From an uncultured Bacilli bacterium (GTDB lineage: Bacteria; Bacillota_I; Bacilli_A; RF39; UBA660): a stretch of DNA of 64,000 bases. Of this stretch, positions 1 to 64,000 are shown in pieces (the stretch's first letter is position 1; the number at the start of each line of letters is the position of its first letter). The stretch covers positions 105,545 through 169,544 of the forward strand of contig CALVIX010000001.1 in NCBI GenBank assembly GCA_944331895.1, in the 5' to 3' direction. The notes beneath the pieces are model-generated. The model worked only from the letters and a program-made list of their open reading frames with translations, was not told the origin of the DNA and made no database searches. The position numbers and the translations under genes were made by a program.

Positions 1-46
1 AGATCAATAAAAATAAAACAGTAGAAGACGCACAAATTGATGCCTT

Positions 47-874
47 CTACTTATAAGTTTTTTTCTGACAATGCTTACAATAATATGTTCCTCGTCCACC
101 TATAAATTCTTTCATAACCGGATTATGACAAATAGGACATTCATTCTTCCCGTGAATTGATAATTCATGTTGAAACCTCCCATGAACCCCTTCACTTGCT
201 TCAAAACTTCGAATGGTCGTTCCACCTTGTTCAATTGCCTTTTGAAGAACAAGTCTTGTCATATCGATAATAGTACGCAACTGTCTTTTTGATAAAGCGT
301 TGCTTTTTGTTTTAGGGTGAATATGTGATAAAAATAAAATTTCATCGTCGTAAATATTTCCTATTCCACTAATGATCGTCTGATCCAACAAAGCTGTTTT
401 GATTGGAATATTTTTTTTACTAAACTTTTTCTTTAAATACGATTCCGTTAAATTTTCATCCCATGGTTCTAACCCAAGAGATAAAAGTGGTTCTACCTGC
501 ATAACCTCATTTTTCGAATATAAATACATCCTACCAAATTTTCTCGTATCATGATATCTTAACTCTGTATCATCTGAAAAGAGAAAAGATACGTGTTCAT
601 GCTTTGTTCGTAAATCGTTTTTATTTTTTAAATTATATTTTCCTTCCATTCTTAAATGACTCAATAAAACATCATCGTCTAAAATAAATAAAAGCCATTT
701 CCCTCTTCTTTGAATATCGCGAATCGTCTGCGATTTCATCCTCTTTTGAAATTCTGAGATTGACGGATGTGCTACAATATTTGGATATGAAATAACGACG
801 TCGACAATCTTTTTCCCCAACACTTTTGTCTTTAATATATTTTTAACCGTTTCGACTTCTGGTAATTCCGGCAT
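47..874 (-). CDS. mutM: Formamidopyrimidine-DNA glycosylase (Fpg/MutM)
   Basis: The N-terminus is MPELPEVETV (catalytic Pro2/Glu3). The C-terminus has a zinc finger, CPICHNPV...YYCKHCQ. Length is 275 aa. It overlaps the xth stop by 32 nt. Confidence 0.9.
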   Translation of the reverse strand: MPELPEVETVKNILKTKVLGKKIVDVVISYPNIVAHPSISEFQKRMKSQTIRDIQRRGKWLLFILDDDVLLSHLRMEGKYNLKNKNDLRTKHEHVSFLFSDDTELRYHDTRKFGRMYLYSKNEVMQVEPLLSLGLEPWDENLTESYLKKKFSKKNIPIKTALLDQTIISGIGNIYDDEILFLSHIHPKTKSNALSKRQLRTIIDMTRLVLQKAIEQGGTTIRSFEASEGVHGRFQHELSIHGKNECPICHNPVMKEFIGGRGTYYCKHCQKKTYK

Positions 875-1634
875 CTTTCGTCACCTCGATTTCTAAACCG
901 ATTGGGCAATGATCACTACCAAGTACATCAGAATAAATGAGTGCATCTTGGATCTTTGATTCCAATCTAGATGACACTAAAAAATAATCGATTCGCCAAC
1001 CAATATTTTTCTCACGCACGCCTTTCCGATAACTCCACCAAGAATATGCGTCCTTCTTATTTGGATAAAGAAAGCGAAATGTATCGGTAAAGCCAGCTTG
1101 TAAAAGTTCGTCAAACTTACCTCTTTCTTCATAAGTAAAGCCAGCATTCCCAATATTTTGCTTCGCATTGCGAATATCAATTTCGTTGTGAGCTACATTA
1201 AAATCGCCACAGATCACCACATTTTTTTTACAATCTAATCGTTTCAAGTAAGAACGAAATAAATCCTCAAATCGCATACGTGATTCCATCCGTTCTAGCC
1301 CTCGTTTCACGTTTGGAACATAGACATTTACCAAATAAAAATCTTCATACTCAAGCGTAATCATTCTACCTTCATCATCATATTCTAAGTCTAATCCACC
1401 ATAAAAAACCGATATCGGTTTGTTCTTTGTATAAATCACCGTCCCAGAATAACCTTTTCTAACAGCAGGATATAGATATCTTTCATATCCCTCAGGTAAA
1501 AAGTCAAATTGATCTTCCGTCGCTTTTACTTCTTGCATGCAAAAAATATCAGCATCAACTTCTTCAAAAAATTCTTTTAATCCTTTCTTTAAACAGGCGC
1601 GAATTCCTGCGACATTCCAAGAGACAATCTTCAT
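843..1634 (-). CDS. xth: Exodeoxyribonuclease III (AP endonuclease, Xth/ExoA family)
   Basis: The N-terminus MKIVSWNVAGIRA, the motif CMQE, and the C-terminal GSDHCPIGLEIE are typical of the ExoIII/APE1 fold. Confidence 0.9.
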   Translation of the reverse strand: MKIVSWNVAGIRACLKKGLKEFFEEVDADIFCMQEVKATEDQFDFLPEGYERYLYPAVRKGYSGTVIYTKNKPISVFYGGLDLEYDDEGRMITLEYEDFYLVNVYVPNVKRGLERMESRMRFEDLFRSYLKRLDCKKNVVICGDFNVAHNEIDIRNAKQNIGNAGFTYEERGKFDELLQAGFTDTFRFLYPNKKDAYSWWSYRKGVREKNIGWRIDYFLVSSRLESKIQDALIYSDVLGSDHCPIGLEIEVTKDAGITRSRNG

Positions 1635-1635
1635 A

Positions 1636-2373
1636 CTATTCCTCCTCGTTCATACGATATGGGAATGGAAATACTAATTCAACCATTTTTTCCAACATAG
1701 GTGTTACATGCGAAAAATATAAGTCAATAGACCCAATTTCAGATGAATTCTGCTCTAATTTAAGAGAGGATGCTAAAATATCCCCCATATCGATATAATC
1801 ACAAGGATACTCCTTGAAAAGTAGATCCATCAAAATAGGATAATGTGTACACCCTAATACGATATGTTCCACTTTGTTTTCTATCATTGGTCTTAGATAT
1901 AAACTAATTGCATCCTTACATTCCGACGAGTCCATTTTTCCGCTTTCGATCAGAGGTACAAACTTTGCACAAGCGACCGTTGTCGTATTCTGATATAAAG
2001 CATCATCAAAGACATGACTATGAATCGTCATCGGTGTTGCCAGCACTCCAACAGAAGAAAACTCCCTTTCTTTCAAATACGTAATTGTTGGAGAAATGAT
2101 ATCTATCATGGGGATAGAATACTTCTTTTTTAATTCTCCATATATATTAGTACTAATGGTTCCACAGGCAATAATAACAAAATCAACCCTTTGTTCTATA
2201 AAATAATCCATGATACCAGATGCATATTCCATCAGTTGAGACTTTGTTTTTTCTCCGTATGGTAAATGTTTTGTATCTCCATAATATAAATAATCATGAT
2301 TAGGATATCGTTTTACAATCTGTCTTAAAACCGTTAATCCTCCCAAGCCTGAATCGCATACTCCTATTTTCAT
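1636..2373 (-). CDS. murI: Glutamate racemase
   Basis: It has MKIGVCDSGLGGLTVL and the Asp/Glu racemase motifs IIACGTIS and VLGCTHYP. An RBS GAGGAAG lies upstream. Confidence 0.9.
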   Translation of the reverse strand: MKIGVCDSGLGGLTVLRQIVKRYPNHDYLYYGDTKHLPYGEKTKSQLMEYASGIMDYFIEQRVDFVIIACGTISTNIYGELKKKYSIPMIDIISPTITYLKEREFSSVGVLATPMTIHSHVFDDALYQNTTTVACAKFVPLIESGKMDSSECKDAISLYLRPMIENKVEHIVLGCTHYPILMDLLFKEYPCDYIDMGDILASSLKLEQNSSEIGSIDLYFSHVTPMLEKMVELVFPFPYRMNEEE

Positions 2374-2412
2374 GTTTTAAACTTCCTCTCATTATTTTTT
2401 ATTATATCAAAA

Positions 2413-2438
2413 AAAGTCAAAAATTAAAATTTGACTTT
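2413..2438 (-). terminator. Rho-independent terminator after the 154-aa membrane protein gene
   Basis: A 9-bp stem AAAGTCAAA/TTTGACTTT has an 8-nt loop. On the minus strand it is followed by TTTTTTTGAT. Confidence 0.5.
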
Positions 2439-2903
2439 CTATTGAGCTACAAGTTTTTGAACACTATACCCTAACGCTGCTACGATAAGTAGTCCTGTGA
2501 CAATTGGATTGATGAGAAAATTCCAAACCTTACCAAAACCAGAAATATTTAAGACAACCTTCCCAACGATGATATCCGAGTTAATGGTCGTTCCTCCCAT
2601 ACCATTATCTTTCTCTAACGTTACATTTTGATCAGTTACAGCTGTTACTTTTCCAACATCTATAAAAAGACCATTTTTATAAACGACAACGTCATCAATC
2701 GCATAGGTATCAACTTCTTGTAGGATGACAAAGTCTCCCATTTTCGCCTCAGTACTCATCCCATCTACACCAATTTCCATCATAGTAAATCCAGATAATT
2801 TAGGTATTTCTTCAGCATCATTTAATTTTTTAAAATTAAAGAACAATCCTAAAAAAATAATAACACCGACGAATACACCTATAATAATTTTGATAACTTT
2901 CAT
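2439..2903 (-). CDS. Membrane-anchored hypothetical protein (single N-terminal TM), paralog of the next gene
   Basis: A hydrophobic N-terminal TM (IIIGVFVGVIIFLGLFF) is followed by a roughly 120-aa extracytoplasmic domain. The RBS is AAGGGGGA. The motif EIGVDGMSTEAKMGDFVILQEVD weakly resembles signal-peptidase I but cannot be confirmed. Confidence 0.5.
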   Translation of the reverse strand: MKVIKIIIGVFVGVIIFLGLFFNFKKLNDAEEIPKLSGFTMMEIGVDGMSTEAKMGDFVILQEVDTYAIDDVVVYKNGLFIDVGKVTAVTDQNVTLEKDNGMGGTTINSDIIVGKVVLNISGFGKVWNFLINPIVTGLLIVAALGYSVQKLVAQ

Positions 2904-2915
2904 ATTTTCCCCCTT

Positions 2916-3398
2916 TTACACCACATATTTGATAGATGTTTTATGCAAAAAATATGTGAATACAACAGTCGCTAAAAGACCTATTGTTAACGGATGCGTT
3001 ACTAAAGTCCACCATCTCATACCATCATGAAGACAAAAGGCCAATGACCCAATAATATCTCTATGTGGAACGAAACTCTCATTGATAAGACTCGTTTCCT
3101 TTCGAGGAAACACCCCATACTCTGTCGTATCGACAACGCGTGCAACATCATGATGCATTCCATTTTGATACATGATAATATCACTAATATTATAAGTATC
3201 TTTCTCATGCACAAGCATCATATCTCCAATTTTCACTTGGTCTCCAAAACCATCGTAGGTCACTTCCATCAACTTATAATTGCCTACTTGAAAATCCCAA
3301 CTAGGATCTTTTGATTTCATGTGATTTGTATATAATCCTAATGTAATAACAGATAATATCAGCGCTAACACAACCCCCTTGATTGTTTTTTTTAGCAT
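2916..3398 (-). CDS. Membrane-anchored hypothetical protein, paralog of 2439..2903
   Basis: The architecture is the same as 2439..2903: an N-terminal TM, then a conserved block VKIGDMMLVHEKDTYNISDIIMYQNG versus MGDFVILQEVDTYAIDDVVVYKNG. The likely start is the ATG at 3398 (MLKK) with RBS GAGGGA. The six-frame start at 3410 has no RBS. Confidence 0.5.
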   Translation of the reverse strand: MLKKTIKGVVLALILSVITLGLYTNHMKSKDPSWDFQVGNYKLMEVTYDGFGDQVKIGDMMLVHEKDTYNISDIIMYQNGMHHDVARVVDTTEYGVFPRKETSLINESFVPHRDIIGSLAFCLHDGMRWWTLVTHPLTIGLLATVVFTYFLHKTSIKYVV

Positions 3399-3516
3399 AC
3401 TATCCCTCACATGTTATACATAATATACCACAAAATCTATCACCAAGCAACGAGAAAAAAACAAAGAAAAGTCTTTTTCGTTCTCGAAAACTTTATAATT
3501 CCAAGAAAAAAAGCAA

Positions 3517-4173
3517 TTACTTGCTTTTATCTACATCAATTATCGTTTCTATCATTTGTTCAAATTTATCTTCATTTACCGTTCCATCTTCTTGAACATA
3601 AACTGCCATAACGAGTTGATCATCATCCGCAGGATAATAGATAATGTATCCTTGTTGTCCCTCAGGTGTTTGTACACTTAATCGAACAGTCTGTACGTCC
3701 TTGATTTTTGGGTATGCTACATCGCTAATTTCAAAATCCGAATACATCTCTGATGTTATCGATAACACTAATTCAAAATCTTGTCTCATCATTTGATAAA
3801 ATGTACTAAAATCATTCCCAGATAATATCTGTACATAGAAAGCCGCGTCTTCCGCATCATTTAAAATTGCTAAACTTCCTTCTTCACTATCGTTGTAAGT
3901 ATATCCGTTTGCAACTGGAATTCCATAACCATCCAACGTATAAATAAACCCTTTGTTCAAATTCTTAAATAATGGAAATAACAAAATAGCTGATATGACA
4001 AGTACGATAGCAAGTACGATAAATACGTCGTATTTCTGCCATACGGTCTCATTTTTCTCCCGTGTCTGCTCGACTATTTGCTTCTCTTTTGCTTCCTCCG
4101 TTACTCTCTCACCACATTGCGTACAAAATGATGCATCTTCTGGAATATCATGTCCACATTTCTTACACTTCAT
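3517..4173 (-). CDS. Zinc-ribbon (CxxC...CxxC) membrane protein with an extracellular domain
   Basis: The N-terminus MKCKKCGHDIPEDASFCTQCG is a zinc ribbon. A TM follows (VFIVLAIVLVISAILLFPLF). The C-terminal domain shares YIIYYPADDDQLVMAVYVQED with the next gene. Confidence 0.6.
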   Translation of the reverse strand: MKCKKCGHDIPEDASFCTQCGERVTEEAKEKQIVEQTREKNETVWQKYDVFIVLAIVLVISAILLFPLFKNLNKGFIYTLDGYGIPVANGYTYNDSEEGSLAILNDAEDAAFYVQILSGNDFSTFYQMMRQDFELVLSITSEMYSDFEISDVAYPKIKDVQTVRLSVQTPEGQQGYIIYYPADDDQLVMAVYVQEDGTVNEDKFEQMIETIIDVDKSK

Positions 4174-4241
4174 CCTAACCTCTCCTAACTAACTATATCA
4201 TACTAAGTTTATATATTCTGTGTCAACGTATAAAAAGAAAA

Positions 4242-4259
4242 AATAGTCGTTACACTATT
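4242..4259 (-). terminator. Terminator hairpin after the 444-aa zinc-ribbon gene
   Basis: The stem AATAGT/ACTATT has loop CGTTAC. It is followed by a T-run on the minus strand and overlaps the stop codon. Confidence 0.45.
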
Positions 4260-5589
4260 TTTCATTCAACACGATATTTAATAAATTTCTAGTCATCTCA
4301 TCAGCTTGTGTTTGATTTAAAATTTGATCTTTTGGCACGTATGTTGCCAGGATGATTTTATCATCTGGCGTTGTCGTATAAATGATGTAGGAACTATCTG
4401 TCTCTGTTGTGCGGGTAATCATAATAAAAGATTGTCCTTCTATGTTTTTCTGCTCCACCCGTTTTACTGCATCAACACCATATTGCATCTTCATTTGATT
4501 GATAAAATTCTCCTGATTCGATAAATAACCATTTTCAAAAGCTAAATAAGAATCAGGTAATATTTGAACATTCATACTTGCACTTTGATCCTTTGATTCG
4601 ATTACAAAAGCACTCTCTTGCTCTGTCACTTTATAATTTTGGTCAATTTGAAATGTGTATATATCGTAAGAAAAAGGTTCTGTCGTATCTTTTGGCACAA
4701 AAAAGTATTGATATCCAAAAAATCCAACGACACCGACAATCACAATTCCAACGAGTAATAAAGCAATCTTATTGATCATTTGTACCATACGATTTGTCTT
4801 TTCACGTGCAACTCGTTTCTTTTCTAACTCTGCATACTCTTGCGGTGTTGGCTCATTCATTCCTCTTAATAAATCTGGTTTTTCCATCGGTGCCGATGAT
4901 TCTTGTGCTTTTACAACTGGTTGTGGTTCTGATGGCATATGAACTACTTTTTTCTCTTCAGGCTTCTCTTCATCTGTCCATGTCGTATTATTCTCTTGTG
5001 GCCTTATATTGACCTCTAACTCGTCAACCGGTTGCTCCATAACTGGTTCTGGTTCTACAACTGTACTAGTCGCAAGAGGAATTCCTCCTTGCGTCGTCGG
5101 TGCATTTACTTCTTGAACATTACCTTCTAAAGCGGTTTCGACGACAGGTTGTATTTCCCCTGCCGGCGCACTATCTTGAACTGGCTCGGCAGTCTGAGTC
5201 ATATTCTGTATCACTGGCTCACTTACTTCTGGCACCACTTCTTCATTCGGAACTACTTCAGTAACAGGTTGTGATTCCGATATTGTATTCATCTCAGTTG
5301 AAACAACTTCTGCTACCGGCGCACTATCTTGAACTGTGTCTGTCGGCTGCGTCATAGACGTATCTCCAACATTTTCTGTTTGTGGAATCTCATTAGAATG
5401 ATTTAAATCTGGCGTAGGCTCTGAAACATTTGTGATTTCTTCCTGAGAAATCACTTCCGAAACCGGAGATGATATTTCCGAAAAATCAGGAATGGGAGTC
5501 TGATCTATTGTTTTAGGCGCTGGTGCACCACAATTTGGACAAGTCTCTGAACCTGCTGGAATGACTGTCCCACATTTTTCACACAACAT
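4255..5589 (-). CDS. Zinc-ribbon membrane protein with a long Pro/Glu/Val/Thr-rich low-complexity linker, paralog of 3517..4173
   Basis: MLCEKCGTVIPAGSETCPNCG is a zinc ribbon. About 250 aa of PEV/PV repeats follow, then a TM (IALLLVGIVIVGVVGFFGY). The C-terminal domain YIIYTTTPDDKIILATYVPKD is homologous to the upstream gene. Confidence 0.6.
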   Translation of the reverse strand: MLCEKCGTVIPAGSETCPNCGAPAPKTIDQTPIPDFSEISSPVSEVISQEEITNVSEPTPDLNHSNEIPQTENVGDTSMTQPTDTVQDSAPVAEVVSTEMNTISESQPVTEVVPNEEVVPEVSEPVIQNMTQTAEPVQDSAPAGEIQPVVETALEGNVQEVNAPTTQGGIPLATSTVVEPEPVMEQPVDELEVNIRPQENNTTWTDEEKPEEKKVVHMPSEPQPVVKAQESSAPMEKPDLLRGMNEPTPQEYAELEKKRVAREKTNRMVQMINKIALLLVGIVIVGVVGFFGYQYFFVPKDTTEPFSYDIYTFQIDQNYKVTEQESAFVIESKDQSASMNVQILPDSYLAFENGYLSNQENFINQMKMQYGVDAVKRVEQKNIEGQSFIMITRTTETDSSYIIYTTTPDDKIILATYVPKDQILNQTQADEMTRNLLNIVLNEK

Positions 5590-5613
5590 GCGATCTACCC
5601 CCTTATACTTTTT

Positions 5614-5642
5614 ATATTACTGATATCCTATAGCAAAGTCAA
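5614..5642 (-). promoter_or_regulatory. Sigma-A type promoter for the 444-aa zinc-ribbon gene
   Basis: On the minus strand: TTGACT, a 17-bp spacer, TAATAT, then RBS AAGGGGG and the ATG at 5589. Confidence 0.45.
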
Positions 5643-5698
5643 CGAACCATAATAACTTTACAATAATAGTATTATAATTTGACAATCTAATTGACACG

Positions 5699-6343
5699 TC
5701 AACCTTTTAAGTTGACACCTAATGCTCCGACGATATATTGAGCTTGAAAAGGATCGATTACCATTCCTTTTAAAGAAAAAGAATCAAATTGAGTTCCATA
5801 TATATCACATGTAGAAAAATCAATATCTGCTAATGATGTATGAATAAATTCTGTTCTTTCAAAATTTACGTTGTTCAATTCAACCTCTTTTAATGTCGTC
5901 TCCAAAAAAGTAGTGTCTTCCCATCCACATTCGTCAATTAACATTTGATTGACTTTAGCTCCCGATAAATTAAGATACCTACAATTACACTTGATAAACT
6001 GAATATCCCGTAACGACGCATCACAAAACGTAGTTCCAGTCAATCTACAATTCTTAAAAATCACTCGACTTAACAACTTTTTATCAAAATGTTGATTAGA
6101 AAGATCACAGTTTTCAAATATAACGTCAACCATATCGACATTCTCTAATAAAACATTCGTAAAATTTATATTTTGAAATATACAACTATCGATTGTAATC
6201 TCTTCGATTTTTATGGATGAATCAATCAAAGCCTCTTTAAAAATTCCATATTCTAACTCACCGTGTTGACAACATTTCTCTAACGACTTTTCTTCTAAAT
6301 GCGTTAATTTTGGCTCTTTTATTTTTCGTTTCTTTTCTGACAT
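5699..6343 (-). CDS. Pentapeptide-repeat protein (Qnr/MfpA-like topoisomerase-protection family)
   Basis: It has about 30 consecutive A(D/N)LxX-type pentapeptides (NINFTNVLLENVDMVDVIFENCDLSNQHFDKKLLSRVIFKNCRLTGTTFCDASLRDIQF...). The probable ATG start is at 6343 (MSEKK, RBS GTGGGTGA). The six-frame 'M' at 6361 is a GTG codon. The protein is about 214 aa, as Qnr proteins are. Confidence 0.75.
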   Translation of the reverse strand: MSEKKRKIKEPKLTHLEEKSLEKCCQHGELEYGIFKEALIDSSIKIEEITIDSCIFQNINFTNVLLENVDMVDVIFENCDLSNQHFDKKLLSRVIFKNCRLTGTTFCDASLRDIQFIKCNCRYLNLSGAKVNQMLIDECGWEDTTFLETTLKEVELNNVNFERTEFIHTSLADIDFSTCDIYGTQFDSFSLKGMVIDPFQAQYIVGALGVNLKG

Positions 6344-6478
6344 ATCATCACCCACGATCACTATTTACTCTAGAATGTACATAATCGAAGTAAATTTTGT
6401 ACTTGATATTTCCACTCTCCAAATTCATTCTAACACTGATCCCATTCTTTTTCAATGCAAAGAACGAGTCATTCTTCT

Positions 6479-6706
6479 CTACAAAAGATCAATACTCTCA
6501 ACTGAGTAGCCAAGATTTGCAATCGTCTGTCTTATTTTCTCATCTTCAATTTCTTTTTTTAAAACAATGATAACTTTCTTATTTTCTAAATTTACCTCTA
6601 CTGATTTTATTTCGCGCAAATTCGAAAGTGCATTTTCCACTCTCTTTTGACAATGTTCACAATGCATCCCATTGACAATGATTACTTTTTTTATTCTCTT
6701 TAACAT
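6479..6706 (-). CDS. copZ: Copper chaperone CopZ (heavy-metal-associated domain)
   Basis: It is 75 aa with the HMA motif GMHCEHCQ. It lies immediately downstream of copA (4-nt gap) and has RBS GAGGAGGG. Confidence 0.85.
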   Translation of the reverse strand: MLKRIKKVIIVNGMHCEHCQKRVENALSNLREIKSVEVNLENKKVIIVLKKEIEDEKIRQTIANLGYSVESIDLL

Positions 6707-6716
6707 AAGTCCCTCC

Positions 6717-8921
6717 TCATCGTATTGTTTTTAATCGTAATGCATTTAAAATTACCGTAAAACTACTAAACATCATAGCAAAACCTGCAAGCATTGGATG
6801 AAGTGTAATTCCAAAGCCACGGAATAACCCTATTGCAATTGGAATCATTAAAGCATTGTAAAAAAATGCCCAAAATAGATTTTGCTTGATATTTTTTATC
6901 GTATGTTTACTAATATCTAATAAACGTAAGACATCATTCAAATCTTCTTTCATTAAAATGACATCCGCTGCATCTGTTGCAATATCCGTAGAACCACTCA
7001 TACTAAGTCCAACATCTGCATGCGCTAAAGCAGGAGAATCATTGATACCATCTCCACACATCATAACGATATGCCCTTCTTTTTTTAATGTATCAATATA
7101 ATTTAATTTTTCTTTCGGAAGTACATTTGCTACAATCGTACCTACATTCAACTTTCTTCCAATCTTATCAGCTACATTCTTATGATCCCCTGTTAATAAA
7201 ACCGTATGAATTTTCTTTTCGTGTAATTGTGCAATCACATCTTTTGCTTCTTCACGAACGACGTCATTAACGCCAATTAGTCCAACTACACAATTTTCTA
7301 GTACCACAAAGATAATACTATTTCCTTCATTTGAAAATTGCTCGATTTCTTTTTGATAGTTATGCTCTAAATGATGATGTTTTAATAAAGATTCGTTTCC
7401 TAACATCATTTTTTTACCATTCACAGTTCCTCCAATACCCTCTCCAGACATGTTTTTAAAATCAGCAACATCTAATGGTTTTAAATTGTTCTGTTTCATA
7501 TATAGCTCAAATGCTCCACGAATCGGATGCGTCGATTGTAATTCTAAACTGCTGATCCACAATAATAACGTCTTTTCATCGATATTACTATGATTTACGA
7601 AATGTGCGATTCTTAAACGTCCATAAGTTAAAGTCCCTGTCTTATCAAAAACAATCGTATCAACTTTGGAAGATAATTCTAAAATCTCGCTATGTTTTAC
7701 TAAAATTCCTTGGCTTGCGCACAAACCTTCACTTACGACAATTGCTAGCGGCGTTGCAAGCCCTAGTGCACAAGGACACGCAACAACTAAAATCGTAACA
7801 AACGTGTTGACAGCCTCATCCATAGAATATCCGAAAATAAGATATGTAATAAATGTAAGGATTGCAAGTAGGATAACGACAGGAACAAAATATCCACTCA
7901 CTCGATCGGCAAGTTTCGCAATTGGCATTTTTGTATTTGTCGCTTCCATAACGAGCCTGACAATCTCAGAAATCGTAGAATCCTTTCCGATCTTTTCAGC
8001 ACGATATTCTAGATACCCATCGTAATTGATACTTCCTGCAATTACCTTCTCATCCTTACTTTTGGCTACAGGTTTTGATTCTCCTGTAATAAGTGATTCG
8101 TCGATATGTGCACTTCCCTTTACAACTGTTCCATCAACTGCTATTTTTTCACCTGCTTTACAAATGACAATATCTCCTGGTTGTACCTCATCAATCGTCA
8201 CTTTTTCTTCCGTTCCTCTTCGTTTTATCACTGCACTCGTAGGTGTAATCTGTACTAATTTTTGTATTGCCTCCTTCGTCTTATTTTTATTGACCGCATC
8301 GATATATCTTCCTAACTTAATAAAGAATATTACAATTGCAGTAGACTCAAAATATAAATGTTCTACGTATTCCAACTTTCCATAAAAAATCAATATCATG
8401 TGATAAACACTATAAAGAAAACTAGAAATCACCCCGATCATCACTAGTGTATCCATATTAGGAGTACGATGAATCAAATTAGTCCATCCACTTTTTATAA
8501 TGTCAAATCCGTAAATTAAAAATAAAAAAGAAAGAGTGCATAATACGCTGCTATAAATTCTGGGATTATGATGCATATGAAGAGCCTCTACGACAGGTAA
8601 CCCAAACATCGTTCCCATAGATAAATAAAGAATCATCAATGCAAGAAAGCCAAATAGAAAAAACATAATTTTCTCCTTGCGATGCGTTTCTTTTTCCGCA
8701 TTCACACGATAAATTCCTGTACTACGAAATCCTGCTTCTTTAATAAATCGTTCGATCTTTTTTTGATCTAAATACGCCTCGTCATAATCGATAGAAGCGG
8801 TGGCCATCACTAAGTTCACCACTGCAGATTTAATTCCTTCTTGTCGATTTAAATATTTTTCTAATCCATTTGAACAGGCACTACAACTCATTCCATCAAT
8901 TCCAAGTATAATTTTCTTCAT
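6717..8921 (-). CDS. copA: Cu(I)-translocating P1B-type ATPase
   Basis: The N-terminal metal-binding domain is GMSCSACS. The TM CPC motif is CPCALGLATP. The phosphorylation site is DKTGTLT and the hinge is GDGINDSPAL. Length is 734 aa. Confidence 0.95.
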   Translation of the reverse strand: MKKIILGIDGMSCSACSNGLEKYLNRQEGIKSAVVNLVMATASIDYDEAYLDQKKIERFIKEAGFRSTGIYRVNAEKETHRKEKIMFFLFGFLALMILYLSMGTMFGLPVVEALHMHHNPRIYSSVLCTLSFLFLIYGFDIIKSGWTNLIHRTPNMDTLVMIGVISSFLYSVYHMILIFYGKLEYVEHLYFESTAIVIFFIKLGRYIDAVNKNKTKEAIQKLVQITPTSAVIKRRGTEEKVTIDEVQPGDIVICKAGEKIAVDGTVVKGSAHIDESLITGESKPVAKSKDEKVIAGSINYDGYLEYRAEKIGKDSTISEIVRLVMEATNTKMPIAKLADRVSGYFVPVVILLAILTFITYLIFGYSMDEAVNTFVTILVVACPCALGLATPLAIVVSEGLCASQGILVKHSEILELSSKVDTIVFDKTGTLTYGRLRIAHFVNHSNIDEKTLLLWISSLELQSTHPIRGAFELYMKQNNLKPLDVADFKNMSGEGIGGTVNGKKMMLGNESLLKHHHLEHNYQKEIEQFSNEGNSIIFVVLENCVVGLIGVNDVVREEAKDVIAQLHEKKIHTVLLTGDHKNVADKIGRKLNVGTIVANVLPKEKLNYIDTLKKEGHIVMMCGDGINDSPALAHADVGLSMSGSTDIATDAADVILMKEDLNDVLRLLDISKHTIKNIKQNLFWAFFYNALMIPIAIGLFRGFGITLHPMLAGFAMMFSSFTVILNALRLKTIR

Positions 8922-9199
8922 TTTTGAAACCTCCTAAACAATTGTATTACTTCATCGATCGCTTCTATGTTTCCATCTTTCATATCATTAGAAATACATC
9001 GATATAAATGACTTTCTAACATTTCTATCGATAAACTTTGCACAGATTTCTCAATGGCCGCTAATTGAATCAAAATATCATTGCAGTATTGATCCTCTGT
9101 AATCATTCGTTTTACACCACGTACTTGTCCCTCAATTCGATTGAGACGATTCAAAAGCTTCTTCTTCTCTTGATCTGAGCGAATCGTTAATTTTTTCAT
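8918..9199 (-). CDS. csoR: Copper-sensing transcriptional repressor CsoR (RcnR/CsoR, DUF156 family)
   Basis: MKKLTIRSDQEKKKLLNRLNRIEGQVRGVKRMI...YCNDILIQLAAIEKSV matches the CsoR four-helix fold, including the conserved C/H ligand region. The start was placed at the ATG at 9199, behind RBS GGTGAG. The gene overlaps the copA start by 4 nt. Confidence 0.85.
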   Translation of the reverse strand: MKKLTIRSDQEKKKLLNRLNRIEGQVRGVKRMITEDQYCNDILIQLAAIEKSVQSLSIEMLESHLYRCISNDMKDGNIEAIDEVIQLFRRFQK

Positions 9200-9219
9200 A
9201 ATCTCACCATTTACATTAT

Positions 9220-9258
9220 ATACCCCCTCAGGGTATTTGAAAAGAAGGGGGTATATGA
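9220..9258 (-). promoter_or_regulatory. CsoR operator and promoter of the csoR-copA-copZ operon
   Basis: The G/C-tract pseudo-palindrome ATACCCtgaGGGGGTAT (9220..9236) matches the known CsoR box form ATACCC-N-GGGGTAT. An extra half-site GGGGGTATATAAT overlaps a TATAAT -10 element about 30 nt upstream of the csoR ATG. Confidence 0.6.
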
Positions 9259-9287
9259 AAATAACCATTATAAAAAAAGTGTTCTTC

Positions 9288-10049
9288 TCACTGAACGCTT
9301 TTATCAATTACTAAAGTATTTATAAACTCTCTAATTACATCATCTGTAAAGTAATCCAACCTTATAAATGAAAATACATATCGTTTTCCACCTTCTAAGA
9401 TGTTCACTTCTTTCATATCGCCATTATTCAAAATATAACCTTCTAAATCCCCCTCTAATACAGTTACAGAATCAACTGATGGTAACATAATATAGGATAA
9501 TAATTGTACATAATGATCTTCTTTGATTGTCTTTACAGGTGTAAACAAATCATGTTTGTCATTTTGATGTTCAATCAAATAATCGAAGAAATCAACATCG
9601 TTTTTTAGACCTTTTCTTTTGGTAAAATCATCCGATTCAACCGCATCAAGCTCATCTTTTCCCATGACAAACGTACCATCGTCTTTCCCAACATGATCGA
9701 GAAACGGCTCTGTAATTGATACAGTAAAATATGCTTGATAATTACCACTACTATCGAGTAATTTATAACTAACATAATCATCTTCTTCTGTTTTTTCAAA
9801 TCCTTCTACTACGTTTTGGAATTGAACATTTTTGTACGTAAGCATTCCTTCTGACAATGCTTCACTGTGTTTTACTTCTAATGTATCTCTTTTTTCGTAT
9901 CCTGATAATAGATTTTGATACTCCTGCTTTGAATCATCCGGCAATTGATGAAAAGAAAGTAAAAAAGACTTATATCCGAAATAGATACCGACAATCGCCA
10001 ATATTCCGATGATCACTGCAATCGTTATAACTAACTTCTTCTTTTTCAT
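9288..10049 (-). CDS. Membrane-anchored hypothetical protein (N-terminal TM plus roughly 220-aa acidic extracytoplasmic domain)
   Basis: MKKKKLVITIAVIIGILAIVGIYFGY is an N-terminal TM. The RBS is AGGAGGAG. No recognisable catalytic motif was found. Confidence 0.5.
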   Translation of the reverse strand: MKKKKLVITIAVIIGILAIVGIYFGYKSFLLSFHQLPDDSKQEYQNLLSGYEKRDTLEVKHSEALSEGMLTYKNVQFQNVVEGFEKTEEDDYVSYKLLDSSGNYQAYFTVSITEPFLDHVGKDDGTFVMGKDELDAVESDDFTKRKGLKNDVDFFDYLIEHQNDKHDLFTPVKTIKEDHYVQLLSYIMLPSVDSVTVLEGDLEGYILNNGDMKEVNILEGGKRYVFSFIRLDYFTDDVIREFINTLVIDKSVQ

Positions 10050-10102
10050 ATTCTCCTCCTACTATAAGAATACACGATTCACACTTATTTGTCCACGAAA
10101 AA

Positions 10103-10127
10103 ATAGACAAGTATGAAACTTGTCTAT
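10103..10127 (-). terminator. Rho-independent terminator downstream of serS
   Basis: A 10-bp stem ATAGACAAGT/ACTTGTCTAT has loop ATGAA (as read on the plus strand), then TTTTTTCG on the minus strand. It is flanked by A/T runs, so it reads as a terminator in both directions. Confidence 0.7.
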
Positions 10128-10133
10128 TTTGAT

Positions 10134-11420
10134 TTATTTTTTCACTTCGATTTTTGTCTTTCCACCCATATATGGTTGTAAAACTTTTGGAATATTGACG
10201 CTTCCATCTTCGTTCAAATGATTTTCTAAAATAGAAATCAACATTCTAGGTGGTGCGACAACTGTATTGTTTAACGTATGAGCATAGTATTTCTCTTTTC
10301 CATTCTTAATGCGAATTCCTAATCTTCTTGCTTGTGCATCCGTTAAATTAGAGCAACTTCCAACTTCAAAGTATTTTTTCTGTCTTGGACTCCATGCCTC
10401 TACATCGATACTCTTATATTTCAAATCAGCAAGATCTCCACTACAGCATTCTAAAGCACGTACTGGAATTTCCATACTACGGAATAACTCGACAGTATAA
10501 TGCCACATTTTATCGAACCATTCGTCACTATCTTTTGGATCACATACGACGATCATCTCTTGTTTTTCAAATTGATGAATACGGTAAATTCCTCGCTCTT
10601 CAATTCCATGTGCCCCCTTTTCTTTTCTGAAACATGGTGAATAACTTGTCATCGTATATGGAATTTCACTTGCATCTAAAATTTGTCCTTTGAATTTTCC
10701 AATCATAGAATGCTCACTTGTTCCGATCAAATAGAGATCTTCTCCCTCGATCTTATACATCATCGCATCCATTTCTTCAAAACTCATAACTCCATCTACG
10801 ACATCTCCGCGAATCATGTAAGGTGGAATACAGTACGTAAATCCTTTGTCGATCATAAAATCTCTCGCATATGTTAAAACAGCTGAATGTAATCGAGCAA
10901 TATCACCAAGTAAATAATAAAATCCATTTCCAGCAACTCTTCTTGCGCTATCTAAATCGATTCCACCTAACTTTTCGATGATATCTAAATGATATGGAAC
11001 TTCGTAATCGAATGCTGTTTTTTCACCGAAACATTCTAGTTCTACATTTTCACTATCATCTTTCCCAATTGGAACTGAATCTGCAATGATATTAGGAATC
11101 ATCATCATTTTTTCTTTGATTGTCGCTTGTAATTTCTCTTCTTTTTCAGTAAGTTCTTCAATCTCCTTACCCATGGTTGCAATTTCTTCTTTTACTTTTT
11201 CTGCTTCTTCCTTTTTTCCATCGCGCATCAAAGCACCAATCTCACTACTCTTAGTATTTTTTAAACCACGTAATTGATCTCCTTTTGCTTTTACTTCACG
11301 ATATTCTTTATCCAAAGCTTCTACTTCATCTACAAGCGGAAGTTTGTGATCTTGAAACTTCTTCTTAATATTTTCCTTTACTTTTTCCTTATTTTCTCTA
11401 ATTAAATTGATATCTATCAT
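10134..11420 (-). CDS. serS: Seryl-tRNA synthetase
   Basis: There is an N-terminal coiled-coil arm. Class II motifs are present: motif 2 FRKEKG and motif 3 GSCSNLTDAQARRLGIR. The likely start is MIDINLIRENKEK, the ATG at 11420 with RBS GGGAGGA. The six-frame start at 11444 adds 8 residues. Confidence 0.9.
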   Translation of the reverse strand: MIDINLIRENKEKVKENIKKKFQDHKLPLVDEVEALDKEYREVKAKGDQLRGLKNTKSSEIGALMRDGKKEEAEKVKEEIATMGKEIEELTEKEEKLQATIKEKMMMIPNIIADSVPIGKDDSENVELECFGEKTAFDYEVPYHLDIIEKLGGIDLDSARRVAGNGFYYLLGDIARLHSAVLTYARDFMIDKGFTYCIPPYMIRGDVVDGVMSFEEMDAMMYKIEGEDLYLIGTSEHSMIGKFKGQILDASEIPYTMTSYSPCFRKEKGAHGIEERGIYRIHQFEKQEMIVVCDPKDSDEWFDKMWHYTVELFRSMEIPVRALECCSGDLADLKYKSIDVEAWSPRQKKYFEVGSCSNLTDAQARRLGIRIKNGKEKYYAHTLNNTVVAPPRMLISILENHLNEDGSVNIPKVLQPYMGGKTKIEVKK

Positions 11421-11460
11421 ATCTATCCTCCCATTTCTTTCCATAGTATCTCCAGATCAT

Positions 11461-11700
11461 AAAAAACAAAAAAGTAACCACATATAGGAGCGATAAAATC
11501 GCGGTACCATCCTACTTGGTTACTTCATTTTAGATAACGGCATAACACCGGAAATGTTTGCATTTCACTCTGGAGTAGATTCGTAAATTTCCACGGTTCG
11601 TTTTCATCAACCACGAACTTTCTCTCACGCTTCCATTTACTACTATGTTCCTTCATCGATTTCTTATCTTATTTTATCATCTTAAAATTCATAAGTCAAT
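11461..11700 (-). promoter_or_regulatory. T-box riboswitch leader of serS, with its promoter
   Basis: Minus-strand promoter: TTGACT (11694..11699), 17-bp spacer, TAAAAT (11671..11676). A leader of about 200 nt contains the T-box consensus AGGATGGTACCGCG (plus-strand 11500..11513). That motif sits in the loop of a long terminator helix, AAGTAACCAAGTAGGA...TCCTATATGTGGTTACTT, followed by UUUUUUGUUUUUU. The leader contains UCU and UCC (Ser) triplets. Confidence 0.7.
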
Positions 11701-11770
11701 TATATAATCCTGAATCACCAGGAAATAATCAACGACGATTCCAAATTTTCAATATAAATTATGAACTGTA

Positions 11771-12634
11771 TTATTTTTCTTCCGGTTCCATATGTATATT
11801 AAAATATTGAATATCCGGATACTTCTTTCGGATCTGATCCTCTAATTGATCGATAATTTTATGTGCGTAGATAAGAGTAAGACCTCCATCCATATGAATA
11901 ACTAAATCAAGACAATAATAAGAACCATATTTAATAAGATAAATAGATTCTATATGATAAATTTCCTCGTAGGATTGCGCTAATGCCTCGATTTCATTTT
12001 GCACTTTACGATCCATTTCTCGCTCTCCTAATACCGCACTCAAGTTTTCCTTTAATACACCAAATCCTACGTGAACAATTAAAATGCCAACAACAATCAT
12101 CGCAACAAGATCCGCATACTTCAATATTGGAATCTCATTTGTAAATTGCATACAAGATGAAGAAAGTAAAACAACAAAAGAACTGATAACATCTGTTCTA
12201 CTTTCCTTTCCACTTGCCGTTAAAACATTACTATGGTATTCGTTTCCTTTACGAATCAAATAAGTAGATAAACAAAGTTTTGCTACGATACTAATAAAGC
12301 TAACGAAAATGACAAATACACTAGGAATTGTAATCTCGCGCGAAAATGCTCCATAAATGACAGAAAACCCAACGCCCAAGATCATAATTCCTATCACTAG
12401 ACTTGTCATATATTCTAATCTACCGTGTCCATATGGATGCTCTTTATCGGCAGGCTTTGCCGCCATTTTACTACCTAAAATTGCACAAAAGTCAGTTACT
12501 AAATCACTAAAGGAATGAATTCCATCCGCGATGAGTGCTCCCGAAGATCCTAACCATCCAGCTAATATCTTTCCTATTGCAAGTACGACATTCACTAGAA
12601 TACTCATACGCATAACATGTATAATCTTCTTCAT
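11771..12634 (-). CDS. Cation diffusion facilitator family transporter (CzcD/ZitB-like)
   Basis: MRMSILVNVVLAIGKILAGWLGSSGALIADGIHSFSDLVTD is the CDF signature. Six TMs are followed by a C-terminal cytoplasmic domain. Confidence 0.85.
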   Translation of the reverse strand: MKKIIHVMRMSILVNVVLAIGKILAGWLGSSGALIADGIHSFSDLVTDFCAILGSKMAAKPADKEHPYGHGRLEYMTSLVIGIMILGVGFSVIYGAFSREITIPSVFVIFVSFISIVAKLCLSTYLIRKGNEYHSNVLTASGKESRTDVISSFVVLLSSSCMQFTNEIPILKYADLVAMIVVGILIVHVGFGVLKENLSAVLGEREMDRKVQNEIEALAQSYEEIYHIESIYLIKYGSYYCLDLVIHMDGGLTLIYAHKIIDQLEDQIRKKYPDIQYFNIHMEPEEK

Positions 12635-12670
12635 ATTTTCCCTCTTTACATATATATTTTATGTATCTTT

Positions 12671-15268
12671 TTATTTTGCTTGATACCAATTTTCTCCTGA
12701 CTCCATCTCGACTTTTAATGGAACTTTCAATTCACACGTATGTTCCATAATATCTTTGATCGCTTTTTCCACAACTTTGACCTCATCTTTTGGACAATCG
12801 AATAAAAGTTCATCGTGCACTTGTAAAATCATCTTACAACGCAAATGTTTTTCTTCCAAATACTTATGAATTTCAATCATAGCTTTCTTAATAATATCTG
12901 CACTTGTTCCTTGAATTGGCGTATTAAGAGCAATTCTCTCCCCTTGTTGCCTTATCATATAATTTTTATTATTCAATTCGGGAATATTTCTTTTCCTGTG
13001 GAAAAGTGTCCGTACATAACCATCTTTGTGAGCAAGCGCGATAGATTCTTTCATATATAGATCAATTCCAGGATAAGTCTCTAAATAATGATCGATAAAT
13101 TGTTTAGCTTCACTTACACTGATCTGTAAATTTTCAGAGAGCCCAAAACTACTGATTCCATAGATAATTCCGAAGTTAACTGCTTTTGCTATTCGTCGCA
13201 TTTCCTTTGTTACATGAGAAGGGTCTACATGAAAAATATCACTCGCTGTCTTCGTATGAATATCCATATCATTCTGAAATGCCTCAATAAGTGCATCGAC
13301 ATTCGCCATATGTGCCATAATACGAAGTTCAATTTGTGAGTAGTCTCCCCCTAAGATAATACTATCTTTACTTGGAACAAATGCCTTACGAATCAATCTG
13401 CCATATTCGTAGCGAATTGGAATATTTTGTAAGTTCGGTTCGATCGAAGAGAGACGACCTGTTCTCGTTAAAGTCTGTGTATAGATCGTATGAATTTTAC
13501 CATCTTCGTGCACAGTATTTAATAATCCTTCGATATAAGTACTATATAATTTTGTAAGCATCCGATATTCAATAATACGATTGATGATTGGATGATCGTC
13601 TACAAGTTTATTTAAAACATCGATACTCGTCGAGTATCCTCGCGCTGTTTTCTTTCCGTGAGGAAGTTTCAATTTTTCAAACAATATATTTCCTAACTCT
13701 TTCGGAGAAGCAATATTAAATTCGCATCCAGCATCGTTATAAATATCATGCTCGATAAGTTCTATTTTTAACTTGATTTCTTCTCCCATTTCTTTTAAAC
13801 ACTCCTGGTCTAAACACACACCAGTATGTTCCATATCTGCTAAAACTCGTGTAAGAGGCATCTCGATCTCTTCAAATAGAGAAAGTAATTCTTCATTTTT
13901 TAATTTGTTGCAGAAAATATTTTTTGTTTCATAAATAAATTTTGCTTTCGTAATTGCATGATACGCGATGATATCCTCTTTTGGTTCCACAAGTTTATTA
14001 GATTTTCCATAGATATTTTCATAAAAAGGAATATCCGCATCAAAGGTATTTGCCAAATAGGCAATATCATCCTTCACATTATAATCGAGTAGATACCCAG
14101 CAATCATAGCATCAAAAGAAATTGGTCCGATTGGAATATTTTCATATGCGAGTGCAACAAGCACTTTTTTAGCATCGTACGTAGAAAGTGGTACTTTCGT
14201 TAAAAAACTAGGATGTTCTTTTAGTAAAGAAAATGGAATATAAACACTACTATGGTCATTATAAGCTGCAAGTCCTAGTATTTTCGCAGTATGATAATTA
14301 CTTCCTAATACTTCTAGATAAATAGCAGTTTCCTCGTTGATGTGAATTTCGTTTAAAGAACGTGCAATCTGAATCTCTAATGGTTTTTTCTCCATTTCTT
14401 TCTCTGGTTGCTTTTCTTTTTTTAAGAAAGAAAAGAATTCTAGATCTTCATATAAATCCGTCAATTTCTTATGATCTTTTGGCTTTATTCTAACGTCTTC
14501 CATCGTAATTTCAACTGGTACATCTCTTACAATTGTGGCAAGATCATAACTCATGTAAGCTTTTTCTTTATCCTCGATTAACTTCTCCTTCATCTTTCCT
14601 TTGATCTCGTCGATATGATCGTATAAATTATCGAGCGTATGATACTGCTGAAGCAATTTTAACGCTGTCTTTTCACCAATCCCACGTACTCCTGGTATAT
14701 TATCAGAAGCGTCTCCCTGTAGTGCTTTCAAATCGACGATTGCTTTCGGTTCAATTCCATATGCCTCGCGGAATGTATCTTCATTATATCGAATGTAATC
14801 TTTCTGCTTTAAAAGTTTAATGTCGACATCTGAACTAATCAATTGTAATAAATCCTTGTCACTACTAATAATCGTTCCGATAAAATCTGGATCGTCATCA
14901 CAAAACTTTGCAAACGTTCCAATAATATCATCTGCTTCGTATTGATCAATTTCATAGTATTTAATTCCCATGTAAGTAAGTAGTTCTTTTGCAACAGGAA
15001 ATTGTTTTTTTAACTCATCTGGCGTTTCTTGTCTACCACCCTTATATTCTGTATATTTTTCGTGACGAAATGTTTTCCCTTTATCAAACGCAACGATCAT
15101 GTATTCAGGTTTTTCTTCTAACACGATTTTATTGATCATATTAGTAAACCCAAAAAGAGCATTCGTTGGAAATCCTTTACTATTTTTCATAAAATTTCCA
15201 TTATATGCAGTCGCATAGTAACTTCGAAATAATAAATTATTTCCATCCACCAAAATTATCTTATTCAT
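12671..15268 (-). CDS. polA: DNA polymerase I
   Basis: The N-terminal 5'-3' exonuclease is MNKIILVDGNNLLFRSYYA. The C-terminal pol domain has motif A DYSQIELR, motif B RRIAKAVNFGIIYG and motif C LQVHDEL. Length is 865 aa. Confidence 0.95.
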   Translation of the reverse strand: MNKIILVDGNNLLFRSYYATAYNGNFMKNSKGFPTNALFGFTNMINKIVLEEKPEYMIVAFDKGKTFRHEKYTEYKGGRQETPDELKKQFPVAKELLTYMGIKYYEIDQYEADDIIGTFAKFCDDDPDFIGTIISSDKDLLQLISSDVDIKLLKQKDYIRYNEDTFREAYGIEPKAIVDLKALQGDASDNIPGVRGIGEKTALKLLQQYHTLDNLYDHIDEIKGKMKEKLIEDKEKAYMSYDLATIVRDVPVEITMEDVRIKPKDHKKLTDLYEDLEFFSFLKKEKQPEKEMEKKPLEIQIARSLNEIHINEETAIYLEVLGSNYHTAKILGLAAYNDHSSVYIPFSLLKEHPSFLTKVPLSTYDAKKVLVALAYENIPIGPISFDAMIAGYLLDYNVKDDIAYLANTFDADIPFYENIYGKSNKLVEPKEDIIAYHAITKAKFIYETKNIFCNKLKNEELLSLFEEIEMPLTRVLADMEHTGVCLDQECLKEMGEEIKLKIELIEHDIYNDAGCEFNIASPKELGNILFEKLKLPHGKKTARGYSTSIDVLNKLVDDHPIINRIIEYRMLTKLYSTYIEGLLNTVHEDGKIHTIYTQTLTRTGRLSSIEPNLQNIPIRYEYGRLIRKAFVPSKDSIILGGDYSQIELRIMAHMANVDALIEAFQNDMDIHTKTASDIFHVDPSHVTKEMRRIAKAVNFGIIYGISSFGLSENLQISVSEAKQFIDHYLETYPGIDLYMKESIALAHKDGYVRTLFHRKRNIPELNNKNYMIRQQGERIALNTPIQGTSADIIKKAMIEIHKYLEEKHLRCKMILQVHDELLFDCPKDEVKVVEKAIKDIMEHTCELKVPLKVEMESGENWYQAK

Positions 15269-15334
15269 TCTACCACTCTTTTCTAACTTCTATTATAACA
15301 TGTATTAAACTAATTTTAGAAAAAATCAAAAAAT

Positions 15335-15360
15335 AAAGTTGCTTTATTTCAAGCAACTTT
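15335..15360 (-). terminator. Terminator hairpin after the 158-aa gene
   Basis: AAAGTTGCT...AGCAACTTT is a 9-bp stem, followed by ATTTTTTGATTTTTT on the minus strand. Confidence 0.5.
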
Positions 15361-15414
15361 TGATTTTAACACTTTAATAAATATATGTTTGATATCATCT
15401 TTTTTCCATATCTC

Positions 15415-15891
15415 TTATAAATATTTTTTCAATTCCTCAATCGCTTTTTCTTGAAACTTTAAAAATTTCTTAGCAAGTTTCATATCATCTTTTTCCACAC
15501 GATCTTTATAATTTTTTACTTGTTTTTCCATCTCAATAGATCCCATAGAAATTCCTTGTATCAACATTTCAGCCATTGCAGCATCACTGTTATCCCCTTT
15601 CACTTCTTTTTGGATTCCCATTGATGCCATCAGCTTTGAAATCGCATTCTCTTCCATCGGTTCGATGTTCTCTTTTAAAAGCAATTCCTTACTTTGATCT
15701 TCGTAATCTCGATAGTCTTCCAATAATTCTTCCAAATATCCTTTTATCTTATTATCTTTTTCTTTCAGTGCCTCGATTAACTTCATAATAGAAAATCTAC
15801 CCATGGCTGCTGTTTTATATACCTCTTCTAATAATTCATTTGTTTCGTTCATAATATTCCCTCCAATGTTAGAATTACCCATTTTTATCAA
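15415..15891 (-). CDS. Hypothetical acidic helical protein
   Basis: It is 158 aa, E/K-rich and predicted all-helical. It is co-oriented with the upstream ABC transporter and starts 32 nt downstream of it. I recognised no motif. Confidence 0.4.
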   Translation of the reverse strand: MIKMGNSNIGGNIMNETNELLEEVYKTAAMGRFSIMKLIEALKEKDNKIKGYLEELLEDYRDYEDQSKELLLKENIEPMEENAISKLMASMGIQKEVKGDNSDAAMAEMLIQGISMGSIEMEKQVKNYKDRVEKDDMKLAKKFLKFQEKAIEELKKYL

Positions 15892-15922
15892 TTTTATACA
15901 AACAAAAAAGGAACTAAGTTCC

Positions 15923-18469
15923 TTATTCTGTACGAAGTGCCTCTACTGGATCTTTTTTACTTGCAATGCGAGATGGAATCAATCCTGCAATTACCGTTAA
16001 GAAAATACTAATAAGTACGAGAATAACACCACCAGTGAAAGGTAATTTTGCGATTGTTCCAATACCAGTTAAAGAATGAATCACCATGTTAATTGGAATA
16101 TTTAAAAGTATAGTAATTAAAATTCCTAACACTCCTGCTGTAAGTCCAACGATCAAAGTCTCAGCATTAAACACTCTCGAAATATCTTTTTTAGAAGCTC
16201 CAATACTTCTTAAAATACCAATTTCCTTTGTCCTTTCTAAAACAGAAATATAAGTAATAATTCCAATCATGATCGAAGATACGACAAGGGAAATACTAAC
16301 AAAGCTAATTAAAACATAACTAATAATATCGATGATATTAGATACTCCACTCATCATAAGTTCAATGACATCTGTATAACTAATTTTATCTGTGTCGTCT
16401 GCCTGTTGATTATATTTCTCGATAAAATCACTTAAAGCCTCTTTAGAATCAAAATCTTTCGCATATATTTGCATCATACTTGGATGCTCTAAATCTACTA
16501 TACCAAGCTTTTCTAGATTAGATTCGTACGTTGCGCTGGCATTTTCCTGATAATTTTTCAAAAGTTGTGCAAGTTCCTCCTGTGAAAGCGTTGCTAAATA
16601 TGCTTTCTCTTGCGCACTTAATTGATTCATATTAAATTCCTCTTCAGAAAATTCCTGATTCGTAAATACATTGATATTTTCTTTTTCTTTTTGTTCCTTC
16701 GCAATATCTGAATGATTGATCTGGTTTACAACATATTCCGTTAATTCTTTTGTATACTCAACTCCTCCAAAAGAATTACTTGTAATCGTCTCTTCCTTCG
16801 GTCGAATAATTCCAACGACTTTCAATTCCAAAGCTTGATCTAATTTCTCTTTCATATATGCTTCATCATCACTATGGTCTACCCATATCCCATTTTCTTT
16901 TTGATAATAATCTGTATTTAAAAGAACTTTGAAACTTACATTTAATAACTCATCATAAGTGTATGTTAACTCTTCTAGTTCTTCTACTTTTTCTCCTTTC
17001 ATGAGTCTTTTATATTTATCGACAAACTCATCGCTGTCTAAAAGACCAATTGAATATAAAGTATAATCACTAATATAATTATCTTTATTGACAACTAGGA
17101 TAACCTCATTATAATTCGTAGGTAACTTCCCTGCTAAAATTTCGTATTGTTCTTTCATAAGTTGTTCATTGTCAAGCATTTCAGTAAACGCTTGATAACT
17201 AGAACCAGATGAGAACATCTCCGACATGGAATTCATTTGATCTAATCCCATTTTTTGCACGATTTGATCCGGACTCACTTGTCGATATCCATCTTCTACA
17301 GGTTTATAAATATTTAAATCAAAATTATAAGAATATTGAATTCCATTGACATACTGATCTACTTCTTTTTTATGCTTCTCTAAATATTGATTAAATTCGT
17401 GTAAATTGTTCGTCTTAGTTCCAGCACTCATGATAGAAATCATATCGCTCGTAATATTCTGAGAATGAATTTTTCCATCATCATGTTTGACCTTCTTTTT
17501 GACGGAATCTTGTGCAGCACTTAGCAAATCTCCTGTACTCATCGTCGTTTCCTGAAGTGTGATCGGATAACTAGATAGCGTGTCTTCTTCTACGCGATTG
17601 ATATAGTTCTGCATCCCACTAGACAACGATAAAATAAGAGCAATTCCAATAATTCCAATCGAACCAGCAAATGCCGTTAACATCGTTCTTCCTTTTTTCG
17701 TAAGTAAATTATTGAGGCTTAAAGAAAGGGCGGTCATAAAAGACATACTCGTCTTTCCCATCTTATTCTTTCTCGTACTTTCGCTTTTTTCATATGGATT
17801 GCTATCATCCGTTACCTTTCCATCTAAAAGCTTTATAATTCTCGTAGAATAAGACTCGGCAAGGTCTGGATTATGCGTTACCATAATGACCAGTTTTTTC
17901 TTCGAAATTTCCTTCAAAAGTTCCATGATTTGAACACTTGTCTTCGTATCTAATGCTCCTGTTGGCTCATCGGCAAGAAGAATGTCTGGATCACTTACAA
18001 GAGCACGCGCAATCGCAACTCTCTGCATCTGCCCACCACTCATCTGATTTGGCTTCTTATAAAGTTGATCTTCCAGTCCAACATCTTTCAAAGCTTGTAT
18101 CGCTCTTTTTCTTCTTTCCTGTTTTGAAACTCCTGCAAGTGTTAACGCAAGTTCCACATTAGAAAGTACAGTTTGATGTGGAATCAAATTATAATTTTGA
18201 AAGACGAATCCGACACTATGATTTCGATAAGTATCCCAATCTTTATCTTTAAAGTTTTTCGTAGATTTTCCATTGATCAATAAATCTCCACTCGTATAAT
18301 CATCTAATCCACCAATAATATTAAGTAAAGTGGTCTTCCCACATCCGCTTGGTCCTAAAATACTAACAAACTCTGATTCTCGAAATTTAATATCTATTCC
18401 TTTTAATGCATTTACTGGATTTGTCGTACCTGCAAGATATTGCTTTTTTATATTTTTTAATTCTAGCAT
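15923..18469 (-). CDS. Fused ABC transporter (N-terminal ATP-binding domain plus MacB/FtsX-type permease with a large extracytoplasmic domain)
   Basis: Walker A is GPSGCGKTT, the ABC signature is [15 protein letters not shown], and Walker B is [14 protein letters not shown] follows, then a roughly 430-aa periplasmic-type domain and C-terminal FtsX 4-TM helices ([23 protein letters not shown]). Confidence 0.85.
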
Positions 18470-18643
18470 CGTATTCCCCCTATACTTGGTTACAATCCTT
18501 ATACCTATTTTATTATAATATACTCAAAAATTTTTTTCAATTTATATTCCATTATATATCATATCAAGTTCATGTGCGATATACAATCAAATGAAGAAAA
18601 ACACATAACTTCACATATTACAAAAAAGTAGATCTAATGTGAC

Positions 18644-19639
18644 CTACTGATTTTCTTCTACTTCATTTGTTTGATCCAAAATATTTTGATATTCCTGACA
18701 TACTTTATCTAAAGCTTCTATCATCAGATCGACCTCGTCAAACGTTTTCACCTTCACTCCGCTTGCATAGGCATGTCCACCACCACCGAATTGAGCGACC
18801 GTTTCATTGATAACTGGTCCCCTCGAACGAATAGACCCACGTATCAAACTATTATTTTTATCATAGGTAAAGAATCCCCATGCGATTACTTCCTCGATAA
18901 AATTAAAATTGTTAATTAAATTTCCCGCAGTCGCAACATCAACTTGATACTCTTCTAAAATATCGGCAGTGATTTTAATAGAAGCAAATCCATTTTCACT
19001 TACTGTCATATGATTTGCGATATATCCTTGAAACTTAATTTCTCTTAAAGGTCTTGTATATAAAGGAGGATATAACGTTGTAATATCTAATCCTGTCTTA
19101 TCGATCAAATCAGCGACTAAGCGAAATGTCTTTGGAGTCGTATACTTAAACAGAAAACGATCTGTATCAGAAACCAATCCTAAATATAACTTCTCTGCAA
19201 CAGATAACGTCAATTTCAATTTCGTCTGAAAAATAAGTTCCATAATCATCTGTGCACAACTGCTCGCCGTATCGTCAATCCATTCGATATCACAGAAACT
19301 TTCGATAAACGGATGGTGATCGATTTTAATCGTATATGCAAATTTTTCAGCAAGTGCTCCATCGACTCTTTTTTGATCAGGAGTATCGACAATAATCAAT
19401 AGAGATTCTGATATGATCTCATCATCCAATCGATCCAAAGATCCAATATATCGAAATTTACTCGCCGGATATCCAACCGCATAAACTTTCTTTTTTGGAA
19501 ATGTCTCACGAATCGCATCGCGCAATCCCATTTGACTACCTAACGCATCTGGATCAGGTCCTACATGACGAGCAATCACAATCGAATTATATTGTTTAAT
19601 TTTTTTATATATTTTCTGATAAATGGACGTTTCAAACAT
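18644..19639 (-). CDS. nrnA: DHH/DHHA1 phosphoesterase (NrnA-type nanoRNase/pAp phosphatase)
   Basis: DHH motif region: IARHVGPDPDALGS and IKIDHH. DHHA1 region: GGGGHAYASG. Confidence 0.8.
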   Translation of the reverse strand: MFETSIYQKIYKKIKQYNSIVIARHVGPDPDALGSQMGLRDAIRETFPKKKVYAVGYPASKFRYIGSLDRLDDEIISESLLIIVDTPDQKRVDGALAEKFAYTIKIDHHPFIESFCDIEWIDDTASSCAQMIMELIFQTKLKLTLSVAEKLYLGLVSDTDRFLFKYTTPKTFRLVADLIDKTGLDITTLYPPLYTRPLREIKFQGYIANHMTVSENGFASIKITADILEEYQVDVATAGNLINNFNFIEEVIAWGFFTYDKNNSLIRGSIRSRGPVINETVAQFGGGGHAYASGVKVKTFDEVDLMIEALDKVCQEYQNILDQTNEVEENQ

Positions 19640-19716
19640 AATTTCACTCTTCTCTATATCTCATTTTAAATGATATTATTTTTAGTGTCAAGAAAAGACT
19701 TGTATGGAACAAGCCT

Positions 19717-20895
19717 TTATTTTACTAATTCATAAGTATCCCTTGCAATCATAAGTTCTTCATCCGTTGGGATTACATAGCAAGGCACAGTAGAATCCTC
19801 TGTTGTAATTAAACGTTCTTCTCCACGTACTTGATTTGCCTTTTCATCTAACTTAATTCCTAAGCAAGCAAGATGATCGATAATTTGCTTTCTCGTATAA
19901 GATGAATTTTCTCCAAGTCCGGCAGTAAAGACGATCGCATCAGCTCCACCCATCCAAACATAATATTTGGCAATATGTTCAACAACACGTTTTACATACA
20001 TCTCTTGAGCTAAAATACACTTTTCGTCTCCCTTTTCAATACCGTCTTCGATATCTCTTGCATCGCTATATTTTTCACTAACACCTAAGAATCCACTATT
20101 CTTATTTAATGCATTATCTACTTCGGCAAGTGACATACCAGATTGTTCCATTACATATGGAATCATAGAATAATCGATATCGCCACTACGTGTTCCCATC
20201 ATGATACCTGCATTTGGAGTAAATCCCATAGAAGTATCTGCACATTTTCCATCGATAACAGCACTAACACTTCCACCACTACCAATATGGCAAGTAATTA
20301 CTTTCGTATTCGTACGACCTAAAATTTCATTCATACGTTGTGAAACATATTTATGACTCGTTCCATGGAACCCATATTTACGTACTCCATACTTTGTATA
20401 CCACTCGTATGGTACTGGATATAAATATGCACTAGGCTTCATCGTTTGATGGAAAGCAGTATCAAATACAGCAGCTGCTTTTGCATTTGGAATCATCTCT
20501 TGGAATGCGCGAATTCCGATGATCCCTGCTGGATTGTGAAGAGGTGCGAGTGGAATCAATTTTTCGATTTGAGCAACGACATCTTCATCCACCAATACAG
20601 TATGATCAAATTTATCACCACCATGTACTGCACGATGACCAATACCTTTGATCTCATTTAAATCAGAAACAACACCATAATCTAATAATTCCTGCGTTAA
20701 AATTTTAACAGCTTCCTTATGATCTGGAACATTTGCTTCCTTCTTCGTTTTTTCTCCATTAAATTTAATCGTGTAAAAGCTTCCATCGATTCCAATTCTT
20801 TCAAAAACACCTGCAATCAAAACTTTCTCTTCTGGCATTTCGTATAATTGGAATTTTAGTGAAGAACTTCCACAGTTCACTGATAATATTTTCAT
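19717..20895 (-). CDS. ackA: Acetate kinase
   Basis: MKILSVNCGSSSLKFQLY and ...VHLGNGAS-type motifs are present. The length, 392 aa, is typical. Confidence 0.95.
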   Translation of the reverse strand: MKILSVNCGSSSLKFQLYEMPEEKVLIAGVFERIGIDGSFYTIKFNGEKTKKEANVPDHKEAVKILTQELLDYGVVSDLNEIKGIGHRAVHGGDKFDHTVLVDEDVVAQIEKLIPLAPLHNPAGIIGIRAFQEMIPNAKAAAVFDTAFHQTMKPSAYLYPVPYEWYTKYGVRKYGFHGTSHKYVSQRMNEILGRTNTKVITCHIGSGGSVSAVIDGKCADTSMGFTPNAGIMMGTRSGDIDYSMIPYVMEQSGMSLAEVDNALNKNSGFLGVSEKYSDARDIEDGIEKGDEKCILAQEMYVKRVVEHIAKYYVWMGGADAIVFTAGLGENSSYTRKQIIDHLACLGIKLDEKANQVRGEERLITTEDSTVPCYVIPTDEELMIARDTYELVK

Positions 20896-20909
20896 ATATT
20901 TCCTTCTTT

Positions 20910-21440
20910 CTAAATCTCATACGTTTCCAAAGAAGCAGTATGCGATTGGTACCTAAACAAATTGCCATCTTCTGGCAGTCCATTAAAATAATAATATATA
21001 CATCTTACGATCGCACTATGCGTGACAATCAAAATATTTTTGTCTGGATATTTCGCACGAATCTCATCTAAGAATGAACAGACACGATCATAGACATGTT
21101 TGACACTCTCAGCTTTCTCGTACTTGCGATTTACGTTAATATTCCAGTATTCAGAAAGATCTCTTCCTTCGTTTTTTACCCCTTGAAATTCTCCGTGATC
21201 CCTACTCAACAAACGGTCATCCAAACAGACTAGTAAGTGAGGTGCCGCAAGTTGTAATGTCTCTAACGTTCTTTTTTTAGGAGAACAGTAGGCAAAATCA
21301 ATATCTAATTTGGAAAGAACACTTCTTCTTTGAAGTGCCTGTAATTTCCCCATTTCGTTTAAAGGAATGTCTAAATTTCCAATTGATATATTTGCCTTAT
21401 TTCCATCTGTCTCCCCATGTCTTAAGACATATAATCTCAA
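20910..21440 (-). CDS. Histidine phosphatase family protein (phosphoglycerate-mutase-like)
   Basis: The RHGETDGN catalytic motif is near the N-terminus, with VTHSAIV at the C-terminal His. Length is 176 aa. Confidence 0.8.
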   Translation of the reverse strand: MRLYVLRHGETDGNKANISIGNLDIPLNEMGKLQALQRRSVLSKLDIDFAYCSPKKRTLETLQLAAPHLLVCLDDRLLSRDHGEFQGVKNEGRDLSEYWNINVNRKYEKAESVKHVYDRVCSFLDEIRAKYPDKNILIVTHSAIVRCIYYYFNGLPEDGNLFRYQSHTASLETYEI

Positions 21441-21443
21441 ACG

Positions 21444-23536
<2,093 letters not shown>

Positions 23537-23537
23537 A

Positions 23538-24509
23538 TCAAATCCCCTTTCGAAATTCATTCAATATCGTTTTTACATCTTCTTTGGTCGTTGCCTGCAT
23601 CAACTTTTGTCTTACTTGCGCAGTATGTGGAATTCCTTTTAAATACCATGCAGCATGACTTCGGAGTTCTAAAATTGCAACCTTCTCTGGTTTGATCTCT
23701 AATAGATAAGATAGATGTTTTAAAATCATCTCGATCTTTTCATCTACCGTGACTTCTTGCGGTTCAATTCCACTTTCTAAGTAATCGACACACTCTTTAA
23801 TCAACCATGGATTACCAAGCGCACCTCGACCAATCATGACAGCATCGCATCCAGTTTCCTCTATCATTCTTTTCGCATCATAACAACTTCTAATATCACC
23901 ATTCCCGATCACTGGAATAGAAACTGCTTCTTTTACTTTTTTTATAATCGACCAATCCGCTTTGCCACTATATCCCTGGGCACGTGTTCTACCATGAACA
24001 GCAATTGCTTTAGCGCCAGCTTCCTCTATTTTTTTAGCAATTTCTACAGCATTGATCGAACTACTATCCCAACCACTACGAATCTTTACCGTAACAGGAA
24101 TCGGTACGGATTTCACAACAGCAGATACAATCTCATACACTTTGTCAGGATTTTTCAGTAAAGCACTCCCTGCTTGTGCTCTTAGTGCAACCTTTGGAAC
24201 AGGGCACCCCATATTGATATCAATCAAATCTGGTTTCATCGTTTCATAGATATATTTTGCGGCAGTCACAAAAGAATTGACATCACTTCCAAAAATTTGT
24301 TGATTGATTGGACGTTCTTCTTCTGACATGTAAAGTAATTCTAACGTTCTCTCATTTTTAAAACTTACTGCTTTATCACTAACCATTTCAGCATAGATCA
24401 GTCCGCATCCCATCTCTTTCACAATTCTACGATATGCATTATTACATATCCCTGCCATGGGTGCGAGAACAACTTGGTTTTTTATCTCCACATCGCCAAT
24501 CCGCCACAT
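23538..24509 (-). CDS. dusB: tRNA-dihydrouridine synthase
   Basis: VLAPMAGICNNAYRR is the FMN-binding TIM barrel. The likely start is MWRIGDV at 24509 with RBS GGAAGAGGTGA. Confidence 0.85.
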   Translation of the reverse strand: MWRIGDVEIKNQVVLAPMAGICNNAYRRIVKEMGCGLIYAEMVSDKAVSFKNERTLELLYMSEEERPINQQIFGSDVNSFVTAAKYIYETMKPDLIDINMGCPVPKVALRAQAGSALLKNPDKVYEIVSAVVKSVPIPVTVKIRSGWDSSSINAVEIAKKIEEAGAKAIAVHGRTRAQGYSGKADWSIIKKVKEAVSIPVIGNGDIRSCYDAKRMIEETGCDAVMIGRGALGNPWLIKECVDYLESGIEPQEVTVDEKIEMILKHLSYLLEIKPEKVAILELRSHAAWYLKGIPHTAQVRQKLMQATTKEDVKTILNEFRKGI

Positions 24510-24584
24510 AATATCACCTCTTCCATTATAATATAAATCATCTATTTTATCAACGGACATTCCCTCATACGAAAAGGTAATCGC

Positions 24585-25526
24585 TTAAGCAATTACCTTC
24601 ATTTTATGTATTTGTTCTAACGTACTAGATGTTGGTAATAAATTTCTTACATCTTTCATATCCAAATTTAATGTAGAGAAGAAATCGTATGTAATTTGTG
24701 CGTCCATTTCCGTTTGAAATAAACGCTTCAAGATCATCTCTGCATCAGGATATGCTTCTATCGTACGATCCATATTCTTTCTCAATTGGTAAAGATTAAA
24801 TGTTCCATCATCACTTACAGCATCGCCGATCTTATCTTTAATTGCATCATAGGTATCTGCTGCGTCCGCACAATAAGCATAGTAATCACGGTCAGCTGAT
24901 AACGTTCTCGTCTTAGCAGCTTTATGCCATAACATAGCAAAGGCAATACGAATTTTTTTCACGTCGTCGACAATTACTTTTCCGTTTGTCTCATTCGTAT
25001 AAACTCCTTCTTTTACCGTATATTTTTCATAGTAATCTTTTAAGTCGGCAAAATGGAAGTTTTTCGCCATACCTTGTAATCGGAAATTTTTTCTCTTCTT
25101 TTTCCATATCGTCGAAAGTGAATTTTTTACTTCAAAATGTTGTTTGATGTATTCTTCTACAATACGTGTACTGATCTCGTCATAAAATAAATTATTCAAA
25201 ATTTCTCTTGGATATAAAGACTTTGGAATAAGTAAAGACGTTCCTAATTTTAATCCTGTAATATCCCAATCACCATTTTGACTTAATTGTTCTTCAACTT
25301 TATTCATAAAATATTCATATGTTTGTTTTGAACGACTATTAAATGGTTTCTTATCTTTAGCAATTGATGCATTCGCCCACAAGTTGGCAAATCTTACCTC
25401 GTTAATCAACGTACGATCAGTCACCTGTTTTCCATCTTCTGTTCTTACAAATTCATCAATCACAGTATATTCACTAGCTAACTTTTCCAACGAGTGATAC
25501 TGTTCGGCTAAATCATCAGATTTCAT
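24585..25526 (-). CDS. Hypothetical cytoplasmic protein of about 313 aa
   Basis: The probable start is MKSDD at 25526 with RBS AAAGAAGGTA. A consensus promoter TTGACA-16-TATAAT lies about 60 nt upstream (about 25580..25610). There is no TM or signal peptide, and I could not assign a family. Confidence 0.45.
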   Translation of the reverse strand: MKSDDLAEQYHSLEKLASEYTVIDEFVRTEDGKQVTDRTLINEVRFANLWANASIAKDKKPFNSRSKQTYEYFMNKVEEQLSQNGDWDITGLKLGTSLLIPKSLYPREILNNLFYDEISTRIVEEYIKQHFEVKNSLSTIWKKKRKNFRLQGMAKNFHFADLKDYYEKYTVKEGVYTNETNGKVIVDDVKKIRIAFAMLWHKAAKTRTLSADRDYYAYCADAADTYDAIKDKIGDAVSDDGTFNLYQLRKNMDRTIEAYPDAEMILKRLFQTEMDAQITYDFFSTLNLDMKDVRNLLPTSSTLEQIHKMKVIA

Positions 25527-25678
25527 TTTAATACCTTCTTTCGTACTTCCCTCCAAAAGGGGGAAAACGTACAATATTATAACATATTTTCACATGCTGT
25601 CAAATTTTGGACTCCTATTTAAAAATCCAATACTGTAAAGAAATGACAAAAAACTGACAAAAGTCAGCTCTTTTTATA

Positions 25679-26695
25679 CTATTTTAAAATCCAACCATTA
25701 GGTACTAATCGTTCACCAGTCGCACTATATCCACATGGTTTACTATATGTTTCTCCATTGACAACGAGGCTACTACTAGCGCCTCCATCCATGTTGACAG
25801 CATTGTGAACTTTGTATCTCTTTAAGATGCGAATTGCCTCATTCATATCGATTCCAAGGCTATATCCTGCTTGTCTTCCATCGATAACGATAAAAAGAAC
25901 AATTCCGTCTTTGCGTTGTGCCAAAATAGTACGTGGTGCGATTCCCCAACCACCATTTCCTTTAATTTCAGCAGCTTTTCCATTTACCATTAAAAACGGT
26001 CCAAATTCAACAGCATCTACCATTCCATTCGCAATTGCCTGTTCCGGTGTCTCCTTTGTTAAAACGAGCACGTGATCTTTATTAAAGCCTGACAAACCTC
26101 CGGTACGCCCTGTAGGATTTCCCTTCCATATCAACTTTCCATCTTTGATGATATTTCCAGTTGCAGCTCCACCATTTCCATACTCGTTTGGATCTAGAAA
26201 TCCACTCGCATTGATGGCTACTTTCGCTTGGTTTTCTTTAGCAATATCTCTTAGAAAAGATCCTCTTACACCTAATTTGGATGCGACTGCAAGCTCTATT
26301 TTAGATGGATCATAGATAACAGCCATATATCCTTTATATCCACTTCCACTCAGTGGAACGATCTTGTAATCCTGTCCTTCCTCATGTTTTAAGATTTCTT
26401 CCTCATATACAGATTCATAAGTACCGGTCTGTTCAAAATCTCCGATAACAATATCGTTAACATTGACACTTTCACCAATTTCCGTCACTGTATTAGATTT
26501 TAAAATCTCATCGATCATTTCGTCTGTGTAAAACGTTCGAGCCAAATATTTATGTGTCATTGTCGTCATCGAAGTCGTCACTAGAAGATTTCGAAAATAC
26601 GAAATTGGTCCATAAGTCAAAAAGAATCCAATAACGATGATAATATCACATAAGATGAGCGCTACTGCGCATTTTGTTTTTTTCTTCTTTTTCAT
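25679..26695 (-). CDS. Phosphodiester glycosidase family protein (DUF2233/NAGPA-like), membrane-anchored
   Basis: An N-terminal TM is present. Conserved NAGPA-like blocks are GYMAVIYDPSKIELAV, AINASGF and MDGGASSSLVVNGE. It overlaps the upstream 452-aa gene by 4 nt. Confidence 0.65.
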   Translation of the reverse strand: MKKKKKTKCAVALILCDIIIVIGFFLTYGPISYFRNLLVTTSMTTMTHKYLARTFYTDEMIDEILKSNTVTEIGESVNVNDIVIGDFEQTGTYESVYEEEILKHEEGQDYKIVPLSGSGYKGYMAVIYDPSKIELAVASKLGVRGSFLRDIAKENQAKVAINASGFLDPNEYGNGGAATGNIIKDGKLIWKGNPTGRTGGLSGFNKDHVLVLTKETPEQAIANGMVDAVEFGPFLMVNGKAAEIKGNGGWGIAPRTILAQRKDGIVLFIVIDGRQAGYSLGIDMNEAIRILKRYKVHNAVNMDGGASSSLVVNGETYSKPCGYSATGERLVPNGWILK

Positions 26696-28050
26696 GCTTC
26701 ACCTACCACATAAGGATCTTGTTCTGTTCCGGTTCCAGATAATACTGCTACAGTTGGAAGCATATTTAATACAGGTCGAATCTGTTTTTTCGTCTTAATT
26801 TCATCTAAATATAAACTTCCCTGTTCTGTTATAGTATAAATCATTTCTTCATCGCCAGATCCATTCAATAAAAATACATTCGGAACATCTTCTACGAACA
26901 AGTCTCCTACTTGTAACATTCCAATTTTAGCGTTGACTGTATTTTGACTTGTTGTCGCATAATCATAATTGATGTCTCCGTAGTTTCCTATATTCCATGC
27001 ACCTTCAACAAGATATTCAGGATGTTGTAAAGTGCGATAATAAGTTTGATTTAAATATTGAGCAACAGATTGATACTCTTTCGGATTATATTGATTTGTC
27101 TTACGTGAAAAAATACGTTCCACAGGAACCTGATCCGTCGTAATCACACCATTTAAAGCAAGACGAACCTCATTATTATTTTTTCCAATGATGCGAAACA
27201 TCTGACCACTATAGCGAACATAACCACCAACGTATGCAGATGCCAAAGAAGCAACCGGATGATTTTCTATTATATATGGTTGTTCTTTACTTCCATTTCC
27301 GCCTAATACAGGAAGAGATGCTTTTAATGTAATCGTAGGACGAACTCCATACATACGAGATTGATTTTCAACTTCGTTCTCATTGAGACCACCCTTGTTT
27401 GAAATAAACCAATTCCCTGTTTTAGAGGCATTCGATGTCCAAAAATTTGTTCCATTATTTAAGAAACCAGAAAGACCTCCGCTTCTTTGATAGTCGTCTA
27501 TGCTAAATAATCCGACATAATCGCTGCTAATTTTCTTTTTACAGCTTAGCTTTTTCACATTCGCAATCGTATCTGTACAAACCTCTGTCGTAACCAAATA
27601 TTGTTCTGGTTTCCATAACGTTTTTTCAAAAATTCCAGATTGTGGAACTTCAGAGATATTAGCTAACCATTTCCGTGCATAAGAAGTATCATACGCACTA
27701 TCTTCTCCCCAGGATAACAATGTATACGTATCATCTGTCGTCATTACGACCGCACCATCTTCACGAATCTTAATAACGCGAAATAAATATCCTGAATACG
27801 ATACATAATTTGATACGTTCTTTCCGGCATAATAATATTCCTTCTCATCCTGATATAGACCGTCCCCCTCTACAACAATATTGCGAGGTTGTGTCAGATA
27901 ATCATTTAAGGTAACAAGTTCACTTTCTTTTTTATGTTCTAATTGATAATAATGAATCAAACGATATCCATAATAACCTACCAAAAATAAAATAAATAAT
28001 ATATTCACGATAAATATGACTCGATAAAATATCTTCTTCTTTTCTATCAT
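26692..28050 (-). CDS. Membrane-anchored secreted hypothetical protein with internal repeats
   Basis: An N-terminal TM is present. Two internal repeats are (VSYSGYLFRVIKIREDGAVVMTTDD / VRYSGQMFRIIGKNNNEVRLALNGVITTDQ). Two G-x-G-(S/T)-x-x-x-PY-(I/V) motifs are (GGNGSKEQPYIIE, SGTGTEQDPYVVGEA). Confidence 0.5.
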   Translation of the reverse strand: MIEKKKIFYRVIFIVNILFILFLVGYYGYRLIHYYQLEHKKESELVTLNDYLTQPRNIVVEGDGLYQDEKEYYYAGKNVSNYVSYSGYLFRVIKIREDGAVVMTTDDTYTLLSWGEDSAYDTSYARKWLANISEVPQSGIFEKTLWKPEQYLVTTEVCTDTIANVKKLSCKKKISSDYVGLFSIDDYQRSGGLSGFLNNGTNFWTSNASKTGNWFISNKGGLNENEVENQSRMYGVRPTITLKASLPVLGGNGSKEQPYIIENHPVASLASAYVGGYVRYSGQMFRIIGKNNNEVRLALNGVITTDQVPVERIFSRKTNQYNPKEYQSVAQYLNQTYYRTLQHPEYLVEGAWNIGNYGDINYDYATTSQNTVNAKIGMLQVGDLFVEDVPNVFLLNGSGDEEMIYTITEQGSLYLDEIKTKKQIRPVLNMLPTVAVLSGTGTEQDPYVVGEA

Positions 28051-28175
28051 ACAACATCACTCAATTTCATACAAAAAGAATATTGCAAATTACTCTATTC
28101 TCTTTTAACATTTTATCCTTTTTTATGATACATTTCAAGTAATTTATTTTTATATGACGATTTTGTAACATCAAA

Positions 28176-28193
28176 AAAGGACATATGTCCTTT
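28176..28193 (-). terminator. Terminator: perfect 18-bp palindrome after the 530-aa gene
   Basis: AAAGGACATATGTCCTTT is followed by TTTTGATG on the minus strand. Confidence 0.65.
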
Positions 28194-29784
28194 ATTGTGT
28201 TGTAAATAAACGCATCATCAAATTCGTTAAATTTTGTTGAATTTGTTGTTCTTGTTCGTCTGTAAGATCATCTATCGAAACAGCATTATCAACATCAATC
28301 TTTATATCTGTTCCGTCTTGAATAGTTGCTGAACTTGTAGCATTGATACTTAATAAATTAGAACCTTGACTAGAAAGATCAAAAGTAAAACTTGATGTTG
28401 CCTGATCTTTACTTTCGTATTGATTATCAAATACAATCTTTAATGAAGTAGATCCGTCCTCTAATGAGAATGTATAAGTAATTCCTTTATCACTCGTAAC
28501 TAATTGTAAATTACCTAAATCCTGATTTTTTCCATCCTTCATAACAGCTGTAAATCCGTTATCATTTTTTACAATTTCTGCTTCAAACGTTGTTTGTTCA
28601 TCCGTCAACATACGAATCACGTCATTCTCCCCAAATGTATAACGCAATGTCGTAATTTGTTCTTTCAAATTATATTGTGCCTTATTATAATCAAAGTCAT
28701 CATAATCTGTTACCCATTCCACAATAGAAAGATCGTATTGTACTGCAGAAGACATCAATCCATCCGTATATGCAGACACTAAAATTTTCGTTTCTTTCGC
28801 TTTATTTTGTTGAATTGTCGGTTCATATGATTCAAACTCTGAATAAACTGAATTTATAATATCATTTGCTTTTTTATCATTCTTGATATCTTCAACGACA
28901 GCTATCATAATTTCACTTGTATTGTGAGAATCTAATACCAAAGAAATTTTATCTACATTTTGTTTTTTACCATCTATTGTAGCTTCTGCTTTTGTCTTTA
29001 TAAAATAATCTGATTTTAAGTGTTTTTTTACAGCATCTACGATAAAATTATATAAGTATGTCTGGTCTTCGACATCTGCTGATTGATTTATCGTCTCAAA
29101 CAGATTAAAGTCACCTGTATCGAGATAATAATCGTAGATACCCTTTAGTAATACATATCCCTTTTTATTTTGATTTACAAATGTAACATTGAGGAATGGA
29201 GATTGATTCAATGTTGTGTTCCAATCTAATACCATCTCTTCTTTTTCTTGATCCACTTGATAAGTATATTGATGTTCCATTTTATTTAAATTAGCAATTA
29301 ACGTTTGATACATTTCATAAGTAGGATCCATCATAGTAAAAAGATCAGATTGAATTGTAAGGTTAGCCTTCCCCGTAACCGTATATGATTTTCTCGATTC
29401 TGGTGCATGTTCTAAAAGTGGCTGATATAAATATTCTATGCGATCTTCTAGTTGGGTTGTCGCTCTTACAAACATCGCTTTCTTGTCAAAATGAAAATAA
29501 TAAGTAAACGCTCCTAGAACGATACAAAGTGCCCCTAATAGGATAACCCAAATAAATTTTTTCTGGTGCTTTCCAAAGTCTCCTACCTTTTTGACTTGAT
29601 CTTTTTCTACATCTCCACTATTTTCAGAAATCATAACATCTTCTTTGATTGCGTCCTGTCTTTCTAAAGCTTCTAACTTTTCCTTTTGAACTTCTACTGT
29701 TTCTAAATTAACTGGTGTAACTTTACTCTTCTTTTTTCTCCCTCTCATAAGAATACTCCTTTTTTCTACAAATTTTGTACACAC
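28192..29784 (-). CDS. Membrane-anchored hypothetical protein (77-aa cytoplasmic N-terminus, one TM, roughly 430-aa extracytoplasmic domain)
   Basis: The TM is FIWVILLGALCIVLGAFTYYF. I recognised no motif. It has its own terminator and an upstream tandem repeat. Confidence 0.5.
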   Translation of the reverse strand: MCTKFVEKRSILMRGRKKKSKVTPVNLETVEVQKEKLEALERQDAIKEDVMISENSGDVEKDQVKKVGDFGKHQKKFIWVILLGALCIVLGAFTYYFHFDKKAMFVRATTQLEDRIEYLYQPLLEHAPESRKSYTVTGKANLTIQSDLFTMMDPTYEMYQTLIANLNKMEHQYTYQVDQEKEEMVLDWNTTLNQSPFLNVTFVNQNKKGYVLLKGIYDYYLDTGDFNLFETINQSADVEDQTYLYNFIVDAVKKHLKSDYFIKTKAEATIDGKKQNVDKISLVLDSHNTSEIMIAVVEDIKNDKKANDIINSVYSEFESYEPTIQQNKAKETKILVSAYTDGLMSSAVQYDLSIVEWVTDYDDFDYNKAQYNLKEQITTLRYTFGENDVIRMLTDEQTTFEAEIVKNDNGFTAVMKDGKNQDLGNLQLVTSDKGITYTFSLEDGSTSLKIVFDNQYESKDQATSSFTFDLSSQGSNLLSINATSSATIQDGTDIKIDVDNAVSIDDLTDEQEQQIQQNLTNLMMRLFTTQ

Positions 29785-29855
29785 GATAAAATCATATATA
29801 CCTATAATACTTCTACAATCATTCTATCACATTTCTATCACATTTAAAACAAAAA

Positions 29856-29880
29856 AAGCTCATTTATAACAAATAAGCTT
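29856..29880 (-). terminator. Rho-independent terminator after the 184-aa repeat protein gene
   Basis: The 10-bp stem AAGCTTATTT/AAATGAGCTT includes one G-U pair. The loop is GTTA, and TTTTTTTG follows. Confidence 0.65.
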
Positions 29881-29900
29881 CTACCCATCGTATTTCATTT

Positions 29901-30455
29901 TTAATATTCTTCTGCAGCCAATACTACTCCGTTTTGATCAAACTTAATCGATTTGAAAATTGGCCATTTTTTTGTGTCTTTTTCCACTTCGGCATTTTCT
30001 TTCGCTTCCGTTAAGGCAAAAGGATTTGAGACATCTTCTAAATTGGGTAATTTCTCTTTTTCTGTGGCACTGTGGTCAGCAACTACCACTCCATTTTCAT
30101 CAAATTGATAAAGTGGCATTGGTTTCGATTCTAATTTTGTCGTTGCCTCCATCAATACTCTTCCATTCTTATCAAACTGATATACATTTGAACTAGAACT
30201 TGTTGCCACGTTAGAATTCTTGTCGGTCAGTTCATCTTTTTTCTCTTTAAACATCAACGACATTTTGGTAGCTTGTTCCATAAATTTTACACATGCATCA
30301 TCCGTATATCCTTTATGTAAAACTTCTTGTATATCTTGTTTGTTAAAATAAATTGTTTTATGACTAGTCAAATTCCCCTCTGGATATTTCTCAGCAACAT
30401 AGTCATATACATAGTTTGTGTTTTCTATGCTAATAGGAAAATATCCAATAATCAT
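29901..30455 (-). CDS. Hypothetical protein with three Y/K-x-F-D-x-N-G-V-V repeats
   Basis: The repeats are YQFDKNGRVL, YQFDENGVVV and KFDQNGVVL, spaced about 30-45 aa apart. There is no TM and no signal peptide. The ATG at 30455 lacks a convincing RBS, so the start is uncertain. Confidence 0.45.
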   Translation of the reverse strand: MIIGYFPISIENTNYVYDYVAEKYPEGNLTSHKTIYFNKQDIQEVLHKGYTDDACVKFMEQATKMSLMFKEKKDELTDKNSNVATSSSSNVYQFDKNGRVLMEATTKLESKPMPLYQFDENGVVVADHSATEKEKLPNLEDVSNPFALTEAKENAEVEKDTKKWPIFKSIKFDQNGVVLAAEEY

Positions 30456-30640
30456 AACAACTTGATCATCTTTGCCGAAATTGAATATTTTAATAACCTC
30501 TCTTCATCTGCAATATAAATATCCATAGCAAATACCTCTCTATCTTTTCACATTATAACATTTTATTATCCTATATGTAAATGAAATTCATGAAGAAGGT
30601 GTTGGTTTTTTAGTTTTTTATATTATTAAATCGATGAAAA

Positions 30641-30658
30641 AAAGTGCATCCTGCACTT
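30641..30658 (-). terminator. Rho-independent terminator after the CHAP gene
   Basis: An 8-bp stem AAAGTGCA/TGCACTTT has loop TCC, then TTTTTTTC on the minus strand. Confidence 0.65.
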
Positions 30659-30665
30659 TCTTTTA

Positions 30666-39625: not shown

Positions 39626-40338
39626 TCTATCATATGTAAAAATTGTTCTGGTTTTAAACAAGCACTACCGACGAGAAAACCTGATATATTATCGATCTGA
39701 TTCAGTGTTTCAATATTATTTTCGTTCACACTTCCACCATACAAAATAGGAACATTAACAATATTCATTTGTTTCAATATTTTTTGAATATTAGATGCAA
39801 CTTGCCATATCTGATCATTCGTAGGAACTCTTCCTGTTCCAATTGCCCAAATTGGTTCATAAGCGACGATCACTCGCGATGATTCCTCCTCTGTTAAACT
39901 AGAGAATACCGCTGTAAGCTCCCTATTTAAAACCTCTTCTGTCTTTCCACTTTTTTCTTCCTCGTCACTTTCCCCTACACAAAGAATTACAGAAAGTCCT
40001 GCTGTAAGAGCTTTCTTTACCTTCTCTGAGACAATCTGATCTGTTTCGTGAAAATACATACGACGTTCACTGTGACCTAATATCGCATAACTGCATCCGA
40101 TACTAGCTGCTTGCACAGGCGATACTTCTCCCGTATAGGCTCCACTATCATATTGAGCAGTATTTTGAACTCCAGTCTCAAATCCTTGTTCTATGAAATA
40201 AGGTACATATAAATAGGTAGGGCAAAAAATAATTTGTTTAGAATGTGCTTTCATTCCCAACACATTAAAGTAACGTTCTACTTCCTCAAAAGTCAGATTC
40301 ATCTTCATGTTACCGATCATATATTTCTTATTTTCCAT
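39613..40338 (-). CDS. tpiA: Triosephosphate isomerase
   Basis: AYEPIWAIGTG is the active-site loop. LGHSERR and GGSV are also present. Confidence 0.95.
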   Translation of the reverse strand: MENKKYMIGNMKMNLTFEEVERYFNVLGMKAHSKQIIFCPTYLYVPYFIEQGFETGVQNTAQYDSGAYTGEVSPVQAASIGCSYAILGHSERRMYFHETDQIVSEKVKKALTAGLSVILCVGESDEEEKSGKTEEVLNRELTAVFSSLTEEESSRVIVAYEPIWAIGTGRVPTNDQIWQVASNIQKILKQMNIVNVPILYGGSVNENNIETLNQIDNISGFLVGSACLKPEQFLHMIEVVL

Positions 40339-41566
40339 AAAATCCCTTCTTTACTACATCTTTTGCTTTTCCAAAAAAGTTCTTCTGATGTGTTCCACTC
40401 CCTTTGAGTGCAGTTTGATACACATCTAATACTTTTTCAGCAAAATATTTCGCCGAATGAGGTTCTGCACTAATTCTTGCTTGTTCACTCATTCGCTTTT
40501 TCAACTCCGGATCTCCCATTAGCTTTCGTACGCACTTTTTGTACTCTTTTCTATTTGCAAATAAATATCCATTTAAATCATCAATTACAACATTTCGGAA
40601 GCTATCATCATCGGCAGCCACTACTGGAACACTTGCAGCCATCGCTTCTATTACCGTTAATCCCTGCGTCTCTGTCCGCGAAGCTGTTGCAAACACATCT
40701 GCTAATTGATAGTATTTTGGAACTTCCTCCCAAGGAACCTTCCCAGTAAAAATCACACTATCTTGCACTCGCAATTTCCGCGCGAGTTCTTTGTAATCTC
40801 CTGCATCTGGCCCATCGCCAATAATAACTAACTTACAGTGTGGGTCAGTTTTTAAAAGCCCTACTTGTCCTTCAATTAAAAGATCGACACTCTTTTCATG
40901 TCCCAATCTTCCAACAAATAAAATGACAAAATCATCAGGCTCAATTTCTAGTTTTTTCCGCAATGCACCAATCTCTCTTTTCTTATAATTTTCCTTATAG
41001 AAACGACTGATCTCAATCCCAGTCGGAACGATGTGGACATTACGATCTACTTTATATTTTTCTTTAAAAAGATCATAGGCTTTCTTCGTTGGTACAATCA
41101 ATTCTGTTGCGGTCTTATCACAATAAAATTTCGTCAGATACTCGACAATTTTTTTACTCGCTCGATTAAAATATCCCTTCGTAATATAGTGTACGTAATC
41201 TTCATACATCGTGTGATAAGTATGGACGAGAGGAATATCTAATTGATGCGCCATAATACGAGCGAACGTTCCGATACCAAACTCTGTATGAGAATGAATG
41301 ATATCTAAATTCCATTTTTTAATTTTTTCTACTGCACGAATTGGATAAACTCCACTCAAGCGATAATCGTAAATTCCAATCGGAATACCAGGAATACGTA
41401 TGATCTTATTTTCATTTTCGTATTTATAGGACATGTTTTCGTTATTTACCGTAACGATAAATACTTCGTGTCCTTTTTCTTCTAAAGCATGTTCCAACAT
41501 CACAATACTTGTAGATACTCCATTGATAAATGGAGGATAGGTATCCGTAAAAATTCCTATTCTCAT
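40328..41566 (-). CDS. GT4-family glycosyltransferase (diacylglycerol glycosyltransferase-like)
   Basis: MRIGIFTDTYPPFINGVSTS is the N-terminal domain. The C-terminal GT-B E-x7-E region is EAMAASVPVVAADDDSF. It resembles GT4 monoglucosyl-diacylglycerol synthases. Confidence 0.75.
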   Translation of the reverse strand: MRIGIFTDTYPPFINGVSTSIVMLEHALEEKGHEVFIVTVNNENMSYKYENENKIIRIPGIPIGIYDYRLSGVYPIRAVEKIKKWNLDIIHSHTEFGIGTFARIMAHQLDIPLVHTYHTMYEDYVHYITKGYFNRASKKIVEYLTKFYCDKTATELIVPTKKAYDLFKEKYKVDRNVHIVPTGIEISRFYKENYKKREIGALRKKLEIEPDDFVILFVGRLGHEKSVDLLIEGQVGLLKTDPHCKLVIIGDGPDAGDYKELARKLRVQDSVIFTGKVPWEEVPKYYQLADVFATASRTETQGLTVIEAMAASVPVVAADDDSFRNVVIDDLNGYLFANRKEYKKCVRKLMGDPELKKRMSEQARISAEPHSAKYFAEKVLDVYQTALKGSGTHQKNFFGKAKDVVKKGFYGK

Positions 41567-41567
41567 A

Positions 41568-42587
41568 CTAATCCTCCTTCTTCTTTAAATTTAATGTGAT
41601 TGCACCTAAAAACATTCCCAAATAATATGTTAAAAATCTCCATAGCAACATAAGTGCATTCAACTTACTACCTTTTATAAAATTACCGAAAAAAGCAATG
41701 AATCCATATTCAAGTCCACCGGTACCACCTGGAATAGGAACGAAAGATCCCATCAACATAACATAAGCACTTGCAACAATAGATAAAAGCCCATCAAAGC
41801 TCTGATAATCACCTGTACCATATAGTAAAGCTACTGGAACAAGATAAAGACAAACAAGTGCAATAAAATTTAAAACAACAGAGCGAATAAATAGCATCTT
41901 ATTTGACATCAATATTTTTGCTCCATGGTGGAATCTCTCGATGGATGCTTCCCATTTTTTCAACTGCTTTTCCTTATCTTTAATTAAGCGAAGACGATAT
42001 AAAACACGAATTCCTAAATTTGTTATCCTATGATTGAACTTGCGAGCAAAAGCGATGATAAAAAGACCTACGACAACAGTCGTATTAATAATAAACCCTA
42101 ATGTAACTAGCTCCTTTAATAGTCCTACTTCTTTAAATATATGAAAAAAATAATTACTCGTTATCGCCATCAATCCCAAAATAACGAGTGCCACTTGATA
42201 AACGATAAAATTTTGAATAATGACATTCGTTCCATCAGTAACGCGAAGTCCATCTTTCTTTAGTGTATACACCTGAAAAGGTTGTCCACCGGAAGAAAAA
42301 GGCGTGACCGCATTAAAGAATTGTGTTACTAACATTAAACGAAATGCTTTTCGAAAGGTATAGTTTGGATTAAACTTTTGGATCGTACAACAAATTTCAA
42401 CACTGCGTAAAAATAGATAAGCAAAAACTAATCCTACTCCAACTAAAAACCAAAATGGATGAATCGTTAATATTTGAGATACGATCTCTTCAAAATTATC
42501 TTTCAAAGAAAAATATAATACGATACCAGTAAAGATAAGTAGTATAAATATATTTAGCGCTGTTTTCTTCTTCTCTTTACGATTCAT
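41568..42587 (-). CDS. UPF0104/'lysylphosphatidylglycerol-synthase TM region'-like flippase family membrane protein
   Basis: It has eight predicted TMs. The R-x-L/F-x-T-Y-Y-L-G-M-F-L-G C-terminal pattern is LLWRFLTYYLGMFLG. It is separated by 2 nt from the GT4 gene. Confidence 0.55.
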   Translation of the reverse strand: MNRKEKKKTALNIFILLIFTGIVLYFSLKDNFEEIVSQILTIHPFWFLVGVGLVFAYLFLRSVEICCTIQKFNPNYTFRKAFRLMLVTQFFNAVTPFSSGGQPFQVYTLKKDGLRVTDGTNVIIQNFIVYQVALVILGLMAITSNYFFHIFKEVGLLKELVTLGFIINTTVVVGLFIIAFARKFNHRITNLGIRVLYRLRLIKDKEKQLKKWEASIERFHHGAKILMSNKMLFIRSVVLNFIALVCLYLVPVALLYGTGDYQSFDGLLSIVASAYVMLMGSFVPIPGGTGGLEYGFIAFFGNFIKGSKLNALMLLWRFLTYYLGMFLGAITLNLKKKED

Positions 42588-42605
42588 ACCGATACCTCTT
42601 TTCTT

Positions 42606-43790
42606 TTAAGCCTCCTCGATACAATCGATTCCTGGAAGCACTTTTCCCTCTAGTAATTCTAACGATGCTCCACCACCAGTAGAGATGTGTGTAACTCGAT
42701 TTTGATATCCAAAGCCAATAACTGCAGCAGCTGTATCGCCACCACCAATAATCGTTTTGGCATCACTCGTTGCTATTATATCACATAATTTCTTTGTTCC
42801 AATAGAAAAACTCGATAATTCAAACAACCCAACCGGACCATTCCAGATAACCGTTTTACTATTTTCTAAAAAAGGTTTAAATAACCCGATCGTCTTCTCT
42901 CCAATATCCAACCCCATATCATCAGAATGCATCTCATCGATCGTAACACATCTTGATGCTCGATCTACTTCGATAGACGTCCCACAGACAACATCGACAG
43001 GTAAAACTAACTTATCTTTATGTTCTTTTAACATTTTTTCACAAAACGAAATAGATTCCTCATCTAATAAAGATTTACCAATCTCATATCCTTGTGCTTT
43101 TAAGAATGTAAATGCCATTCCGCCACCGATTAGAATATGATCTGCTATTTTTACTAGATTTTCGATCACTCCGATTTTATCACTCACCTTAGAACCACCC
43201 AAAATAACTGTAAATGGATGTTCTGGATGCTCGATTGCATCTGCCATCACCTTTAATTCTTTTTCGATTAAAAACCCAATTCCATTTGGCAAGTGACTTG
43301 CAATTCCAACATTAGAAGCATGACTTCTATGAGATGTCCCAAACGCATCGTTGATATAAAGATCTCCTAAAGAGGCCCAGTAAATACCTAATTCACTATC
43401 ATTTCCACTTTCCTTTTTCCCGTCTAAATCTTCAAATCTTGTATTCTCCATAAGTAAAACTTGTCCTGGTTGTAACCCTTGAACTTCATCTTCTAATTCT
43501 TTTCCCCTAGTCATAGGAACAAATTTGACAGGAATATTCAGTAATTCACTTAATCTTGATGCGACCGGTTTTAGAGTACGTTTCAATTTATCTTCTTCTG
43601 TTTTAATACGTCCTAAATGAGACATTAAAATAACTTTTGCTCCATGTTCTACCGCATAACGAATCGTAGGTAAACTCTGTACAATACGATTATCGTCCGT
43701 GATTTTACCATCTTTCATCGGTACGTTAAAATCACAGCGAATGATAACTTTTTTATTTTCTAATTCATAATCTTTTAATGTTTTCTTCAT
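42606..43790 (-). CDS. pgk: Phosphoglycerate kinase
   Basis: The N-terminus is RCDFNVP. The motif GGGASLELLEGK is near the C-terminus. Length is 394 aa. Confidence 0.95.
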   Translation of the reverse strand: MKKTLKDYELENKKVIIRCDFNVPMKDGKITDDNRIVQSLPTIRYAVEHGAKVILMSHLGRIKTEEDKLKRTLKPVASRLSELLNIPVKFVPMTRGKELEDEVQGLQPGQVLLMENTRFEDLDGKKESGNDSELGIYWASLGDLYINDAFGTSHRSHASNVGIASHLPNGIGFLIEKELKVMADAIEHPEHPFTVILGGSKVSDKIGVIENLVKIADHILIGGGMAFTFLKAQGYEIGKSLLDEESISFCEKMLKEHKDKLVLPVDVVCGTSIEVDRASRCVTIDEMHSDDMGLDIGEKTIGLFKPFLENSKTVIWNGPVGLFELSSFSIGTKKLCDIIATSDAKTIIGGGDTAAAVIGFGYQNRVTHISTGGGASLELLEGKVLPGIDCIEEA

Positions 43791-43989
43791 TATTCCATCC
43801 TCTTCCTTTTCAAATGAAAACTATCAACGCTAACTCATCTATTAGTATGGTTCAAAATAGAATAGCAATACTAATAATAAACATTGAAAATCATTTTTAC
43901 ATTTTCTATTCTACCTATTTATCATTGTATCTTGTTTTCACATAATTTTCAAGTAAATACATCGATATGACAAAATTGTAACAAATAAA

Positions 43990-44019
43990 AAAGCTATATT
44001 CTAATAGCTTTTTTATCGA
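43990..44019 (-). terminator. Terminator after gap
   Basis: The stem AAGCTAT/ATAGCTT has loop ATTCTA and A/T-run flanks. It separates gap from pgk. Confidence 0.55.
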
Positions 44020-45023
44020 TTCAAACTCATTAAGTATTCTGCCGTACGTACCATTTGTGCTGTGTAGCTCATTTCGTTATCGTACCATGCAACAACTTTG
44101 ACAAGTTGACGTCCATCCACTTCTAGGATATCTGTTAATAACCCATCAACTAAACTTCCATAGTGCGATCCGATAATATCGCTTGATACAATAGGATCCA
44201 TCGTAAATCCGATCGTTTCATTTGCGTTATTTTTGAACGCTTCATTTAATTCCTCTACTGTCGTATTACGTTTTAACTCAACAGTTAGATCAACAACAGA
44301 TCCAGTTGTTGTTGGAACGCGCAAAGCACTTCCATCCAACTTTCCTTTTAAGTTAGGTAATACCAATCCTACAGCACTCGCTGCTCCAGTACTACTTGGT
44401 ACAATATTAGCAGCTCCCGCTCTACCACGGCGCGCTTTAATTCCTTTTTTATGAGCGACATCTAAAATAGATTGATCGTTCGTATACGCATGTACTGTCG
44501 TCATATACCCTTTTACAATTCCGAAGTTTTTATCGAGAATGTTTGCTACAGGAGCAAGACAGTTTGTCGTACAACTTGCAGCACTAATAACCTCTTCTGT
44601 TCCATCTAATGTCTCATGGTTTACATTATAAACAATCGTCTTCATATCTCCTTTACCAGGCGCAGAAATAATAACATGTTTTGCTCCAGCAGTGATATGT
44701 GCTATCGCATCTTCTTTCTTTACAAACTTACCAGTACATTCAAATACGACATCAATTCCAAGTTCTCCCCATGGTAATTTCGTCGGATCCATCTCAGAAT
44801 AAATTCTTACTTTGCGATCTTTCACGATAATATTTTCTTCGTCATGAGAGATTTCATTTACGCGATAATTTCTATGAGATGTATCGTATTTTAATAAATA
44901 AGCTAACTGTTCAGCATCTGTTAAATCGTTGATGGCAACAATCTCGTATGCTGGATTTTCCTCTAACAAACGAAAAGCCAAACGTCCGATTCTTCCAAAT
45001 CCGTTAATTGCTACTTTAATCAT
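44013..45023 (-). CDS. gap: Glyceraldehyde-3-phosphate dehydrogenase
   Basis: INGFGRIGR is the NAD-binding motif. ASCTTNCLAP contains the catalytic Cys. Confidence 0.95.
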   Translation of the reverse strand: MIKVAINGFGRIGRLAFRLLEENPAYEIVAINDLTDAEQLAYLLKYDTSHRNYRVNEISHDEENIIVKDRKVRIYSEMDPTKLPWGELGIDVVFECTGKFVKKEDAIAHITAGAKHVIISAPGKGDMKTIVYNVNHETLDGTEEVISAASCTTNCLAPVANILDKNFGIVKGYMTTVHAYTNDQSILDVAHKKGIKARRGRAGAANIVPSSTGAASAVGLVLPNLKGKLDGSALRVPTTTGSVVDLTVELKRNTTVEELNEAFKNNANETIGFTMDPIVSSDIIGSHYGSLVDGLLTDILEVDGRQLVKVVAWYDNEMSYTAQMVRTAEYLMSLNR

Positions 45024-45105
45024 AATTTCCTCCTATCTTCTACGCTTTCATTGTAGCGCAACAAAATTAGTCATGTCAATAGAATAGACTTTCTATTGAC
45101 ATAGA

Positions 45106-45432
45106 TTACTTATTGCTATCCATTACTTCTATCTTAATGTTCTCCACATTTGCCGTTGCATCCTTGATGCCGACAGACATATCTTTGATAGTTTTATCTA
45201 TCTTCTTATACTCGTCATTTTCAAATCCTACAAAATAAATCGTTTCTATTTGATCATGATGAAACAAGAGTAATTGATTAGAGTTTATAATTCCTTCAGG
45301 ATATAAACAAGCAGTATAATCATAAATTGTAGATTCTTTTGAATCTACTGGACAGTATCCCACAATCATAATTTCTTTGGTTGCACCCTTTAATTTAACG
45401 ACACTTCCTATAGGTAAAAACTTTTCTCTCAT
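45106..45432 (-). CDS. Small hypothetical protein (DUF4176-like, 108 aa)
   Basis: The N-terminal LPIGSVVKLKG motif fits the uncharacterised DUF4176 family, which is common beside Firmicutes toxin/T7SS loci. That assignment is from memory and not verified. It has a 1-nt stop-start overlap with the upstream gene. Confidence 0.4.
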   Translation of the reverse strand: MREKFLPIGSVVKLKGATKEIMIVGYCPVDSKESTIYDYTACLYPEGIINSNQLLLFHHDQIETIYFVGFENDEYKKIDKTIKDMSVGIKDATANVENIKIEVMDSNK

Positions 45433-46091
45433 TATATATCCCTCCTATTTGGTAATTTTTTTGTAGAAAAATCACTATATATGATTACTTTTACTGGAAT
45501 ATTCAATTTTTCTTTTAATTCATTTTCTAACTTTTGATTGATATCATGACAAAATTTTTTTTGCTGATAATGAAGTTCATCCGACCAATCATATCTAACT
45601 CCAATAACAAGTGAATGATTGAGAGCAAAATATTGAGGACTAGGAGGTCCAAAATTCGTTTCAAATGTTCCTTTTATTCCACGTCTTTCTTCTCTTATGA
45701 CTTTTTGAAATGTACTAGCTATAAACTTCATATCTCTTTGTTCTATTTGAAACATATTGTTTTTAGCTCTCGAATTTAGATAGTTTCTCTCTTCTTCTGT
45801 AAGTCGTTCTAAATAAATATTATTTCTTAAATAGTAATACTTGTTTCCTATAAATGAATAGTATTGATAAAAATCTTGTTTGAAAAGTGGTATTGCCCGA
45901 AAATAATTTTCATTTTTTTGTAGTATCTGATCGTACTGTTGTACTCCTAATAAATTTATATATTCATTTAAAAGGAGACGATAAATGGTAGCTTGTCGAA
46001 AATAATCCATCTTTTCATCTTTCGATAAACCATCTAGATGAAAATCAATGTCTGTTGTGCATAAATTTTTTTCTGTTATATAATATCTCAT
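45432..46091 (-). CDS. Hypothetical protein (219 aa), candidate immunity protein
   Basis: The start is at MRYYITEK (46091) with a strong RBS AAAGGGGA, 13 nt after the upstream stop. It is Y/N/K-rich with no TM. Confidence 0.4.
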   Translation of the reverse strand: MRYYITEKNLCTTDIDFHLDGLSKDEKMDYFRQATIYRLLLNEYINLLGVQQYDQILQKNENYFRAIPLFKQDFYQYYSFIGNKYYYLRNNIYLERLTEEERNYLNSRAKNNMFQIEQRDMKFIASTFQKVIREERRGIKGTFETNFGPPSPQYFALNHSLVIGVRYDWSDELHYQQKKFCHDINQKLENELKEKLNIPVKVIIYSDFSTKKLPNRRDI

Positions 46092-46104
46092 ATTTATTCC
46101 CCTT

Positions 46105-47550
46105 TTATTTAATAGATGCGGAAGAAATGATAAATTCAGCATTTGCTAAATTATCCCAAGACACATAATATTTATTTCCATATGAGCTAACCACTAATCC
46201 ATCGCGTTCATCATCATCGATAACTCCCGTCACATATACAGCATGAGCTCCATCCGACAAAGAAAGGACTCTAGCATTACCATTTTCTTCATCCATTGGA
46301 ATAAAGTTAACGTTATCTAATGTGTCCTGATAGACACTTAAAGTTACGGACTGATCTTGCAACAAATGTGATTTTACCTCGTGTTTTACGCTAAGTATAT
46401 TTTGATATTTTTCACTTTCTGGAAGGATATCTTCATACTTCTCAAGACCTTCCTTTTTGCGTACTAAACATTCCACATCATAACTTAATGATTTATTCTT
46501 CGATTTCAAAAACAAATCAACAAGTTCTTCATTAGTTCCTAACACATCAGAAAGGTATTGCTGATTTTCAGTATCTGCATCAACAATTCGATATTTTCCG
46601 TTTTTTTTCTGAAATAACTCTCCACCATTTTCAACGTCATTAACAAATATATATATATCTGTTAATAGTAACGCATCATTTAATGTTCCATCTTCATTCT
46701 TAAGAGGGTATCCAAAAATACGTTCAAATGCTTCAGGATTATCTTTAAATTGATACATAATTGCACTCACAATTGCCGCATAAGAGCAAGCCCCCGTTTC
46801 ATTGATCATGCTCATCACTTTGCTTATATCCTTCTGTTTAAATCCTAAATCGTGAATATAGTTGTATATCTGTTTATGAATTTTCAAATCAGGGTTTTCT
46901 AAAATATCCGTCACAACGCCTTGATCGACTCCATAGTTTCCAAATGTACCTTCTGACAGTTCAAAAAAACTCTGTACTCCACCTTCCCAATCAGTCACTT
47001 TTGCATTTGTATGAAATATTTTATTTCCCATTTGATCGATATAACTATTTATAAGCTGTCCCAACCGTGTCGACTCATCGACATGCAAATATTGTAAGTT
47101 AGGAACTCCTGTTTCCTGGAATGTTTTACCAAATACTTTATCAAAAAACTGATCGACATGCTCTACAGAGATCACCGCATTTGTCCTTTCAAGTAGCATC
47201 TGACCAAAATTACCATCAGTTAACAAATCATATAAATAAGCACCTGGTCCCATCAATGTAGAAATAGCATCATTAATTTTTTCCCCTTTTTCTACTATTT
47301 TCAATGTTTGTTGTTTTAAATTTTCAATATATTCCTCTTCTTCTTCAGTAGGACCTATATCTTCGTATATAATTTCTGATGATCTTGGCTTATTACTTAT
47401 AAAACTTGATAGTTCTTCGTCTTGATTTTTACCTTCTTTTTTATAATTGTCCGGAATAATAGAAGAAACTGCAACCTTTTTGGCAGTAGAATTTTTAATA
47501 GGTATCTTTACATTGACATCTGTATTAGCTTTAATCTTAGATACTGACAT
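46105..47550 (-). CDS. Protein with a C-terminal C39-like (papain-fold) cysteine peptidase domain, no signal peptide
   Basis: The candidate catalytic Cys is in ETGACSYAAIVSAIMYQF. The candidate His is in DGAHAVYVTGVIDDDERDGLVVSSYGNKYYVSWDNL. Both resemble the C39/C39-like pattern. The N-terminal 250 aa are uncharacterised. Confidence 0.5.
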   Translation of the reverse strand: MSVSKIKANTDVNVKIPIKNSTAKKVAVSSIIPDNYKKEGKNQDEELSSFISNKPRSSEIIYEDIGPTEEEEEYIENLKQQTLKIVEKGEKINDAISTLMGPGAYLYDLLTDGNFGQMLLERTNAVISVEHVDQFFDKVFGKTFQETGVPNLQYLHVDESTRLGQLINSYIDQMGNKIFHTNAKVTDWEGGVQSFFELSEGTFGNYGVDQGVVTDILENPDLKIHKQIYNYIHDLGFKQKDISKVMSMINETGACSYAAIVSAIMYQFKDNPEAFERIFGYPLKNEDGTLNDALLLTDIYIFVNDVENGGELFQKKNGKYRIVDADTENQQYLSDVLGTNEELVDLFLKSKNKSLSYDVECLVRKKEGLEKYEDILPESEKYQNILSVKHEVKSHLLQDQSVTLSVYQDTLDNVNFIPMDEENGNARVLSLSDGAHAVYVTGVIDDDERDGLVVSSYGNKYYVSWDNLANAEFIISSASIK

Positions 47551-47611
47551 GCGACCCCTACTTTCTAATCTAAACTAATTATAACATATATATAGTATCG
47601 AAACAAATAAA

Positions 47612-47629
47612 ACACCTCAAAAGAGGTGT
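47612..47629 (-). terminator. Terminator after the uridine-kinase-like gene
   Basis: ACACCTC-AAAA-GAGGTGT is followed by TTTTATTTGTTT on the minus strand. Confidence 0.65.
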
Positions 47630-47713
47630 CTACAATGACGATTAAAAATAATTCATAATCACTAACAAACCATATATTTTTTTAATCATTCTATCATTTT
47701 ATCGAGAAACTTA

Positions 47714-49375
47714 TTACTCATAAAAGCAACTATTTCCAATAAATTCTCTAAGTACAGAATCATCCGGAACTTCTTCACTCGGAATCGGTAAAAAATTTCT
47801 TAGAAAGTTGATCAAACGGAGGGCTTCCGGATATACTGGATCATTTTCTGATACTGAGAACAACAACGGCTCCGCATATGTCTTTAATACGCCAAGTTCA
47901 TAGACGAGAGCTGAATTGATAATCATATCAGCATCATCTTGGAATGGGAAAATATATCTCTCTTCTCCATAACTGATCTTTTCCCACATTTTCAATGTAT
48001 CAGCCGCATTATAATTACGGAATTTATTATCGCGGATAATACGTCTTAACTTTCTCGTATCGCTCGTGTGAATATGATTATGATTATCGATATTAAGTTG
48101 CGTCAAAGGACTAATATATATTTTGAATTTATTTCTTCTTGGAATAGAGATCGTCAAGTCTTCATTCAACGCGTGTAATCCTTCGATAATAATAATATCA
48201 TCTTCATCCATCTGCAACCATTTTTTACGATATTCTCTTTCTCCTGTCATAAAATTGTATTCTGGAAGCAATACTTTCTCACCATCAAATAATTTAACTA
48301 AATGACGATTCAACAGATCGATATCGACCGCTTTTAAAGATTCTAAATCCCTTTCTCCGTGTTCGTCCAATGGTGTTTTATCGCGGTTAATAAAGTAATC
48401 ATCGATCGAAATCTGATGTGTACGCAACCCTTTGCTTTTCAAATAAATTTCCAATTTTTTCGAGGTTGTCGTCTTTCCACTAGATGATGGCCCTGCAATC
48501 AATATGATTTTAATATTTTTCTTATTATCATATACTCGGTCGGCAATCTCTGCAAGTTGTCCATTATAATATGCTTCACTAATTCGAATTAAATCTCCAT
48601 ATTTACCAGTAGAGACCACTTCATTTAAATCAGCAGCATTGCTTATCTTTAAAATACGTCCCCACTTTGTATAATCTAAGAATGTATCAAATAACATCTT
48701 GTGATGTTTGTAATCTAATGTACATTCAGGATTATAGATATCAGGACAAGAAAGAACAAAGCCATTATCTTTAATATAAGTCAATTTAAAATCGTCGATC
48801 GTTTTTGTACTATACGCTAGTTCTCCATAGAAATAATCATAAACATCATCCAAACGATATAAATTAACATAAGTATTACTAATGTACTTCAATACATTTA
48901 CTTTATCCATTCTTTTCTTCTTGCGAAAATATTTAATGGCATCGATTCTAGAGACACTTACCTTTGTAAACTTTAAATCTTCAGCAACAATTTCATGCAT
49001 TTTTGATTCGATTTTTCGCAGGATAGGTTTATCGATATCACAATTCCTAATTTCACAATAAACACCTTTATCGATAGAATGTTCTACGATTACTTCCGCT
49101 TCTTCTCCTAGCACCTGTTTTACGGCTATGATTAAAATAAATTGTGCAGATCTCGTATAAATTGTATTCCCTATCACACTACTACGATCGTAAAAGTCAA
49201 TATCACTTTTTTTTGTAACTGGTTCAGCAAGTCCCATAACGTCATTATCAACTTTAGCAACTAAAATAGGATAATTATAGTACTTCTTAAAGCTATCACT
49301 AATTTCTAACAAAGAAGTATCTTCCAAAAATTCTTTTGTCTCGATACCTCTATAATTTACCTTTACCATTTTCAT
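47714..49375 (-). CDS. Uridine kinase-family P-loop NTPase fused to an N-terminal TGS-like domain
   Basis: Walker A is IAGPSSSGKTTT, then the uridine/cytidine-kinase-like region ...IIIIEGLHALNE. The N-terminal 240 aa resemble the ThrRS TGS/second-additional domain. The start is the ATG at 49375 (MKMVKV) with RBS AAGAGGGA. Confidence 0.7.
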   Translation of the reverse strand: MKMVKVNYRGIETKEFLEDTSLLEISDSFKKYYNYPILVAKVDNDVMGLAEPVTKKSDIDFYDRSSVIGNTIYTRSAQFILIIAVKQVLGEEAEVIVEHSIDKGVYCEIRNCDIDKPILRKIESKMHEIVAEDLKFTKVSVSRIDAIKYFRKKKRMDKVNVLKYISNTYVNLYRLDDVYDYFYGELAYSTKTIDDFKLTYIKDNGFVLSCPDIYNPECTLDYKHHKMLFDTFLDYTKWGRILKISNAADLNEVVSTGKYGDLIRISEAYYNGQLAEIADRVYDNKKNIKIILIAGPSSSGKTTTSKKLEIYLKSKGLRTHQISIDDYFINRDKTPLDEHGERDLESLKAVDIDLLNRHLVKLFDGEKVLLPEYNFMTGEREYRKKWLQMDEDDIIIIEGLHALNEDLTISIPRRNKFKIYISPLTQLNIDNHNHIHTSDTRKLRRIIRDNKFRNYNAADTLKMWEKISYGEERYIFPFQDDADMIINSALVYELGVLKTYAEPLLFSVSENDPVYPEALRLINFLRNFLPIPSEEVPDDSVLREFIGNSCFYE

Positions 49376-49494
49376 ATGCTCGATCCCTCTTATTCTATTC
49401 ATATTCATTTTACCAAAGAAATAGTATTTTGTCACATCTTTTTTTGTATATATTCTCTTTCTTGAAACTACAATAAAATAGAAAGGGTGAAAAT

Positions 49495-50085
49495 ATGTTA
49501 ATACCAACTGTAATCGAAAAATCAAATAACGGAGAACGCGTATATGATATTTACTCTAGACTTCTCAAAGATCGCATTATCATTCTGAGCGGAGAAATCA
49601 CTGATGAAAGTGCCAATAGTATTGTAGCCCAACTACTATATTTAGATTCCTTAAATCAAGATGACATCAGTTTATACATCAATTCTCCCGGTGGAGCCGT
49701 CACTGCCGGAATGGCCATTTACGATACGATGAATTTTGTAAAAAGCGAGGTGTCTACGATCTGTCTTGGTATGGCAGCCAGTATGGCGGCGTTCCTTCTA
49801 TCTTCCGGCGCAAAGGAAAAACGTTTCTGTCTACCAAACAGTGAAGTAATGATTCATCAACCACTAGGAGGAGCACAAGGTCAAGCAACAGAAATCAAAA
49901 TTGCCGCAGAACACATTTTAAATTTAAAAGACAAACTAAACAAAATCCTATCTAAAAATACAGGGCAAAACATCAAACAAATCGAACAAGATACGGATCG
50001 AGATAACTTTATGAACGCGAAAGAAGCAAAAGAATATGGTATCATCGACCAAATATTAGTATCGGAACACAAAAAAAATAGCTGA
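49495..50085 (+). CDS. clpP: ATP-dependent Clp protease proteolytic subunit
   Basis: The catalytic Ser is in GMAASMAA, His in MIHQPLGG, and Asp in RDNFM. Length is 196 aa. Confidence 0.95.
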
Positions 50086-50100
50086 GCTATTTTTCTTTTT
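50077..50100 (+). terminator. clpP terminator
   Basis: AATAGCT-G-AGCTATT is an inverted repeat followed by TTTTCTTTTT. It overlaps the clpP stop. Confidence 0.5.
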
Positions 50101-50185
50101 GAACTTCTTTTACCTCTTTAAAATACGAAATTCCTTGCTCGTATTCCTTCTTAAGTTTTTCTTTCATTTTGGATTTTTTCTTCAT
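50087..50185 (-). CDS. Candidate small ORF (32 aa, Lys-rich): MKKKSKMKEKLKKEYEQGISYFKEVKEVQKEK
   Basis: The ATG at 50185 is preceded by AATAATGGTGATAAA, which contains the RBS GGTGA. It is below the ORF-track size cutoff, and coding status is unproven. Confidence 0.25.
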   Translation of the reverse strand: MKKKSKMKEKLKKEYEQGISYFKEVKEVQKEK

Positions 50186-50222
50186 TTTATCACCATTATT
50201 AGTATGTGATAATTTTCAAAAA

Positions 50223-51041
50223 TTATAGGAAAAATTCTTTTATCACCATGATATCACCTTGATGATAAAAATAGATGTAGGCAAATAACCCTAAAATAAA
50301 TAACAAACATCCCCAAAAGACATATTTAAAACTTGTTCCACCCTTGATCTCAATATTACTCATAAACTTATCAGCGCTCATCTTGCGATGGAATAATTGA
50401 TAGAAAAATAAATACATTTTTACAAAAAAGGTATAAATCTTATTACCAAAAAACAAATTTAAAATCATAAACAAAATCGTCACTACGAGAATTGGTAATG
50501 TTGGTAAAAATAAGTTAACTGCATAACATACACCAAAATATAATGCAAGATATAGTACACATGCAAAAATTTGCTTTCTATATAAATACCAAAAAGGCCC
50601 GAATAAAAATGCCGGAATATTGATAGATAGAGATAATAATTTTTCTCCACGATCTCCCATGTAAAGATCGGCAAGTTCATCATTGATCTTGACATCTTTT
50701 GCCACGATCAACCCTTCTTTATTTTGTGCTTTCTTTTTTAAAAAACTTTTTTTATCCATTTCCGGGCGATTCAAATTTCCCGTACTAAAGGCATCCCTTT
50801 GTTCATAGCTATTTTGAGGTGTCGTTTTCGGCTTGTCAGCTTCTACCACTCGCACTGTTGTTTCCTCTTCTTTTGGTTGGTTTTCCGCTACAATCTTTTG
50901 TGGTACCTTAGCGTATCCTTTAAACTTTAATCGCCCACGACGATCACGTCCCAACATCAACCCACAGTGAATACACATCATTCCTCTCGGATCAATGGGT
51001 GTCCCACACTTCGGACATTTCAATTTCGTCTCCATAAACAA
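50223..51041 (-). CDS. Zinc-ribbon plus multi-TM protein (DUF2628-like)
   Basis: The zinc ribbon is LKCPKCGTPIDPRGMMCIHCG. A PAFLFGPFWYLYRKQ motif and 3-4 TMs follow. It is a paralog of the next gene. Confidence 0.55.
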   Translation of the reverse strand: MFMETKLKCPKCGTPIDPRGMMCIHCGLMLGRDRRGRLKFKGYAKVPQKIVAENQPKEEETTVRVVEADKPKTTPQNSYEQRDAFSTGNLNRPEMDKKSFLKKKAQNKEGLIVAKDVKINDELADLYMGDRGEKLLSLSINIPAFLFGPFWYLYRKQIFACVLYLALYFGVCYAVNLFLPTLPILVVTILFMILNLFFGNKIYTFFVKMYLFFYQLFHRKMSADKFMSNIEIKGGTSFKYVFWGCLLFILGLFAYIYFYHQGDIMVIKEFFL

Positions 51042-51106
51042 CCTCCTTTAGTTTCAATACCATTTTATCATAAAACAACTAACTTACAATAAAAATTGCG
51101 ATTATG

Positions 51107-51778
51107 TTAGAACATTCTAAAATAAAGCATACCTATTACGAGTAATAATATCGAAAGCAGTATGCCAATAACAACGTAAATGCCACCTGTTTTACAAACA
51201 CGATCAACTCGAACCATAAATAAACCAATATCTTCTTTTGCATATATCTTTTTCATAAAAGAAAATCTCCATTTCATCAATCTCTTTTTAATCGTATAAG
51301 ACGTAAAGAAATTAAAAAACGAAAATAATAGAAAATGCGGCAAATGTAAAAATAAAAAGCTTGTAAAAGGAAGAAAAACTGATAAATTTGTGGCAAGCAT
51401 TTTCCAAAAAACTGGACATGGAAGATATATCATGATGAGCATCAATAAAATAAAATCCAACAACCCCGCAATAAATTCATTTTGATACCAATACCATAGT
51501 GGTCCAAAAAAGAATGAAGGCAAACTAAAACTTTTATGTATATCTGTCTCTTTTCTAGATTGTTCAAAATATTTCATTAAATCATCTAATGAAATGTCTT
51601 TTGCTTTTAAATAACTTCCACTCATATCCAGCGTCGTAAAGTCAAGCGGTGGAATCTTAACAACTTCTTTTTGTTCTACCTCTATCATTTCACCATCTAC
51701 TAGGCGAAATATCTTCCCACAATGAACACACATCATGGATTTTTCGTTCAATTTAGAATGGCAATTCGGACATCTCAT
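51107..51778 (-). CDS. Zinc-ribbon plus multi-TM protein (DUF2628-like), paralog
   Basis: The zinc ribbon is MRCPNCHSKLNEKSMMCVHCG. A PSFFFGPLWYWYQ motif and TMs follow. Confidence 0.55.
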   Translation of the reverse strand: MRCPNCHSKLNEKSMMCVHCGKIFRLVDGEMIEVEQKEVVKIPPLDFTTLDMSGSYLKAKDISLDDLMKYFEQSRKETDIHKSFSLPSFFFGPLWYWYQNEFIAGLLDFILLMLIMIYLPCPVFWKMLATNLSVFLPFTSFLFLHLPHFLLFSFFNFFTSYTIKKRLMKWRFSFMKKIYAKEDIGLFMVRVDRVCKTGGIYVVIGILLSILLLVIGMLYFRMF

Positions 51779-51817
51779 ACTATCACCTAGTTTTATTGTA
51801 TCAAACTTTGACGAAAA

Positions 51818-51839
51818 AAGACAGCATTGAAACTGTCTT
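51818..51839 (-). terminator. Terminator after the SASP gene
   Basis: AAGACAG-loop-CTGTCTT is followed by TTTTTCG on the minus strand. Confidence 0.65.
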
Positions 51840-51858
51840 TCATTAAACGATATGTTAA

Positions 51859-52071
51859 TTATTTAGATTGGTAGTTAGATGCGCTTCCGATGTGTTGTTC
51901 ACCCATTTTCACTAATCTCTTAGTAATTTCTCCACCTACTGATCCGTTTGCACGGCTTGTAGCATCTGGACCTAAGTTAACACCAAACTCGTTAGCAATT
52001 TCGTATTTCATTTGTTCGATAGCTTGTTTAGCACCAGGTACAACAAATTTATTTGTACTTTTGTTGTTCAT
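51859..52071 (-). CDS. Alpha/beta-type small acid-soluble spore protein
   Basis: It is 70 aa. Both conserved alpha/beta-type SASP blocks are present: [13 protein letters not shown] and [12 protein letters not shown]. The ATG is at 52071 with RBS GGAGGTG. Confidence 0.85.
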
Positions 52072-52094
52072 AAGTTTCACCTCCTGTACACTAA

Positions 52095-52123
52095 TAGAAT
52101 GTGTACATTCGGAATTTTCATAC
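52095..52123 (-). promoter_or_regulatory. Forespore sigma (sigma-G/F type) promoter of the SASP gene
   Basis: On the minus strand: GTATG (fits GHATR), 17-nt spacer, CATTCTA (fits CATNNTA), about 20 nt upstream of the RBS. Confidence 0.45.
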
Positions 52124-52148
52124 AATTTTTGAACTACCAATTTTTGGC

Positions 52149-53333
52149 TTATAACAAATCAGCGATCTCTGTTTCTTCCCGATCAAATGAAGAAATCGTC
52201 TCAATCTTTTCGACACACTCGTCGATCAGTGATTCATAATCAAATTCAGCTTCCGCTTGAATACATTTCTCTAATTCCGGATGAATCACTGGATGTTTTG
52301 GTAAAAAGATCGTACAGCAGTCTTCATATGGTAAAATACTTGTCTCGTAAGTACCAATTTTATTTGCAAGTTCGATAATTTCCAATTTATCTAAACACGC
52401 AACTGGGCGAATTACTGGCATGTTCGTAACAGCATTGATTACGACCATGCTCTCTAATGTCTGACTTGCCACCTGGCCAATGCTTTCACCATTCACAATA
52501 ATTTTACAATTACGCTTACGTGCTACTTTCTCCGCAATTCGATACATCATTCTACGCATGATGGTAATCATATAAGTAGGAGGACAATTTTTGTAAATTG
52601 CCTCTTGTAATTTTGTAAATGGAACGATATGTACCTTTATATGTCCAGAGTATTCGTTGATAATAGAAGCTAATTTTAAAACCTTATTTTTCGCTTCTTC
52701 ACTTGTATGTGGCGGAGATTCAAAATACAAGCACTCCAAATCAACTCCACGTTTCAATGTTAAATAACCAGCAACTGGGGAATCGATTCCGCCACTTAGC
52801 ATAAGTAATCCTTTTCCTTGAATTCCAACTGGGTATCCACCTGCACCAACAACTTCATTCGTATATAGAAACGTTCCTTCTGGGCGGATCTCTACGTGCA
52901 CCACAAAATCAGGTTCATGAACATCAACTTTTAAATCCGTGTTCTTTAAAATAATCCCCCCAATTTTACGACTATATTCCATACTAGGAATTGGAAAACG
53001 TTTATCTGCTCTTTTCGTCTCTACTTTAAACGTATGTCCAAGAGTCTCTTTTACAAGTTGTAAAACTGCTTCCTCTATTTTTTCCTCTTTTGTCTCTACC
53101 TTGTAACAAATCACAATGCCATGAAGCCCGAAAACCTTCTGAAGGATTTCACATACATGATTCATATCTTCTTTCTTAGTATAAATATACATACGAACTC
53201 TATCTTTTTCTATTCGAACATCAAAAGAACGTAACATAAATTCGATATTACGCGTCAATGTAGAAATAAAAAAATTACGATTCCCTTTTTTAGTCGTCAA
53301 CTCTCCATACTTAATTAAAATTACTTTTTCCAT
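52149..53333 (-). CDS. thiI: tRNA 4-thiouridine(8) synthase ThiI
   Basis: The N-terminal THUMP domain is followed by the PP-loop SGGIDSPVA. Length is 394 aa. Confidence 0.9.
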
Positions 53334-53372
53334 AGAATTCCCTCGTTTCTATGCCATTATATCATGAAATCT

Positions 53373-53504
53373 ATTACTTTTCTATTTCTTTCAAAACCTT
53401 TGTAATAAATTCTTGATGCTTTGCAATTTCTTCTAATTGTCTATCTAACTCTTCTACTGAAGTTACACGTGGAAACATTTGTTTTATTTTTGAAATATCT
53501 TTCA
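53373..53504 (-). CDS. Candidate small ORF (43 aa): MKDISKIKQMFPRVTSVEELDRQLEEIAKHQEFITKVLKEIEK
   Basis: The ATG at 53504 is preceded by AAATGGTGATAAT, the same RBS context as the 50185 small ORF. It lies between ezrA and thiI and is below the ORF-track cutoff. Confidence 0.25.
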
Positions 53505-53553
53505 TATTATCACCATTTATAGTATTTCCACAAAAAGAAAAAGTAATGCAACA

Positions 53554-55272
53554 TTACTTTTCATCGGCATAAAAATGAAGTAGTTTATCATAAATTCCAG
53601 GTTCGATTCGATTCAATGCGTTAATACTTAACTCTAAAGACTTTTGATATTCTCCTTTATAGAATAGAACCTCTGAATACGTTAAGTTTTTATCTAAATC
53701 TTCTACTGAAGTACGATATCTATTTCCGTATACGATTGCCATCTCTGCAAACATTGCTGTTTTCATCATTTCTTTGGTGCTACTAAATAATTTTAGAGCT
53801 AAATCTCGTGCAGTATCGACCCGTGTATTCAATACACTAATCGTAATTGGCTTTTTTTCCAATTCTTTTACGATCTCTTTAATTGCATCCTGCGCTTCTG
53901 ATAGCTCTATAAAATAAGATTTTGGAATGTGCGGCAAGTTGTAATCTCTCAATTTTGCTTTTGACTCTTTCAAAATCAATTTAATTTCATCCAACTGCTG
54001 ACGTGCACGAATTTCATCTTCTTTCATACTTCCGATAGAATCTAAGGTACTATCCAAGCGATCTTGAATTTCCGTTAAACGAACCACCAATGCTTCTATT
54101 TCCTTCGTAAGTTTAGAATACGCAAACGTATTATTCCCTGTATGATCAGTTAATTCTTTATAATCTGTATTTAGCGTATCTAAATCAACACGTACGGAAT
54201 TTAACAATTCAATATCTTCTAAAGACAAACTATAGGCGTTTTTAATTTCATCCATTTGAGAAAAGATATCAGAAATCAAAGCATTTAACTTATCTAACTT
54301 CGATTTAAATGCACGGTTTGTCTCCTCGTATAAATGTCGCACATTCTTTTCCTTCTCAAAATCTCCATAGAGAGAATCAAAATAATCAACCAACACTTTT
54401 AACTCGAATAAACTGTCCTCTAAGTTTAATACTTTTGCTCGGTCTAAAATATCACTAATTTTCTTATTTGCTTCTTCTACATTATATTCCACGTTCAAAT
54501 AATCAAGTGGATATCCATCTTTTACCATAGTATCGTAAATTTTAGTTGTGTCGGAAATTTTCTTAGGTAAAATATCGATTGCCATCAATACGATACTAGG
54601 AACCTCTTCTACGACAATCTCCATATGCTTTAACATCTCATCGATTGCCTGAATAATTTTTGTCACCTCTGTATAATCATTACTTTCCATGACTCGTTCA
54701 AAATCTTCAAAACGTTTTGCGATATTTTCAAACTGTAACGATATAGAGTCGGCAATGATCCCGTATTCATCCTTCGTCGATGTGAATTTTTGGAACAATT
54801 CACGATATTTTGTTTTTAGCTTTGTAATAATCGCACGATTTCGCTCTTCACTCGTCGTAATTTCTTTAATTTCACCTAACAGATGTTCTGCATTTGCTCT
54901 TACTTTATATATTTCCATCTCTAATTTTGCTACTTTATACATCGTTGTTTTATAGTCCATCTGTGATAAAGAGTAATCCGCTTCTAATAACATATCTGTA
55001 ATCTTAGGAATTTGTTCCCCTTTGATAATATCTAAACGATCTTTCCATTCATGATACATTTGCTCTAGCTTATCATTTTTTAAAAATGATTCTATCTTAG
55101 ATAGCTCCGGCATGATTGGTGTCGAATCGATAACGTTTTTTTCTACTTCCAAATGATTTAAAATATTTTTAATTTTTTTATTCTTATGACTTTGTAACAC
55201 GTTTAATACAAGTACTATAAGTATGATTGCTGAAAGATAAATTGTAATGATCAATAAAAAGACGCTATTCAT
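53554..55272 (-). CDS. ezrA: Septation ring formation regulator EzrA
   Basis: An N-terminal TM (VFLLIITIYLSAIILIVLVL) is followed by about 540 aa of coiled-coil/spectrin-like repeats. The length and topology match EzrA. Confidence 0.75.
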   Translation of the reverse strand: MNSVFLLIITIYLSAIILIVLVLNVLQSHKNKKIKNILNHLEVEKNVIDSTPIMPELSKIESFLKNDKLEQMYHEWKDRLDIIKGEQIPKITDMLLEADYSLSQMDYKTTMYKVAKLEMEIYKVRANAEHLLGEIKEITTSEERNRAIITKLKTKYRELFQKFTSTKDEYGIIADSISLQFENIAKRFEDFERVMESNDYTEVTKIIQAIDEMLKHMEIVVEEVPSIVLMAIDILPKKISDTTKIYDTMVKDGYPLDYLNVEYNVEEANKKISDILDRAKVLNLEDSLFELKVLVDYFDSLYGDFEKEKNVRHLYEETNRAFKSKLDKLNALISDIFSQMDEIKNAYSLSLEDIELLNSVRVDLDTLNTDYKELTDHTGNNTFAYSKLTKEIEALVVRLTEIQDRLDSTLDSIGSMKEDEIRARQQLDEIKLILKESKAKLRDYNLPHIPKSYFIELSEAQDAIKEIVKELEKKPITISVLNTRVDTARDLALKLFSSTKEMMKTAMFAEMAIVYGNRYRTSVEDLDKNLTYSEVLFYKGEYQKSLELSINALNRIEPGIYDKLLHFYADEK

Positions 55273-55369
55273 ACTTTCACCTCGCTATTATAATTCTACC
55301 ACATCTTCGACTTTTTTTGCACCTTTTTGTAAACTTTTTGTCACATTTTGTGATTTGCTACATTTCGTT

Positions 55370-55569
55370 CTTGACTTACTATATAATTCATACTATAATA
55401 TTGAATGCGAATGCATCTAAGCAGCACGCTTTGAATAAGATAACGTGTTTGATCCCTACATTAGGTTTACTAGTAACTTTAGCTGCAAAGCGAAGATATT
55501 AAGACAAACACCCTATCATATGACAAAGTGTCCTCGGATGATTTGCTAGAAATGATTGGAGGAAAGAAA
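55370..55569 (+). promoter_or_regulatory. rpsD promoter and long 5' leader (candidate S4 autoregulatory leader)
   Basis: TTGACT, a 17-bp spacer, then TATAAT lie at about 55370..55398. An untranslated leader of about 170 nt precedes the GGAGG RBS. Firmicute rpsD leaders are known S4-binding autoregulatory structures. Confidence 0.45.
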
Positions 55570-56172
55570 ATGTCAAAGTACACAGGACCAGAATACAGAA
55601 GAGCACGCCGTTTAGGATTTTCTACTTCTGAAACTGGAAAAGAATTAGCAAAAAGACCTTATGCACCAGGTCAACACGGACAATCAAGAAAGAAAAAATT
55701 GTCTAACTATGGAGAACAACTTCAAGAAAAACAAAAACTTAGATTCATGTATGGTTTAAGTGAAAAACAATTCAAAAAAACATTCAATGAAGCTGGTAAA
55801 ATGAAGGGAGTTCACGGTGAAGATTTCTTCAAATTACTAGAAAGCAGACTAGATAACTTAGTATATCGTATCGGATTTGCTACGACAAGAAATGGTGCAA
55901 GACAATTAGTAAACCATGGACACGTAACAGTAAATGGAAAGAAAGTAGATATTCCATCTTACAGATGTAAACCTGGAGATGTGATTGGATTAAAAGAAAA
56001 ATCTAAAGAACATCCAGCTGTAAAAGCAGCACTAGAAGCTACTAATAAACGTGTTGAATTCATTACTTACGATGAAAGTAAAATGGAAGGTACTTTTGTA
56101 AGACTACCTGAAAGAAGCGAATTGAACCAAGAAATCGATGAAGCTTTAATTGTTGAATTCTACAACAGATAA
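55570..56172 (+). CDS. rpsD: 30S ribosomal protein S4
   Basis: [16 protein letters not shown] is the N-terminus. The S4 RNA-binding domain is present. Length is 200 aa. Confidence 0.95.
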
Positions 56173-56175
56173 TAA

Positions 56176-56200
56176 AAAAGTTCAGCAATGAACTTTTTTT
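56176..56200 (+). terminator. rpsD rho-independent terminator
   Basis: AAGTTCA-GCAA-TGAACTT is followed by TTTTTTTC. Confidence 0.7.
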
Positions 56201-56222
56201 CATATTAAGGGGGGGAGATAAA

Positions 56223-57107
56223 ATGGCAAAGTATTATCAAGGGCAAATAGAAATTAAGAAATTTAAAAATTTCCAATGGAATAATAAAATTATTAGTTTG
56301 GAAGAATTTCCTTATATTAAAGAAGCATATCGAGCACAATGGCACTATGAAGAAGGAGAAAAAAATTGGTATTTTTTGAAAGGGTTTGATGACATGCAAC
56401 GACTTATTGCCGAACTCATCGGATCAGAGCTTGCCCTCTTTCTAAACATTCCCACTGTAACCTACCAGGTAATTCCAGATCCAATTATCCCCAAAAAAAG
56501 ATTAGTGCTTGCTTCAAAAAATAAAATGAAGCCCCACGAACGATATTACACCCTCGAAGATTTGAACATCATTCATATGGATTATTTTCACGCAATCAAA
56601 AAATTTTCCTGCTATGAAGATTTTATAGCAGCGATTGCTCCTATGTTTCATTCGAAAGAAGCAATGGTCAAATTTCAAAAACAAATTGCAGCTATGATCG
56701 CCATCGATGTCTTTACAGTACAGTTAGACCATGACTTTGATGGGAACAGTTACTACGAAAAGCAAAACGATTTAACTCTTTCTTTTCTACTAGACTACGA
56801 ACTTTCTCTAGGAGGATTAGAAAGGTTTGATGCAACGCAAGATCATACTCATCAAACGCCATTTTTTAGTCAACAATTTTTAGACTCCGAGCTTCCTATC
56901 TTTGAAGAAAGCTTCCCATATTTAAAAGAATCTCTCGATCAACTAATGAAAATACCATTTGATGCTTTTCTAGAGCATATCGAAAAAAAACATAATATAC
57001 AGTTTGCAAGTCCAATTAAAAACTATACATTAAGATTATTAAACAAACGCCAAAATACGCTTGCCAACTTTCGACAGGCAGAAACAGTAAAACAAAACAA
57101 CATCTAA
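56223..57107 (+). CDS. Hypothetical cytoplasmic protein (294 aa)
   Basis: A strong RBS AAGGGGGGGAG precedes it. There is no TM. The internal segment IAIDVFTVQLDHDFDGNSYY weakly resembles a kinase/HipA-like catalytic loop, but I cannot assign a family. Confidence 0.5.
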   Translation: MAKYYQGQIEIKKFKNFQWNNKIISLEEFPYIKEAYRAQWHYEEGEKNWYFLKGFDDMQRLIAELIGSELALFLNIPTVTYQVIPDPIIPKKRLVLASKNKMKPHERYYTLEDLNIIHMDYFHAIKKFSCYEDFIAAIAPMFHSKEAMVKFQKQIAAMIAIDVFTVQLDHDFDGNSYYEKQNDLTLSFLLDYELSLGGLERFDATQDHTHQTPFFSQQFLDSELPIFEESFPYLKESLDQLMKIPFDAFLEHIEKKHNIQFASPIKNYTLRLLNKRQNTLANFRQAETVKQNNI

Positions 57108-57125
57108 CTGATGTTGTTTTTTTAA
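57097..57125. terminator. Bidirectional terminator between the 294-aa gene (+) and tyrS (-)
   Basis: A 9-bp stem AACAACATC/GATGTTGTT has loop TAACT, with a T-run on one side and an A-run on the other. Confidence 0.7.
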
Positions 57126-58354
57126 AAGCGGCCTAGATGATATTTCTTCTTTCCACGACGTACAATAATGAATTTATCATCGATTGCGTGACTTTTTGTA
57201 ATCGTCAAATTCAAATCGTCTATCTTTTCTCCGTTGATAGAAATAGAACGATTTGTTACGAATTCCCTCGCTTCACGCTTTGAACTTGCCATTCCATAAT
57301 GTACGAGAAAATCAACAATATTCTCCTCTTCTTTATCGATCGTAAAATTAGGTACCGATTTAAATCCATCTTCTATTTCAGACCCAGATAATGCACCAAC
57401 ATTCCCGCTAAATAAAGCTTCGCTAATACGTACTGCTTTATCAGCTTCTTCTTTCCCGTGTAAATCTTTGATAAATTCATATGCTAGCGTCTTTTGTGCG
57501 ATACGTTTTTCCGGTACTTCTTCATGTTTTCTCATAACCTCCATAATTTCTTCAGGGCTTAAGAAAGTGAAAATTTTTAAATAGCTCTCAACCATTTTGT
57601 CATCGCTATTGATTAGGTATTGATATAATTCGTATCCAGATGTCTTATGAATATCCAACCATAACGCATTTCCTTCTGATTTTCCAAACTTATTTCCATT
57701 CGCATCTAGTACAAGGGGCATTGTAAATGCGTATGCATCTTTTCCTGTCTTTTTCTTGATCAGTTCGAGACCTGTCGTAATATTTCCCCATTGATCTGAT
57801 CCTTCTGCTTGCATAATACAATTTTTCGTTTCAAACAAATGTAAAAAATCATATCCTTGAATCAATGTATAACTAAATTCAGCAAATGTAATTCCTGTTT
57901 CCAATCTGCGTGAAATAATATCTTTAGAAAGCATATAATTAACGTTAATATACTTTCCTACATCTCTTAAGAAAGTAATAAAATCAAACTTTTTAATCCA
58001 ATCGTAGTTGTTGACTACTTCTGCGCGACCTTCAAAAATACGGTCAATTTGAGCACGAATACCTTCCAAATTTTTTTGTACTTCCTCGACTGAAATAACT
58101 TCTCTTTCTGCTGTAGGACGAGGATCACCAATTAACCCTGTTGCTCCACCGACTAGTAAAATAGGGTGATGCCCTGCATTTGCCAGTCTCTTAGCCGTAA
58201 TCAAAGAGGAATAATGACCTATATGTAAACTATCCGCCGTTGGATCTGTTCCCCAGTAAAAAGTAATCTTCTCTTCGTTTAACTTCTTCTCAATGTCATC
58301 ACCAGCGACATCCTTGATCAATCCTCTCCACTTTAATTCATCATATAATTTCAT
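57122..58354 (-). CDS. tyrS: Tyrosyl-tRNA synthetase
   Basis: The HIGH motif is in DPTADSLHIGHY and the KMSKS-like motif is KFGKS. A C-terminal S4-like domain is present. Length is 410 aa. Confidence 0.95.
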   Translation of the reverse strand: MKLYDELKWRGLIKDVAGDDIEKKLNEEKITFYWGTDPTADSLHIGHYSSLITAKRLANAGHHPILLVGGATGLIGDPRPTAEREVISVEEVQKNLEGIRAQIDRIFEGRAEVVNNYDWIKKFDFITFLRDVGKYINVNYMLSKDIISRRLETGITFAEFSYTLIQGYDFLHLFETKNCIMQAEGSDQWGNITTGLELIKKKTGKDAYAFTMPLVLDANGNKFGKSEGNALWLDIHKTSGYELYQYLINSDDKMVESYLKIFTFLSPEEIMEVMRKHEEVPEKRIAQKTLAYEFIKDLHGKEEADKAVRISEALFSGNVGALSGSEIEDGFKSVPNFTIDKEEENIVDFLVHYGMASSKREAREFVTNRSISINGEKIDDLNLTITKSHAIDDKFIIVRRGKKKYHLGRF

Positions 58355-59003
58355 TTTCTGCTTCTCCTTTCATAATCTCTACCCCATGACTTGTACCAAT
58401 TCGAGTCGCACCATGTTCGATCATTAAAACCGCATCTTCGTAAGTTGCTATTCCTCCGCTTGCCTTTACCTCTAAAACCTCATTTTTCTCCTCGTTAATA
58501 ATATCCAAATCTTGTGGCAACACACCTCTCGTACCAAATCCTGTACAAGTTTTCACAAAGTGAATAAAACACAAATTACACAATTTTGTCGCTTCTCGAA
58601 TCTCTTCATCTGATAATACACTTGTCTCGATAATAACCTTTAAAATATGCCCACCACAAGCATCTCTCACTTGATTTAATTCTTCGATAATATAATCATA
58701 GCTCTTTTCTTTCAATGCTCCTATATTCATAACCATATCAATTTCATCTGCACCCATCTCGATTGCTTTTTTCGCTTCAAACACTTTTGTATCAGTAAGT
58801 TGATTCCCGTGTGGAAAACCAACGACAGTACAAACAGCGACGCTGCAATCTTTTAAAGCCTGTTTTGCGACTGCTACATAACAAGGTGGAACACAGACGC
58901 TTGCAAAATGATATTCCTGTGCTTCTTTGCATAACTTCTCCACTTGTTTTGTCGTTACTGTAAATCCTAACTTCGTATGATCGATATAACTTCCTAATTC
59001 CAT
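58341..59003 (-). CDS. deoC: Deoxyribose-phosphate aldolase
   Basis: The class I aldolase pattern is SYIDHTKL...VCTVVGFPHG...LKVIIET, containing the Schiff-base Lys. The RBS is AGAGGGAG. It overlaps the tyrS start by 14 nt. Confidence 0.9.
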   Translation of the reverse strand: MELGSYIDHTKLGFTVTTKQVEKLCKEAQEYHFASVCVPPCYVAVAKQALKDCSVAVCTVVGFPHGNQLTDTKVFEAKKAIEMGADEIDMVMNIGALKEKSYDYIIEELNQVRDACGGHILKVIIETSVLSDEEIREATKLCNLCFIHFVKTCTGFGTRGVLPQDLDIINEEKNEVLEVKASGGIATYEDAVLMIEHGATRIGTSHGVEIMKGEAENEII

Positions 59004-59022
59004 AAGTCTCCCTCTTTCTAAA

Positions 59023-59260
59023 TAAAAAAGTTACCTATGATGTAAGGACGATTGCTCGCGGTACCACCTTACTTCATAAATAACTTTATGCTCTCTTTCC
59101 TTAACGCGAAAACACGATTTCACTCCAAATTGGTAATTCACTTTCTAGTCTTGGCAAGTTTTCATCGACCACTTACTTTCTCGTTTCCGACCAAATCGCT
59201 ACTAATATTCTTCGCTGTGAAATGATAATTCTATTATAACATACTCCATTAAGTTGTCAA
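59023..59260 (-). promoter_or_regulatory. T-box riboswitch leader with a consensus promoter, upstream of deoC-tyrS
   Basis: The minus-strand promoter is TTGACA (59255..59260), 16-bp spacer, TATAAT (59233..59238). The T-box motif AAGGTGGTACCGCGAG is at plus-strand 59053..59070. It sits in the loop of an 18-bp terminator helix, GTTATTTATGAAGTAAGG / CCTTACATCATAGGTAAC, followed by UUUUUU. A UAC (Tyr) triplet is present in the stem-I region. Confidence 0.7.
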
Positions 59261-59265
59261 TATCA

Positions 59266-59727
59266 TTATCTTCTATATTGGTAACCTTCCCCCATTTTAC
59301 GTTCATACTTAAACACTTGCATCAAATCCCTCTCGTCATCTCCATTGATTCTGACAAGACGTGCAAGCGTATCAAAGTGTGCATCTGTTACCTTGTATCC
59401 ATTGATACTTGGATCAGGTACTTCTATTAACAAACGATCACTATATTTTTCCATATTCACGTATCCAAAACAATGAATCAAAATATCTTTATATCCTAAT
59501 TGAATAGAGCGATATTTTGGATTATTCTGTTGAATTCTTTCATATTCTTTATCTAATTTTTTATTTAATTTATTTAAAACATAAATCTCTGCAAATTCAT
59601 CGTGGACAGCATCCATATTTCCTCTTTCTGTCACCTTTAAAAATTCACCATCAGGACTAATAAATCCATCCCATCCTTTTACTTTCTCTAAATCTTTTCC
59701 TTTATATCCTAATAAACAAACTCCCAT
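59266..59727 (-). CDS. Hypothetical cytoplasmic protein (153 aa)
   Basis: The start is the ATG at 59727 (MGVCLLGY) with RBS AAAGGAG. A promoter TTGACT-17-TATGAT lies upstream. I recognised no motif. Confidence 0.45.
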   Translation of the reverse strand: MGVCLLGYKGKDLEKVKGWDGFISPDGEFLKVTERGNMDAVHDEFAEIYVLNKLNKKLDKEYERIQQNNPKYRSIQLGYKDILIHCFGYVNMEKYSDRLLIEVPDPSINGYKVTDAHFDTLARLVRINGDDERDLMQVFKYERKMGEGYQYRR

Positions 59728-59786
59728 AATATTCTCCTTTCGCAAGAAGAATATCATACAAAATAATTTGATTTAAGTCAATAGAA

Positions 59787-59807
59787 AAGAGTACTTTTTG
59801 TACTCTT
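59787..59807 (-). terminator. Terminator after rbfA
   Basis: The 8-bp stem AAGAGTAC/GTACTCTT has loop TTTTT. Confidence 0.55.
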
Positions 59808-60154
59808 TATTCTTGATCCTCTTTATGAATTTCTTCGATGATGTCTTCTATTTTCTTCCCGTACTCGATTGATTCATCATAGACAAAATCAAGTTCTGGA
59901 ATATGTCTGATTTCTACTCGATTGGCAAGTTCTCTACGAATAAACCCCCTTGCTGCTTTTAAAGATCGCAACGTCTCATCTTTCTTATTTTGATCAAGCA
60001 CAGTAACGTATACTTTCGCATATCCTAAATCACTTGCTAATTTTACATTCGTTACAGTTACAAATTTAATATCTGGATCTTTTACTTCTGTCATTAAAAT
60101 ATAACTAATCTCTTTTTCTAGCATACTAGCTATTCTTTCTATTTTTATACTCAT
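59807..60154 (-). CDS. rbfA: Ribosome-binding factor A
   Basis: MSIKIERIASMLEKEIS...VTVTNVKLASDLGYAKVYVTV is the KH-like RbfA fold. The ATG is at 60154 with RBS AGGTGA. The six-frame start is a GTG codon. Confidence 0.85.
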   Translation of the reverse strand: MSIKIERIASMLEKEISYILMTEVKDPDIKFVTVTNVKLASDLGYAKVYVTVLDQNKKDETLRSLKAARGFIRRELANRVEIRHIPELDFVYDESIEYGKKIEDIIEEIHKEDQE

Positions 60155-60214
60155 TTTTATCACCTATTTTATTATATCATGACGAAAAGAAAAAAACTAT
60201 ATGAAGTCATATAG

Positions 60215-62338
60215 TTATCTTTCTATTTCTACCATTTCGTAGCACTCAATAACGTCTCCTACTTTGATATCGCTGTAATTTTCAATCGTAATTCCACATT
60301 CTAATCCTTTTTTTACTTCTCGGACAGAATCTTTCTCACGTTGTACAGAATTGATATTTCCATCATAAATAACAATTCCATCACGAATAATACGAGCTTT
60401 TGCTTCCCTTTTAATCACACCATCGCTTACATAACATCCAGCAATCGTTCCAACTTTAGAGAATTTAAACAACTGACGAACTTCAGCAGTTCCAGTTACT
60501 TTTTCTTCATATTCAGGCTCCAAAAGTCCCTTCATAGCAGCTTCCATTTCTTCCACTGCCTTATAAATGATATTGTAAAGACGAATTTCTACACCATTTT
60601 CTTTAGCAGAGTCTTTAATCTCACTACTTGGGCGAACATTAAATCCAATGATAATCGCATTGCTTGCCTTAGCAAGTACGACATCACTTTCCGTAATAGA
60701 ACCTACACTACTGCGAATCACTTTTACGCGAACATCTTCTACTTCTAGTTTTTCCAAAGAGTTTTTAACTGCTTCACTACTTCCGTTGACATCCGCTTTA
60801 ATGATTACGTTGATTTCTTTCACTCCCTCTTGAATCTTTGAGAATAAATCATCTAAACTCATAGCTGTCTTTTCACTTCTAGATTTAGTTTTTGCTTGTT
60901 CTTTTCGCTGTTCTCCAATACTACGTGCTTGTTTCTCTGTCTCAAATGCCATAAACTTATCACCAGCACCTGGAACATCGTTCAATCCTGTAATCGTAAC
61001 TGGTTTAGAAGGTCCTGCTTCCATGATTTCTACACCAGCATCATTTTTCAATGAACGAACCTTTCCATATGCAGTTCCAACGACGATTGGATCCCCTAGG
61101 CGAAGGGTTCCGTTTTGAATCAACATCGTAACAACAGGTCCTAAATGTTTATCTAGTCTAGATTCTACAACAGTTCCACTCGCATATCGACTTGGATTGG
61201 CACGATAATTTTGCATATCAGCAACAAGTAAAATATTATCTAATAATTCTCCAATACCATCTCCAGTAGATGCTATGATCTTATTATATAGAGTATCTCC
61301 ACCCCATTCCTCTGGTGTAAGACCATACTCCGTTAATTCCGTCATAATTCTTTCTGGATTTGCACCAGGCTTATCCATCTTGTTAATGGCAACAATAATT
61401 GGTACTCCTGCCGCTTTTGCGTGATCGATCGCTTCTTTCGTCTGTGGCATAACTCCATCATCTGCAGCGATGATAATGATGATGATATCTGTAATAGACG
61501 CTCCACGTGCACGCATTTCTGTAAAAGCCGCATGTCCCGGTGTATCGATGAAAGTAATTGGCTTCCCAGCATGTTCTACTTGATAAGCGCTGATTGCTTG
61601 CGTAATTCCACCAGCTTCTCCACCTGCGACATTCGTCTTACGAATTGTATCCAACAACGTCGTCTTACCGTGATCGACATGTCCCATGATCGTAACAACT
61701 GGAGCACGTTCTACTAAATCTTCCTCACGATCGGTAATTTCAAACTCTTCAAAGTTTGTAACATCCGCTGTCTCTTCTCTTTTTAATTCTTTATCGTAAT
61801 CTAATATTAGCACCTCTGCATTTTCATAAGAAATAGGTGTATTGATATTACACATAACGCCTAAGACAAATAGTTTTTTTATCAATTCTGCAGCTGGCAC
61901 ATGCAATGCATCTGCCAAGTCTTTAATTGTCATATTTTCTTTGTAAAACACAATATGATCATCATTGACAGGTGCATTAGAAACAAGCTTCTCTTTATGT
62001 TTATACATTTGCTTTCTCTTGTTAGCTAAATCTTTCTTACTTCCGGCAAATGCAGGCTTTTTATCGACTCTCTTTTTTAATTTTTGCTTTTTTATAGTAT
62101 TATCTACCTCTATTTTTTCTTGTTCGATAATATCTTCTACGAGATCTTCTAAAGCTTCTTCCTCTGTCTTATCTTCATCTACCATCTCCGAATTGATCGT
62201 ATTATCTAATTCTACAATCGCATCTTCATCCAGTAAATCATCTTCACTCTCTGCCTCTATTCCGAGTGTTTTACAAGCTTTTAATACTTCATCAACTGTT
62301 TTATTGATATCCTCTGCATACTCTAGCACACTCATCAT
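60215..62338 (-). CDS. infB: Translation initiation factor IF-2
   Basis: The G-domain has [17 protein letters not shown] and NKMD, followed by the C-terminal beta-barrels. The start was placed at the ATG at 62338 ([14 protein letters not shown]), with RBS AGAGGTGA. Confidence 0.95.
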
Positions 62339-62357
62339 AAATATCACCTCTTTCTTT

Positions 62358-62618
62358 TTATTTTACAAAATCTTTTAATGATTCAAATATTTCATCTGGA
62401 ACATTTACTTCTAAATGTCTACTTAACACTCCTGACTTCTTTGCTTTTTCAAACACACTTAAATCTTTTTTTAAATATGCTCCTCGTCCATTCGTCTTAC
62501 CTGTCGTATCAATTACGACATTTCCTTCTGGCGTACGAACAACGCGAATAAGTTCTTGCTTTGGCAATTTCTCATGTGTGACAACACACGTTCTCATCGG
62601 TATTTTTTTTACTTTCAT
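62358..62618 (-). CDS. ylxR: YlxR-family (DUF448) RNA-binding protein
   Basis: [22 protein letters not shown]...GRGAYL is the conserved YlxR pattern. It occupies the canonical nusA-infB position. Confidence 0.7.
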
Positions 62619-62622
62619 AGGT

Positions 62623-63822
62623 TTATCCTTCGATTAAGTTAATTCCCATTTCTCTTGCTTGTTCGTATGTTTTCACATCAATTTTATATTTGGTTAAACG
62701 TGCTGCCAATCTAACATTTAATCCACGTTTCCCAATTGCCAAAGATAAATTGTCATTATCGACAATGACGATCGCTTCTCTTTTCTTTTCATCAGTAATT
62801 AAAACATGTAGATTTTTGGCTGGACTAAGTGCAGCTTCAATAAATTTCATATCGTCGTTATCATATGGAATCACGTCAATTTTCTCTCCGTTTAATTCAC
62901 TGATAATACGATTGATTCTGCTTCCGTGTTCTCCGATACAAGATCCTACCGGATCGACATTTGCTAATTCACTAGAAACAGCAATCTTCGTTCTAACTCC
63001 AGCCTCACGAGCGACACTATGAACGAGAATAATACCTTCTTGAATCTCTGGAATTTCTAACTCGAATAATCTCTTTACAAATCCATAGTGACTTCTAGAT
63101 AGTAAAATAAGTGGCCCCTTCGTATTATTCTCAACTTTTGTAATGTATACTTTAATACTAGATCCCATTTTCACAGTCTCACCAGGAATAATCTCTGACT
63201 TTGGTAAAATTCCCTGTGTCTTTCCTAGATCGATATAGTAATTGCGAACATCTTCCATAGCTACAGTTCCTGTAACCATTTCATCTTGTTTATCGTTAAA
63301 TTCCTCAATAATATTATTTCTTTCAGCTTCGCGAATTTTTTGAACGACAACTTGTTTTGCTGTCGAAGCAGCGACACGACCAAAATCTTTTGGTGTAACT
63401 TCTTCTTCGATCGTCTCACCAATTTCGATTCCTGGCACAAGTTTTTGTGCTTGCGCTAATGTTAAATGAATTCGTTCATCGAATTTAATCTCTTTTGGTG
63501 GTTCTTCTACAATCGGATTCCCATCTTCATCTAACTGTGGTTCCTCCTCAGTCTCTTCATCGTGTGCATCATACCACTCATCGATTTCTTTTCCGTTGAT
63601 TAACCCATATTCATCTGGATCATTTACAACTGTTTTATATGAATATACGTGAATTTCTCCTGATTCAGGATCGATATTTACCCTGACATTAGAAAGAGAA
63701 TTATAATTCTTTTTATATGCTGAAGTAAGTGCTAATTCCATTGCATCATATATTACTTTTTCATCTATTCCCTTTTCTTTCACTAACAAATCTACTGCTT
63801 TCTTAAATGCTTTAGCATCCAT
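62623..63822 (-). CDS. nusA: Transcription termination/antitermination factor NusA
   Basis: The N-terminal domain MDAKAFKKAVDLLVKEKGIDEKVIYDAMELAL is followed by S1 and two KH domains (GSCIGEHGSRINRI, IGKRGLNVRLAARL). The ATG at 63822 overlaps the rimP stop. Confidence 0.9.
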   Translation of the reverse strand: MDAKAFKKAVDLLVKEKGIDEKVIYDAMELALTSAYKKNYNSLSNVRVNIDPESGEIHVYSYKTVVNDPDEYGLINGKEIDEWYDAHDEETEEEPQLDEDGNPIVEEPPKEIKFDERIHLTLAQAQKLVPGIEIGETIEEEVTPKDFGRVAASTAKQVVVQKIREAERNNIIEEFNDKQDEMVTGTVAMEDVRNYYIDLGKTQGILPKSEIIPGETVKMGSSIKVYITKVENNTKGPLILLSRSHYGFVKRLFELEIPEIQEGIILVHSVAREAGVRTKIAVSSELANVDPVGSCIGEHGSRINRIISELNGEKIDVIPYDNDDMKFIEAALSPAKNLHVLITDEKKREAIVIVDNDNLSLAIGKRGLNVRLAARLTKYKIDVKTYEQAREMGINLIEG

Positions 63823-63823
63823 C

Positions 63824-64000
63824 TTATTCACAACCTTTCTCTTTCGAACAAACATCTAATATATAATTTTCCTCAATAGGATCTGCTTCATCTAAAATTG
63901 GATTAACTAGTTTACTAACAGCGACACAATCATCGACATCAATAAAACCATCTTTATCTATGATCAGCCGTAGAAACATCATACTACCTTCTTTTTCATA
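63824..64000 (-). CDS. rimP: Ribosome maturation factor RimP (partial; the 5' end lies beyond the window)
   Basis: The frame reads ...YEKEGSMMFLRLIIDKDGFIDVDDCVAVSKLVNPILDEADPIEENYILDVCS. This matches the RimP N-domain signature IDKDGGIDLDDC...LDEADPI. Confidence 0.6.
   Translation of the reverse strand, partial: YEKEGSMMFLRLIIDKDGFIDVDDCVAVSKLVNPILDEADPIEENYILDVCSKEKGCE

Follow-up and report, generated by a model that had tools for sequence, protein, structure and literature searches.

Between the housekeeping gene gap and a gene for a PRK-family nucleoside kinase, the window (the whole 64,000-nucleotide stretch of DNA analysed here) carries three co-directional genes on the minus strand, at 45106-47550, which code for proteins of 481, 219 and 108 amino acids and are joined by tight junctions (Table 1). 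The question raised by this locus is what such a trio does at this position and how it relates to the EssC gene found in the same window. The three products are candidates for a secreted toxin, a matching immunity protein and a small DUF4176 chaperone, a layout typical of Gram-positive T7SS cargo; the trio is likely to be an orphan T7SSb effector cassette, composed of a polymorphic papain-like cysteine toxin, its immunity protein and an Ltc-type chaperone, with export by EssC.

Table 1. Positions in the window of the cassette, its parts, its neighbours and associated DNA elements.
Feature	Position	Strand	Remarks
FHA+FtsK EssC gene	34044..38702		about 7.4 kb from the cassette
gap	44013..45023		neighbour on one side of the cassette
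Palindrome, 12+6+12	45073..45102	.	resident in the gap promoter region
Strain-variable insert, ~2.6 kb	45105..47713	.	empty sites L014 and L018 aligned with both window junctions
Small DUF4176 protein gene (Ltc-type T7SSb toxin chaperone), 108 aa	45106..45432	-	PF13780
Cognate immunity-like gene, 219 aa, cytoplasmic, no known family	45432..46091	-	homologues downstream of the toxin domain
Putative toxin gene, 481 aa	46105..47550	-	ORF; unique N-terminal region and C-terminal papain-like Cys/His domain
Toxin domain, aa 190-481, papain-like predicted fold	46108..46983	-	
Toxin N-terminal region, aa 1-189	46984..47550	-	starts MSVSKIKAN; no signal peptide, no LXG match
Regulatory DNA carried by the insert	47578..47631	-	terminator and promoter-like element
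PRK-family nucleoside kinase gene	47714..49408		neighbour on the other side of the cassette

The two small genes follow the 481-aa gene as closely as a preliminary description of this DNA had stated. The 219-aa gene starts at 46091, 13 nt past the toxin stop, and the ribosome-binding site attributed to it is present as AAAGGGG; its mechanical ORF can be extended to 236 aa from 46142, but gene callers and homologues favour the 219-aa start. The 108-aa gene overlaps the 219-aa stop by one base (TAATG) and lies behind AGGAGGG. No signal peptide or hydrophobic segment is found in any of the three proteins, whose maximum Kyte-Doolittle 19-residue mean is at most 1.02; hydropathy thus agrees with the earlier statement that the 481-aa protein lacks a signal peptide.

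The 108-aa protein, previously called DUF4176-like, does belong to this family: it matches PF13780 with an E-value of 3.2e-28 (score 98 bits, cutoff 25; positions 1-72 of the 74 in the profile are covered) and 9dcs_A with an E-value of 2.9e-10 over residues 4-80, and its length fits the "small" DUF4176 size class (70-130 aa; classes from PMC12478183). DUF4176 is an experimentally defined chaperone family that stabilises T7SSb toxins; 9DCS is the small DUF4176 protein (MQE10_09270) of Streptococcus intermedius GC1825, whose gene lies downstream of that for TelD immunity. TelD depends on this protein both for its stability in the cytoplasm and for export by T7SSb, and the cytoplasm is the site of action of the DUF4176-dependent toxins characterised to date (PMC12478183). 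The order immunity gene, then small DUF4176 gene, is also found at relatives of the locus, namely L003, L004 and L013; in L001 one further gene separates the two.

The 481-aa protein has no sequence match in Pfam, NCBIfam, PHROG, PADLOC or PDB, and the domain formed by its last ~290 residues is absent from Pfam and NCBIfam. A word-indexed protein search returned only 4 homologues of the toxin and 3 of the immunity protein, and an exhaustive search was needed for the whole family; with HMMER, 519 representative homologues of the C-terminal domain were found, 260 of them at E <=1e-10. The genome collection was scanned for relatives with a 5-sequence alignment as query; a single-protein query found no relative. 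The family, which comprises more than 500 sequence clusters, occurs mostly in uncultured gut Bacilli and Mycoplasmatota-like MAGs. Among the matches listed, the domain is the extreme C-terminus in 126 of 152 sequences, the proteins ranging from 246 to more than 3000 aa, and an N-terminal hydrophobic signal or signal peptide was found in none of the 152; no recurrent Pfam domain was found in the N-terminal parts of 54 homologues. The C-terminal domain is a polymorphic module placed at the C-terminus of variable proteins. It is internal in the other 26 of the 152, and one 5914-aa protein contains five copies, all with intact catalytic residues, an arrangement as compatible with a processing peptidase as with a toxin.

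Within the domain, Cys255 lies inside GACSYAAIVSAIMYQF (codon 46786-46788) and His436 inside GAHAVYVTG...VVSSYG (codon 46243-46245); other conserved residues are Asp298, Asn304, Asp or Asn at position 250 and [SN][ST][WY]G at 455-458, and the signature of the domain reads [DN]xxGxCxYA ... D ... N ... GH ... [SN][ST][WY]G. The Cys/His pair pointed out in the preliminary description is conserved among the homologues: in the aligned domain copies the Cys is found in 160 of 160 and the His in 158 of 158, far above chance, accompanied by Asp298 (158/160) and Asn304 (160/160).

The AF2 model of the domain (pLDDT 86.9, pTM 0.88) confidently predicts a papain-like topology, where Cys255 opens a helix (254-267) and His436 opens a strand (435-445). 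Its top Foldseek neighbours are nearly all papain-like peptidases, and all are weak (best E 8e-3, TM about 0.3). In the PDB they are IdeS, staphopain, cathepsins, calpain, bleomycin hydrolase and the C39 CDI toxin 8ssm, the latter a weak match at rank 6 (8ssm_A, E 0.026, TM 0.19/0.34); in the viral library they are cathepsin- and AvrRpt2-annotated proteins. No significant structural match was obtained with Foldseek, and the domain profile, compared with the PDB, aligned the GH motif to the C1 peptidase Lpg2622 with a non-significant E-value of about 1. Since there is neither a significant structural match nor a Pfam peptidase family, the fold class rests on topology, motifs and the agreement of weak matches. 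The [SN][ST][WY]G motif after the His mirrors the N-S-W-G of papain (family C1); Ser455 is at the position equivalent to papain Asn175, and the invariant Asp298 precedes His436. The narrower assignment to C39 or C39-like peptidases, proposed earlier, is not supported in that form: the 481-aa protein does not match Peptidase C39 or C39_2 (PF03412, PF13529) at E <=1, and a match to Peptidase_C39_2 was obtained for just 2 of 22 family members, with a best E-value of 0.049. Tox-PL1, Tox-PL-2 and Tox-PLDMTX (PF15644, PF15643, PF15645) are absent from the Pfam matches at E <=1 and at E <=10. A C39-like enzyme is a distant possibility only, and the predicted fold is best described as papain-like in general.

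The N-terminal 189 residues of the toxin are common only to P0002, a protein 81% identical across the whole length. The N-terminal 190 aa have no significant homology to other family members or to the CHAP protein carried by the T7SS locus of the window, and no LXG domain (PF04740) was matched in Pfam or NCBIfam at E <=1. Residues ~1-66 look disordered and are followed by low-confidence helices, predicted by AlphaFold at 69-87, 104-123, 129-140 and 161-178; pLDDT is below 50 for residues 1-66 and 117-189, which may merely reflect the two-sequence alignment used for this part. Residues 1-189 are a candidate region for the export signal and for binding of the DUF4176 protein, which would thus contact the toxin through its N-terminal part.

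The 219-aa protein has no significant match in Pfam, NCBIfam, PHROG, PADLOC or PDB, and no TM segment, signal peptide or lipobox. A homologue is encoded directly after the toxin domain in 10 of 11 other loci (L001, L003, L004, L005, L007, L009, L010, L011, L012 and L013), with identities of 30-46% that track those of the toxin domain; in L001, for instance, the values are 32% for the immunity protein and 33% for the toxin domain. A dedicated downstream gene that is so tightly linked to the toxin domain and varies along with it is a signature of immunity, suggesting that the 219-aa protein neutralises the toxin domain.

The position of the cassette varies among strains. In 7 of 7 conspecific contigs among those listed the site is empty, with the kinase gene and gap 108 bp apart; the trio does interrupt housekeeping neighbours, as had been noted, and a housekeeping orthology with synteny beside gap is rejected by these empty sites. 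Where the insert is absent, strains have a 27-bp terminator hairpin in its place; the left junction of the insert has no unique position within the last kinase codons, neither flanking direct repeats nor mobility genes are found at its ends, and a plasmid DNA search gave no match to the cassette. A deviation in GC content from the surroundings, which the preliminary description had suggested looking at, is weak (0.33 in the toxin gene and 0.27 in the immunity gene; the mean of the window is 0.34). A second allele (81%), L021, has a different upstream context.

The insert also carries regulatory DNA: a terminator scan locates an intrinsic terminator for the kinase gene at 47631..47610, and TGTTATAAT, at 47586..47578 upstream of the toxin gene, is a putative extended -10 promoter-like element. 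The stretch 47578..47631 is conserved in the L021 allele. The palindrome beside which the trio had been said to end is present, with exact 12-nt arms (ATGTCAATAGAA-6 nt-TTCTATTGACAT; 0 matches in 100 shuffles), but it belongs to the resident DNA: it overlaps the -35 TTGACA (45079..45074) of the gap promoter and it is found, with 2 mismatches, in empty-site strains, so that a role as island boundary is rejected.

The connection with T7SS comes from relatives of the locus. In 5 of 11 other loci the toxin has T7SS genes (EssC/YukD-like or WXG100) beside it: EssC and YukD homologues adjoin it in L007, L009, L010 and L012, and WXG100 genes precede it in L013. In L009 the toxin comes directly after essC-yukD; in L012 it takes the effector slot, behind four helical-protein genes that are the same as those ahead of the CHAP protein in the window. 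Lap or WXG100-like targeting-factor genes occur at L013, L010 and L012. No such genes are adjacent to the toxin of the window, upstream of which are the kinase gene and the terminator. In the T7SS locus of the window no EssB, EsaA or WXG100 is recognisable by Pfam; a working T7SS in the window is thus putative. Judging from the relatives and from the DUF4176 protein, the toxin may be exported by the EssC encoded about 7.4 kb away. The idea of a toxin, immunity and accessory island, probably T7SS cargo, is supported by the polymorphic C-terminal domain, the linkage in 10 of 11 loci, DUF4176, T7SS genes in 5 of 11 loci and the empty sites.

A mechanism can be proposed from these data. The cassette would have been acquired by recombination into the kinase-gap intergenic region in one lineage of a Candidatus Fimihabitans-like gut bacterium. 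The 481-aa protein would act as a polymorphic antibacterial toxin, whose poorly ordered and lineage-specific N-terminal ~190 residues may provide export information and a chaperone-binding site; its C-terminal ~290 residues would form a papain-like cysteine hydrolase with a Cys255/His436 dyad, most likely a peptidase that cuts an essential cytosolic protein of the target cell. The 108-aa chaperone would keep the toxin stable in the producer cytoplasm until EssC export, and the 219-aa cytoplasmic protein would bind and neutralise the peptidase in producer and sister cells. Antibacterial cysteine-peptidase toxins with cytoplasmic immunity proteins do exist, since StbD-CT and Cpe1 cleave GyrB/ParE (bioRxiv 10.64898/2026.05.07.723447); peptidase activity of the present domain and a cytosolic target are probable. 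A broader proposal, which we put forward tentatively and as somewhat doubtful, is that the locus is the founding example of a widespread T7SSb cysteine-peptidase toxin family of more than 500 clusters, each with its own soluble immunity family; the toxins would kill by cutting an essential cytosolic target at a specific site, and export in this lineage would be non-LXG and Lap-free, relying on a short MSxxKIK... signal and a small DUF4176 protein in a pared-down T7SS.

With the same cassette and the same delivery, the papain-fold domain could have another chemistry, as glutamine deamidase, transglutaminase, acyl/amide transferase or peptidoglycan amidase of the NlpC/P60-CHAP type. All these chemistries are compatible with the papain fold, and several of them are in use among polymorphic toxins, including the deamidase-like Tox-PL1, Tox-TGase and Tox-NLPC/P60 (PMC3482391). 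The same alternative is favoured by the lack of a significant structural match, by the atypical third triad residue, by the invariant Asp298 and Asn304 between Cys and His and by the CHAP protein in the T7SS locus of the same window. Conversely, the top weak neighbours are endopeptidases and not NlpC/P60, CHAP or transglutaminase proteins, and the motif after the His resembles that of papain. The absence of signal peptide, lipobox and TM segment in the immunity protein speaks against a cell-wall target, and the cytoplasmic action of the characterised DUF4176-dependent toxins (PMC12478183) points in the same direction; a non-proteolytic domain is thus considered unlikely.

Other explanations change the role of the cassette. 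Instead of being the toxic module, the domain could chiefly be a peptidase for auto-processing or release, or one that matures other T7SS cargo, with the 219-aa protein as its regulator or substrate. This would account for the 26 internal domains and the five intact copies in one protein, and it has precedents in the papain-like domains with releasing roles described by Zhang et al. (PMC3482391) and in StbD-CT, which auto-processes (bioRxiv 10.64898/2026.05.07.723447). However, here and in 126 of the 152 sequences the domain is terminal and is the only recognisable globular domain, so that nothing downstream is left to release; the co-varying link to a dedicated downstream gene and the strain-variable occurrence of the cassette also argue against processing, to which we assign a very low probability. 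It is hardly credible that the trio is an intracellular, non-secreted system, either toxin-antitoxin-like, an anti-phage module or a phage remnant using a cysteine peptidase. The lack of a signal peptide on the toxin, the small mobile three-gene insert without mobility genes and the match of the DUF4176 protein to one PHROG of unknown function agree with such a system, but PADLOC and PHROG yielded nothing for the toxin or the 219-aa protein, and no similar plasmid DNA was found. Relatives are located within T7SS loci, and the N-terminal regions to which the domain is fused are variable and very long, as in secreted polymorphic toxins; DUF4176 is functionally tied to T7SSb export (PMC12478183).

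The T7SSb effector cassette remains the preferred reading, and its toxin and immunity proteins represent a new family pair within a known kind of system. Among characterised T7SSb toxins, the known activities are those of nucleases, NADases, lipid II phosphatases, lipases and membrane-depolarising proteins; no description of a T7SSb protease toxin was found in the searchable literature, and proteolytic antibacterial toxins have only lately been shown, for CDI and T6SS (StbD-CT, Cpe1). If true, T7SS biology would be extended by a new killing chemistry, that of papain-fold toxins with an immunity family of their own; since these toxins are abundant in uncultured animal-gut Bacilli, they would also offer a handle on strain competition in a poorly known clade. 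With its non-LXG N-terminus and small DUF4176 protein, the cassette would be an uncomplicated natural example in which to study the minimum that makes a protein a T7SSb substrate. Names can now be given to two families annotated as "hypothetical protein", the toxin domain and the immunity protein, and the presence or absence of the insert is a clean marker for telling strains apart.

Among known systems, TelD-TipD-small DUF4176 of S. intermedius GC1825 (PMC12478183) has the same order of toxin, immunity and small DUF4176 genes, and both toxins have a poorly ordered region outside the toxin domain. However, the toxin domain of TelD depolarises membranes, and the protein also has an LXG domain and Lap partner genes, whereas the toxin of the window is non-LXG, has no adjacent Lap gene and is a predicted papain-like Cys/His hydrolase; TipD is a DUF443 membrane protein, whereas here the immunity protein is soluble and unannotated. 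StbD-CT/StbI (CDI, PDB 8SSM) and Cpe1 (T6SS) share with the present cassette, where these features are predicted, a C-terminal papain-superfamily thiol peptidase used as inter-bacterial toxin, a small cytoplasmic immunity protein alongside and the cytosol as target. StbD-CT and Cpe1 come from Proteobacteria, where CDI or T6SS delivers them, and are bona fide C39 domains of ~140 residues that use a Cys-His-Asp triad and have a Gly-Gly target in GyrB/ParE (bioRxiv 10.64898/2026.05.07.723447); the domain of the window, in contrast, has ~290 residues, fails Pfam C39 and C39_2 and is presumably delivered by T7SSb in Bacillota-type bacteria, and the immunity families are unrelated.

The Tox-PL1, Tox-PL-2, Tox-PL3 and Tox-PLC39 families (Zhang et al. 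2012, PMC3482391) likewise have a papain-fold Cys/His domain at the extreme C-terminus, sometimes T7SS-linked and sometimes an internal processing peptidase; the domain of the window differs from them in matching none of their Pfam models at E <=1 and in having a different signature and its own, previously uncatalogued immunity family. Finally, IdeS/Mac-1 (C66), staphopain (C47) and cathepsins/papain (C1), the best but weak neighbours, resemble it in the Cys at a helix N-terminus and the His on a strand of the beta-lobe. These clan CA enzymes reach no significant sequence or structure score with the domain (E >=8e-3, TM about 0.3); IdeS, staphopain and cathepsins are Sec-secreted or lysosomal proteins with pro-peptides, whereas the domain of the window has extra helical elements and a Ser in place of the third-residue Asn.

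Searches of Pfam, NCBIfam, PHROG, PADLOC and PDB gave no sequence match for the 481-aa protein encoded by the first gene of the cassette, and a word-indexed protein search retrieved four relatives only; an exhaustive HMMER search gave 519 representative homologues (260 at E <= 1e-10), which align to residues ~190-481 only. Among the matches listed, this domain forms the extreme C-terminus in 126/152, on host proteins of 246 to >3000 aa whose N-terminal regions are mutually unrelated; no recurrent Pfam domain was found in the 54 homologues scanned, and no N-terminal hydrophobic signal among the 152 listed. A C-terminal domain on proteins with unrelated N-termini and no hydrophobic signal is the arrangement seen in polymorphic toxins, and the 481-aa protein is predicted to be one.

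Residue conservation was counted over 163 aligned domain copies. Cys255 and His436, which correspond to the two motifs singled out in the preliminary description, are invariant (160/160 and 158/158 aligned copies), as is Asn304 (160/160), while Asp298 is found in 158/160; position 250, five residues before the Cys, is Asp or Asn in every copy, and positions 455-458, after the His, carry the motif [SN][ST][WY]G, which we take to mirror N175-S-W-G of papain (family C1). In the AlphaFold2 model, built on a 22-sequence alignment of the domain (pLDDT 86.9, pTM 0.88), Cys255 begins a long helix of the helical lobe and His436 begins a strand of the C-terminal beta lobe, so that the predicted topology is papain-like. 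Foldseek gave no significant structural match (best E 8e-3, TM about 0.3); the non-significant PDB neighbours are almost all papain-like thiol peptidases, namely IdeS/Mac-1, staphopain, cathepsins, calpain, bleomycin hydrolase and the C39 CDI toxin 8SSM, and the weak top matches in a viral structure library include cathepsin- and AvrRpt2-annotated proteins. The assignment to C39 proposed earlier is not established: the 481-aa protein matches no C39 model and only 2/22 family members touch Peptidase_C39_2 (E about 0.05), hence the domain is filed as a new family of papain-like fold.

Two further features of the family were observed. About half of its members carry a YG[VI]DQG motif ~45 residues before the catalytic Cys (YGVDQG, aa 206-211, in the window), with Gln in 81/133 copies of alignments A1 and A2, and the other half have Y.Y.QA...N.A....P.P.F instead; an auto-processing site, a lid or a substrate-mimic segment are possible roles. 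Moreover, the 5914-aa P0005 of a gut Bacilli MAG (L008, 265-16804) contains five copies of the domain, each with intact Cys, His, Asp and Asn, and P0012 contains two; multiple copies are unusual for a terminal toxin module and suggest multi-warhead or processing roles in some members.

The three-gene layout described earlier, with its tight junctions and lack of signal peptides, was confirmed by ORF calls and a hydrophobicity check: 13 nt lie between the 481- and 219-aa genes, a TAATG one-base overlap joins the 219- and 108-aa genes, and no hydrophobic segment or signal peptide is present in any of the three proteins. The mechanical ORF of the 219-aa gene would allow a longer product of 236 aa; a ribosome-binding site (AAAGGGG), gene callers and homologues support the shorter start.

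Positions within the window of the cassette genes and of related features
Feature	Position	Strand	Basis
Putative toxin gene (481 aa)	47550..46105	minus	ORF call
Immunity-like gene (219 aa)	46091..45432	minus	ORF call
Small DUF4176 gene (108 aa)	45432..45106	minus	ORF call
YGVDQG motif	46918-46935
Insert	about 45105..47713		empty site aligned with both window junctions
Terminator of the insert	47631..47610
Palindrome arms (12 nt, exact)	45073..45102
T7SS locus	28192-38702
EssC gene (FHA+FtsK)	34044..38702		Pfam
CHAP protein gene (415 aa)	30666-31913	minus
Second DUF4176 ORF (184 aa)	29901-30455	minus	Pfam
Spo0A-type regulator gene	38709-39479		receiver + Spo0A_C, E 5e-40

The proposed immunity role of the 219-aa protein was strengthened when ORFs were called in 11 other toxin-domain loci and searched with the window proteins. 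A homologue lies directly downstream of the domain in 10/11 (L001, L003, L004, L005, L007, L009, L010, L011, L012, L013), the exceptions being L006, with an internal domain, and L008, which stops at the contig end. Its identity tracks that of the toxin domain: in L001 the values are 32% and 33%, respectively, and in L013 the immunity homologue is 46% identical, with a toxin-domain match of E 2e-48. The family shares the motifs YFY[IL]RNN[IL]Y[IL]ERL and YGP....[FY].AP.N[AS]L[VI]IG[VL]RYD and has no known family or structure in Pfam, NCBIfam or PDB. The 219-aa protein, which on these comparisons behaves as a cognate immunity protein, is predicted to be soluble and cytoplasmic (no TM segment or signal peptide), which argues for a cytosolic site of toxin action and against the cell wall.

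The DUF4176-like character of the 108-aa protein is borne out by PF13780 (98 bits) and by the crystal structure 9DCS (E 2.9e-10). The latter is a small DUF4176 protein of Streptococcus intermedius GC1825, whose gene directly follows the TelD immunity gene and which is needed for TelD stability and T7SSb export; immunity genes are the commonest neighbours of small DUF4176 genes (PMC12478183).

The window T7SS locus comprises EssC, a YukD-like ubiquitin-fold protein, four helical proteins (214, 184, 100 and 83 aa), a CHAP protein, a second DUF4176 and a 530-aa single-TM protein; it looks pared down, and no Pfam EssB/YukC, EsaA or WXG100 was found in its proteins scanned (all except the 83-aa one). 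L009 and L012 share this T7SS subtype, including homologues of the four helical proteins. In L007, L009, L010 and L012 the toxin is flanked by EssC and YukD homologues, which directly precede it in L009 (7319-10954), while in L012 (6242-10873) a domain-bearing toxin occupies the slot of the window's CHAP protein; WXG100 genes lie upstream of the toxin in L013. By guilt of association, these neighbours point to the family as T7SS cargo. In the window the cassette is an orphan, with EssC about 7.4 kb away, and would be exported by this EssC, as first proposed.

Residues 1-189 of the 481-aa protein are common only to an 81% allele, give no Pfam LXG match and, on an alignment of two sequences only, are modelled at pLDDT <50 except for tentative helices; the model fits an intrinsically disordered, chaperone-dependent segment like that of Ltc clients. 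The MSVSKIKAN start resembles that of the CHAP protein, MSEKIKTS, and that of the L009 toxin, MSEIPKIKSS. Similar starts occur in about 20/152 listed family members, where control windows would give about 4; this is at most a hint of a non-LXG export motif. The CHAP protein itself has no signal peptide and could be an effector or an EssH-like secretion-assisting hydrolase (precedent in PMC13059805). In the second DUF4176 ORF the Pfam match starts at profile position 18 and is followed by a ~130-aa Ser/Glu-rich tail; translation may in fact begin further upstream, at a codon other than ATG, or the ORF may be a divergent 'small plus tail' form.

The cassette is a strain-variable insertion, as its island-like position had suggested, with a PRK-family nucleoside kinase and ClpP upstream and the gap promoter and gap downstream. 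A kinase protein with 98% identity to that of the window is encoded by a Candidatus Fimihabitans intestinipullorum MAG and by many further contigs; in 7/7 conspecific contexts retrieved the kinase-gap spacing is 108 bp, and flanking synteny from EzrA to Spo0A is identical. The insert replaces a 27-bp terminator hairpin of the empty-site strains and brings its own terminator and an extended -10 promoter-like TGTTATAAT. The 12-nt palindrome, earlier taken as the island end, is kept with 2 mismatches in empty-site strains, where the gap promoter is also present; both are thus resident DNA and mark no boundary. The palindrome (12+6+12, 45050-45102 region) overlaps the -35 box of the near-consensus gap promoter TTGACA-18-TACAAT and is a possible operator in the control of glycolytic genes; upstream of gap the window has no cggR-like gene. 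In L021, which carries the 81% allele, the upstream sequence is different and homology begins at ...ATGAGTAATAA (L021 1-340 against window 47541-47880), that is, the last codons and stop of the window kinase gene (TAT-GAG-TAA, against TAC-GAG-TAA in empty-site strains); hence, the 3' end of the kinase gene may contain the left recombination junction. The insert showed neither direct repeats nor mobility genes, and GC deviation is slight; it probably arrived by recombination, homologous or illegitimate, between related strains of low GC. NCBI files Candidatus Fimihabitans under Mycoplasmatota incertae sedis, yet the lineage has the look of a reduced, Bacillota-type spore-former: a Spo0A-type regulator gene lies directly upstream of essC, and conspecific contigs have a gene for a small acid-soluble spore protein close to the kinase (L014 3337-3549).

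While there is good support for what the cassette is, its peptidase chemistry and cytosolic target are, like export by this EssC, what we infer. The probable reading is that of a polymorphic toxin, stabilised by the DUF4176 chaperone before export through T7SSb, whose papain-like domain would cleave an essential cytosolic protein of the target cell and which the 219-aa protein would neutralise. The domain could instead have another papain-fold chemistry (deamidase, transglutaminase or amidase), which is rather unlikely. A processing peptidase rather than a toxin, an idea raised by giant proteins in which the domain is internal or repeated five times, is improbable given the mostly C-terminal domain and its paired immunity homologue, and a non-secreted toxin-antitoxin or defence module, set beside the T7SS loci of the relatives, is less probable still.

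The T7SSb toxin-immunity-Ltc system type is already known, and the cassette shares the order toxin-immunity-small DUF4176 with the TelD system of S. intermedius GC1825; the toxin-domain and immunity families are new, as is the host clade, and it is also new that the window copy has neither an LXG domain nor Lap partner genes. No T7SSb protease toxin was found described in the searchable literature. A precedent is given by StbD-CT and Cpe1, C39 toxins which cleave GyrB/ParE and against which small immunity proteins of the cytoplasm protect (bioRxiv 10.64898/2026.05.07.723447), a pairing of cysteine-peptidase toxin and small cytoplasmic immunity protein that is also predicted for the cassette.
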